This document shows, piece after piece, positions 1-53,688 of a stretch of 53,688 nt of DNA. Within the stretch, counting starts at the first letter, position 1, and each line of letters starts with the position of its first letter. The notes beneath the pieces were generated by a model. The model worked only from the letters and a program-made list of their open reading frames with translations, made no database searches and was not told the DNA's origin. Source of the stretch: Patescibacteria group bacterium (GTDB taxonomy: Bacteria > Patescibacteriota > Minisyncoccia > Phycocordibacterales > JACZSL01); contig JACZSL010000004.1 of NCBI GenBank assembly GCA_022574205.1, positions 1 through 53,688 of the forward strand, read 5' to 3'. The translations under genes and the position numbers were made by a program.

Positions 1-239
1 TGCGCATAGGTGGAACAACGTCAATAGATGTAACAAAAAAAGGGATTGATAAGGCATACGGTATTCAGAAAATTGAGAAAAGTTTAAACATTCGTAGAGA
101 TAATATGCTTTTTATAGGTGATGCAGTATTCCCTGGGGGAAACGACTATTCTGTAAAAGAGGCCGGGGTAAAGACGATTCAGGTGTCGGGACCTGAGGAA
201 ACGAAAGAAATTATCCGTGAACTTCTCAAAATAAAATAG
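1..239 (+). CDS. HAD-IIB family phosphomannomutase, 5'-truncated by window edge
   Basis: Frame 3 reads RIGGTTSIDVTKKGIDKAYG...FIGDAVFPGGNDY..., stop TAG 237-239; these are PMM-type HAD motifs. Not in the ORF track. Confidence 0.85.
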   Translation, partial: RIGGTTSIDVTKKGIDKAYGIQKIEKSLNIRRDNMLFIGDAVFPGGNDYSVKEAGVKTIQVSGPEETKEIIRELLKIK

Positions 240-279
240 TAGTTGTGCCGCTCTATCTGTCATATATAATCTAATACGT

Positions 280-624
280 ATGAAATCAATCAAGCATACT
301 CGCCCATGGGGATCATTTATAGAGTTTACTAGAAACGAACAGTCAACAATAAAAATTCTTGTCGTTAATCCAGGCGAAGAGTTTAGTTTGCAGTATCATA
401 AAGATCGAGAAGAGTTTTGGCACGTGCTCTCCGGAACCCCAACTATCATTATAGGCAACGAAGAATTTACTGCTCGTCAAGGCGACGAGTTTATCGTGAA
501 AAAGGGTGAGAAGCATCGAATTAGGGCAAAAGGTGCGGAGGCGCGAGTTCTTGAAATATCTTTTGGGAAATTTAGTGAAGACGATATCGCGAGAATTGAA
601 GATAAGTACGGACGTACTAATTAG
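280..624 (+). CDS. Mannose-6-phosphate isomerase type II C-terminal cupin protein
   Basis: RPWGSF, SLQYH..R.E.W, H-R cupin motifs. Confidence 0.85.
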   Translation: MKSIKHTRPWGSFIEFTRNEQSTIKILVVNPGEEFSLQYHKDREEFWHVLSGTPTIIIGNEEFTARQGDEFIVKKGEKHRIRAKGAEARVLEISFGKFSEDDIARIEDKYGRTN

Positions 625-635
625 CCAAATCAGAT

Positions 636-1673
636 ATGATTGAATTAAAAAGAGCAAAGGAGAATCCAATTCTGTCGCCCAATAGAGATATTGTGTGGGA
701 GTCAGAAGCTGTTTTTAATCCTGGCGCTATATTAAAAGACGATAAGGTTTACCTACTATACCGCGCGATCGGAGAATATGACACGTACATTTCACGCATC
801 GGATTAGCAACAAGCCGAGATGGCATACACTTTGAAAGGAAAAACAGAGATCCGGTAATAGAGCCACGGGATAGTTACGACAGGTGGGCCTGCGAGGATC
901 CACGCATAACTCAGATAGGTGACATATTTTATATCACATATGTTGCCCTTTCTCAGAGAATAAGAGAAGGGGGGAAGCCTACTTATGAAATAATACATAA
1001 TTTGAATTCTCAAACTGCACTTGTTACCACTAAAGATTTTGTGAAATTTCAGCGACATGGAATTATTACTCCAAAAAATTCTGACAATCGAGACGTAGTG
1101 ATTTTTCCGGAAAAGATTGACGGTAAGTTTGTAATCCTGCACAGACCTCATCGCTGGTGCAAAAACTGGTTCAAAAGTCCGAAATTTAAAAAAATTGATA
1201 TTGGTATTTCAATATCTTTTGAGAAATTACCTCAGAGACCTGCAACTTGGATTTCATATTCGTATGATCTTAAGAACTGGTTTGACCATACATTACTCAT
1301 TCGTTCCAGTCATGAGAGTGATGAAAAAACAGGCCCCGGAGTGCCTCCCATCAGGACAGATAAAGGCTGGCTTTTAATTTACCACCATGTGGAAAAAGAT
1401 GTAAAGAACAGGATCATATATACAGCTAAAGCCGCTCTTCTAGATTTGAGAGATCCTTCAAAAATTATTGCTAAGATCCCATACATGATTTTGTCACCTA
1501 AAGAGAAGTACGAAATTAGCGGAGATGTGGATAATGTTGTTTTTCCCACTGGTGCTTTAGTCAAAAATGATGATCTCTTTGTGTATTATGGAGCGGCGGA
1601 TAAAAATTGCGGATTAGCAACTATTAAACTAAATGAGATCATGGATGAATTTCTAAGATATAGTAATGTCTGA
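636..1673 (+). CDS. GH130 family glycosidase/beta-mannoside phosphorylase
   Basis: FNPGA, CEDPRIT, GDVDNVVFPTG, YYGAAD motifs. Confidence 0.85.
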   Translation: MIELKRAKENPILSPNRDIVWESEAVFNPGAILKDDKVYLLYRAIGEYDTYISRIGLATSRDGIHFERKNRDPVIEPRDSYDRWACEDPRITQIGDIFYITYVALSQRIREGGKPTYEIIHNLNSQTALVTTKDFVKFQRHGIITPKNSDNRDVVIFPEKIDGKFVILHRPHRWCKNWFKSPKFKKIDIGISISFEKLPQRPATWISYSYDLKNWFDHTLLIRSSHESDEKTGPGVPPIRTDKGWLLIYHHVEKDVKNRIIYTAKAALLDLRDPSKIIAKIPYMILSPKEKYEISGDVDNVVFPTGALVKNDDLFVYYGAADKNCGLATIKLNEIMDEFLRYSNV

Positions 1674-1710
1674 ACGATAAATGTTTACGTGTTGCCTATC
1701 CAACCAACTG

Positions 1711-1740
1711 AAAACCCACCTATGTGGGTTTTCCTCTTTT
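1711..1740 (+). terminator. Intrinsic terminator
   Basis: aaaacccac-ctat-gtgggtttt followed by T-rich tail. Confidence 0.6.
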
Positions 1741-1754
1741 ACACCCCACCACAG

Positions 1755-1950
1755 AGGCCGTTCAGGTCATTCCGACTCTGAGAGTCGTCAGACTCGAATG
1801 AGCTCCCTCGGGACTGAGTCCTCGGGACGAATGTCTGAGGAGCCCTCAGGTCGTTCAGACTCTGAAGAGTCTTCAGACTCGACGAGCTCGATGAGTTCGA
1901 ACGTTCCGCCAAAGGCGGACAGGCGGTACACTCGGGGGAGTCCCTCACAT
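1755..1950. repeat. GACTC/GAGTC-rich REP-like repeat cluster
   Basis: 44-bp imperfect direct repeat 1762-1805/1846-1889; cctcgggac twice; ccgccaaaggcgg palindrome 1906-1918; GC-rich in AT-rich surroundings. Confidence 0.7.
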
Positions 1951-2080
1951 TTTAAGACATATACAATTATTACTTTGACTATACGTAGTAATATTATATA
2001 TTCAATATACCAATTAAAAATGTAACTCTTTATCCTATATACGAAAATAATCGGTATTTCTTTCAACTTTACCATATATT

Positions 2081-2953
2081 ATGCAATGGCTACTACTTGC
2101 ACTCATTTCCGCAGTCTTTGCTTCAGCGGCGCTTCTTATTGAAAAAAAGACATTAGCTCGCGAACATGCGATGGAATTCTCCGCAGCGCTGGCTTTTTTT
2201 AATTTGATACTTTCTGTACCTTTTCTCTTTTTTGTGGATTATTCCAGACTTCAAATAATCCCGCTTGTCTACATCTTTTTTCTTATGATATTGGTTGCGA
2301 TGGCGTTCCTGCTTATAGCGAAAAGCATACGGCATATGGAAGTAAGTGCGGTCGCACCATTTCTCGCTCTTACGCCGGCAGTTACCGCAATATTCGCTTT
2401 TATGTTTTTTAATGAAGCGCTTGGCCCGATTCAAATTTTAGGAATTGCACTAATCTTAATAGGAGCATATGTACTGGAGTTGCATAGTGCACACAATCTT
2501 CTTGAGCCATTTAGAATTATTCTAAAGTCAAAGTACGTCCACTTCGTTATTTTGGGAGTTGTTATATACGGCGTGTCTGCTTCCTTCGACAGGATGATTC
2601 TTTCTAAGTACGATTTTCAACCTCTTGCATATTTAGTCTTTGCGAATATTTTTTTGGCGTTCCATTTTTCTATAATGATGAGCATGTTTCATGACGGCTT
2701 TCGCGGATTAAGAAAAAGCATCAATAAATTTGGATGGATGCTCCTGCTGCTTTCAGTTTTTACGATTGCTTATAGACTTTCAATGTTTGAGGCACTCAAA
2801 GTTGAATTTGCCGGACTTGTTGTTTCGGTACAAAAGATGTCCGTCTTTTTTGCCGTTGTAATAGGAGGCGGGATTTTCAAGGAAAGGAGCATTTTAAGAA
2901 AAGCAGTAGCGTCCTTAATAATGATAGGAGGAATGTTGTTTATTATTTTGTAA
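2081..2953 (+). CDS. EamA/DMT family transporter
   Basis: About 10 hydrophobic segments in two EamA-like halves. Confidence 0.85.
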   Translation: MQWLLLALISAVFASAALLIEKKTLAREHAMEFSAALAFFNLILSVPFLFFVDYSRLQIIPLVYIFFLMILVAMAFLLIAKSIRHMEVSAVAPFLALTPAVTAIFAFMFFNEALGPIQILGIALILIGAYVLELHSAHNLLEPFRIILKSKYVHFVILGVVIYGVSASFDRMILSKYDFQPLAYLVFANIFLAFHFSIMMSMFHDGFRGLRKSINKFGWMLLLLSVFTIAYRLSMFEALKVEFAGLVVSVQKMSVFFAVVIGGGIFKERSILRKAVASLIMIGGMLFIIL

Positions 2954-3009
2954 ACCCCAGCATCAATTGTTACAAAACAGAGGGTTCGAACTTTTGGTAT
3001 ACTTAAAGT

Positions 3010-3225
3010 ATGAGTCTCCTAACATTATTTGGTTTAGTGGCAGTTTCGCTGATGGTTTTATTTTATGCGCTCGAAAAGAAATCCACTCTTTTTATTTTTG
3101 CTTTCGCAATTGCCTGTTTATTAGCATCAGCTTACGGTTTCCTTGTAGGAGCTTGGCCTTTTGGAATCGCAGAGATAATATGGTCAGGAATTGCATTTCG
3201 ACGATGGTGGTCAGTTCGAACTTGA
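3010..3225 (+). CDS. Small membrane protein
   Basis: Three TM-like segments; TATACT 6 nt upstream of ATG. Confidence 0.7.
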   Translation: MSLLTLFGLVAVSLMVLFYALEKKSTLFIFAFAIACLLASAYGFLVGAWPFGIAEIIWSGIAFRRWWSVRT

Positions 3226-3603
3226 TAATTTTTACATAATAGAGGTTTCCGCCGAACTTGCCCTATTACAAGAAGGGGCGGACAGGCACGTAGATAGGGA
3301 TCAAATTATGGTGTAAAAAAAGTCTACAAACACGGGCTAATAATTTTTTATTGCCTTTCTTTTTTATTGCTTTTCTTTATTGATTGCGGTTAGATTGTCA
3401 TAGGTGTTTGCATCATCTTTTCGGGTTCTTCAACTACAACCATCGGAGCATTTTTAATTTCAGCAGCACTGATAAATTAATAAAACGCCTTAGTAAAACG
3501 GGCAAGAAACGGCTTAAAATATGTTATTTCACACCCCTTTATGTTCATAGGCAATTTTCTATATTACAATATACAGGCGACTATCAATATAACATAGAGT
3601 GAC

Positions 3604-5913
3604 ATGAAGAAGATTTCCACTAAGTCTACTGTTTTAAGTAGTGAGATTATTAAAAGAGACGGTTCAATAGTTCCGTTTGATTTGAGAAAAATAGAGAACG
3701 CAATATACAAAGCAATGATTGTTGCCAGAGAATTTAAAACAGGAGCTCCGTTAAAAATTTCAAAAAAAATTCTTGAAAAATTGGTAGCAGAAAAAAAGCG
3801 TAACAATAAACTCACTCCCACAGTAGAGTACATACAGGATTTGGTTGAAGAGGAACTTATGATGCAAAAATTTCCTGCTACAGCAAAAGCGTACATTCTC
3901 TACAGAAGGCAGCATGCAGACCTTAGAAAAAAAGAATTAAAAGTCTCTCCACAAATCCGTTCTCTTGTTAAGGAAAATAAGAAACATTTTAAAAACCAAC
4001 TTTCAGAGTTTATTTTTTACAGTACATACTCAAGATGGCTCCCTGATAAAGGAAGAAGAGAGGCGTGGAGCGAAACAGTGGACAGGTACATGTCGTTTAT
4101 GAAAGAAAATTTAGGCGACAAACTTAAAAAGAGTGAATACAATGAACTTCGCGAGTATATAATAGAAATGAAAGCTCTTGGATCCATGCGACTTTTGTGG
4201 AGTTCCGGAGCACCTGCGCGCAAAAGTAATGTATGCGTTTATAATTGTGCATTCATCGCTCCTGCGTCATGGCAAGATTTTGCAGAGATAATGTATATAT
4301 CAATGTGCGGTACCGGAGTAGGTTTTTCGGTTGAAAGACATACTATTGAGACACTTCCGGTAATAGAAAGACAAACAGGTAAAAAATTACGCAAGTTTGT
4401 GATACCTGACAGTAAAGAGGGGTGGGGCGATGCCTTGTCTTTTGGTATGAGTACTTGGGCGAAAGGAGATGATGTTGAATTTGATTACGGTAAAATTAGA
4501 CCACAAGGAAGTAGGCTTAAAGTAATGGGGGGGAGAGCCTCGGGTCCAGAGCCCCTTAGGAGTTTACTGAACTTTACACGGGAAAAGATGCTTTTAAGAC
4601 AGGGTAGACGTATCACAACTCTGGACGTCCATGATATAGTATGCAAAATTGGGGAAATTGTTGTTGCCGGAGGTGTCAGACGGAGTGCTTTAATCTCACT
4701 TTCTGATTTGGATGACATAGAGATGCGTGAAGCAAAAAATGGACAATTTTACTACACAAACCCTCAACGTATGATGGCAAACAACTCTGCTATTTACAAT
4801 GAAAAGCCGACAATGGAGCAGTTTCTTGACGAATGGCACAATCTTGTTATAAGCGGCACAGGTGAAAGAGGGATCTTTAATAGGGGGAGCCTTAAGAAAC
4901 AAATGCCGACAAGACGTTGGGGTATTTTTAAGAAAGATTTTTGGACTTCCGGACTTAATCCGTGTGGCGAAATTATTCTCAAATCAAAACAATTCTGTAA
5001 TTTGAGCGAAGTGGTTGTTCGCCCTGAAGACACAGAAGAGTCATTGATGGAAAAGATACGCGTGGCGACTATTTTGGGAACGTACCAGGCATCTCTTGTT
5101 AAGTTTCCCTATCTTTCAAAAAAGTGGAAAAAGAACTGTGAAGAAGAAGCTCTTCTTGGGGTATCCATGACAGGGCAGTGGGACAATGAAGCTGTGCGAG
5201 ACCCGCAGGTTATGCGAAGATTGAAAGAAGTTGCAATAGAAACTAATAGAAAGTACGCAAAACGCTTCGGTATAAATCCATCAACAAGTATTACGTGCGT
5301 TAAGCCGTCTGGCAATGGTTCTCAACTTTTTGATTGTGCGTCAGGAATGCATCCAAGGCATGCAAAATACTACATAAGACGAATACGAATAGAGGCTCAT
5401 AATCCGTTGAAAAAATTACTGGAGGATGAGGGTGTACCATTTCATCCGGAAGTGGGACAAGTACGTGACTCCGCAACAACTTGGGTTTTTGAGTTTCCTG
5501 TAAAAGCTCCTAAGAAAGCGGTTACGAGAAATGACTTATCAGCACACAAACAACTTGAGTATTGGAAAAGATTAAAAGAAAATTATTGTGAACATAATCC
5601 GTCGGCAACCATCTCCGTAGAATCTGATGAGTGGCTGGAAGTCGGCAACTGGGTATACACCAATTGGAATATAATTGGAGGACTTTCTTTTCTTCCAAAA
5701 AGCGACCATGTATATCAATTGGCGCCGTATGAAGAAATTTCCCGAGAAAGATACGAAGAGCTTCTTTCAGAATTTCCGAAAATAGACTTCGCCAAATTAG
5801 TTCTATATGAAAATAATGACCAAACGGAAGGAGCTAAAGAGTATGCATGCGTTGGGGGCATGTGCGAGGTTGATGTTGTTGAATCAGATCTTAAGATAAA
5901 AGCGGTAGATTAA
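3604..5913 (+). CDS. nrdJ: Class II (AdoCbl-dependent) ribonucleotide reductase with N-terminal ATP cone
   Basis: IIKRDG ATP cone, YNC, GGVRRSA, NPCGEI, TCVKPSG, C-terminal CVGGMC. Confidence 0.92.
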   Translation: MKKISTKSTVLSSEIIKRDGSIVPFDLRKIENAIYKAMIVAREFKTGAPLKISKKILEKLVAEKKRNNKLTPTVEYIQDLVEEELMMQKFPATAKAYILYRRQHADLRKKELKVSPQIRSLVKENKKHFKNQLSEFIFYSTYSRWLPDKGRREAWSETVDRYMSFMKENLGDKLKKSEYNELREYIIEMKALGSMRLLWSSGAPARKSNVCVYNCAFIAPASWQDFAEIMYISMCGTGVGFSVERHTIETLPVIERQTGKKLRKFVIPDSKEGWGDALSFGMSTWAKGDDVEFDYGKIRPQGSRLKVMGGRASGPEPLRSLLNFTREKMLLRQGRRITTLDVHDIVCKIGEIVVAGGVRRSALISLSDLDDIEMREAKNGQFYYTNPQRMMANNSAIYNEKPTMEQFLDEWHNLVISGTGERGIFNRGSLKKQMPTRRWGIFKKDFWTSGLNPCGEIILKSKQFCNLSEVVVRPEDTEESLMEKIRVATILGTYQASLVKFPYLSKKWKKNCEEEALLGVSMTGQWDNEAVRDPQVMRRLKEVAIETNRKYAKRFGINPSTSITCVKPSGNGSQLFDCASGMHPRHAKYYIRRIRIEAHNPLKKLLEDEGVPFHPEVGQVRDSATTWVFEFPVKAPKKAVTRNDLSAHKQLEYWKRLKENYCEHNPSATISVESDEWLEVGNWVYTNWNIIGGLSFLPKSDHVYQLAPYEEISRERYEELLSEFPKIDFAKLVLYENNDQTEGAKEYACVGGMCEVDVVESDLKIKAVD

Positions 5914-5917
5914 CGTC

Positions 5918-6445
5918 ATGTTTTATACTCGAAAAGGAGATGACGGAAAGTCCAGTCTTTTCGGCTCCGGCAATCGTGTATCAAAAGACGATGTTCGCTT
6001 TGAGGCTCTAGGAGATTTAGACGAGCTCAATTCCTTTCTTGGAGTTTGCAGAGCGTTAATCGAAGATGACAATAATGTTATGGCTCTTACAAAAGATGTA
6101 CAGGAGTGTTTGTTCATTGCGCAGGCAGAGGTAGCAGGAAGTGAAAAATCACTGAATTCAAAACACACAAAAAGATTAGAGGACTCTATTGAGAAAATAG
6201 AAGTAAAAATAAAGTTGCCGAAAGCTTTTGTGATTTCTGGCGAAACAAAGCTTTCAGCTTTGTTTGATTATGCCCGTGCAATGTCGAGAAGGACAGAGAG
6301 GAGTGTAGTAAAAGTTTCCAAAGTAATAAATATATGCAAAGAAACTTTGATGTACTTAAATCGTTTGTCGAGTTTTCTGTACATTGTTGCAAGATATTTT
6401 GCAAACCGTGGTAGCGCGAAAGAAGATTCGCCGACATACGAGTGA
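5918..6445 (+). CDS. pduO: ATP:cob(I)alamin adenosyltransferase (PduO type)
   Basis: YTRKGDDG, GDLDELNS, RRTER, YLNRLS. Confidence 0.92.
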   Translation: MFYTRKGDDGKSSLFGSGNRVSKDDVRFEALGDLDELNSFLGVCRALIEDDNNVMALTKDVQECLFIAQAEVAGSEKSLNSKHTKRLEDSIEKIEVKIKLPKAFVISGETKLSALFDYARAMSRRTERSVVKVSKVINICKETLMYLNRLSSFLYIVARYFANRGSAKEDSPTYE

Positions 6446-6571
6446 TAAGACATTCATGTAATTACGACTTAAATATTCCACGGTTATCCTCGCGGACAAC
6501 CGTGAAATCTATTCACGACCATGCGGAAAATTGACCTCCAAGTTATTTAGTATTTTCATACGATATATCGT

Positions 6572-6855
6572 ATGAAAGTGAACGAGATCGGATCTTGCTC
6601 TACCCATCGCCCGCCAGCGCGTCTACCTGTGCGTTGCACGCAGACAGAGAGCAAATTGTAAATGTAAAAGTGGAGCCCTTACACATTTATTTGTGTGATC
6701 ATGAAGTTTACGGCGAAGATTTTGAAGTTCGGATGAATACGCTTAAACCTCATTACGGTGAGGCTCATGCTGATGTAATGAAAGACCCAAGCAAAGGAAA
6801 GGAGGACATGGGAAAATGGATGGCTGGAAATAAGGTAAGGTTTGAAGCTGCCTAG
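6572..6855 (+). pseudogene. Probably disrupted small CPR-type protein (LCDHE...HADVM...WM)
   Basis: The C-terminal part looks protein-like. The N-terminal part contains a REP-like hairpin (6626-6647), and the ATG at 6572 is out of frame with the C-terminal part. Confidence 0.4.
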
Positions 6856-6873
6856 GTAAATATATATATAAAC

Positions 6874-6914
6874 AAGTTAAAATCCCTCCGCCGCCTGCGG
6901 AGGGATTTTAACTT
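6874..6914. terminator. Bidirectional terminator
   Basis: aagttaaaatccctccgc...gcggagggattttaactt between convergent genes. Confidence 0.8.
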
Positions 6915-7962
6915 ACTTTATTTCTGCGACAAGTGGGGGTATGTCATCTGCCGCTACGACGCGGAAGTTTTTTCGTCCCAAGATCTGGTCGCGCTCGGTT
7001 ACCACATCAACTCGCCATTGCCCTGGAAACACGTTCTTCTTAACGCTGTAGCCGCGATAGCCGCCATCCCTACCTCCGGTTATAGGAAAGGATATTTGGG
7101 CCAAAAGTATCCATGACTCGCTTTCTTCATCAAAATAAGACCACTTGTGTGTTATTTGCTCAGTTAGCCGTGTTGGCGCAAATACAGCGCTAAAGCTCGA
7201 TAGAGGTTCTCCGTCAATGTGTTGATACGTGTTTCTTTTGTAAAACTCAAACCACTTTGTGTCTTCAGAATATACAATGTAGTTTTGACCCTCACGCTCT
7301 ACTGCATAATGAACATCAAGCTCTTTCAGCGAGAGTGGAATCGGCGGAATGATGTTTGTAAAGTACAACAGGTTGAACGCAAGAAATATGCCAACGATTG
7401 AAGCTTTCATTTTGCCCTGATAAGCTTTTGTCGCGCCACTAGTTAGAAGCGCGAGAAGTTTTATAAAAAGCCAAATTACCAAAAGGCTTGTTGCACCACT
7501 TAAGAGAAAAATAGACGCCCCCATTTCACCTATGACTACAGGTAAGAAGAAGATCAAGAAAGAAAAGACGGCAACAAAAAAGATGCTCATCTGGAAGATC
7601 AACCGCTGGTAGCGCTCTTTAAAGAATTCATTTCCAAGGAGGAGAATTGCGAGCATGACTATAAACGGCCAACTGCCGGCAAGCGTCGCACTCTTAGAGT
7701 AGAATATGACATAGCCTGAAAAGAGCCCACCAAAGGCAAACTGCATGGCGTAAGGTATCCAGCGTTCGACAAACGGTCGTCTCCACGTATTTATAAGTAT
7801 TATTGAAAAGCCGGCGACCAGAAGATAAGAGAAGAGAATAATGTTGTCGAGCCAAAGATCGATACGCGAGAGGGTAAAATTGTCCACTAGAAAACCGGAA
7901 AGGAGTGCGCCAAAAGAAAGCTGCTGTTCGTGTGTTGCTACAAAGTCTTTGATTTTTTGCAT
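6913..7962 (-). CDS. DUF2914-domain membrane protein
   Basis: Multi-TM N-terminus; C-terminal GGRDGGYRGYS..K...G.WRVDV. Confidence 0.75.
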   Translation of the reverse strand: MQKIKDFVATHEQQLSFGALLSGFLVDNFTLSRIDLWLDNIILFSYLLVAGFSIILINTWRRPFVERWIPYAMQFAFGGLFSGYVIFYSKSATLAGSWPFIVMLAILLLGNEFFKERYQRLIFQMSIFFVAVFSFLIFFLPVVIGEMGASIFLLSGATSLLVIWLFIKLLALLTSGATKAYQGKMKASIVGIFLAFNLLYFTNIIPPIPLSLKELDVHYAVEREGQNYIVYSEDTKWFEFYKRNTYQHIDGEPLSSFSAVFAPTRLTEQITHKWSYFDEESESWILLAQISFPITGGRDGGYRGYSVKKNVFPGQWRVDVVTERDQILGRKNFRVVAADDIPPLVAEIK

Positions 7963-7965
7963 GTA

Positions 7966-8433
7966 CTATTCTACATCACGTAAATCAAACTTTAGTATTT
8001 TGTTCCCATGAGCATTGAAATGAAACTCTCCTTCAATTCTTTGATCTCCAAGTGCTTTCGGAAGCCAATACTTGTCACCTATCCACATATCGTCATAAGG
8101 AAGGCTATCTTTCTTGTACCATTTGGGTTCCATTTCGTCCGACTCCTTAGGCTCACCACGCCACTTCCTAATAAAGAATATATGCATGTGTTGGCTAAAG
8201 TCAGGCTTTCCATTGAAACTGAACCGAATATTTCCCATATTTTTCATGTGCTCTTCGTCTGTTTCAACTCCGATTTCTTCCCTAAGCTCTCGTAACGCAG
8301 CTTGCTTTATAGACTCTCCCTCTTCAACTTTACCACCAACACCGTTCCACTTACCTTGGCCAAAACCACGTTTCTTCATGGCGAGACATACACTATCTCC
8401 GTCTATTAGAAAGCAAAGAGTTACATTTCTCAT
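7966..8433 (-). CDS. NUDIX hydrolase, 8-oxo-dGTPase (MTH1-like)
   Basis: KKRGFG.GKWNG.GGK.E...AALRELREE; M.P.W; DDMW..D. Confidence 0.88.
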   Translation of the reverse strand: MRNVTLCFLIDGDSVCLAMKKRGFGQGKWNGVGGKVEEGESIKQAALRELREEIGVETDEEHMKNMGNIRFSFNGKPDFSQHMHIFFIRKWRGEPKESDEMEPKWYKKDSLPYDDMWIGDKYWLPKALGDQRIEGEFHFNAHGNKILKFDLRDVE

Positions 8434-8445
8434 ATTTTTATCTTG

Positions 8446-8946
8446 TTATTTAAACCGCGCCCACTCTGATTTCTTACCTTTTCTTTGATTATCAGCCATG
8501 ACAAGCTCGTCGTATATACCATCAATAAGGTCGTAGCTCTTTGCTTCCTCGAGGCTTACCCACTCGAACCTGTCTGCCTCTCCGTCTTTTAACTTTATTT
8601 CACCGCTGTCATAGTCCGCCATACACGAAACCACAAGGGACGGCGCGCCGTCCTTGTGCACTGTTGCTAAGCTCGTGACGTACTCTATATCTTTGATTTT
8701 TAAATTTACTTCTTCTAGCACTTCTCGTTTCAGGACCCGCTCTAGAACGTTGTACCAGTAGTGCTCGGTGTCTTTTGGAAGATTTATGTAATCGTCGGTT
8801 TCAAGCTTTCCGCCGGGGATGGTCCACATAGAGGCAAATCGCTTTTTGTTTGGCGACCGCCTCGTCAGCAGATACTTGCCGTCCTTCACAATAATTGCAG
8901 TTACCACAACTTCGTGAAGATGCTGATTTTCGGGTTTTGTCGACAT
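8446..8946 (-). CDS. NUDIX hydrolase
   Basis: PGGK...REVLEE Nudix box with insertion. Confidence 0.8.
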   Translation of the reverse strand: MSTKPENQHLHEVVVTAIIVKDGKYLLTRRSPNKKRFASMWTIPGGKLETDDYINLPKDTEHYWYNVLERVLKREVLEEVNLKIKDIEYVTSLATVHKDGAPSLVVSCMADYDSGEIKLKDGEADRFEWVSLEEAKSYDLIDGIYDELVMADNQRKGKKSEWARFK

Positions 8947-8994
8947 AGAAACATGTTAGCACAAGAAACGACGTTAAAAGACCAAAAGTACCGT

Positions 8995-9034
8995 AAAAAA
9001 AAGAATCCTTGTTTTAAAGCAAGGATTCTTTTTT
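8995..9034. terminator. Hairpin with A/T tails
   Basis: aaaaaaaagaatccttg-ttttaaag-caaggattcttttttt. Confidence 0.5.
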
Positions 9035-9134
9035 ATATATTTTATTTATATTTCACCACGTGACAGACTACAAATTAAAATAAGTTTCCCACAGGATGGA
9101 AAGCCTGAAACCGTGCGGTCCTTGGCCCGCCAAA

Positions 9135-9180
9135 CCTGCCTGCCGGTCTATGCGCCGTGGCCTGCCTGCCGGCAGGCAGG
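9135..9180. repeat. REP-like palindromes (CCTGCCTGCCGGCAGGCAGG type)
   Basis: Perfect 20-bp palindrome 9161-9180 plus a half copy at 9135. Confidence 0.75.
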
Positions 9181-9246
9181 CGTGCACGGATTGCTTTTTG
9201 TTAGAAATCTTTTCATGATTTTACAAAAAGGGAATATACTTAATAA

Positions 9247-10569
9247 ATGAAATTCCGCACTAATATTGCTCTTATTTTTGCACTCACATCACTAGTGTGG
9301 CCTAGCGCTTTGATTGCCGAGACGCGCAATATTGTGTTCCCCGTTGCCGGAAAATCGACTTTTCGGAATGATTTTCGTGAACCACGAGATGGTGGCGCAC
9401 GGGAGCATCTTGGGAACGACATTATCGCTGCTAAAATGACACCACTGGTTTCTACAGTCGATGGTGTTGTGAGCTATGTAGTACGACCAGAGGCCGTGTG
9501 GGGGTATTCGATCACCATAAACGACACGGACGGATATCAATATAGATATTTACATTTGAACAACGACTCTCCTGGGACAGACGATGGCAAGGGGGGCGAG
9601 GCGAATGCGTATGCCCCTGGTATGAAAAGAGGAACCGAAGTGAAGGCAGGACAGGTCATAGGTTTCGTTGGAGATAGCGGGAATGCAGAAAATACCGTGC
9701 CGCATCTTCACTTTGAGATTCGTGCGCCATCAAGAGTTCCAATAAATCCCTATGACAGTTTAGTTGCGTCTGCACCTCCAGGAAGTATACAAGTCACGGG
9801 AGTTGGTGTGTCTCACAAAAGTTCCGGTGAAGCAGGTGTAGCAGAGGCGGGGTTTGTATTTGTTACCGAACTTAAAGAAGAAATGCGGGGAACCGCAATT
9901 CGCGAGCTCCAGTCACGTCTCAAGAATGAGGGGCATTTTACATTTTATCTCACCAAATATTTTGGACCAATAACAAAAACAGCTTTAAAAAAATATCAGC
10001 GGGCCAATCACATAGCACCAACTGGCGTGCTGGGGTTTGAAACTCGAGCACTCCTAAACAACGAGCTGCCTCTGGGCGGAGGGAAACTACGTCTCGAGGA
10101 GGAGTTGTTTGAAGGAATGAAAGGAGAAGCAGTACAGCAGGTACAGTTGAAGCTTGAAGCGCTAGGACACTACAGTGGGCCGATTACGGGTAGCTACGAC
10201 GACATTATGCGCGAGGCAGTACGCCGCTTTCAAGTTGCAAAAGGCGTTACACCCTCTGGGCATGTAAGTTTTAATACGTGGAATAAGTTGAATGAAGCAT
10301 ACTCGCTAGTCCCAATTCCACAAGTCGGTGGTGAACTTCCACCAGCATATGCTTTTACTCGAGCACTATCGATAGGCTCCATAGGCGAGGAAGTTAAGAT
10401 GCTACAGAAAGAACTCCAGGGGCTGGGCTTTTTTAGTGCGTCGGTATCTTTAACTGAATATTTTGGTCCTATCACTCACGCCGCTGTGGCAGAGTTTCAA
10501 GCGATAAACGGGATTGAGTCTATAGGTATCGTAGGCCCAAAGACCAGAGCGGCCTTAAACGCACTATAA
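9247..10569 (+). CDS. Secreted M23 peptidase with three peptidoglycan-binding domains
   Basis: Signal peptide, HLGND, YLHL, GDSGNA, HLHFE; three (F/Y)G..T..A...Q PG-binding repeats. Confidence 0.88.
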   Translation: MKFRTNIALIFALTSLVWPSALIAETRNIVFPVAGKSTFRNDFREPRDGGAREHLGNDIIAAKMTPLVSTVDGVVSYVVRPEAVWGYSITINDTDGYQYRYLHLNNDSPGTDDGKGGEANAYAPGMKRGTEVKAGQVIGFVGDSGNAENTVPHLHFEIRAPSRVPINPYDSLVASAPPGSIQVTGVGVSHKSSGEAGVAEAGFVFVTELKEEMRGTAIRELQSRLKNEGHFTFYLTKYFGPITKTALKKYQRANHIAPTGVLGFETRALLNNELPLGGGKLRLEEELFEGMKGEAVQQVQLKLEALGHYSGPITGSYDDIMREAVRRFQVAKGVTPSGHVSFNTWNKLNEAYSLVPIPQVGGELPPAYAFTRALSIGSIGEEVKMLQKELQGLGFFSASVSLTEYFGPITHAAVAEFQAINGIESIGIVGPKTRAALNAL

Positions 10570-10640
10570 TCAACAAGATATAAAATTCCTTAGTTTTTGC
10601 TATACTAAATGCATATTAAACAAAATAACTAATCATATTT

Positions 10641-10946
10641 ATGTCAGAAAATAAAAGAATAAATGATCGCGTCATGTGGATTATTGTCGCGCTGCTCAGT
10701 TTTATTTTAATTGTCCTAGTCTTTAAGGCTGGAGTATTAGTGGGAGGTGGAAAGTCACATTTCTCTTCGCACAGGTCCAGTGGTTATAGTAAGAGTATTG
10801 GCGGAGATCATTTTTTTGGATCAAAAAAGTCTATGATGGTGGATAGGAAAGCAATGTTTGAAGCATTCCAGAAAGAAGCTCAAGCCAGTGGTATGACTAT
10901 CGAAGAATACAAAAAATCCCTACTTGACCAAAAAACAGCTAATTAA
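10641..10946 (+). CDS. Hypothetical membrane-anchored protein
   Basis: ORF with single N-terminal TM. Confidence 0.6.
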   Translation: MSENKRINDRVMWIIVALLSFILIVLVFKAGVLVGGGKSHFSSHRSSGYSKSIGGDHFFGSKKSMMVDRKAMFEAFQKEAQASGMTIEEYKKSLLDQKTAN

Positions 10947-11030
10947 CTAAACAAGCTGTATAGCGACATTGTTTTGTAACGCAAGGCACGCACGCAAGGC
11001 ACGCACGTCAGGACGTGCGTTTTGGTACCA

Positions 11031-11513
11031 CTATTTTTTCTGTGAAGCTAATTTTTCTGGAGAAGGCTTCCCGTTTTCGACGTAATACTTAAGGTCGTCC
11101 AATATTTGATCTATGACTTTGTTTAATTGCATTTTAATCATTGGAGACATTAATGTTCCGATGAAAGTTAGTTCAATCTGAGGAGTTATCATAACCGTCG
11201 TCGTATTTTCGTCTACTTGCGTCAATTCGTTTGTACTTATGAGACTTTTAAACATTTTGGAGTCAAAGATGCCCTTAAAGCTAAGACTCATTTTGTCATC
11301 GTCATAAGCAGTAAATTCTTCTGATACATCTCCGAAGCTCGTGTTGCATACACGACCTCCAACAGGGGAGTTGTTCACGCGAGCAGCCTCGGTGTTAGGA
11401 GCAGAATGAGCTACGGACCTGGACCAGACACCAATATTTGCGAAATCACGACCTAAAACATCCCACACTTTTTGGGCCGGTGCATTTATGGTAACTTGTT
11501 TTGAAAATTTCAT
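11031..11513 (-). CDS. SRPBCC (polyketide cyclase/dehydrase-like) protein
   Basis: I.APA.KVW.VL, C-terminal LKYYVE.G.P. Confidence 0.8.
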   Translation of the reverse strand: MKFSKQVTINAPAQKVWDVLGRDFANIGVWSRSVAHSAPNTEAARVNNSPVGGRVCNTSFGDVSEEFTAYDDDKMSLSFKGIFDSKMFKSLISTNELTQVDENTTTVMITPQIELTFIGTLMSPMIKMQLNKVIDQILDDLKYYVENGKPSPEKLASQKK

Positions 11514-11593
11514 AGCGATCAGTATACTATTAAACCCATGTCCACATCATGTCAAAGACGGTGTTGGACAAGCACGCACACGTGTGCAAACAC

Positions 11594-12229
11594 TTATAAT
11601 CGCTTCACCGCCTCAAGAGGATTCTCTGATTGAGTAATTGGTCTACCAATTACTAAATAATCTGCCCCAGCAGATATAGCTTCTTTTGGTGTTGTGGTGC
11701 GAATTTGATCATCTGCTTCCGCATACCACGAAGGTCGTATTGCAGGAACAATCTTTAGCTTAGATTTCATTTCCGGAATTTTGCTAATAACTTGTAATTC
11801 GTGACTAGAGCACACTATTCCATCCACCCCGGCCTCCAACGCCTCCTCAGCAAGTCGCAGCACTTTCTTTTCCGCGTTTAAGGATCTCAATGAGGTAAGA
11901 ACAGTAACTGCAATAATTTTGCTATCTCCGGCTTTTTCCTTTGCCGCCTTCATCATATCGATTCCTCCAGAGGCGTGAACTGTAATCATATCAACTCCCT
12001 TGAGGGATAGACGACGAACTGTATTCGAAACAGTATTGGGAATATCATGAAGTTTTACATCAACAAAGACACGGCCAAGCTTCTTTAGCTGATCAATAAT
12101 TGAAAGATTCTCATATAAAATATCATTAACCTTAAATCCCCACACATATTCTTTGAGTGAGTTAGCAATCTCCAGCAACTTCTCTGTGGTAATTCCATCA
12201 AGAGCAACGATAATTTTATTACTTAGCAT
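11594..12229 (-). CDS. pyrF: Orotidine-5'-phosphate decarboxylase
   Basis: DVKLHDIPNTV, TVH..GG..M, VTVLTS, DDQ.R, GRPI; start reassigned to MLSNKII. Confidence 0.92.
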   Translation of the reverse strand: MLSNKIIVALDGITTEKLLEIANSLKEYVWGFKVNDILYENLSIIDQLKKLGRVFVDVKLHDIPNTVSNTVRRLSLKGVDMITVHASGGIDMMKAAKEKAGDSKIIAVTVLTSLRSLNAEKKVLRLAEEALEAGVDGIVCSSHELQVISKIPEMKSKLKIVPAIRPSWYAEADDQIRTTTPKEAISAGADYLVIGRPITQSENPLEAVKRL

Positions 12230-12496
12230 AATATTGTAATTATACCACTTGGTAGTGTAGAGATCTCCAACATACCTGCACGCCACAGGCAGGGTCGGAC
12301 AAGTGAAGTTTGGACTAGAGCAAGCTATTAAGGGACTGGCTTTGCCAACATGACATTGGTGGACCTTGACACCAGAATCAAGTTATGGCAAGATAGCACT
12401 AATCAAATCAGGTCTGTTCTGTAAGGGGAACGAAGTCGCGTTTTATCGTGCAGGATTCTGTGTTTGACTGTTTATTCACATAGTTTTTCTTACACG

Positions 12497-12697
12497 ATGA
12501 AAGAAGGAACAATCGCTCGTCTAACAGACCGAGGATTCGGATTCATCTCTCAGGAGGGCGAGGAAAAAGATCTCTTTTTCCACTCAAACGAACTTCAGGG
12601 AGTTGAGTACAGTGATCTTCGCGAAGGTGACAAAGTCACTTTCGAGGTAGGTGAGGGTCCAAAAGGCCCTAACGCCACAAACGTAAAACGAGTATAA
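12497..12697 (+). CDS. cspA: Cold-shock protein
   Basis: RGFGFI, DLFFH, GPKGPNA; ATG 12497. Confidence 0.92.
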   Translation: MKEGTIARLTDRGFGFISQEGEEKDLFFHSNELQGVEYSDLREGDKVTFEVGEGPKGPNATNVKRV

Positions 12698-12703
12698 ACG
12701 TTT

Positions 12704-12736
12704 CAAGAACCCCCGCTTCGCGGGGGTTCTTGCTTT
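12704..12736 (+). terminator. Intrinsic terminator after csp
   Basis: caagaacccccgc-ttc-gcgggggttcttg-cttt. Confidence 0.8.
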
Positions 12737-12785
12737 ATATATAGAAATTTATTTCTATATCAGCAAATAGTGTATAATCATATCC

Positions 12786-12905
12786 ATGGCAAAACGAAGT
12801 ACAGGAGTGGGAAAGATGAGAACATCGCGCTCTAAAAAAACAAAAAAACGACTAGCAATAAAGCGTGAAATGCTGGCAAAAAAAGCCAGTAAACGACGCA
12901 AATAG
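12786..12905 (+). CDS. Unannotated 39-aa highly basic protein MAKRSTGVGKMRTSRSKKTKKRLAIKREMLAKKASKRRK
   Basis: Open frame ATG-TAG; TATAAT at 12773-12778 lies 7 nt before the ATG (leaderless geometry). Confidence 0.65.
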   Translation: MAKRSTGVGKMRTSRSKKTKKRLAIKREMLAKKASKRRK

Positions 12906-12907
12906 AT

Positions 12908-14722
12908 CTATTGTATTTGTAGAGAAACCGACGGCAGATAAATGCCTAGTCGTTCGCGTTTCCATATAGAACCATCAACACTGCGTTCGTCTCTGTTGGT
13001 AAATTTGTAATCATAGAGTATCGCACGTACAAATGTTGGTGGCTTTTCGGTAAGTTCATTTGTCACAAGGAGCGAAAGCACAGGCTCTGACCCCTCGAGA
13101 AGACGTGTCGCAAGATTAACGATCCATGGAGCATTCTGATAGTTTCCTCTCAGCCCCGCAAACCACATTTGCCAGTCAAGACGTGGTTGATGTGGTGCCA
13201 CAATAGGAAGTGGGCGATCGAGAGCACCTGCTTTGTACTTAAACTCATACGCAATCCATTCCTCTCCATCATATGAGCCTTCGATAATAATCTCGGGCCG
13301 ACTCGTCGTCATATGTGTAAAAAGTCCATAAGTGTTTGAAATGTGAAAAGGTGCAATGACTCTTGCTATAGCGCGCCCGGAAGGAGACATTACTCCCGTA
13401 TATTTTTCAACAATTTGGGCAATACCCACAAATACCAGTAAGAACGACATAACGCCAATCACTAAATGGCCAAAAATAGATAATACTTTTTCCTTCCTCT
13501 CTAGAATATAATTGCGCACTCTACGAGGTAGCACATATCGTATAAATCGAATTGCCCGATCGTCAAACAAAAGAAGTATTAGTGCGATCGTCAGTAGATT
13601 GAAGAAGTTATAATTTCCAGTCAGCAATATAAGCACCTCAAGAAAGACGAATACATACCCCGCGAAATGTCGAAGTCGACGGGGCGCGAAAATGAAGAAA
13701 GGGATTATAAGCTGACTTATAAAAATAAATACTACTCCTATTTCATGAAACCAAACAGGCAACTGATGCGCATACCAGGCAAGCGGCATTGGAAGAGGCT
13801 GTGTCTCATAGTGATAGATAAGTGCAGTAAAGTTTTGCCATGTTGGCCCACCACTGAAAAATTTGCCAATTCCCGAGAGGATCACAAATTTAAATAGGAG
13901 GAAACGGAAGAGCCAAATAACGCTTGTGGCAAATGAAAAAAGAATTGCCAAAAATCCAATTTCAAGAAGGAACGCGTCCCACTGGTAGGACATAAAAAGT
14001 TGACCAGCAGAAACCAGCGAAAGATAAACTATAAAAAGCACGACAAGGTTTGTGCGCTCGAAGACACCTATAAGAAGAAGAATTGAGCTTATTAAGCCAA
14101 CAATAAAAACAAGGTTAAGAAACACATTACTTGCAGAGATCCAAAACAGGCTTGGAAGAAGTAAATATCCACCCGTACCAACCCGCTCTAACACTGTATC
14201 GAAAAATTGCTGCGCGGGAAGAATACCCTCCGAGCCAATGAGTCCCGCCATTTGTACGCCAAAGGATAAAATTGCAAGAAAATAAACTAGTCCCAAAAGA
14301 CGAAAAAACACCCATCGCAATGACTTGTACGAAGACGGCGCTAGACGTTTCCCGATAAACAAACGCGTAAACCAATATGCAAGCTCGCGGTTGGATGCTA
14401 CGAATCGATATCCTATTTCAGAAAAAAAGTTAAACCCAGGAACATGCTTATATAGCCACAAAAGAAATTTATATTGCGGGTTGTACGCAAGAGTGCTAAA
14501 TGTCGCATGAGCGCCGCTGTATATTTCACCTTTGGTCGTAATAAGCTTAACACTGCGTTTAAATTCATTTAGCGGAATATTTGGAAACTCACCAGCAACC
14601 TTCTGGAATGACTCGTAGTGAACCTTATCTCCGGTGACTTTCCTAGAGTAATCAACCCACATAGAGCAGAATCGACACTCACCATCATAAACAAAAAATG
14701 GTTTCCCTTTAGTAGTTTCCAT
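12908..14722 (-). CDS. DCC1-like thiol-disulfide domain fused to lipase maturation factor (LMF1) family
   Basis: YDGECRFC; YQWD..LLE.GF, HYETQPLP, YGLF..MT..RPE, PHQPRLDWQMWF. Confidence 0.88.
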   Translation of the reverse strand: METTKGKPFFVYDGECRFCSMWVDYSRKVTGDKVHYESFQKVAGEFPNIPLNEFKRSVKLITTKGEIYSGAHATFSTLAYNPQYKFLLWLYKHVPGFNFFSEIGYRFVASNRELAYWFTRLFIGKRLAPSSYKSLRWVFFRLLGLVYFLAILSFGVQMAGLIGSEGILPAQQFFDTVLERVGTGGYLLLPSLFWISASNVFLNLVFIVGLISSILLLIGVFERTNLVVLFIVYLSLVSAGQLFMSYQWDAFLLEIGFLAILFSFATSVIWLFRFLLFKFVILSGIGKFFSGGPTWQNFTALIYHYETQPLPMPLAWYAHQLPVWFHEIGVVFIFISQLIIPFFIFAPRRLRHFAGYVFVFLEVLILLTGNYNFFNLLTIALILLLFDDRAIRFIRYVLPRRVRNYILERKEKVLSIFGHLVIGVMSFLLVFVGIAQIVEKYTGVMSPSGRAIARVIAPFHISNTYGLFTHMTTSRPEIIIEGSYDGEEWIAYEFKYKAGALDRPLPIVAPHQPRLDWQMWFAGLRGNYQNAPWIVNLATRLLEGSEPVLSLLVTNELTEKPPTFVRAILYDYKFTNRDERSVDGSIWKRERLGIYLPSVSLQIQ

Positions 14723-14886
14723 AATGAGTATTATACAAAGTAATACACTCGATTGTGTAGGGATTAATGCAGACAAGCTGTTCGCAGTGCGTATTTGGTA
14801 TTGACATAATTGTGTTGTGAGAGCATTATATTTCTTAGATTTTCAGTTTTTTACACCATATCACATCACAACACGGGGACGGGGAA

Positions 14887-15855
14887 ATGAGAGCACTAAC
14901 TTACGACGAAATGGAAGCGAAATTTATTAAAAAACATCCAAATCATCGGCATTCTGACGGAGGTAAGCTGTGTTTCGAGGGGGTTTGGAAAGGTGCGGCG
15001 CCACACAACCCGTCTGCACCAGTATGGCTCCAGGTAAGGCCAGAGGAAAAAGAGAGACTTGTTATGGCTGTCAGGTTTGAGCCGACTGAAGAAAAAATGA
15101 CATCTGTGATCCACTTTTGTGAGCAGTCTGATACAGACGAGTCAGTCTGGCATCCGATTCCGTTGGTTCATGCTCGAGCTATAGGCGGCGAAGATCCATT
15201 CATCACAACAATACACGGAGAGATCATTGTAGCGACGAAATATGCTCTTCCTGTGAGCAAAGGGTTTGGGGGTAGCGTGCCTTGTTGCACCGTGCTGTTT
15301 AAGGGAAAGACTCTTACGTCCTTGAAAATGTGCTCGGTTTGGAATGAAGTGAACTGTGCTCGCCCCATTGAATTGCGATCAGGAAAAATAGGTGTCTTCA
15401 CACGAACAAGGAATGAAGTCTCCGGACACTGTGTTCTTGAGTGGCGTGTGGTTGAAAAGATCCAAGATATTTCGCCAGAGGGTTTAGCACGTGTTGATAT
15501 GATAGAACTCAATGTTTTTGCCCCCGGAGAATGGGGTTCAGTAAATGAGCCAAATCTATGCTCTGACGGTACCATTACCGCGATTGGGCACGTTGCTAAG
15601 CATGTTACTAAGGATGATGTGAAGTACGCAATAATTGAGTTGAATTTTGATCCGGAAACCGGAGAACACCATCAGCCTACAATAATTGCGACAAGAGAAT
15701 CCTTTCTAGACGGAAAAGCAAAAAGTAAAAGAGTTTCTAATGTGGCGTATCCAGCAGGAATTCGCTTCATTGATGGAAGAGCTATTCTTTACGCCGGGAC
15801 AAGTGACGCTGAAGTCCAAACCACAGACGTCACAGGGCGCATGGATTTCCACTGA
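14887..15855 (+). CDS. DUF1861/GT108 (MTP-like) beta-propeller protein, divergent
   Basis: EDPF, G.IGVFTR, GEWG..NE, IIATR..F, LYAGTSDAE resemble DUF1861. Confidence 0.6.
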   Translation: MRALTYDEMEAKFIKKHPNHRHSDGGKLCFEGVWKGAAPHNPSAPVWLQVRPEEKERLVMAVRFEPTEEKMTSVIHFCEQSDTDESVWHPIPLVHARAIGGEDPFITTIHGEIIVATKYALPVSKGFGGSVPCCTVLFKGKTLTSLKMCSVWNEVNCARPIELRSGKIGVFTRTRNEVSGHCVLEWRVVEKIQDISPEGLARVDMIELNVFAPGEWGSVNEPNLCSDGTITAIGHVAKHVTKDDVKYAIIELNFDPETGEHHQPTIIATRESFLDGKAKSKRVSNVAYPAGIRFIDGRAILYAGTSDAEVQTTDVTGRMDFH

Positions 15856-15956
15856 AGAATGACCTACCACATTCAGAAATTAAAAAACAATCGCCTGCGC
15901 AGGAGGAGCGGGCGATTTTCTTTTACTTGCAATCAAAAAGGGAATATACTTTAGCT

Positions 15957-16148
15957 ATGGATACAGCGAACTTAACGTGCCCGCACTGTGATCACGTACA
16001 GAAAGTGGGCATCCCACAAACCGGTTGTCTTGCGTTCCACAAATGCGAAAAGTGTGAAAAGCTTATTTCGGTACCAAAGGACAGCAAAAACTGCTGCGTC
16101 ATTTGTGAATACTCTGACAAAAAATGTCCGGTTTCCCATTTAAAGTAG
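15957..16148 (+). CDS. Cys-rich GDCCVxC-like small protein
   Basis: TCPHC...C..FH.CEKC...NCCVICEYS..KCP; TATACT 6 nt upstream. Confidence 0.7.
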   Translation: MDTANLTCPHCDHVQKVGIPQTGCLAFHKCEKCEKLISVPKDSKNCCVICEYSDKKCPVSHLK

Positions 16149-16217
16149 GTTAATACAAATTGGTTGAGAAAAGGGTGTTTACGGTTTTGCGTAAAAAAGT
16201 GAAAAAAACAGACCACC

Positions 16218-16805
16218 ATGAAAAAAGCCTATAGTGTCACTGGAATTGTACTTATCTTAATCATCGGTGCGTTTTTTATTTTACGTGGGGAGGGTGATAT
16301 AATAGAGTCAACTAACATTATGGCAGAGTTATCTTTAACTAGTTCGGCGTTTAGTGTTGGCGAAAGTATTCCAACCGTGTACACATGTGACGGCGACAAC
16401 ACAAGTCCGCCGCTTGAGATCTCTGGAGTGAGTGATAATGCTAAGTCACTCGTGTTGATAATGGATGATCCTGATATTCCAGAAGTTGTGAAGACCTCGC
16501 GTGGTATCGAAAAGTTTGATCATTGGGTGTTGTTTAATCTTCCTACAAACACAACAGCTCTAGCTCCAAATTATAGTGGGGAAGGAGTGTTGGGTATTAA
16601 CTCTGCTGGAGAAGCAAAATATACTGGTCCGTGTCCGCCAACTGAATATGAGCCGACACAGCATCGCTACATTTTCCAACTATATGAACTTGATACCGAA
16701 TTGGACTTAACTTCCAAAGCTACACAAGAGGAAGTTCGTAATGCCATGAGAGGACACATCCTTCAAAAGGTGGAACTTATGGGTTTATATGATCGTAGTA
16801 ATTAG
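16218..16805 (+). CDS. YbhB/YbcL (PEBP) family protein
   Basis: DDPD, FDHWV.FN, Y.GPCPP, HRY.F..Y.LD. Confidence 0.9.
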   Translation: MKKAYSVTGIVLILIIGAFFILRGEGDIIESTNIMAELSLTSSAFSVGESIPTVYTCDGDNTSPPLEISGVSDNAKSLVLIMDDPDIPEVVKTSRGIEKFDHWVLFNLPTNTTALAPNYSGEGVLGINSAGEAKYTGPCPPTEYEPTQHRYIFQLYELDTELDLTSKATQEEVRNAMRGHILQKVELMGLYDRSN

Positions 16806-16846
16806 TATAATCTGTAGAAGTTATTAAACATAAGTAAAAATAATAT

Positions 16847-17101
16847 ATGTTAACAATGTATGTAAAAACCGGGTGCCCATATTGCGCACTTGCAATAGGC
16901 AAGGTCGATGATCTCGGCCTTAAAGTGGAGTATAAAAACATTGCTGATGATGCAGTTGCTGCTGAGTTGGTAGAGCGAGGCGGTAAACGAATGGTACCTT
17001 ATCTTGTCGATGAGGAGCGCAGCGTTGAGATGTATGAATCTAGCGACATTGTTGATTATCTGAACAAAAATTACTCAAGCAAAGATTCAACGGATGGGTA
17101 A
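16847..17101 (+). CDS. Glutaredoxin/GST-N-like protein
   Basis: CPYC, GGK..VP.LVD, MYES..I. Confidence 0.85.
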   Translation: MLTMYVKTGCPYCALAIGKVDDLGLKVEYKNIADDAVAAELVERGGKRMVPYLVDEERSVEMYESSDIVDYLNKNYSSKDSTDG

Positions 17102-17324
17102 AATGCTCATGAAAGTCAAGGTTAAAGCCGGTGCTGGAAGGGAAGTTGTAGAAGAGAAAGACCCCATAACACTACACGTATCGGTAAAGGAGAAGGCAAA
17201 AGGGAACTATGCGAACTTTAGAGTCAGACAGATTATAAGTGAGCACTACAAGATTCCTCTTGAACGTGTCCGGATGATAAAGGGTTTTCAAATACCAAGC
17301 AAAATGTTTGAAATCTTAGACTAA
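17094..17324 (+). CDS. DUF167 (YggU-like) protein
   Basis: VKVK.GA, V.V...A..N.AN, I.G...K. Confidence 0.7.
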   Translation: MGKMLMKVKVKAGAGREVVEEKDPITLHVSVKEKAKGNYANFRVRQIISEHYKIPLERVRMIKGFQIPSKMFEILD

Positions 17325-17328
17325 ACAA

Positions 17329-17706
17329 ATGGACATAAGAATAAAAGCTACAAACACGAACCTTACACAAGGCATAACTGACTATGTAGAAAAACGGTTG
17401 TCGGTTTTTGAGAAATACATTGATCCTCAAGATACAAGCGTTCACTGTTATGTCGAAGTTGGAAGGACTACAAAACATCATAAGCAGGGTGACATACTTC
17501 GAGCAGAGATAAACTTACATATTTCTGGGCAAGATTTTAGATCAGTGTCGGAGACAAGTAGTCTTCACGGCGCCATTGATGAAGCAAAGGATGAAATGGT
17601 CCGTACATTACGCAAGCATAAACAAAAACAATCACAGCAAGTAAAAAGAGGCGGAGCACAAATGAAGAGCTTTCTTAAGAAATCCCCCAAAAGGTTCAGG
17701 AAGTAA
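17329..17706 (+). CDS. raiA: Ribosome hibernation promoting factor (HPF/RaiA)
   Basis: I.IKATN..LT....DYV.KR, HHKQG, AID. Confidence 0.88.
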   Translation: MDIRIKATNTNLTQGITDYVEKRLSVFEKYIDPQDTSVHCYVEVGRTTKHHKQGDILRAEINLHISGQDFRSVSETSSLHGAIDEAKDEMVRTLRKHKQKQSQQVKRGGAQMKSFLKKSPKRFRK

Positions 17707-17781
17707 CAAGACGAGCCTCTAGAAAAATTATAAACCTCTGTTATAATATTCAAACCACTTAGAGTGCCTCCGACCCGCTGT

Positions 17782-17854
17782 CCGCCCATAGCTCAGTTGG
17801 TAGAGCAGCGGCCTCTTAAGCCGACGGTCGTAGGTTCGAATCCTACTGGGCGGA
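17782..17854 (+). tRNA. tRNA-Lys(CTT)
   Basis: Cloverleaf; loop ct-CTT-aa; GTTCGAATCC. Confidence 0.93.
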
Positions 17855-17920
17855 CAGCTGGCCGGAAAAATTATGCCCATAGCGAAAGTGGTGGAGATTA
17901 GCAGTGCTGGGAGCACTTAT

Positions 17921-18005
17921 GCCGGGGTGGTGAAATTGGTAGACACGTGTGGTTTAGGACCACATGCCGCAAGGCGTGGAGGTTCAAGTCCTCTCCCCGG
18001 CACCA
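17921..18005 (+). tRNA. tRNA-Leu(TAG)
   Basis: Cloverleaf with variable arm, tt-TAG-ga, encoded CCA. Confidence 0.95.
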
Positions 18006-18043
18006 CACCAAAAATACCTGACAAAAGTCAGGTATTTTTGGTG
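18005..18043. terminator. Terminator after tRNA-Leu
   Basis: acaccaaaaatacctgac-aaaa-gtcaggtatttttggtgt. Confidence 0.75.
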
Positions 18044-18073
18044 TCTCTCTTCAGGGGTTTGAAGGGCAGAGTT

Positions 18074-19234
18074 TTATCCAAATGTAAATGCGAAGGCAGA
18101 CACACCGCCTTCAAGAAAACGAATCTCAAGCAAGTGTTCGCCATACTGTCCCTTAAGATCAATTAAATTGTATAGATCGTGTCCCTCAAACAACACTGTT
18201 CCGTCCTTTACATCCGAACCAGCACTCATTGAGTCAACAAGTTTGCCATCAATATAAATTTCCGCTCGTGAGGCGTCTTTCGCTCCAGCGACCAGATTCA
18301 CTTTGCTTGCGGAAAATTGAATAAATATTGACCCACCAATGCTTTCAAGAGATGTCTTCTCTGGTTTCGTATTCCACGTGCCTCTAAGCGAATAGGTATT
18401 TAAACGTAGAGTTAGAGATGAGTCATGATTAAATTCACATGCAGAGCTTAGACAGCTTTGCTGCGGTAAGTTGCTCAAATATTGAATACGCGAAGAGCCA
18501 AGATATATTTCCAGCGTCTTTACACCACCCGCCTTCACAATATCAACATTCTCCGGAAGACCTTCTTTTTTCGATATTACATCCTCACCCGCTCGTGCCT
18601 TGAGTTCGTTTAGCGCGCTAACGATACGTGCCTCCGTTTCAGCATACCCACCTTCTCCAATGTGGTCATAAACTATAAAGCCATCAGCGTCGATTAAATA
18701 TTTTCTCGGCCAATATCTATTGCGATACGCGTTCCACGTAGAGTAATCGTTATCAAGCACAACTGGATATGTAACACCCCATTTCTCCACCGCACGCGAA
18801 ACGTTTGCGTAATCCTTTTCAAATTCAAATTCAGGAGTGTGAAGGCCTATTATTACCAAACCCTCATCCGCATATTTTTTGTGCCACGATACAAGATACG
18901 GTAAAGTCCTCTGGCAGTTGATGCAGGAGTACGTCCAAAAATCTATAAGAATTACTTTATTGCCAATGAGATCCGCAATGTTAATGCCGTCTTGCACTCC
19001 GTCACCGTCGAAGTCAGTGTTGATAAAACCATCTGGACTTGAAATTTCCTTTGCACTCTCATATATTTTTGCCTTTTCCTTTTTCGGCATTGTGTTTAAT
19101 TCAATATTAATATCTTGAAGTATTCCTTCCGTTGGTTTTATACGATCCGGCTTTCTCATCTCTAAAACAACAATTGCTCCAACCACGAATAGCATGATAA
19201 CAAAACCAACAGTTTTTCTATATGTCTCGCTCAT
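18074..19234 (-). CDS. DipZ-like membrane-anchored redoxin
   Basis: DFWTYSCINCQRT, HTPEF.FE, N.YWP, C-terminal AFTFG. Confidence 0.88.
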   Translation of the reverse strand: MSETYRKTVGFVIMLFVVGAIVVLEMRKPDRIKPTEGILQDINIELNTMPKKEKAKIYESAKEISSPDGFINTDFDGDGVQDGINIADLIGNKVILIDFWTYSCINCQRTLPYLVSWHKKYADEGLVIIGLHTPEFEFEKDYANVSRAVEKWGVTYPVVLDNDYSTWNAYRNRYWPRKYLIDADGFIVYDHIGEGGYAETEARIVSALNELKARAGEDVISKKEGLPENVDIVKAGGVKTLEIYLGSSRIQYLSNLPQQSCLSSACEFNHDSSLTLRLNTYSLRGTWNTKPEKTSLESIGGSIFIQFSASKVNLVAGAKDASRAEIYIDGKLVDSMSAGSDVKDGTVLFEGHDLYNLIDLKGQYGEHLLEIRFLEGGVSAFAFTFG

Positions 19235-19945
19235 TTATTTAAGAAGTAAAGTGTTGAGAAGACTGAAATTAGCAACAAGATTTAAACTTTGCGTAAATAC
19301 AAGCACTCCCAAAGCAATGAGTATCACGCCAAATGCAATATTTACATATTTCAGCACATGCGCATATTTATTGATAATCACAACGGACTGTGCCGCAAAA
19401 AGTCCAACTAAAAGAAACGGCACACCAAGCCCTATTGAGTATGCGAGCAAAAGCGAAAACGCAGAACCGGGATTTGATGCGGCAAGTCCTAAAATAGCGC
19501 CAAGCGCCGCGCCCACACACGGAGTCCATCCGGCGGCAAAAGCAGAACCAAATGCAAATGAGGTCGCATACTGCGAACTAAATTTTCTCTTTACGGCAAA
19601 TTTGTGTTCACGGTTAAGAAATCCTACTTTTATCACACCGACAAGATATAAGCCAAAGAAAATAATGATTGCACCTCCAATGCGGGATAGCCACGCTTGT
19701 GCCTCGTATGCAACGGATTCAAGGAGTGTGTTCAAGAGCACGCCAAGAATCGCAAAAATAATGGAGAATCCTAAAACGAAAAACACACTATTTAGAAAAA
19801 TATTCAATCTTTTTCCCTCACCACCTCGGCTAAGCGATGTGCCCGAAAGATACGCCAAAAATCCCGGAATAATTGGCAGTACACACGGAGACAAAAACGA
19901 CACAAGTCCTCCAACAAACGCAATTAATAGTCCTACATCAGTCAT
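19235..19945 (-). CDS. ccdA: Cytochrome c biogenesis CcdA family protein
   Basis: SFLSPCVLP, WTPCVG, Y..GLGVPF. Confidence 0.9.
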   Translation of the reverse strand: MTDVGLLIAFVGGLVSFLSPCVLPIIPGFLAYLSGTSLSRGGEGKRLNIFLNSVFFVLGFSIIFAILGVLLNTLLESVAYEAQAWLSRIGGAIIIFFGLYLVGVIKVGFLNREHKFAVKRKFSSQYATSFAFGSAFAAGWTPCVGAALGAILGLAASNPGSAFSLLLAYSIGLGVPFLLVGLFAAQSVVIINKYAHVLKYVNIAFGVILIALGVLVFTQSLNLVANFSLLNTLLLK

Positions 19946-19995
19946 ACGCCAATCATATCTATAGTGATTGTGTAAAATTTAGAAATCACCATTCC

Positions 19996-20280
19996 TTACA
20001 AAGACGTTTTTTCCATTACGTCTGCGTCTTCTTTCATCATCTCTTCGTCACCCCCCATCATTTCTTTTCCTTCTTTCACCATCTTTTCACCATCCTCCAT
20101 CATCGCTTCACCCTCTTTCATTATTTTATCTCCTTCTTCCATCATATCTTCTGCCTTTTGTTCCACCATGTTCTCAGCAGATGTTGTATTTGCGTACCAC
20201 ACAGCACCTACAAGTAGAATTACTGCAATGATAGCTATTATTGCCGATGTTGCGATTCCACGCGTGTATATATTCTTCAT
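19996..20280 (-). CDS. Met/Glu-rich exported protein with heptad repeats, possibly truncated
   Basis: N-terminal TM; MMEEGDK/IMKEGEA/MMEDGEK/MVKEGKE/MMGGDEE/MMKEDAD. Confidence 0.6.
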   Translation of the reverse strand: MKNIYTRGIATSAIIAIIAVILLVGAVWYANTTSAENMVEQKAEDMMEEGDKIMKEGEAMMEDGEKMVKEGKEMMGGDEEMMKEDADVMEKTSL

Positions 20281-20342
20281 AAAATTATCTATTTATAGTA
20301 AAAAACTATTAATTTATTTAATTGTATTTCAATAGTTTTAAA

Positions 20343-20361
20343 TGTCAAGTGTACTTTACAT
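20343..20361. promoter_or_regulatory. Putative XRE operator, copy 1
   Basis: tgtcaagtgtactttacat, near-palindromic, 18/19 identical to 20999-21017. Confidence 0.65.
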
Positions 20362-20391
20362 CATTTATCCGCGGAAAATGTTATTTTCTAT

Positions 20392-20757
20392 TTATCTATG
20401 CCACTTTGCCCATATATGACTCAGTGCTTTAACAATAACCATAATTGCTAATGTCCCTGCAAGCCACGGGTCAGCATGATTATAAATAGCTTGATATGAC
20501 ACACCAATTAAAAGTACTATTATGCCTGCGAAGTACGCAGTTCTACTTGCAAATAAAAGATGGGCTTCTTCACGCTCATCTTGCGAAACACTTTTAAACA
20601 CAAGTCCTGCGAAAAAACTCGCTAGAACAAATAACGCCATGACAGACGCGTATGTGATCACCTCAGGCATCCAAAAATTCCATGGGTTCACAAGTAAAAG
20701 CAATAACACTCCAAACGATACCGCAACTATAACCTCATTTATAATGTTTTCTCGCAT
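20392..20757 (-). CDS. 4-TM membrane protein (DUF2178-like)
   Basis: DERE motif between TM segments; paired with an XRE regulator. Confidence 0.65.
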   Translation of the reverse strand: MRENIINEVIVAVSFGVLLLLLVNPWNFWMPEVITYASVMALFVLASFFAGLVFKSVSQDEREEAHLLFASRTAYFAGIIVLLIGVSYQAIYNHADPWLAGTLAIMVIVKALSHIWAKWHR

Positions 20758-20761
20758 AATA

Positions 20762-20968
20762 TTATCTCTTTATAGTAAAAATTTTTTCTACAGGCTCTTT
20801 AAAAAATACAGCAATATTCAACGCCAAAAAAACAGATGGAGTATAGTTACCACCCTCTAGCGCAATAATCGTTTGTCTTGTAACACCAACAGCTTTCCCA
20901 AGTTCTTCCTGAGTAATACCTTTCTCATCTCGAAACCGCTGTACTTTATTTAAAACCACCCCATTCAT
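20762..20968 (-). CDS. XRE-family HTH regulator
   Basis: TQEEL...VGVTRQTIIALE.G.Y.PS. Confidence 0.92.
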   Translation of the reverse strand: MNGVVLNKVQRFRDEKGITQEELGKAVGVTRQTIIALEGGNYTPSVFLALNIAVFFKEPVEKIFTIKR

Positions 20969-20998
20969 TCATGTATTCTATATTTCTCACTGTTATAT

Positions 20999-21017
20999 TG
21001 TCAAGTATACTTTACAT
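20999..21017. promoter_or_regulatory. Putative XRE operator, copy 2, overlapping the -35 (TTGACA) of the XRE gene
   Basis: tgtcaagtatactttacat; minus strand TTGACA-18-TAGAAT-6-ATG. Confidence 0.65.
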
Positions 21018-21108
21018 AAATAAGGCACACTAAGCCAAGTTCAATGTATTTAATGTTGTGCCCGAGTGCACGGCACTTTAGGGCACCAGAACAGAGAAAA
21101 TTTCATTA

Positions 21109-22137
21109 TTATTTTTTATTTTTCTGCAAACGCAATTTATTTATAGGTCTTCTTATTGTGTCCAGGGAAATACCTTCTTTGATTGCAGCCACCACTCCAG
21201 CTGCTTCCAAATAATTTTCAACTACAATGAATTTATCAGGTATATGATCATGTAGCACCGTCCGGTTTTCTTTTACCACAATAACTGGAATGTTCTTTTT
21301 CAAACACGCGGAATGCGGTCTGCCGACACAGCCAAGTGGAGTAATTAAAAAGTCTATATCATCAACGGTAAAACCAGGGCCAACACGTGGGGCTTTATGC
21401 AAACCCTTTAAAACACTTACCACATAGCAGGAAGATATTGCTTCCGGCGCTATGCGGGGATCAACAGTTTCATTATAGACTATCTTAATTAATTCTTCGT
21501 TTTCTTTTGTTTTATCATCTTCAACAGGAGCATGCGCTACCGGTTTATTTAGTACTTCCGATATTTTTCTGGAAACAATTGCCTCTATGCCACCCCAAGG
21601 ATTAACGCCTCCGTTTCGGAAATAATTTAACGCCACACCATCTGGTACATCAATTTCTGTAGCAACTGCTAAAGCATCAAATTCATATTTTTTTGTATGT
21701 GATATTAATTCTTCTATACCCGACACATCTCCAGTGGCTACATCGTTTTCAATTCTTCCATTCATTTTTAAAGGTTTATCAAGAACAGAAATTGAAATGT
21801 CTATTCCAAGAGTAACCCTTGCAGCCTCGGCGGCATTTATGGTTTCTGCATGCGGAGGTGGGTTCACCACTAATAAAATTTTATTGTTTTTAACCGGACG
21901 TAAGTTGATTTTACCTTCTAAAAACCTATCAAGCATGCTTCCCTCCACATATAGCATATTATCAGTCATCTCATTGATGTCTGACGCATTAACTACGTTA
22001 GGGTGAACTATGAGTTCATCACACACACCGGAAATTAAACGCGCTGATGGTGTAGCGTCGCCGGCGTGTCCTCCTATTTCACACCCTATACCAGTTGGGA
22101 TTATGAACACACCTATTGTCTTATTATGGTTGTACAT
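21109..22137 (-). CDS. DUF3326 family protein
   Basis: IPTGIGCEIGGHAGDA, HPNVVNA, YVEG..LDRF, GL..AP, NYLEAAG. Confidence 0.8.
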   Translation of the reverse strand: MYNHNKTIGVFIIPTGIGCEIGGHAGDATPSARLISGVCDELIVHPNVVNASDINEMTDNMLYVEGSMLDRFLEGKINLRPVKNNKILLVVNPPPHAETINAAEAARVTLGIDISISVLDKPLKMNGRIENDVATGDVSGIEELISHTKKYEFDALAVATEIDVPDGVALNYFRNGGVNPWGGIEAIVSRKISEVLNKPVAHAPVEDDKTKENEELIKIVYNETVDPRIAPEAISSCYVVSVLKGLHKAPRVGPGFTVDDIDFLITPLGCVGRPHSACLKKNIPVIVVKENRTVLHDHIPDKFIVVENYLEAAGVVAAIKEGISLDTIRRPINKLRLQKNKK

Positions 22138-22484
22138 GAAATTATCTCACCTTTAAACCAGATTTTACTTATACTGGTTGCTTTCTGCGCATTAAAATCT
22201 TTACAGGAGAAAATATTTAAATAGACTCTTTTTAAACGATCAAGGGTGTGAATAGTAATATTGCTTGTCCTAATAAATTGTACCGCTGATGTTCCTACCA
22301 AATGTGGCTCTGTTTCACGTTCTTTTTGTGGGGTATATAAATCATCCCACCATACAAGCTTTTCTGGTTGCATATTAATCTCCCGACAAATAAATCTAAA
22401 ATATTTTTTTATAGACTTACGATTAAAAGTGTTTGGGTTACACTTGTGCAAGTCAATAATAAGCTCTTTCCCGTAATTCTTCAT
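22113..22484 (-). CDS. S-adenosylmethionine decarboxylase-like proenzyme
   Basis: YG.ELI.DL..C, G.SAVQFI.TS.I.IH, IFSCK.F. Confidence 0.75.
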   Translation of the reverse strand: MKNYGKELIIDLHKCNPNTFNRKSIKKYFRFICREINMQPEKLVWWDDLYTPQKERETEPHLVGTSAVQFIRTSNITIHTLDRLKRVYLNIFSCKDFNAQKATSISKIWFKGEIISCTTIIRQ

Positions 22485-22563
22485 AAAGATAAAAATAACT
22501 TTAATTTATGAAAGTAAAATTAAATTCTGAATAATTACTATAGCATAAATATATAAAATACTA

Positions 22564-22749
22564 CATTTGTGCCCGGGGCGGGAGTCGGCCCAAGTCACTA
22601 ATTCGCTTCGCTCATAAGTGCTTGCGGCCCCGGCTCGCTATTGTAGAGCGATATGCTCCGCCTTTCGACTCCCGACGAAAGCAAAGCAGTTTGCTTTCTC
22701 CCCGGACTAAAAACACAATATTCGATGCACCAAAGTGCACCGAATATTG
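22564..22749 (-). mobile_element. tRNA-Leu(TAA) 3'-anchored mini-element
   Basis: 24-bp perfect copy of the tRNA 3' end (22564-22587 = 22750-22773) plus an antisense copy at 22664-22707. Confidence 0.7.
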
Positions 22750-22755
22750 CATTTG

Positions 22756-22837
22756 TGCCCGGGGCGGGAGTCGAACCCGCATGTCTTGCGACACAAAATT
22801 TTAAGTCTTGCGTGTATACCAATTCCACCACCCGGGC
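22756..22837 (-). tRNA. tRNA-Leu(TAA)
   Basis: Cloverleaf, ct-TAA-aa, variable arm. Confidence 0.93.
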
Positions 22838-22845
22838 GTATTATT

Positions 22846-23025
22846 AGGGGAATCGACCTCCAAGTCACTAAATATATTATTTCACTACGCTCATAATCTA
22901 TTAAGTACTCGTGGGCTCGGCTCGGCGCTTAATCGTCCCAAGGACACGAGCCTGTGCCTGTTCGATTCCCACTCTGCTTCTTACAGAACACATAGCCATA
23001 GAAAACAGGGCGATGTGTTCTGTTG
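22846..23025 (-). mobile_element. tRNA-Cys 3'-anchored mini-element
   Basis: Direct T-arm copy 22847-22856, antisense copy 22961-22980, inner motifs shared with the Leu element. Confidence 0.6.
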
Positions 23026-23097
23026 AGGCCTGAGGGGGAATCGAACCCCCGCATGGAGGATTTGCAGTCCTCAGTGTTACCACTTCACCATCAGGCC
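23026..23097 (-). tRNA. tRNA-Cys(GCA)
   Basis: Cloverleaf, ct-GCA-aa. Confidence 0.93.
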
Positions 23098-23104
23098 TAT
23101 TCAT

Positions 23105-23222
23105 CCCGTTAGAGATAGTCCGCCTCAGGCGGACGTTGATTAACTACTGATAATAAATATACACATATCTTTTTTTGTCTTTTGCTTGATTTGGTATACA
23201 TAACTGTTTAATCTTTAACGGG
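23105..23222 (-). mobile_element. CCCG-hairpin element at the rbfA 3' end
   Basis: Ends cccgttagagat/atctttaacggg; perfect flanking direct repeat attcat (23099-23104, 23223-23228); REP hairpin inside at 23118-23134. Confidence 0.8.
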
Positions 23223-23541
23223 ATTCATTTAATAACTCATCGATGCGCCTACGATTCTTTTCTCCTTCATCAATGGCAAAATCAAAGTAGGGTAGTCGCT
23301 TTAGTCTCGAGTTCTTTTTAACGTAACTCCTAAAATCCGAACGCTTTCTCTTTACAAAGTTAAGAGCATTTTGAGATGCATCTACTGGCATAACACTTAT
23401 TAATATTGTAGCTTTTTTGCCATCCATTGAGAGATCTACACCAGTTACTGTAATGAGGCTGGTGCGATTTGATTCTACACTCAGATATTGTGCAGCTAAC
23501 TGGCGCAGTATTTCCGAAGCTCTTCCACCTCTATCAGTCAT
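23215..23541 (-). CDS. rbfA: Ribosome-binding factor A
   Basis: ITVT.V.LS.D...A.I..S, P...F..D; follows infB. Confidence 0.88.
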   Translation of the reverse strand: MTDRGGRASEILRQLAAQYLSVESNRTSLITVTGVDLSMDGKKATILISVMPVDASQNALNFVKRKRSDFRSYVKKNSRLKRLPYFDFAIDEGEKNRRRIDELLNESR

Positions 23542-23547
23542 ATTATA

Positions 23548-25098
23548 TTACATTTTAACGTGGACAAACCCCACGAGTTCATCACCCTCTGAAACATCGA
23601 CAGATGATTGTATTTCAGCGCCAAACTCGTTGCCCTCCACGACAACTTTTGTAGCAGTTTTTTGTATTTGAAGACTTGTTACTTTTCCCATACCTATTAG
23701 AGACGCACTTCGCAGAATTTTTACTTGTTCACCAAGTTTTAACGAACCCTCTGTCACACTACCACCAATGATTGACTTATCCTTTGTTCGACTAAATTTC
23801 TTTAAGACTTTAACTTTTCCAGTAGTTTCCTCAACATCGATTTTTGGAGTACGTGACTTAATAGCCGCAAGAAGCCACTCTGCAAGCTCATAAATAATCG
23901 TAAATGTCTTAATTTCGATACCTAGGCGCTCTGCCATCTCCTTTGCACGAGCGTCAACGCTGACATTAAAGCCTACAACAATCGTGTTTTTGTTTCCCCC
24001 GGCAGTCTTAATGTCACCCTCGCTTATTGTACCGACACCACTCAATACAATTTTTACATCAACACGCTCGGTGTCAATCTTTTGAATCTCATGTTGTATT
24101 GCTTCAATTGTTCCGGAGACATCAGTCTTTATAATGACCGGAATTGTCACTTTTCCATCTTCAACATCTTCGTTGTCACCATGGCTACGTGGAGCTTTTT
24201 TCGAAATTTTATAAGCGAGAACGGCAGCCTCGGCTTCTTTCTTTGTGTCAAATGCGGCAAAAGTGGAGCCAGCACTTGGCACATCGCTAAACCCGATGAC
24301 GCGAGCCGGAGTTCCTAATTTGGCCTCCTTAATGCTTTTACCCTGGAAATCTTCCATAATCCGAACTGGTGCAATACATTCTCCAACAACAACACTCTGC
24401 CCACTTTTCAACGTACCATCTTTTATTACAAGTGTTGCTGAGATTCCTTTTCTAGGTTCAACGTGAGATTCAACAACAACACCCTCTGCATTTTTACTTG
24501 GGTCTCCTGTAAGTTCTTCAAGGTCGGTCGCAAGGAGTAAAAGGTCAAGGAGCTCCTTCACACCTTCACCAGTCTTTGCGGAAATAGTTGCATATGGTAC
24601 GCTACCGCCCATTCCTTCAAGATAGATTTCGTTTTCAACGAGACTACTCTTTGTTCGTTCAATGTCAGCGCCAGGTAGATCAATTTTATTTATTGCAACA
24701 ATATAAGGAAGGTTGGCATTTTCGATTGACTTTAGCGCTTCGATCGTTTGAGTTTTTACACCGTCCTCTGCAGACACGATAAGGATTGCGATGTCAGCGG
24801 CTTGTACCCCCCGCAAACGCATACCAGCAAACGCTTCATGTCCCGGAGTATCAAGAAATGTTATTTTACGCACCTTTCCATCTTCCCCAATATGTTCAAC
24901 TTCATATGAAGAAATGTGCTGAGTGATGCCGCCCACCTCACGCTCAACCACATTTGTCTTTCGGATATAATCAAGAAGTTTTGATTTACCGTGATCTATA
25001 TGACCCATCACAGCCACAACCGGCTGACGCACCACAAGAACCCCAGTACTCGCTGGTTTTGTATCTCGAATCGAATTGTTCGCGTGTGTTTTTGTCAT
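23548..25098 (-). CDS. infB: Translation initiation factor IF-2 (short form without long N-terminus)
   Basis: GHIDHGKS, GGITQHI, DTPGHEAF, NKID. Confidence 0.95.
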   Translation of the reverse strand: MTKTHANNSIRDTKPASTGVLVVRQPVVAVMGHIDHGKSKLLDYIRKTNVVEREVGGITQHISSYEVEHIGEDGKVRKITFLDTPGHEAFAGMRLRGVQAADIAILIVSAEDGVKTQTIEALKSIENANLPYIVAINKIDLPGADIERTKSSLVENEIYLEGMGGSVPYATISAKTGEGVKELLDLLLLATDLEELTGDPSKNAEGVVVESHVEPRKGISATLVIKDGTLKSGQSVVVGECIAPVRIMEDFQGKSIKEAKLGTPARVIGFSDVPSAGSTFAAFDTKKEAEAAVLAYKISKKAPRSHGDNEDVEDGKVTIPVIIKTDVSGTIEAIQHEIQKIDTERVDVKIVLSGVGTISEGDIKTAGGNKNTIVVGFNVSVDARAKEMAERLGIEIKTFTIIYELAEWLLAAIKSRTPKIDVEETTGKVKVLKKFSRTKDKSIIGGSVTEGSLKLGEQVKILRSASLIGMGKVTSLQIQKTATKVVVEGNEFGAEIQSSVDVSEGDELVGFVHVKM

Positions 25099-25258
25099 AA
25101 GAGTAAGCAAACGCTCGTAACAGAGCGGAGTGTGTCTTTTGATTATTGGTCATTTCACTATGTGTGTGAATTGGTTTGGATTATACATTGAAATCACATT
25201 TTTGCAAAAACATTTTTTGGTATAATATGAACATAATAACTTTAGCTATCCGTAGTGT

Positions 25259-26455
25259 ATGAATAAAAAAGATAGTCGCATCTACCTAGATTATGCTGCT
25301 TCTACACCTGTTGATGAGCAGGTGGTTTTAGCAATGAAGCCATATTGGAGTGAGAATTTTGGAAACCCTGGCTCTATCCACAAGGAGGGAGTACGTGCAA
25401 AGGCGGCAATTGACATATCCCGCAAGAGCATTGCTGCTACACTTTGCGCGAAAGAAGATGAAATTATTTTCACAGGGAATGGAACTGAAGCAAATAATCT
25501 GGCAATATATGGCGTCGCCAATTATCTTGTCCACCAAAAACGAGATTTGAGTAAAATGCATTTTATTACGAGCCAAATTGAACATCCATCAGTTCTAAAC
25601 TTGTTTCAAGATCTTGAAGCTCGTGGCGCTCATGTGACATATATAGAAGTGACACCGGAAGGTAGTGTACGCCCTACTGATGTTATGGACGTTCTCAAGG
25701 AAGACACCGTCCTTGTTTCAATAATGTTTGCAAACAATGAAATTGGCACTATAAACCAGATAGCAAACATAGCAAAGCTTATCAAAGCGTTTAGAAAACA
25801 AAATACTAACGCAGCTTATCCATATTTTCATACTGACGCAAGCCAAGCACTTATTTTTTCCCCGATTAATGTAGAAAAACTTGGTGTCGATCTCTTAACC
25901 ATAGACGCACAGAAAATCTACGGTCCAAAAGGGATTGGAGCTCTTTACAAAAAACGAAACACTAATATTGTTCAAGTTATTATTGGTGGAAACCAAGAGT
26001 TTGGACTTCGATCTGGAACAGAGAGTGTCCCGCTCATTGTTGGGTTCGCGAAAGCTCTAGAAATCGTTGAAAAAGACAGAGAGCGAGAGGTGGAAAGATT
26101 GAAGGGGCTGCGCGACCATTTTTTAAATCTTTTGGAGTCACTTAAATCAAAAATTGAAATAAACGGCGACTTAGAGAACAGAGCGTCAAACAATGTGAAT
26201 ATTTCAATTCCAGGTATTGAAAGCGAATACGCTGTTGTGCTTTTGGATAATATGGGAATTGCGTGTGGGTCACGGAGCTCATGTGTTAGTAACGATAGCA
26301 AAGAATCTTATGTAGTGGAGGCGCTTGGTAAAAGCAAGGAGATCGCATTGAGCTCATTAAGGTTTACGTTTGGTAAGGACACTTCAAAGGAGGACATAGA
26401 CTACACTTTCTCGTGTATAAAGAAAATCATCGCTAATTTTGACAAGAGCAAATAG
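25259..26455 (+). CDS. iscS: Cysteine desulfurase (IscS/NifS-like)
   Basis: YLDYAASTP, NNEIG, HTDA.Q, QKIYGPKG, RSGTE, SSC. Confidence 0.88.
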   Translation: MNKKDSRIYLDYAASTPVDEQVVLAMKPYWSENFGNPGSIHKEGVRAKAAIDISRKSIAATLCAKEDEIIFTGNGTEANNLAIYGVANYLVHQKRDLSKMHFITSQIEHPSVLNLFQDLEARGAHVTYIEVTPEGSVRPTDVMDVLKEDTVLVSIMFANNEIGTINQIANIAKLIKAFRKQNTNAAYPYFHTDASQALIFSPINVEKLGVDLLTIDAQKIYGPKGIGALYKKRNTNIVQVIIGGNQEFGLRSGTESVPLIVGFAKALEIVEKDREREVERLKGLRDHFLNLLESLKSKIEINGDLENRASNNVNISIPGIESEYAVVLLDNMGIACGSRSSCVSNDSKESYVVEALGKSKEIALSSLRFTFGKDTSKEDIDYTFSCIKKIIANFDKSK

Positions 26456-26556
26456 TAGTGCTATTATTTTTACTCAAGCTTAAAACGATACCGATTTACG
26501 GCGCCTATACAGCTTGATCTACACTAATCTAAACAGTATTATATTGATATATGGAT

Positions 26557-26711
26557 TCAGATGGTTATCACCTGTCTGCGTGCTCGCACATGCAGACCAA
26601 AGCTATAGCTACTATCATTGAAATCATGAACGTAAAGGTTGAATCATTATTTATAAGCAATAATACAAACCAGCTGTGCTTTGTAGCGATGGCAGGCGGG
26701 TAACTATCGGG
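26557..26711 (+). mobile_element. CCCG-hairpin element (degenerate left end) at the start of the protease-like gene
   Basis: ATGGA at 26551 and 26712; left tcagatggtta vs right taactatcggg; 26598-26711 nearly identical to 46108-46220. Confidence 0.7.
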
Positions 26712-27596
26712 ATGGAGCTTGAAGAGCTGAATAAAACACAAATAGTCTTACTAACACTGCTAATTAGCTTTGTCACTAGCATTGCCACCGGTATTGTCAC
26801 GGTAACACTTCTCGACCAAGCTCCACAGGGTGTGACTCGAACAATTAACCGTGTCGTTGAACGCACGATTGAACGTGTTGTTCCTGCTGAAAACAGCGGC
26901 AAGGAGATCATAGAAAGGGAAATAACAATTGTTGTGAAAGAAGATGATCTCATCAGTGAATCTATCGAACAAAACAGTAGAAACATCGTACGGCTTCACC
27001 GAGTTATAAGAAACATCGGAGAGTTAGTATTTGATGATGATGGGTTCCTTTCACTTGGTACTTTCGTAGGGATTGGTATTGTCGCGACCGCCGAAGGTCT
27101 AATTTTTATTGACTCAGCGCTTATAGCGGATAACAAAGATATAATTGTTCGGTTATCGACTGGTGAGCGTCTACTTGGCATTGTTGTTGATAAAAGCGAG
27201 GAAAACTCATTTACCCTTGTACAAGTACCGCTCCCCGAGGATGGATCAATACACTTAAAACCCGCCACGTTTACTACGGATGGAAGCCTAAAGCTTGGGC
27301 AGACCATGATTTCACTTAGCGGTGAAGAGAGGACAAGTGTCTCCATCGGAATCATTTCTTCGCTCATAATAAGCGATGAGAACGAAGAGGGTGAGACGAA
27401 ACTCGACACCATTGTTACCAACATCACGACTCGTGTACTTGTGGGTAGTCCGCTGATTAATATTTTTGGAGAAGTTATAGGAGTAAAAATAACAGGAAAC
27501 GCAATAGGGTCATTTTCTCCTGTCTCCACGCTACGCGTGCAAATAAGCAAATACGAATCGTCGCTCATTCCACCTACGGAAGAAGAAATAGAGTAG
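26712..27596 (+). CDS. Membrane-anchored trypsin-like (S1C) fold protein, catalytic triad apparently lost
   Basis: N-terminal TM; G.GI....G, LKLGQ, G.PL.N..GEVIG; true ATG at 26712. Confidence 0.7.
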   Translation: MELEELNKTQIVLLTLLISFVTSIATGIVTVTLLDQAPQGVTRTINRVVERTIERVVPAENSGKEIIEREITIVVKEDDLISESIEQNSRNIVRLHRVIRNIGELVFDDDGFLSLGTFVGIGIVATAEGLIFIDSALIADNKDIIVRLSTGERLLGIVVDKSEENSFTLVQVPLPEDGSIHLKPATFTTDGSLKLGQTMISLSGEERTSVSIGIISSLIISDENEEGETKLDTIVTNITTRVLVGSPLINIFGEVIGVKITGNAIGSFSPVSTLRVQISKYESSLIPPTEEEIE

Positions 27597-27642
27597 CGTG
27601 ATAGCGTACACACTATAAGTATTTTTTAGTAAAACAAAATTT

Positions 27643-30339
27643 ATGACACCATTCGGAAATTTTACAACAAAAGCAAAAGAAGCAGTTCGCAAAGCACACG
27701 AACTGGCTATTGAACGTGGACAAAACCATGTTAATCCAGTTCATTTGCTAGCCGCTCTAGTACTCCAAGATGAGAGTGCAGTATTTTCCATACTAGAACG
27801 ACTTGAAGTTGACACTGTTTTACTTACAGACTCGCTTCTTGAGGCAATTGAAGCCACAGACAGTTCTTCGGTATTATCGTCATCATACCAATTGTATTTG
27901 ACGCCAGAACTTGCACATATTTTTGAAACAAGCGGAAAAATCGCAACGAGCCTCAACAATTCATTTGTTTCAACCGAACATCTCTTCTTGGCTACATTTG
28001 ATCAGCCGGGACAAGCACGTGAGATTCTAAATCGTTTTAGACTAGATCGAGACCGCATCCTGCAGCTTTTGAAAGAACAGCAGGGAAGTCAGATTACTGA
28101 CGTCAGTCAACCCCAAAAATATCGTTTTATTTCGAAGTATACAAGAAGTCTTACGCAACTTTCCCGTGAAAATAAACTTGATCCAGTTATAGGCCGAGAT
28201 TTTGAAATTAGTCGCGTCATACAAATTTTAAGCCGCCGCACAAAGAACAATCCAATCCTCATCGGAGAAGCTGGGGTAGGAAAGACAGCAATTGCAGAGG
28301 GTTTAGCGCAGAAAATGGCGACTTCAGATGTCCCAGAGAGCCTTAAAGAAAAAGAGCTTGTATCACTAGATCTCGGGCTTTTAATAGCAGGAACAAAATA
28401 TCGCGGTGAATTTGAGGAACGCTTGAAAAATATTATGAAAGAGATCGAACGTTCCGAAGGGAAAATAATTCTATTTATCGATGAAATTCACACTATTGTT
28501 GGGGCAGGCGCGGCTGAAGGAGCAATGGATGCCTCAAATATGTTAAAGCCCGCGCTTTCAACGGGTGACCTTCGTGTCATTGGCGCCACAACACTTAAGG
28601 AGTATCAGAAGCACATTGAGAGAGATCCAGCACTCACACGACGTTTCCAACCAGTTCATGTTCTTGAACCGTCACTTGAAGATGCAATAGCAATTCTTCG
28701 CGGACTTAAAGAAAAGTATGAAATTTTCCATGGCGTGCACATAACGGACGACGCCAATATTGCGGCAGTTAATCTAAGCTCTCGCTACATAACCGATAGA
28801 TTTTTGCCGGACAAAGCAATTGACCTTATAGATGAATCAGCTTCAGCTCTTCGTATATCTTTAGAGAACAAGCCGCCAATACTTGAAGACGCACACAGGA
28901 AAATAGTACGCCTCGAAATAGAAAAACACGCACTTGCGAAAGACGCGGAAAATAAAGACAATAAAAGCGCTAGAGCTCGTATTAAAAAAATTGATAAAGA
29001 AATCGCCGATCTTCGAGAAAAAACCTCAGAGTTAGAACTAAAATGGAAAAATGAGAAAGATACTTTAGCTTCAATAAAAAAAATTAAAAAAGAACTTGAA
29101 ACACGGCGTATTGAGGCTGAGGCGGCTGAAGCTACTGCAGATCTTGTTAAGGCCGCGGAAATTCGGTATGCATCTATACCAAATCTTGAAAAGGAACTTA
29201 AGGTAAAAACAAGACGATTAAAGAAACTTCAGAGTTCGAGGCGGATTTTGAAAGAAGAGATCACTGAAGAAGATATTGCTGACATCGTATCACGTTGGAC
29301 CAGTATTCCCGTGACGCGCATGATTGAGGAGGAGGCAGAAAAACTTTCACGTATGGAAGAGGAACTCAGAAAACGACTTGTAGGTCAAGATGAATCGATA
29401 AAACTCGTCTCTGACGCTGTAAAACGCTCCAGAGTAGGTATTGCAGACCCAAATAGACCAATTGGCTCGTTCTTGTTTCTTGGTCCGTCTGGAGTGGGAA
29501 AGACCGAACTTACAAAAGCGCTTGCAGAATTTATGTTTGACGACGAGAAGGCACTAATCCGTGTCGATATGAGTGAATATATGGAAAAGCACGCCGTGTC
29601 AAAAATCATCGGTGCGCCTCCTGGATATGTTGGATACGAAGAGGGTGGAAGCCTTACCGAAACAATTCGTCACAGGCCGTATTCCGTTGTTCTTTTTGAT
29701 GAAATTGAAAAAGCACATCCCGAAGTCTTTAATATTCTTCTACAGGTCCTAGACAATGGGCATTTAACTGATGCTAAAGGAAGAGTTGTGAACTTCAAAA
29801 ACACTATCATAATTTTGACCTCAAACATCGGTTCAGAACACATTTCTAAAATGGAAAGGATGGGGTTTGCGACGGCCAACGAAGACAAACATAAGTACGA
29901 AATTGCCAAAGAAAAAGTACTCGATAGATTAAAAGAACGTTTCCGACCAGAATTCCTAAACCGACTCGACGAGACAATTATATTCAACATTCTTTCACCA
30001 AGTGCGATTAGGAAAATAGTTGATCTTCAAATTCAACAGGTGAAGGAGAGGCTTCTCGCAAAAGAGATTGAGCTGAACATTTCGCCAAAGGCACTAGAAC
30101 ATCTTGCCAAAATCGGGTACGAGCCTAAGTTTGGCGCTCGTCCATTAAAGCGGAGTATTCAAAATAAGATTCTCACTCCAGTTGCGTCGTTAATGATTTT
30201 AAATGGTATGATGGCTGGTGGAAAAGTGGATATTGATATCAAGGGAGGAGAGTTTATTTTTGATGTCAAAAAGAAAGCTGCTCGAAAAAAGACAAAAAAA
30301 GCGAAAGCTTCAAGGAAAAAAGAAAAGGTGTTAGCATAA
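27643..30339 (+). CDS. clpB: ATP-dependent chaperone ClpB
   Basis: Clp N domain, two Walker A motifs (GEAGVGKT, GPSGVGKT), long middle coiled coil, GARPL. Confidence 0.92.
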   Translation: MTPFGNFTTKAKEAVRKAHELAIERGQNHVNPVHLLAALVLQDESAVFSILERLEVDTVLLTDSLLEAIEATDSSSVLSSSYQLYLTPELAHIFETSGKIATSLNNSFVSTEHLFLATFDQPGQAREILNRFRLDRDRILQLLKEQQGSQITDVSQPQKYRFISKYTRSLTQLSRENKLDPVIGRDFEISRVIQILSRRTKNNPILIGEAGVGKTAIAEGLAQKMATSDVPESLKEKELVSLDLGLLIAGTKYRGEFEERLKNIMKEIERSEGKIILFIDEIHTIVGAGAAEGAMDASNMLKPALSTGDLRVIGATTLKEYQKHIERDPALTRRFQPVHVLEPSLEDAIAILRGLKEKYEIFHGVHITDDANIAAVNLSSRYITDRFLPDKAIDLIDESASALRISLENKPPILEDAHRKIVRLEIEKHALAKDAENKDNKSARARIKKIDKEIADLREKTSELELKWKNEKDTLASIKKIKKELETRRIEAEAAEATADLVKAAEIRYASIPNLEKELKVKTRRLKKLQSSRRILKEEITEEDIADIVSRWTSIPVTRMIEEEAEKLSRMEEELRKRLVGQDESIKLVSDAVKRSRVGIADPNRPIGSFLFLGPSGVGKTELTKALAEFMFDDEKALIRVDMSEYMEKHAVSKIIGAPPGYVGYEEGGSLTETIRHRPYSVVLFDEIEKAHPEVFNILLQVLDNGHLTDAKGRVVNFKNTIIILTSNIGSEHISKMERMGFATANEDKHKYEIAKEKVLDRLKERFRPEFLNRLDETIIFNILSPSAIRKIVDLQIQQVKERLLAKEIELNISPKALEHLAKIGYEPKFGARPLKRSIQNKILTPVASLMILNGMMAGGKVDIDIKGGEFIFDVKKKAARKKTKKAKASRKKEKVLA

Positions 30340-30432
30340 AGACTCGCTCGTTATTGCTTTTAAAAACCCAGACCCAAGCCCAACCGTTTCAAAAGCACTA
30401 ACTCGCTCGCTTACGGATAATATAAGTGAAAT

Positions 30433-30515
30433 GCGTCGGTACTCAAGCGGTCAACGAGGACGGACTGTAAATCCGTTGAACATGTTCTACGCAGGTTCGA
30501 ATCCTGCCCGGCGCA
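30433..30515 (+). tRNA. tRNA-Tyr(GTA)
   Basis: Cloverleaf, ct-GTA-aa, variable arm. Confidence 0.93.
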
Positions 30516-30517
30516 CA

Positions 30518-30900
30518 GCTTGGTCAAAAACAACCCGAATGGGTTGTTTTTGTTACCAGCTGTAGTGTTCGGCAGGATTCGAAAAGCTTTTGAGATAGAT
30601 TTGAGTCGAAGACGAAAATATATCCAAAAGGTGAGACGCGATTTTATGAGCGTCGCAAGGCTCATTGAGGGCTTTTATGAAGCGGCGAAATAAAAGACCC
30701 AATGAGTGGACAGCCTCTGTAAGAGGTACTGCTCCTGTAATGAGAGAAATTCTTACCCGACGCACATAGACAAAAAACTTTAGCTTTCCGCTAAAGTTTT
30801 TTGCTCTATATGCCTATGCAGGATTCGAATACACTTAGCAAATTACTGCGATATATCGCAGTAATTTGATTTGGTGAAGGGTGACCGAATCCTACCCCCG
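30518..30900 (+). mobile_element. Two tandem tRNA-Tyr 3'-anchored mini-elements
   Basis: Antisense T-arm copies 30571-30583 and 30818-30829; degenerate direct copies 30748-30766 and 30886-30897; each unit starts with a terminator-like hairpin. Confidence 0.6.
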
Positions 30901-30949
30901 TGGATAACTGTTCCAAAGAGCATTTCTTAGTTACAATAAGGATATGAAT

Positions 30950-31152
30950 CCCGTTAGAGATAGTTAATAGTTACGTATGATCTCAACGAACAAAATAAGT
31001 AAAATAAGTAAATGTACACCAAAGATAAAAAATAACTTACGGAAACGCCCCAATAGGCACAACACCCAGGTCGATGAAAAGATTTTTAGAAAATAATAAA
31101 CTTGGAGATGCTATTTTAACTTCGTTATTTGGCGTTTCCTATCTCTAACGGG
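30950..31152 (+). mobile_element. CCCG-hairpin element at the pilin start, with a nested 99-bp GGAAACGCC element
   Basis: 14/14 inverted ends cccgttagagatag/ctatctctaacggg; ATGAAT on both sides; inner inverted repeat 31041-31139. Confidence 0.85.
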
Positions 31153-31602
31153 ATGAATATTTTTTCAACATATCGAAACTTTTTAAGCTTAGGCGGCATC
31201 CTTGCCACATTTGTTGTTCTCGTTATGTTTTTGATGCCATTTGTTGGACTTGCGCAAGATATTCCAGGCCTAGACACAACAATTGTTCCATCGTGCGAGC
31301 ACCCAGACACACCAGGATGTAATTTTTGTGATCTAGTACAACTAAGTCAAAATATAATCAATTTCTTAGTCGGTTTTGCAATCTTTGTCGCTGTGCTTCT
31401 TTTCGTATATGCCGGCTTCCTTTATCTTTCTGCTGGTGCTAACGAAGAGAATGTAAAAAGGGCACACAAGCTCTTTGGGTCAGTCTTTATTGGATTTATT
31501 CTCGTCCTTGCATCGTGGCTTATTATCGACACGATTATGAAAGCTTTTGTAGGCGACAATCCAAGCTTTGGTCCATGGAATAACCTTGGATGCGGCGGTT
31601 GA
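31153..31602 (+). CDS. CPR-type pilin (TrbC/VirB2-like)
   Basis: Signal/TM, C...C..CD motif, two TM with YAGF.Y..A, G...VL..WLI. Confidence 0.7.
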   Translation: MNIFSTYRNFLSLGGILATFVVLVMFLMPFVGLAQDIPGLDTTIVPSCEHPDTPGCNFCDLVQLSQNIINFLVGFAIFVAVLLFVYAGFLYLSAGANEENVKRAHKLFGSVFIGFILVLASWLIIDTIMKAFVGDNPSFGPWNNLGCGG

Positions 31603-31643
31603 TTTTTCCCTTCGAATCGGGTAGGATAGCCACATCATGAAGT

Positions 31644-31705
31644 CCCGTTAGAAATTTCGGGAATTCATCGTGGGATTAAGCGTTATTATTTAATTTACTA
31701 ATGGG
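31644..31705 (+). mobile_element. Short CCCG-hairpin element at the rplU start
   Basis: cccgttagaaatt...aatttactaatggg directly before the ATG; upstream ATG at 31637. Confidence 0.7.
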
Positions 31706-32026
31706 ATGGGCGAATTTGCTGTTATAGAAACAGGGGGTAAACAATATCAAGTTGCCAAGGGCGACATTGTTAAGATTGAAAAGTTATCTGGCGAATATAA
31801 AGAGGGGGACAAAGTTACGTTTGACCGTGTGCTTTTAGTCGATAATGGGCATGATACTACGATAGGAACACCATATATTGACGGAGCAAAGGTTATGGGG
31901 ACTCTACAGGAGTCAGGCCGCGATAGGAAACTCCATGTCATTAAATTTAAATCAAAAAGTCGCTACCATAAAAAACGCGGCCACAGACAACCCTATTTTA
32001 AAGTTCATATTGACTCTCTAAAATAA
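31706..32026 (+). CDS. rplU: 50S ribosomal protein L21
   Basis: AVIETGGKQY.V, GTPY, GHRQ. Confidence 0.95.
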   Translation: MGEFAVIETGGKQYQVAKGDIVKIEKLSGEYKEGDKVTFDRVLLVDNGHDTTIGTPYIDGAKVMGTLQESGRDRKLHVIKFKSKSRYHKKRGHRQPYFKVHIDSLK

Positions 32027-32027
32027 A

Positions 32028-32064
32028 CCAAAAACCATTTTTTCTGAAAAGAAAAATGGTTTTT
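32028..32064. terminator. Bidirectional terminator rplU/recR
   Basis: caaaaaccattttt...aaaaatggtttttg. Confidence 0.7.
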
Positions 32065-32096
32065 GTAAAACACTTTTTCAAATAAGAGGTGTCTTG

Positions 32097-32702
32097 TTAT
32101 TTTCTACTGTTTAGTGCATTTTTTATTGTTTCAGAGTCTGAATATTCTAGCTCACTTCCCGTCGACAACCCGCGACCGAGGTGCGATATTGTAATTTTCT
32201 TTGTCTTTGCGAGTTCGTTAATTTTGTCGCATACGTACTTTTCAGTATTTTCTCCGTCTGTTGTGGCTGACATTGCAAGTATTATTTCTTTTAAACCATC
32301 GCTCTTGATTCTTGTAATCAGTTCGTTGATGCGAATTTTTGTCTCTGGATTTTTCTCCAAGATAGGAACAATACCGCCAAGAACGAAATATAGGCCATCA
32401 TATATTTTGCCACGTTCAACATTGTCTAGGTCAACATCATTCCCAAGAACCATTAGTGACGTTTGAACTCTTTTTTTATCTCCACAAATTACGCATGAAT
32501 TAGACACCCCAACGGGTGTAAAGTAGCGCATACAGCGATTGCATACGTTTATCTCTTTTCCCAACTTAGCAATAATAGTTGCAAGGTTCTTATGATACGG
32601 TGAGGGTTGTCTTAGCAGGAAGTAGACAAATCGTTTTGCCTGGCGTGGTCCAATGCCGGGGAATCGAGTGAAATATTCAGTTAGTTTATTGATTGTGTCC
32701 AT
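32097..32702 (-). CDS. recR: Recombination protein RecR
   Basis: PGIG.R.A.R, C..C...C..C, Toprim EIILA, G.ELEY.D. Confidence 0.93.
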   Translation of the reverse strand: MDTINKLTEYFTRFPGIGPRQAKRFVYFLLRQPSPYHKNLATIIAKLGKEINVCNRCMRYFTPVGVSNSCVICGDKKRVQTSLMVLGNDVDLDNVERGKIYDGLYFVLGGIVPILEKNPETKIRINELITRIKSDGLKEIILAMSATTDGENTEKYVCDKINELAKTKKITISHLGRGLSTGSELEYSDSETIKNALNSRK

Positions 32703-32921
32703 CCCATTAGAACATTATTCTTTTAATATTTGAGCGTAATAATATATTCATCCCGATAGTAATAGGACACGGACATTAACTACCATTGCCATGAATTTAA
32801 ACTTTTGTAATTGTTCGACTTTCTCTTCATATTATATTCTAGTGTCCGTGATTACTATCGGGATTAACCTTGTTATCGTTACATATATTCATAATCCAGA
32901 CTATCTTTAATGTCTAACGGG
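32703..32921 (-). mobile_element. CCCG-hairpin element at the recR start, with a nested 111-bp element
   Basis: Minus strand: gggACCTGT-cccgttagacatta...taatgttctaatggg-ATG. Confidence 0.8.
32752..32862 (-). mobile_element. Nested CCCGATAG-type element (111 bp)
   Basis: Perfect 12-bp inverted ends cccgatagtaat/attactatcggg plus a cacggaca/tgtccgtg helix; same length and ends as 48241-48351. Confidence 0.8.
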
Positions 32922-32937
32922 ACAGGTCCCGTAAATT

Positions 32938-34338
32938 TTAGAAATCGTCAGTTACCTCTTGCGCAACAGCATTGGAATCATCAAGACTACTTTTCTCCAT
33001 ACTTTGGAAAGTTACCTTATCCTGATTAAAGTAGAGTTCTACATAGCCCGTTGGTCCATTTCGGTGTTTCTCGATAAGTATTTCAGCAATATTTGGCTTT
33101 TCACTTGCTTCGTTATACTTATCGTCACGGTGAATAAACATGACCACATCAGCATCTTGTTCTATAGATCCTGAATCCCTAAGATCAGAGAGGCGTGGTT
33201 TGCCACGTCGCTGTTCAATAGCCCGTGAAAGCTGAGAAAGTGCTAGTACCGGAATGTCGAGCTCCCTAGCAAGATTTTTAAGTGAACGTGATATTTCAGT
33301 TATTTGCTGTACTAATGATTCCTGGGCGCGACTTGATTGTGGTGACATCATTTGAAGATAATCAACAATAATAAGGTCAAGACCACGCTCACGTTTGAGA
33401 CGACGAGCAACAGTGCGCATATTCATGACGGTATTTCCCGGTTTATCGTCAATGTAGATAGGTGCTTTCGAAAGATCATTCATTGCATTCCTAATCATCT
33501 CATATTCTTCCTCCTTAATATTTTTTCCAGTACGTAATTTCCACGCGTCAACACGCGATTGCGCCGAGAGCATACGATCGACAAGTTGCTGTTCACTCAT
33601 TTCAAGTGAAAAAATACCTACAGTCGTCCCGTGGTGTATGGCGCTTTGACGCGCAATGTCGAGTGCTAGGGCAGTTTTTCCCATTGAGGGTCTTGCCGCA
33701 AGAATAATCAAATCTGATTTCTGGAAACCTGAAAGAATGTTGTCGAGACCTGAAAATCCAGTTCGGATACCACGGATACCGTCCCCGGAAGCGTTAAGTG
33801 TTTCAAATCTATCCCAGGCCTCAGTGAGGGTTTCGCTCAAGGAAACAAACTTGTGCAGAGACGGTGACTCGGTAACTTCGTAAATTTTCTTTTCAGCTCT
33901 ATCGAGCAAATCCTCGATCTCTTGGGCCTCATCATATCCTAACTCTGAAATATAATCAGCGGCAGAAATAAGGTTTCGCATCATTGCCATTTTTTGCACA
34001 ACTTCTGCGTAGTGTTTCACATTCGATGCGCTTGGAACAGCATTAACCAACTCAGCAAGAAAACTTGAACCTCCCGCTTGGTCTAGTTGTTTTTTCTGTT
34101 TTAGACGTGTTGAAAGAGAAAGCAAATCAATCGGTTCATTTTTTGAAAACAAACTTAGCATAGCGTCATAGATGATGCGATGCTTTGGGGCATAGAAAGA
34201 GTCTACAGAGATGATGTCAGTGATTTCATTCATGACATCTGGTTTAATCATAATTGACCCAAGGAGCGCCTTTTCAAGATCGATATTCTGAGGTGGAACC
34301 CTAAGTCCACTTACCTTCCTGCCTGTGTTTTTCACCAT
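32938..34338 (-). CDS. dnaB: Replicative DNA helicase
   Basis: AARPSMGKT, FSLEM, DYLQ, SQLSR, DLRDSGSIEQDAD, KHRNGP. Confidence 0.96.
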   Translation of the reverse strand: MVKNTGRKVSGLRVPPQNIDLEKALLGSIMIKPDVMNEITDIISVDSFYAPKHRIIYDAMLSLFSKNEPIDLLSLSTRLKQKKQLDQAGGSSFLAELVNAVPSASNVKHYAEVVQKMAMMRNLISAADYISELGYDEAQEIEDLLDRAEKKIYEVTESPSLHKFVSLSETLTEAWDRFETLNASGDGIRGIRTGFSGLDNILSGFQKSDLIILAARPSMGKTALALDIARQSAIHHGTTVGIFSLEMSEQQLVDRMLSAQSRVDAWKLRTGKNIKEEEYEMIRNAMNDLSKAPIYIDDKPGNTVMNMRTVARRLKRERGLDLIIVDYLQMMSPQSSRAQESLVQQITEISRSLKNLARELDIPVLALSQLSRAIEQRRGKPRLSDLRDSGSIEQDADVVMFIHRDDKYNEASEKPNIAEILIEKHRNGPTGYVELYFNQDKVTFQSMEKSSLDDSNAVAQEVTDDF

Positions 34339-34543
34339 AAAGGCATTGTATCACAGGAGCATGGATGTAAATCTGCCAACTTTTGTATATTTGTGCAAAC
34401 GCATTGGCACAATATGTGGCAAGGCTGTGGAAAACTCTATTAGCGACGTAGAGCGAGAGAAGTGCCAAGCCCTCAGGCTTGAGCATTTCTGAGCCGAGGA
34501 GCTAATAAAGGTTAACACCTCGAAGGCCTGCATCGAGGAACCT

Positions 34544-36025
34544 TTATTTCCCCTTCACAAGCTTAGGACCTTTTCTATCATCCACTATTTTATAGCCCAT
34601 AGAGCTAATTTCATCACGAATACGGTCAGCCTCGACCCAGTTCTTATCCTCACGAGCTCGATTTCTCATCTCTAGCAGTTTCTGAACTTTTTTGGTCGCT
34701 TCATCCAGGGTAATTTGCTTCTCGCCAGAAAGATTCTCAACAAGTTGTTTGTCGGACTCACCAAACCCAATACCAAGTACAAGATCAAAATTGAGAAATG
34801 TAGCTCGCTTGTCTTCATTTGAAACAGTTTCATCCCCCATAATGTCATGCAAAAGTGAAACTGCTCGTGGTGTATCAAGATCGTCGTTGATATATTCATG
34901 AAATTTTACCTGATAAGCTTGGAGAACATTGCCATTCTTCCTCCCAAGGTCTTCAATAAAAAATCGATGCAATCTAAAAAGTGCAGTTTTCGCCCCATCC
35001 AACGCACTCCATGTAAAGTTAATTTTCGAGCGATAATGAGAAGTCATTAGCCAATATCGATATGCGAGCGGCGAGATGCCACGTTTTTTAAGGTCGCGTA
35101 TATAAATACTATTTCCTAGCGACTTCGAAATCCTCTTACCGTCAATCATTATAAATTCATTGTGTAGCCAATATCTGACAAATTTTTCTCCGGTAACACT
35201 TTCAGTCTGTGCAATTTCATTATTGTGGTGTGTTGGGATATGATCAATACCTCCAGTATGAATATCAAGCTTACGCCCCAAGAGTTTTAATGCCATTGCT
35301 GAACACTCCAGATGCCACCCAGGGAAACCAACACCCCACGGGGACTTCCACTCTTGTTGTCGGTTTTCATTGGGACGCGAAAATTTCCAAAGCGCAAAGT
35401 CAGTTTGATTTAGTTTTTCCGGATTTTCGGGCACTCTGGCGCCTTCCCTTAACCCTTCAATATCGACGTTGCCCAGTTTTCCATAGTTAATAAATTTACT
35501 TGTATCAAAGTAGATACCATCACTTATCTCATACGTATACCCTTTTTCTTCAAGGGTTTTTACAAATGCAATTTGCTCATTAATATAGTCAGTTGCTTTT
35601 GGAAACTCTGTTTGGCTCCATTTTGCGTTTAGACTCTTGAGATTGTCGAAAAATACTTTTGTACTTTTCCTCACAATATCTTTAACACTACTCCCAACCT
35701 CTCGTGCTCTTTTCTCGAGTTTGTCTTCACCTTCATCAGCATCACTCGTTAGATGGCCAACATCGGTAATATTCATTACTTGTTTGACCTCATAACCGTT
35801 GTATGCAAGCACACGCCTAAGGACATCGGCAAAAATGAATGAGCGAAAATTTCCGATGTGCGGGTAATTGTAGACTGTGGGCCCACAGTTATACATCCGA
35901 ACTTCACCCGGCTTTATTGGTTTAAAGAGCTCCTTCTCCCTAGAATATGTATTAAAAAAGTAAAGTGCTTTCCCTGGAGCCTCTTCATTATATGGCTTAA
36001 ATAAACGGCTAAATAGATTTTGCAT
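34544..36025 (-). CDS. cysS: Cysteine-tRNA ligase
   Basis: CGPTVY, HIGN, DFALWK, PGWHLECS, SKSLGN. Confidence 0.96.
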   Translation of the reverse strand: MQNLFSRLFKPYNEEAPGKALYFFNTYSREKELFKPIKPGEVRMYNCGPTVYNYPHIGNFRSFIFADVLRRVLAYNGYEVKQVMNITDVGHLTSDADEGEDKLEKRAREVGSSVKDIVRKSTKVFFDNLKSLNAKWSQTEFPKATDYINEQIAFVKTLEEKGYTYEISDGIYFDTSKFINYGKLGNVDIEGLREGARVPENPEKLNQTDFALWKFSRPNENRQQEWKSPWGVGFPGWHLECSAMALKLLGRKLDIHTGGIDHIPTHHNNEIAQTESVTGEKFVRYWLHNEFIMIDGKRISKSLGNSIYIRDLKKRGISPLAYRYWLMTSHYRSKINFTWSALDGAKTALFRLHRFFIEDLGRKNGNVLQAYQVKFHEYINDDLDTPRAVSLLHDIMGDETVSNEDKRATFLNFDLVLGIGFGESDKQLVENLSGEKQITLDEATKKVQKLLEMRNRAREDKNWVEADRIRDEISSMGYKIVDDRKGPKLVKGK

Positions 36026-36030
36026 AAACT

Positions 36031-36948
36031 TTAGAGCCAGTTCTTGTATTTAAAGAAAGTGAAAAGCAAAAGCATGGTAAAACTCATAATACCAATAATT
36101 ATCCAAAAGTCATTTTCCATTCCTATAAGTGGCAATGTTTGTGTATTCATACCAAAGATCGCGGCGATTAAGGAAAGTGGGAAAGTCACAAACGCCATAA
36201 TAGTAAGTGTCTTCATTATCTCATTTTGCTTTGTTGAGAGAAGTGAATTATTTGTCTCACGTAACTCGCCCACAGAACCCAACAGTTCATCAATCTCGTT
36301 ATGTACTTTGTAGTACTCGCTCATGATTGTTCGTAGGTGATGCGTAAAGTCGACTCCAAAAAATTGATTCCCCGCCTTTTCAAAACTTTCCAAAACACCA
36401 CGATGAACACTTATTGCCTGTTTAAAATCAAGGAGGTTTCGACTTAAATGAGAAATCGCAAGCACCATGATTTTTTCACGCCCATCAAAGATTTCATTTT
36501 CAATTTCCACCTGCTTGTCTCGGATAAACGAGAGCTCATGCTCGATCGCACCGTACAATTTCTTGATCATATAAAAGAACAGGTATCCTGCGTGATTGCC
36601 CATATCGCTTCTATCAAGAATTGAATTTACCTCAAAAACCTTTGAGAATTTATGTAGTGGATCAATAGTATCGTAATGAACAGTGATAATGAATTTTTTT
36701 CCAATAATAAAATCCACCTCCTGATTTTGCCTACCCTCCGAATGCGTATGTCGGATTGCAGGGAAGTGTAGGATCAAATAAATATATTCTTTATAAAAAT
36801 CAACTTTAGGCTTTAAGGTTGGTGAAGTAAGTTCGTCTGCCACAAGGGGGTTTAAGTCAAACTCATCCATTATGAGTCGTATCTCTTCGTTTGTCGGATT
36901 CTCCATGTCGACCCACGTAAGATTTCTGTGTCTATAGCGATTGATCAT
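36031..36948 (-). CDS. corA: CorA family Mg2+ transporter
   Basis: N.IMK.LT, IFGMN, two C-terminal TMs. Confidence 0.9.
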   Translation of the reverse strand: MINRYRHRNLTWVDMENPTNEEIRLIMDEFDLNPLVADELTSPTLKPKVDFYKEYIYLILHFPAIRHTHSEGRQNQEVDFIIGKKFIITVHYDTIDPLHKFSKVFEVNSILDRSDMGNHAGYLFFYMIKKLYGAIEHELSFIRDKQVEIENEIFDGREKIMVLAISHLSRNLLDFKQAISVHRGVLESFEKAGNQFFGVDFTHHLRTIMSEYYKVHNEIDELLGSVGELRETNNSLLSTKQNEIMKTLTIMAFVTFPLSLIAAIFGMNTQTLPLIGMENDFWIIIGIMSFTMLLLFTFFKYKNWL

Positions 36949-37060
36949 ATTTAAAGTATAAATGAAAAAGTACGAAGATTAAAGAGCGCCGGATTATGGC
37001 AAAAGTAATTTGACGTCGCAAAGGCATTTTGCGATAATTGGCGAACTCCAAACAAAACTT

Positions 37061-38305
37061 ATGGACAAATTTTTTACAGAAAGAACAAACGCAAAGAATG
37101 TACTTCTCGCACTCGTGGTCATAATTATTATTGGACTTCCTGCGTATTTTCTTGGAGCAAACAGCGAATCCTCAAATTATAATGGTGTCATTTCTACCCC
37201 TATACTTGAGGGTGGTAGCAACCTTGAACCTGCGGAGGTGGATTTTTCGCCTGTATGGAAAGCTTGGAATGTCTTGAACAAAAAGTATGTACCGTTGTCA
37301 ACATCAACGATCACGTCTTCCGAAGATAAAATATGGGGAATGATAAAGGGCTTGACCTCTTCACTTGAGGACCCATACACAGTTTTTCTACCACCAGTTC
37401 AAGCAGAAATATTCGCAGAGGATATTAGTGGAAACTTTGAGGGTGTTGGAATGGAGATCGGCATTCGTGATCAAGTGTTGACGGTCATTGCACCACTTCA
37501 AGGGACACCCGCCCAACTAGCAGGACTCAAAAGCGGTGACAATATATTGCGTATTGATGGAGAAATAACCAAGTCAATTACAATTGATGAAGCTGTTAAT
37601 CGCATCCGAGGAGAGCGCGGTACGGAAGTAGTTTTTACTGTTGCTCGTGATGGCGATGGAGAACTTCTGGAAATTAAAGTCATTCGAGATGTTATTGAGA
37701 TTCCAACGATTACAAGTGAACTTAGAAGTGACAACGTGTTTGTTATAGAACTCTTTAATTTTTCTGCGGTGTCAGCAAATCTTTTTCGCAGCGCACTCCG
37801 TGAATTTATTGTAAGTGGAACTAATAAACTTATTGTTGATCTTCGCGGGAATCCAGGCGGTTTCCTTGAAGCAGCTGTTGATATGGCAAGCTGGTTTTTA
37901 CCGGCCGGTAAAATTGTGCTTCAGGAAGACTTTGGTGGAGGCGCAAAACCTAAAATATACAGAAGTAGGGGATACGACGTTTTTAGTGATAATCTGGAGA
38001 TGGTAGTACTAATCGACGGTGGAAGCGCCAGCGCGTCTGAGATTCTCGCCGGTGCGCTTAATGAACACGGCGTGGCAACTCTCGTTGGTGGTACATCATT
38101 TGGTAAGGGGTCTGTACAGGAACTGGTGAAAATCACAAGTGACACATACCTCAAGGTGACTATTGCTCGTTGGCTAACTCCACTGGGTACGTCAATTTCT
38201 CACGGGGGATTAACACCAGATATCCTTGTAGAAGTTACATCAGAGGATATTGCGGAAGGTAGAGACCCACAACTTGAAAGGGCGTTACAATTATTGTTAA
38301 ATTAG
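37061..38305 (+). CDS. S41 C-terminal processing peptidase
   Basis: DPYT, PDZ GVG, DLRGNPGG, SASASEI, FGKGSVQ. Confidence 0.92.
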   Translation: MDKFFTERTNAKNVLLALVVIIIIGLPAYFLGANSESSNYNGVISTPILEGGSNLEPAEVDFSPVWKAWNVLNKKYVPLSTSTITSSEDKIWGMIKGLTSSLEDPYTVFLPPVQAEIFAEDISGNFEGVGMEIGIRDQVLTVIAPLQGTPAQLAGLKSGDNILRIDGEITKSITIDEAVNRIRGERGTEVVFTVARDGDGELLEIKVIRDVIEIPTITSELRSDNVFVIELFNFSAVSANLFRSALREFIVSGTNKLIVDLRGNPGGFLEAAVDMASWFLPAGKIVLQEDFGGGAKPKIYRSRGYDVFSDNLEMVVLIDGGSASASEILAGALNEHGVATLVGGTSFGKGSVQELVKITSDTYLKVTIARWLTPLGTSISHGGLTPDILVEVTSEDIAEGRDPQLERALQLLLN

Positions 38306-38340
38306 GTATTAAGTATATAGTATCAGGTATTAAGTATAAG
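38303..38340 (+). repeat. Heptamer tandem repeat
   Basis: taggtat-taagtat-atagtat-caggtat-taagtat. Confidence 0.65.
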
Positions 38341-38369
38341 TGATGGCTAATTCTCTAAAGGGGACCTGT

Positions 38370-38500
38370 CCCGTTAGTAGTTACCTGTCTGCGTGTGGGC
38401 ACGCACAGGCAAACGATTAGTCTGTAGAATTGAGACATGTGACGAGGACAAACTTTACAAAATTTGACCACAAATATTAACAGAATAATTATCTAATGGG
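38370..38500 (+). mobile_element. CCCG-hairpin element at the rplI start
   Basis: gggACCTGT-cccgttagtagtta...taattatctaatggg-ATG; REP hairpin inside at 38384-38410. Confidence 0.8.
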
Positions 38501-38944
38501 ATGAAAATTATCTTACTTCAAGACGTAAAGAAAATAGGCCTAAAACACACTGTTAAGGATGTGGCTTCAGGCTATGCGCACAATTTCCTTATCCCGCGCG
38601 GTTTAGCCGAAAACGCAACAAAGGATAAGCTACGCAAGCTCGAGGCACTTAAGCTTAAGATTGATGTAGAGCGGAAGGTTCAAAATGATCTTTTGGCTAA
38701 GAATCTCAAGACTTTGAAAGGTGCAAAAATAGAAATATATGCAAAAGCAAACGAAAAAGGATATTTATTTAAAGGTATTCACACTGATGAAATTGTTAAA
38801 GCACTCAAAGAGAAGGGGCATGTTGATATTGCCGAAGATATGATAGATGCCAACACACCTTTAAAAGAGGTTGGTGAATTTAAAATTAATGTTGTGGCGG
38901 ACGAAGAGAGAGCAACCTTCACGCTCACTATCAAAGCAAGTTAG
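38501..38944 (+). CDS. rplI: 50S ribosomal protein L9
   Basis: MKIILLQDV..IG, GYA.NFLIPRGLA. Confidence 0.95.
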   Translation: MKIILLQDVKKIGLKHTVKDVASGYAHNFLIPRGLAENATKDKLRKLEALKLKIDVERKVQNDLLAKNLKTLKGAKIEIYAKANEKGYLFKGIHTDEIVKALKEKGHVDIAEDMIDANTPLKEVGEFKINVVADEERATFTLTIKAS

Positions 38945-38962
38945 AATTATAGAATCAAAACA

Positions 38963-38989
38963 CAAAAAGCCCCTTTCATGGGCTTTTTG
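38963..38989. terminator. Bidirectional terminator
   Basis: caaaaagccc-ctttcat-gggctttttg. Confidence 0.75.
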
Positions 38990-38998
38990 CGTTCGGCT

Positions 38999-39144
38999 GG
39001 GCTTACTCATTGTGTGGCATTAGATTCCGCAATGTTTTATATTTTGTGTCTAGGTGACTGAAACATATAGTTTCCGCCTATACCGACACTTATTTTATTT
39101 ATTAGATCGGAATTTTTATGCCACATTTCAATTGGAGCAAACTC
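38999..39144 (-). ncRNA. Candidate 6S-like rod-shaped ncRNA
   Basis: TTGACG-17-GATAAT promoter upstream; long closing stem, A-rich central bubble and inner stem-loop; terminator downstream. Confidence 0.45.
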
Positions 39145-39393
39145 AATGTAATTATCTTATTGGTGTTTTTACTCGTCAACACATGTCAAGTTCCAAAACA
39201 GGGGGAAAATTGTGAATATACTGTTGATAAGCCTGTTTAAAAGCAGTTCCAATATAATTGATAAGTTAGTTAATGTTAAAGTGATGTAAAAATACGCCCA
39301 TATATAAGGGCGAATTGCTATTGTAATATTTCAGACTACTTCTCCACACATTTACAACTTTTGCAGTCAAACCTGTGGAAATCTCAAGCTCAT

Positions 39394-39666
39394 TTAGAGA
39401 ACACTCACTGTCTTCTTCACAACTGTCTTTCCGTCGTATCTAACTTTTCGTCTGTGACCATAATTTACTTTTCCATTAGTCAAAGCAAAAAGTGTGTGGT
39501 CACGCCCAACACCAACATTTTTACCAGCCTCAATCTTTGTACCTCGCTGTCGTACAATGACCGAACCCACCTTTGCAACCTCCCCGTCATAAAGTTTAAC
39601 CCCAAGGTATTTTGGGTTTGAATCTCGTAAGTTTTTTGCTGATCCGCCAGCCTTCCTGTGTGCCAT
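39394..39666 (-). CDS. rpmA: 50S ribosomal protein L27
   Basis: [29 protein letters not shown]. Confidence 0.96.
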
Positions 39667-39672
39667 GATACG

Positions 39673-39763
39673 ATAGTATAAAGTGAAAAGTAGAAAGTGT
39701 AAAGTATAGTGGAAAGTAGACTTAATAACTCAGCCCTTAACCTTCAACTTTTGACTTTCAACT
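39673..39763. repeat. Inverted heptamer array (AAAGTNN)n...(pyrimidine-rich inverse)n
   Basis: aaagtga-aaagtag-aaagtgt-aaagtat then cttcaac-ttttgac-tttcaac. Confidence 0.7.
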
Positions 39764-39782
39764 AATTTTTAACTACATGAGT

Positions 39783-39878
39783 CCCGTACGAAATTAACCT
39801 TTAGATTACAAAATAGGATACAATAATAAACTATAAGACAGTAACTGACCAACTATTATCAATGTAATTTCGTACTGG
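39783..39878 (+). mobile_element. CCCG-hairpin element (CCCGTACG variant)
   Basis: ATGAGT on both sides; ends cccgtacgaaatta/taatttcgtactgg (13/14). Confidence 0.8.
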
Positions 39879-40256
39879 ATGAGTATAAAAGAAGTAGGTA
39901 CAAAAATCAAGGACTCTATACATCTCTCATACGGCGACCTAGTCGTGACACTTATTATAATTTTTGTGGGTCTAAGCGGTTTTGGACTAGGTAGATTATC
40001 TGTTGATACAAACCAAAACAGTGAAATCAGGTTAATTAACAAATTAGACGAGCAGAGTGCTACGGTAGCGCTACCACAGGGTTTTGATGAAAAATTCGGA
40101 CTCATCGTAGCTTCCAAAGGCGGCACCAAGTATCATTATCCCTGGTGCTCTGGACCAAATCGTATGAAGGAGGAAAATAAGATTTGGTTTAATTCCATTG
40201 AGGAGGCTCGTAGGGCAGGTTACACTCCAGCGGCAAACTGCAAGGGGCTCAAGTAG
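39879..40256 (+). CDS. Membrane-anchored protein with Ada metal-binding-like C-terminus
   Basis: TM FGLGRLS; VASK.GTKYH.PWC, F.S.EEA..AGY.PA..C. Confidence 0.7.
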   Translation: MSIKEVGTKIKDSIHLSYGDLVVTLIIIFVGLSGFGLGRLSVDTNQNSEIRLINKLDEQSATVALPQGFDEKFGLIVASKGGTKYHYPWCSGPNRMKEENKIWFNSIEEARRAGYTPAANCKGLK

Positions 40257-40342
40257 TCAAAAGTAGAAAGTCGAAAGTTTAAAGTAAAAAGGTTAGTTTA
40301 TTTCGCTTTCCGCTTTCCACTTTCTACTTTTCATTTTATACT
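40253..40342. repeat. Inverted heptamer array
   Basis: aaagtag-aaagtcg-aaagttt-aaagtaa then cgctttc-cgctttc-cactttc-tactttt. Confidence 0.7.
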
Positions 40343-40349
40343 ATCTTTT

Positions 40350-40940
40350 ATGATCATAGTAGACTTAGAAGCAAGCGGAACAGAGTATTACAAACATTCA
40401 ATTGTAAGTATTGGAGCGCTTGAGCTGGAAAACCCAAAAGATCGTTTTTACCTTGAATGCAAAATTTGGGATGGAGCGCATATAATGCCTGAATCTCTCG
40501 AGGTCAACGGATTTACCAAAGAAGAAATTTGTGATCCGAGCAAAAAAGAAGAAAGCGAACTTGTTCAGGAATTTCTCGATTGGATAAGCACTAAAAATGA
40601 TCACACACTTGTTGGACAAAACGTTTCTTTTGATCGCGACTTTTTAAAAGCAGCAGCTCTAAGGGCACATATAAATTGGCCGCTTGCATATAGAACCATC
40701 GACACACACACGCTTTGTTATATGCATATAATTAAAAGAAAATTAAACATTCCTAAAGTAAACAAACGTTCTGCGTTAGATTTCGATTCCGTTTTAAATT
40801 ACGTCGGTATTCCTAATGAACCAACGCCGCACAATGCGCTAACTGGTGCGCTTAGCCACGCAGAAGTTACGTATAGATTATTGTACGACGAAAAACTTTT
40901 ACCAGAGTTTGAAGAGTTTCCGATTCCATGGAAGAAGTAA
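40350..40940 (+). CDS. DEDDh 3'-5' exonuclease
   Basis: DLEASG, N.SFD..F, IDT, HNAL..A. Confidence 0.85.
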   Translation: MIIVDLEASGTEYYKHSIVSIGALELENPKDRFYLECKIWDGAHIMPESLEVNGFTKEEICDPSKKEESELVQEFLDWISTKNDHTLVGQNVSFDRDFLKAAALRAHINWPLAYRTIDTHTLCYMHIIKRKLNIPKVNKRSALDFDSVLNYVGIPNEPTPHNALTGALSHAEVTYRLLYDEKLLPEFEEFPIPWKK

Positions 40941-41102
40941 TACACACAATATCCACAAAAAATAGAAGCTATGGTGTAGAAAAGGGCATATAATAAAGTA
41001 ACATTAATACGCGAGGGCGTATTACTGTACACTACTTTAGGGCGGGGAACGAGGGAGTTTTCTTGAGCCTCAATGTTTAAGTGAACATTAAAACGTCGCA
41101 CA

Positions 41103-41423
41103 ATGACGGAGTACACTTTTCAAAGAATCAAGCAGTCAATTGCAAGTGACAGAGTGTGGAAAAATGGTCTCTACGCTTCTTTTGGTGCGTTAGCTGACCC
41201 AACCAGATATTCGATTTTCCAGACCCTTGTGATACATAAGGGTTTTTGTGTGAGCGATCTTGCAGAGCTTGTTGGGGTGAGCGTTGCTTCTGCTTCTCAA
41301 CACTTAAAATTCCTCGAAAAACAAAGACTTGTGGTTCGCGAACGAAAAGGCCGAAAAATTTGTTACAAAGTCAATTATCACAACGACATTACAATATTGT
41401 TTATTCAAATGATAAATGTATGA
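41103..41423 (+). CDS. ArsR/SmtB family regulator
   Basis: ALADPTR..I, CV.DLA, SQHLK.L, R.GR..Y. Confidence 0.88.
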   Translation: MTEYTFQRIKQSIASDRVWKNGLYASFGALADPTRYSIFQTLVIHKGFCVSDLAELVGVSVASASQHLKFLEKQRLVVRERKGRKICYKVNYHNDITILFIQMINV

Positions 41424-42643
41424 GTTACGTTAGCACAAGAAAAGTACTCATGCTTGGATGGGAATTCCCACCATTTCATATAGGAGGACTCGGTGTCGCG
41501 AGTAAGGGGCTTGCGGAAGCTTTAGTGCGCAGAGGTTCGCAAATAACATTTGTACTTCCACATAAAGTAAACATAAACCATCCAAACATACGTTTTCTTT
41601 TTGCGAATGTTCCAAAAGAAAACAATGATTCCTTTCATCCATATAATGCATCAAATCAAAAGCGGGTTTGCGATTTGTTAAAAAACACACGCTTTTATGG
41701 ACAGGTGTTTGACCACATATTACTTTTTGCCATACAAGCAGCAGAATTAACCGCCCATGAAGATTTTGATATTATTCATGCGCACGACTGGTGGACATAT
41801 AGCGCAGGAATTGTGATCAGGGAACAAAGTGGAAAACCGCTTATATTGCATGTACATGCTACAAGTTTTGATCAAGCCGGAAGAGGACATGTGAATCCAC
41901 AGCAGTACGCAATGGAGCGAAAGGCGTATCATGCAGCTGATTCGATTATCGCGGTGTCGCAATTTACGAAGGACACTATAGTTGAGAAATATGATGTGTC
42001 AGAGGCAAAAATATTTGTTGTACATAATGCTGCACAGACGCATGCAACAGATCTAGAGCCAATAGTCGGTATTGAGAAGTTGAAAGCACAAGGGAATAAA
42101 ATTGTATTATATCTTGGACGCTTCACTATTCAGAAAGGTCCCGACTATTTTATAAAAGCGGCAAAATGCGTACTAGATTATTATAAAAATGTATACTTTA
42201 TTATGAACGGGACCGGTGATATGCGAGGACAGATTGTCACGCAAGCTGCGGAGCTTGGAATTTCGGATCGTGTAATTTTCACTGAAGGGTTTGGTCGTGA
42301 GGCGTCCAGACTTTATAATGTAGCTGATCTATACGTTATGCCAAGTGTGTCAGAACCGTTTGGAATTACTTCCCTTGAAGCACAGCTCGCGCACACACCG
42401 GTTATTATTTCAAAACAGTCGGGAGCTTCGGAGGTTATAAAATATGGTTTAAAGGTTGATTTTTGGGACATAGAAGAAATGACAAATAAGATTGTCGCTG
42501 TTCTCCAAAATGAGCCTTTGTCACATTTTTTGTCAGAAGAGGGGTTTGTCGAAGCGATACAACACACTTGGGAGAAAGCAGCAGCGAAGTGCGAAAGTGT
42601 CTACGATGATATTATAAATTTATTTAAGAGAGGCCCATCATAA
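41420..42643 (+). CDS. GT4 glycosyltransferase (glycogen synthase-like)
   Basis: GWEFPP..GGLG, HAHDW, QKG, PSVSEPFG; ATGA overlap with the arsR stop. Confidence 0.88.
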   Translation: MSYVSTRKVLMLGWEFPPFHIGGLGVASKGLAEALVRRGSQITFVLPHKVNINHPNIRFLFANVPKENNDSFHPYNASNQKRVCDLLKNTRFYGQVFDHILLFAIQAAELTAHEDFDIIHAHDWWTYSAGIVIREQSGKPLILHVHATSFDQAGRGHVNPQQYAMERKAYHAADSIIAVSQFTKDTIVEKYDVSEAKIFVVHNAAQTHATDLEPIVGIEKLKAQGNKIVLYLGRFTIQKGPDYFIKAAKCVLDYYKNVYFIMNGTGDMRGQIVTQAAELGISDRVIFTEGFGREASRLYNVADLYVMPSVSEPFGITSLEAQLAHTPVIISKQSGASEVIKYGLKVDFWDIEEMTNKIVAVLQNEPLSHFLSEEGFVEAIQHTWEKAAAKCESVYDDIINLFKRGPS

Positions 42644-42654
42644 GTCATAAACAC

Positions 42655-43941
42655 ATGCTTTCAATTTGCCCTTATTTTCATGTCCATCAACCATACCGTA
42701 TTAAAAAGTACAGGGTTTTTGATATTGGCCAAGACAGTGAGTATTTTAACGCTTCGGATGAGACAGATCTAAACAATCTTAAAGTTTTGAAAAAAGTTGC
42801 AAGAAAATCCTATCTTCCAGCAAACGAAACACTTTTGGGTCTCCTGAAAAAACACCCAGAGTTCTGCTTTGCGTTATCTTTCTCTGGAGTATTACTCGAA
42901 CAAATAGAAGAGCATTTACCGGAAGTGCTCGATTCGTTTAAAAAACTTGTACACACCGGGCGCGTCGAGTTACTCGCCGACACTTACTATCACTCTCTTG
43001 CATTCTTCTATTCAAGGCGTGAGTTTGAACGCCAAGTTAAACAGCACGAAAGATTATTAAAGCGTATTTTTAATGTAACACCGAAAGTGTTCCGTCACAC
43101 CGAATTGTCGTATAACAACGACATGGCCAAGTGGGCGGAGCGCCATGGGTACTTGGGTATTATGGCAGAGGGATGGGAGCCCGTTCTTGGATGGAGAAGC
43201 CCCAATTTTATTTACAGTCCTAAAGACTGTAAAAAAATAAAAGTTCTTCTTAAGAACTACAAACTTTCGGACGACATCGCTTTTCGTTTTTCTGAGAGAA
43301 GTTGGGCGGGTTGGCCGTTGGATGCAAATAAGTTTGCAGGTTGGGTTTCAAATCATCATGGAAATGGCAATACAATTAATCTTTTTATGGATTTTGAGAC
43401 ATTCGGAGAGCACCAGTGGGAGAGCACTGGCATATTTCATTTCCTTGAGGCTTTACCTGGCGCGCTTTTAGCAAACCCTGACACCACCTTCATGACACCA
43501 ACTGAAACAATCGAGAACTATGAAAGCGTTGGAGAGATTGATGTGCCTCACGTACTTACATGGGCTGATACGGAGCGTGATTTAACTGCGTGGACTGGAA
43601 ATGAAATACAACGCTACGCCCTCAGTTCTCTCTATGATCTCGAAAAAGATGTTTTGGTCTTAAAGGACAAGAAATTAACTTCTGATTGGCGCAAACTTCA
43701 GACATCTGACCACTTCTATTACATGTGTACTAAATGGTCACAGGATGGCGATGTGCATAAATACTTTAGCCCATATGAATCGCCATACGACGCGCACATT
43801 TCATTTATGAATATACTTCAAGATGTAAGACTTAGAATTAAAGAAGCAAAAAAGAAAAAAAGAAAGCAAAGGATTTCAAAGAAATATCAAAATATTAACC
43901 AGAACGCTCCTCGTACGAGCTTGTCTAATTCAAATTCATAG
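42655..43941 (+). CDS. GH57 alpha-amylase/glycoside hydrolase
   Basis: H.HQP, TEL.Y, SDDIAFRF, DFETFGEH, QTSDHFYY. Confidence 0.9.
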   Translation: MLSICPYFHVHQPYRIKKYRVFDIGQDSEYFNASDETDLNNLKVLKKVARKSYLPANETLLGLLKKHPEFCFALSFSGVLLEQIEEHLPEVLDSFKKLVHTGRVELLADTYYHSLAFFYSRREFERQVKQHERLLKRIFNVTPKVFRHTELSYNNDMAKWAERHGYLGIMAEGWEPVLGWRSPNFIYSPKDCKKIKVLLKNYKLSDDIAFRFSERSWAGWPLDANKFAGWVSNHHGNGNTINLFMDFETFGEHQWESTGIFHFLEALPGALLANPDTTFMTPTETIENYESVGEIDVPHVLTWADTERDLTAWTGNEIQRYALSSLYDLEKDVLVLKDKKLTSDWRKLQTSDHFYYMCTKWSQDGDVHKYFSPYESPYDAHISFMNILQDVRLRIKEAKKKKRKQRISKKYQNINQNAPRTSLSNSNS

Positions 43942-43943
43942 AT

Positions 43944-45923
43944 ATGCCAAAAGCATTTACTCTAGGAAACGGAAAAATCCTCATATGCTTCGACAAGTAC
44001 GCACAAGTGCGTGATTTTTACTTTCCACGTGTCGGATTGGAGAATCACGTAAGCGGACACCACGTACACCGGATTGGCATATGGGCTGATGGCTCTATGA
44101 AGTGGTTTGAGGATCCTTCATGGAATATTTCGATGACGTGTAATATTGATACAGGAACGTGTGATGTCACAGCAGTAAATAATGGTCTTAAAGTTTTGGT
44201 AACTTTAAATGACATTATTTACAACGAAGAAAATATTTTCGTACGAAAAGTTACAGTAAAAAATCTGCAGGACAACGATAGAGAAATTAAAATGTTCTTT
44301 GCACAACAATTCCAGATATCTGAGTCAAGGCGTGGCGATACTGCTTATTATGATCCCCGTTGCCGTGCACTAATCCACTACAAGGGGTCACGTGTGTTTC
44401 TAATCAACACACAGTACGGAACAAAAAGTTTTGATGACTACACAACCGGACTCTTTGAAATTGAAGGAAAAGAGGGAAGTCATTTGGACGCACTCGACGG
44501 GCAACTCTCGAAAAACCCTATAGAACACGGTTCGGCTGATTCCGTTCTCGGCATGACTTTAGAGATTTCTGGGAGAGGTTCCGAAACGTTCCACTATTGG
44601 ATCGCAGTAGCAAAGTCTATAAGTGAAGTACGTGAACTCAATACGTACGTATTAAAGAAAACCCCAGATCACCTAATGACGACGACAAAGGATTATTGGA
44701 ACGCTTGGGTCAATCGTAAGAACTTTAGTTTCCATGGGCTAAGCGATGAGATTCAGCATCTATTTAAGCAGTCCCTTCTCATTGTGCGCAGTCACGAGGA
44801 TGAGAGTGGTGCAATCATAGCAAGCGGTGACTCTGACATGCTTCAGCATGGGCGCGACACATACAGCTATATGTGGCCTCGAGACGGGGCATTTGCCGCC
44901 CTCGCTCTCGCCCGTGCCGGAAGTTTAAGCAGCGCAAGACGATTCTTTGAATTCTGCAATCGTGTAATTTCGGACGAAGGATATTTTATGCATAAATATC
45001 TCGCCGATGGATCTCTTGGAAGTTCATGGCATCCATGGATTAGAGATGGAAAACCGGAACTTCCTATACAAGAAGACGAGACAGCGTCAGTACTTTATGC
45101 CTTATGGGAATATTACCGCTTTTCAAAAGATTTGGAGTTTATTGAAAGTATTTACTCGTCTCTTATAGAAAGTGCTGCTGACTTCCTAATACACTACACA
45201 TATCGGGACACCAACCTTCCGTATCCAAGTTACGATTTGTGGGAAGAAAAATATGGTGTTTCAACGTACACATGCAGCGCTGTTTACGGCGCACTTATGG
45301 CAGCAGCAAATTTCGCTAAACTCTTAGGAAAACATGGGGCAGAAAAACGTTATCTTAGTAGCGCTGAAAAGATAAAAAAGGCCATCATAAAATACCTCTA
45401 TTGTGACGACATTAATATGTTTTGCAAACTCACCCAAATTGAGGGGAATAAAATAAATCACGACAAGACTATTGATATGAGCAGTTTTTACGGTATTTTC
45501 CAATTCGGTGTCCTAGATGTATTCGATCCTAAAATGCAAAAATGCATACAGACAATTGAAAAAGAACTGTGTCTCCACAACAACATCACAGGGGTGCCTC
45601 GCTATGTCGGGGACAAATATTATAGAATAAATGATGATGCCCCTTCGAATCCGTGGTTTATCACCACACTCTGGCTTGCACAATTTTACATTAGAGAAGC
45701 CAAGAGCGAGAAGGATCTCAAGGTAGTTAAGGCGTGTTTCGACTGGGTGCAAAAATATTCACTACCAAGCGGTATTCTTTCAGAACAACTAAATCCGTTT
45801 ACTGGTGAGCAGGTGTCGTCAGCACCTCTTACGTGGAGTCATGCAACTTTTGTCACAACAGTAATTGACTATTTGGAAAAGCTAGAAAAACTCGGTATAT
45901 GCGATGCGTCAAATACGGTGTAA
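43944..45923 (+). CDS. GH15 glucoamylase-like protein
   Basis: Y.Y.WPRD, QEDET, DLWEE, LSEQ, PLTWSH. Confidence 0.9.
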   Translation: MPKAFTLGNGKILICFDKYAQVRDFYFPRVGLENHVSGHHVHRIGIWADGSMKWFEDPSWNISMTCNIDTGTCDVTAVNNGLKVLVTLNDIIYNEENIFVRKVTVKNLQDNDREIKMFFAQQFQISESRRGDTAYYDPRCRALIHYKGSRVFLINTQYGTKSFDDYTTGLFEIEGKEGSHLDALDGQLSKNPIEHGSADSVLGMTLEISGRGSETFHYWIAVAKSISEVRELNTYVLKKTPDHLMTTTKDYWNAWVNRKNFSFHGLSDEIQHLFKQSLLIVRSHEDESGAIIASGDSDMLQHGRDTYSYMWPRDGAFAALALARAGSLSSARRFFEFCNRVISDEGYFMHKYLADGSLGSSWHPWIRDGKPELPIQEDETASVLYALWEYYRFSKDLEFIESIYSSLIESAADFLIHYTYRDTNLPYPSYDLWEEKYGVSTYTCSAVYGALMAAANFAKLLGKHGAEKRYLSSAEKIKKAIIKYLYCDDINMFCKLTQIEGNKINHDKTIDMSSFYGIFQFGVLDVFDPKMQKCIQTIEKELCLHNNITGVPRYVGDKYYRINDDAPSNPWFITTLWLAQFYIREAKSEKDLKVVKACFDWVQKYSLPSGILSEQLNPFTGEQVSSAPLTWSHATFVTTVIDYLEKLEKLGICDASNTV

Positions 45924-45965
45924 GATGTGAAGAATTATTGGGGTCAGATTTAAGTAAATATAAAT

Positions 45966-46220
45966 CCCGATAGTTATCGCCTGTCTGTGTGCGGACACGT
46001 ACAGACAGACGGACGCAAAATAAAAACTATTTTAAAAAGTCGAAAAATTATAAACATTTTAAATATTGGGATGAGGACAGTATTAGTCCGCGTCCTACCT
46101 GCCCGCTAAAGCTATAGCTATTATCATTGAAACTATGAACGTAAAGGTTGATCCATTATTTATAAGTAATAATACAAACCCGCTGTGCTTTGTAGCGATG
46201 GCAGGTGGGTAACTATCGGG
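45966..46220 (+). mobile_element. CCCGATAG-type element at the LOG gene start, with two nested inserts
   Basis: cccgatagtta...taactatcggg-ATG; inserts 45979-46008 (REP) and 46098-46209; remainder 113 bp. Confidence 0.8.

Positions 46221-53688: not shown

Follow-up and report, generated by a model that had tools for sequence, protein, structure and literature searches.

Prophages, genomic islands and elements of the ICE and IME types use the T-loop sublocation of tRNA and tmRNA genes as an insertion site; CIMEs are integrase-less remnants of such elements. Folded single strands serve as recombination sites in the integron attC site and in the attP(+) hairpin of CTX phage, the latter being used by the host XerCD. 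Small non-autonomous bacterial repeats include MITEs, REPINs moved by RAYT and PATEs derived from IS200/IS605, and in fungal mitochondria mobile endonuclease ORFs in the 3′ end of a gene bring with them a recoded copy of that gene end. Here we describe small units located behind tRNA genes in a 53,688-nt stretch of DNA (the window; contig JACZSL010000004.1, positions 1 to 53,688) from a Patescibacteria group bacterium, whose genome (the source genome, G000) comprises 650 kb on 23 contigs with 41% G+C and is 94% complete. The family to which the Cys, Leu and Gln units belong, R1, is a large family of small insertion cassettes that is absent from Rfam.

The tRNA genes were placed by ARAGORN and Rfam, and the coordinates of the re-copied tRNA-Cys end were read by hand against the sequence. 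A unit runs from the tRNA end starting at C56 (S) through a hairpin (H), an antisense arm (S′) and a core of about 100 nt (K) to a distal direct copy that again starts at C56 (S2). The units are about 105-190 nt long and contain no ORF. Two R1-family units lie within positions 22564-23025, one for Cys and one for Leu(TAA), so that reading the minus strand from 23097 to 22564 gives tRNA-Cys, the Cys unit, 9 nt, tRNA-Leu(TAA) and the Leu unit. Behind tRNA-Cys (23025-23097), whose 3′ part from C56 to the discriminator (S, 23026-23043) is the segment that is re-copied, a long hairpin of 41 nt (H, 22983-23023) follows directly, with no T-run behind it; the first 60 nt downstream of the tRNA fold at -19.8 kcal/mol in RNAfold. 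The antisense arm (S′, 22961-22976) is the complement of tRNA-Cys over its T-loop, the 3′ strand of its T-stem and some of its acceptor strand, and forms the 5′ strand of helix P1 of the R1 fold. The structured core (K, 22857-22960) holds helices P2, P3, P1a and P4, and the R1 covariance model matched this unit at 22838-22980 with 115 bits. Its distal copy (S2, 22847-22856) reproduces the T-loop and T-stem 3′ strand of tRNA-Cys over only 10 nt, and tRNA-Leu(TAA) starts 9 nt after it.

The Leu unit, on the same minus strand, is bounded by a 24-nt exact repeat. The proximal copy (S, 22750-22773) consists of tRNA-Leu(TAA) (22755-22837) from C56 together with six flanking bases, and the distal copy (S2, 22564-22587) reproduces the tRNA 3′ end with the same six bases. 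A perfect hairpin followed by a T-run (H, 22709-22749; RNAfold -25.3 kcal/mol) resembles a terminator. The antisense arm (S′, 22664-22706) is in two pieces, an acceptor part at 22700-22706 and a T-stem/T-loop part at 22664-22676, split by an extra hairpin, P0 (22677-22698); the same split was seen in two metagenome loci, L091 and L125. The core (K, 22588-22663) is of a short-P4 subtype, and the R1 match (22569-22684) scored 91.2 bits. The Leu unit has a fold z-score of -2.51. When the DNA of this locus was compared with that of four relatives, only the tRNAs and the cores matched, the rest being too diverged. Short Logan contigs, which break at repeats, contained joints 22700>23023 (X2, X7 and X10) and 22831>23025 (X20, with a shorter side of 21 nt), which relatives or repeats may explain. 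In one X2 Logan contig the match broke off precisely at the outer edge of the Leu unit (22563). These contigs yielded no usable sign of empty alleles or of RNA ends and levels.

The Tyr and Gln loci, both on the plus strand, are laid out in the same way. Behind tRNA-Tyr (30433-30516) two units stand in tandem. Tyr unit 1 (30522-30766) has a hairpin (30522-30557) and an antisense arm (30567-30583), followed by its core (30584-30746) and by a distal copy that has decayed (30747-30766). Its core belongs to another family: the R1 model gave no match to it, nhmmer found few relatives of the unit, and the start of the core recurs in loci L072 and L074. Loci L086, L119 and L059 also represent core families other than R1. 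In Tyr unit 2 (30769-30904) a hairpin (30769-30806) and an antisense arm (30813-30829) precede an R1 core reduced to its 3′ half (30830-30885), and the distal copy (30886-30904) has decayed; the unit was found by nhmmer (30809-30914) and was not reported by searches with the R1 covariance model. The locus of tRNA-Gln (51886-51960) holds one full unit, a stray tRNA-end copy and a truncated second unit. The whole unit (52103-52310) begins with the stray, nearly full copy of the tRNA-Gln end (52103-52123) and continues with a hairpin (52134-52158), an antisense arm (52174-52190), an R1 core (52191-52300; R1 match 52170-52319, 113.4 bits) and a short distal copy (52301-52310). The start of the second unit, in which hairpin and antisense arm are repeated, lies at 52311-52362 (nhmmer match 52322-52363). 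Reading of the sequence thus bore out the layout that the preliminary description had proposed for all four loci, namely Leu(TAA), Cys, Tyr and Gln. Its statement that the core motifs are shared held for the Cys, Leu and Gln units and gave way at Tyr, where unit 1 has a different core and unit 2 only the 3′ half.

Iterated nhmmer recovered 19 copies in the source genome, and the R1 covariance model, built from a 16-sequence alignment, recovered 17 at E≤0.1, which makes the shared core a genuine family. From the 16 copies RNAalifold derived 29 pairs, of which 26 show compensatory changes, among them the covariation of cactta/tagtg with tgctta/tagca already pointed out in the preliminary description. 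In this structure S′ and the beginning of S2 form the closing stem P1, on which the helix P1a, of two pairs, is stacked; a side arm (P2-P3) and a long arm (P4) complete it. The 9 pairs of P1 are formed in 86.9% of cells among 95 distinct copies. In an alignment fitted to the R1 model, 97 independent copies from other genomes had 92.7% of cells paired, a level reached in none of 500 shuffles (69.9% after shuffling), and sliding the partners reduced pairing to 31-45%. G.U pairs outnumbered A.C mismatches by 193 to 63 among 4561 paired cells, and G.U favours the tRNA strand, which argues that the fold is selected on that strand, as RNA or as single-stranded DNA. At Rfam gathering thresholds only tRNA passed in the window and no family was found for the core; at E≤5, across five loci, the core still had no match, with no known ribozyme or guide-RNA family among the hits. 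Together with literature searches, in whose result listings no description of such an element was found, this agrees with the earlier view that the layout is not a standard catalogued pattern.

R1 was present in 51 of the 61 genomes, each from a different family, that were sampled in this order (0-24 copies per genome), and the 10 genomes without it were mostly 92-100% complete. With stricter filters it was found in 7 of 151 genomes drawn evenly across the phylum, the source genome included. The exact core motif occurred in more than 118 contigs of species-representative genomes, whose titles name Parcubacteria- or Paceibacteria-type lineages or 'Saccharibacteria', with five titled Elusimicrobia. 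It had no match in 2.9 million viral contigs, and hence no phage parent in that collection at the level of the exact motif. The junction sequences of R1 are conserved across distant lineages; H, on the left of the unit, shows no sequence conservation. The nearest neighbour of a core (n = 118) came from the same genome 3 times and from the same tRNA of another genome 6 times, and lay elsewhere in the remaining 109. As the cores cluster neither by genome nor by tRNA type, they give no sign of vertical tRNA-specific lineages or of recent within-genome bursts. No near-identical copies were found at different tRNAs of one genome, the identical pairs being tandem duplicates.

In a pooled set of 169 R1 copies, 132 lay at most 450 nt downstream of a tRNA or tmRNA gene of the same strand, most commonly with 43-48 nt between the tRNA end and the R1 match. 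The other 37 were mostly tandem second units, lay at contig ends or carried a tRNA-like S2 without a called tRNA. The hosts span nearly all amino-acid types plus three tmRNAs, and in the source genome about 15 of 38 tRNAs carry a unit. The host tRNAs are intact, scoring 55-73 bits with Rfam. The junction is fixed, GTGAC being followed directly by C56, at which the repeat always begins. Its right edge lies 0-11 nt past the tRNA, except in five longer repeats (38-60 nt) found in tandem arrays, and an exact repeat from C56 through the discriminator was present in 47 of 118 adjacent copies. Repeat length ranges from 18 to 29 nt at tRNAs and is about 75 nt at topA (see below). H carried a T-run in 3 of 14 units with another tRNA behind them and in 61 of 104 others (Fisher p = 0.011, which overstates the case as the loci are related), a pattern that fits read-through of internal units.

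The preliminary description had held both copies to be matched to their own tRNA. For the direct copy this was upheld: over 13 tRNA-specific bases S2 matched its own tRNA at a pooled mean of 9.16 positions and others at 5.11, and against the 38 tRNAs of the source genome its own ranked first in 12 of 14 elements. The antisense arm, whose end is always the complement of T54-T55 and lies two bases past the position at which S2 begins, gave a mixed picture. Its pooled mean over 13 tRNA-specific bases was higher for its own tRNA (7.15) than for others (4.76). Much of it, however, is a generic T-loop complement, and beyond that part its own tRNA ranked first among the 38 in only 5 of 14 elements, the ranks in the window being 4 for Cys, 2 for Gln and 3 for Leu, with ties. 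Fewer than 5% of other tRNAs reached the score of the own tRNA in 45 of 118 elements. Whether S′ follows the proximal or the distal copy was likewise mixed (258 against 164 positions, by an ungapped and noisy method). In units with a long S′, the segment S-H-S′ is a nearly perfect palindrome of 90 nt. An intact S2 was retained in 1 of 13 long-S′ copies and in 55 of 105 short-S′ copies, with an overall rank correlation close to zero.

Orthologous sites were compared through the flanking gene at 23548-25110 on the minus strand, which resembles infB in its GTP-binding motif and which recovered 80 metagenome loci. Conservation of the gene order Cys, Leu(TAA), Lys(CTT), Leu(TAG) is widespread in these loci. 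In 43 loci tRNA-Cys and tRNA-Leu(TAA) are adjacent. A plain AT-rich spacer of 4-63 nt without a hairpin separates the two genes in 24 of these, and spacers of 158-351 nt were found in 14 (13 by eye), in which H, S′ and a core lead up to the old Cys end and a spacer like the ancestral one. Six of these long-spacer loci carry an R1 core and the others different cores with the same junction rules. Since H is present only in the filled loci, it belongs to the insert. Sites that are empty in some relatives and filled in others establish that the units are insertions, and the small integrase-free elements with host-matched ends proposed at the outset are thus indeed found. Larger inserts occur at the same kind of site: in L138 an island of 6.6 kb lies between a tRNA end and two tandem R1 units, and the start of its 597-aa ORF resembles that of a serine recombinase. 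Orphan units whose matching tRNA end lies kilobases upstream were considered as a long-form element and rejected as such, the interval being due to later insertions between tRNA and unit, namely the island in L138, IS3-like ORFs in L151 and possibly a further case in L133.

One source-genome R1 unit is located at topA (C2:51290-51431). Its P1 arms match topA codons about 75 nt before the stop instead of a T-loop, which extends the match between element ends and host gene to a protein-coding target. The new and the old topA ends encode the same 20 residues, yet 15 of the 20 codons differ, all 15 synonymously. The site is filled at the same point in the source genome and in G002, where the repeat is of 62 nt and differs at 2 positions, and is empty in G001, a genome of the same family. 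Divergence that is synonymous only would be very unlikely under neutral decay, and suggests that both ends diverged as working gene ends in different lineages, one of them having been imported. Later allelic exchange, and not the insertion itself, could explain this pattern.

Searches for a partner enzyme covered the 94%-complete source genome. RVT_1 had no match there, which speaks against the RT-derived origin entertained in the preliminary description, and neither TnpB (PF07282), Nop/Tas (PF01798), a serine recombinase or resolvase nor rve was found. A RuvC-like match to the IS110 model was sub-threshold. The only tyrosine recombinase is Xer-like and lies outside the units, and the best score with an integron-integrase model was 103.5 bits against a cut-off of 265. 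One RAYT-like Y1 protein is encoded, and Y1_Tnp was considered as the mobiliser; it was rejected as it is not co-distributed with R1, being present in 35 of 51 R1-positive and 4 of 10 R1-negative genomes and not found in 16 of the 51, including complete genomes with 10-16 copies. No excised, circular or ORF-bearing form of R1 was seen in searches of the genome, of viral contigs and of the pooled copies. Stray 5′ motifs in the source genome, considered as split copies, proved to be chance matches inside genes or 23S rRNA.

Based on these observations, we propose that R1 units are ORF-less integrative mini-cassettes acted on in trans, a reading to which we would give an even chance of being correct. 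The units lodge between T55 and C56 of tRNA and tmRNA genes, and once in the source genome in the last 26 codons of topA, in such a way that the host gene is kept intact and a second copy of the gene end stands behind the insert, as with T-loop-integrating islands. The insert consists of H, ending in a terminator-like T-run mostly where no further tRNA follows, of K, predicted to fold into a three-way junction on the tRNA strand, and of the closing stem P1, formed by S′ and the first 7-10 bases of S2; because of this pairing, P1 would amount to a folded double-stranded copy of the crossover site. We suggest that a small, folded and probably single-stranded intermediate is joined to the target by a trans-acting or host enzyme, by analogy with attC in integrons or with the attP hairpin in CTX phage. 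Once in a lineage, a cassette may spread by ordinary homologous recombination of imported DNA, which would explain the synonymous-only difference between the topA ends. The long S-H-S′ palindromes may arise later, through template switching that perfects quasi-palindromes as the distal copy decays. Several points weigh against this proposal. No enzyme is tied to the elements in the source genome, the arms come in more than 20 different sequences, too many for ready recognition by one tyrosine recombinase, and the conserved sequence and G.U-bearing, RNA-type fold are no less expected of a working RNA than of a DNA site. As near-identical copies at different tRNAs of one genome were not found, the data also stop short of recent transposition.

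The same fold could instead belong to a module of use to the host, such as the cis RNA modulating tRNA maturation that the preliminary description entertained, although we consider this unlikely. The unit would then be a co-transcribed trailer that ends or insulates tRNA transcription or aids processing, or a mimic of the acceptor/T-arm read by RNase P, the 3′-end processing machinery, the CCA-adding enzyme or possibly a synthetase, with the repeated tRNA end as a working part. Compensatory changes, the G.U preference for the tRNA strand and junction sequences kept across distant lineages all agree with such an RNA. So does the fact that units between two tRNA genes, such as the Cys unit, must be transcribed through, with T-runs rarer in internal units; in the P0 subtype, moreover, the split S′ and S2 together give helices resembling the acceptor and the T-stem, with a hairpin at the side. 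Presence or absence between relatives argues against an essential role, however: 10 of the 61 genomes of the order have no copy, only some 15 of the 38 source-genome tRNAs carry a unit and most orthologous tRNA-Cys sites are empty. Distal copies also decay freely in many units, the same core stands behind the protein gene topA, and tandem and truncated units occur. A role for the fold in targeting, as in the guide-like or target-programmed element of the preliminary description, is distinctly unlikely in our view, in the form of an RNA-guided or ribozyme element whose P1 arms would pair with the target strands or the tRNA transcript, and in which K itself or an effector would cut or join between T55 and C56. 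The reach of S′ to T54 and T55, past the start of S2, would place the junction inside the arm-target duplex and at a three-way junction with invariant purines, the arms vary with the target, topA included, and core subtypes are common to different tRNAs and genomes. Against it stand the missing match to any known ribozyme or guide RNA even at E≤5, and a source genome without RT, TnpB, Nop/Tas, serine recombinase or rve and with only the sub-threshold RuvC-like match to IS110. Where S2 is intact, moreover, S′ mostly matches only the generic T-loop and T-stem, and both arms cover the same target positions, unlike the neighbouring half-sites of known dual guides as described in PMC12045711.

We regard as unlikely, too, a programmable integration module without an enzyme of its own, in which the opened P1 arms would pair with both target strands at a gene end. 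A junction resolvase, Xer, RecA or K itself would join the folded strand between T55 and C56, and the arms would be re-copied by template switching, so that one core could colonise any tRNA, tmRNA or conserved gene end. Transposition of the MITE type by a transposase in trans, for example the RAYT-like Y1 protein of the source genome, with the repeated tRNA end as a long target-site duplication, appears highly improbable. Young-looking units do have identical repeats that extend a few bases past the tRNA, and their S′ matches only the generic part. The repeat nevertheless varies in length (18-29 nt, and about 75 nt at topA), H at the left end of the unit is not sequence-conserved, 15 synonymous changes between the topA repeats are unlike a duplication, and Y1_Tnp was missing from those 16 of 51 R1-positive genomes. 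Least probable of all is that the units are scars of integrase-borne islands or phages, that is attL and attR left by an interior deletion as cis-mobilisable remnants, with K as an attP arm. Integration at tRNA and tmRNA genes classically leaves direct repeats that extend from T-loop to tRNA end, and in L138 a site of this kind is occupied by a real island whose ORF is recombinase-like. Hundreds of copies share one compact size and fold, however, and double-stranded arms bound by protein would not be expected to show covariation and a G.U bias. Among the 169 copies there was no full-length parent in which K stands beside an integrase, and the core motif was absent from the 2.9 million viral contigs.

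Compared with the described systems, R1 resembles the integrative elements of tRNA genes in that it targets the 3′ parts of tRNA and tmRNA genes and leaves the gene intact, in that its repeat spans the T-loop to just past the gene end, and in that insertions stack at one tRNA (L138). It differs from them in its small size, in carrying neither an integrase nor any other ORF, in adding an antisense copy of the crossover region, in its conserved, covarying single-strand fold and in the use of more than 20 different targets by one family. As in attC and the CTX site, sense and antisense copies in one strand fold into a duplex of the target, structure and not sequence is conserved in the arms, and the cassette holds no recombinase, the single tyrosine recombinase of the source genome being Xer-like. 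Unlike those sites, R1 has no R′/R″ core boxes visible by eye, the source genome has no integron integrase by the score given above, and the targets are gene ends and not attI or dif, with arms that change with the target. With MITEs, REPINs and PATEs R1 shares a short, ORF-less and strongly folded form that is multi-copy and patchy between relatives. It departs from all three in its long, variable repeat, which is the host gene's own end, and in its strict placement behind tRNA genes. Terminal inverted repeats of fixed sequence and short target-site duplications of fixed length, as in MITEs, are absent, and R1 is not co-distributed with Y1 (HUH) transposases, unlike REPINs and PATEs. The topA end, present twice in copies that differ only synonymously, recalls the mitochondrial endonuclease ORFs, but R1 has no endonuclease gene, tRNA ends cannot be recoded and the proximal tRNA site is intact. 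Retroelements (SINE-like elements, retrons, group II introns) differ in view of the absence of RVT_1 from the source genome and of any Rfam match to the core. TIGR-Tas, as described in PMC12045711, is built differently, and the source genome has no Nop-domain Tas. TnpB-type guide RNAs are likewise set apart, the source genome having no TnpB.

With 17 R1 copies and further core families in 650 kb, these units account for an appreciable part of the non-coding DNA in ultra-small genomes. Whether they prove to be mobile DNA or working RNA, tRNA annotation, and island and prophage finders that use repeated tRNA ends, misread such loci. If mobile, they would rank among the smallest site-specific integrative elements known. 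One fold that serves more than 20 targets through target-matched arms follows the logic of programmable insertion systems, and identifying the joining activity might therefore lead to a novel recombination mechanism or tool. Should K prove to be a working RNA instead, the units would represent an abundant, uncatalogued class of RNA tied to tRNA genes in bacteria of the candidate phyla radiation.

The cassettes of R1, the covariance-model family of ORF-less folded insertions found mostly behind tRNA and tmRNA genes, were also encountered in a protein-coding gene. In the source genome (G000), the last 26 codons of topA host an R1 unit (contig C2:51253-51445, corresponding to positions 244-540 of the extracted locus L012). 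Comparison of the new and old gene ends showed that 15 of 20 codons differ, every difference being synonymous. The same insertion point is occupied in the genome G002 and empty in the genome G001.

R1 units were also noted at two other G000 loci. At C7:3715-3958, ARAGORN called two overlapping 'tRNA-Pro(GGG)' genes beside tRNA-Thr(TGT), and the 3' end was found to be identical in all three; they resemble tandemly repeated 84-nt copies of the 3' part of tRNA-Thr, with an R1 unit behind them. The second locus is an orphan unit (C5:26963-27105, locus L002) with only a decayed tRNA end upstream, whose distal direct copy corresponds to the 3' end of tRNA-Ser(GGA), a gene located on a different contig (C3). 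The antisense arm of this unit bears a closer resemblance to tRNA-Ser(TGA).

Behind five G000 tRNAs, a hairpin is followed by a segment resembling a T-loop complement, with no match to R1: tRNA-Asp (C22:6439), tRNA-Arg-TCT (C4:36980), tRNA-Trp (C2:60799), tRNA-Ala (C14:1428) and tRNA-Leu-TAG (window 18006-18070). These loci may represent additional core families or decayed units. In a single RNA run, high-depth contigs span the end of tRNA-Leu(TAG) and 220 nt downstream (17967-18225), as well as the start (27736-28550) of an 898-aa ORF (27643-30339) which by eye looks like ClpB; as only contigs were available, this coverage is uninformative on levels. Around tRNA-Lys(CTT) (17789-17896), read joints and inserted letters were observed that fit 42-nt tandem pseudo-starts. 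Elsewhere in the window, a motif of about 20 nt (cccgttagagatag...) is repeated at 23104-23121, 30946-30965 and, as the reverse complement, 31139-31159. Two inverted copies of this motif, which probably belongs to a MITE-like family, enclose about 180 nt past the two units behind tRNA-Tyr (30522..30766 and 30769..30904, both on the forward strand).

Larger insertions were found between tRNA and R1 unit in two of the pooled loci. In L138, across the whole of an 8-kb locus on a contig titled Saccharibacteria, a 6.6-kb island separates the end of the tRNA, itself partly masked, from two identical tandem R1 units. The island encodes a 597-aa ORF, the start of which looks, from a motif, like a serine recombinase. 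In L151 (1189-3891), ORFs that by eye look like IS3-family transposases lie between tRNA-Ser(TGA) and the R1 unit, and the distal copy of this unit matches tRNA-Ser(TGA) at 18/18 positions.

Lastly, R1 units with intact distal copies are present in five contigs titled Elusimicrobia (L155, L177, L180, L192 and L195). Because these units have a G+C content of 64-81%, they appear to be adapted to that host rather than recently transferred.
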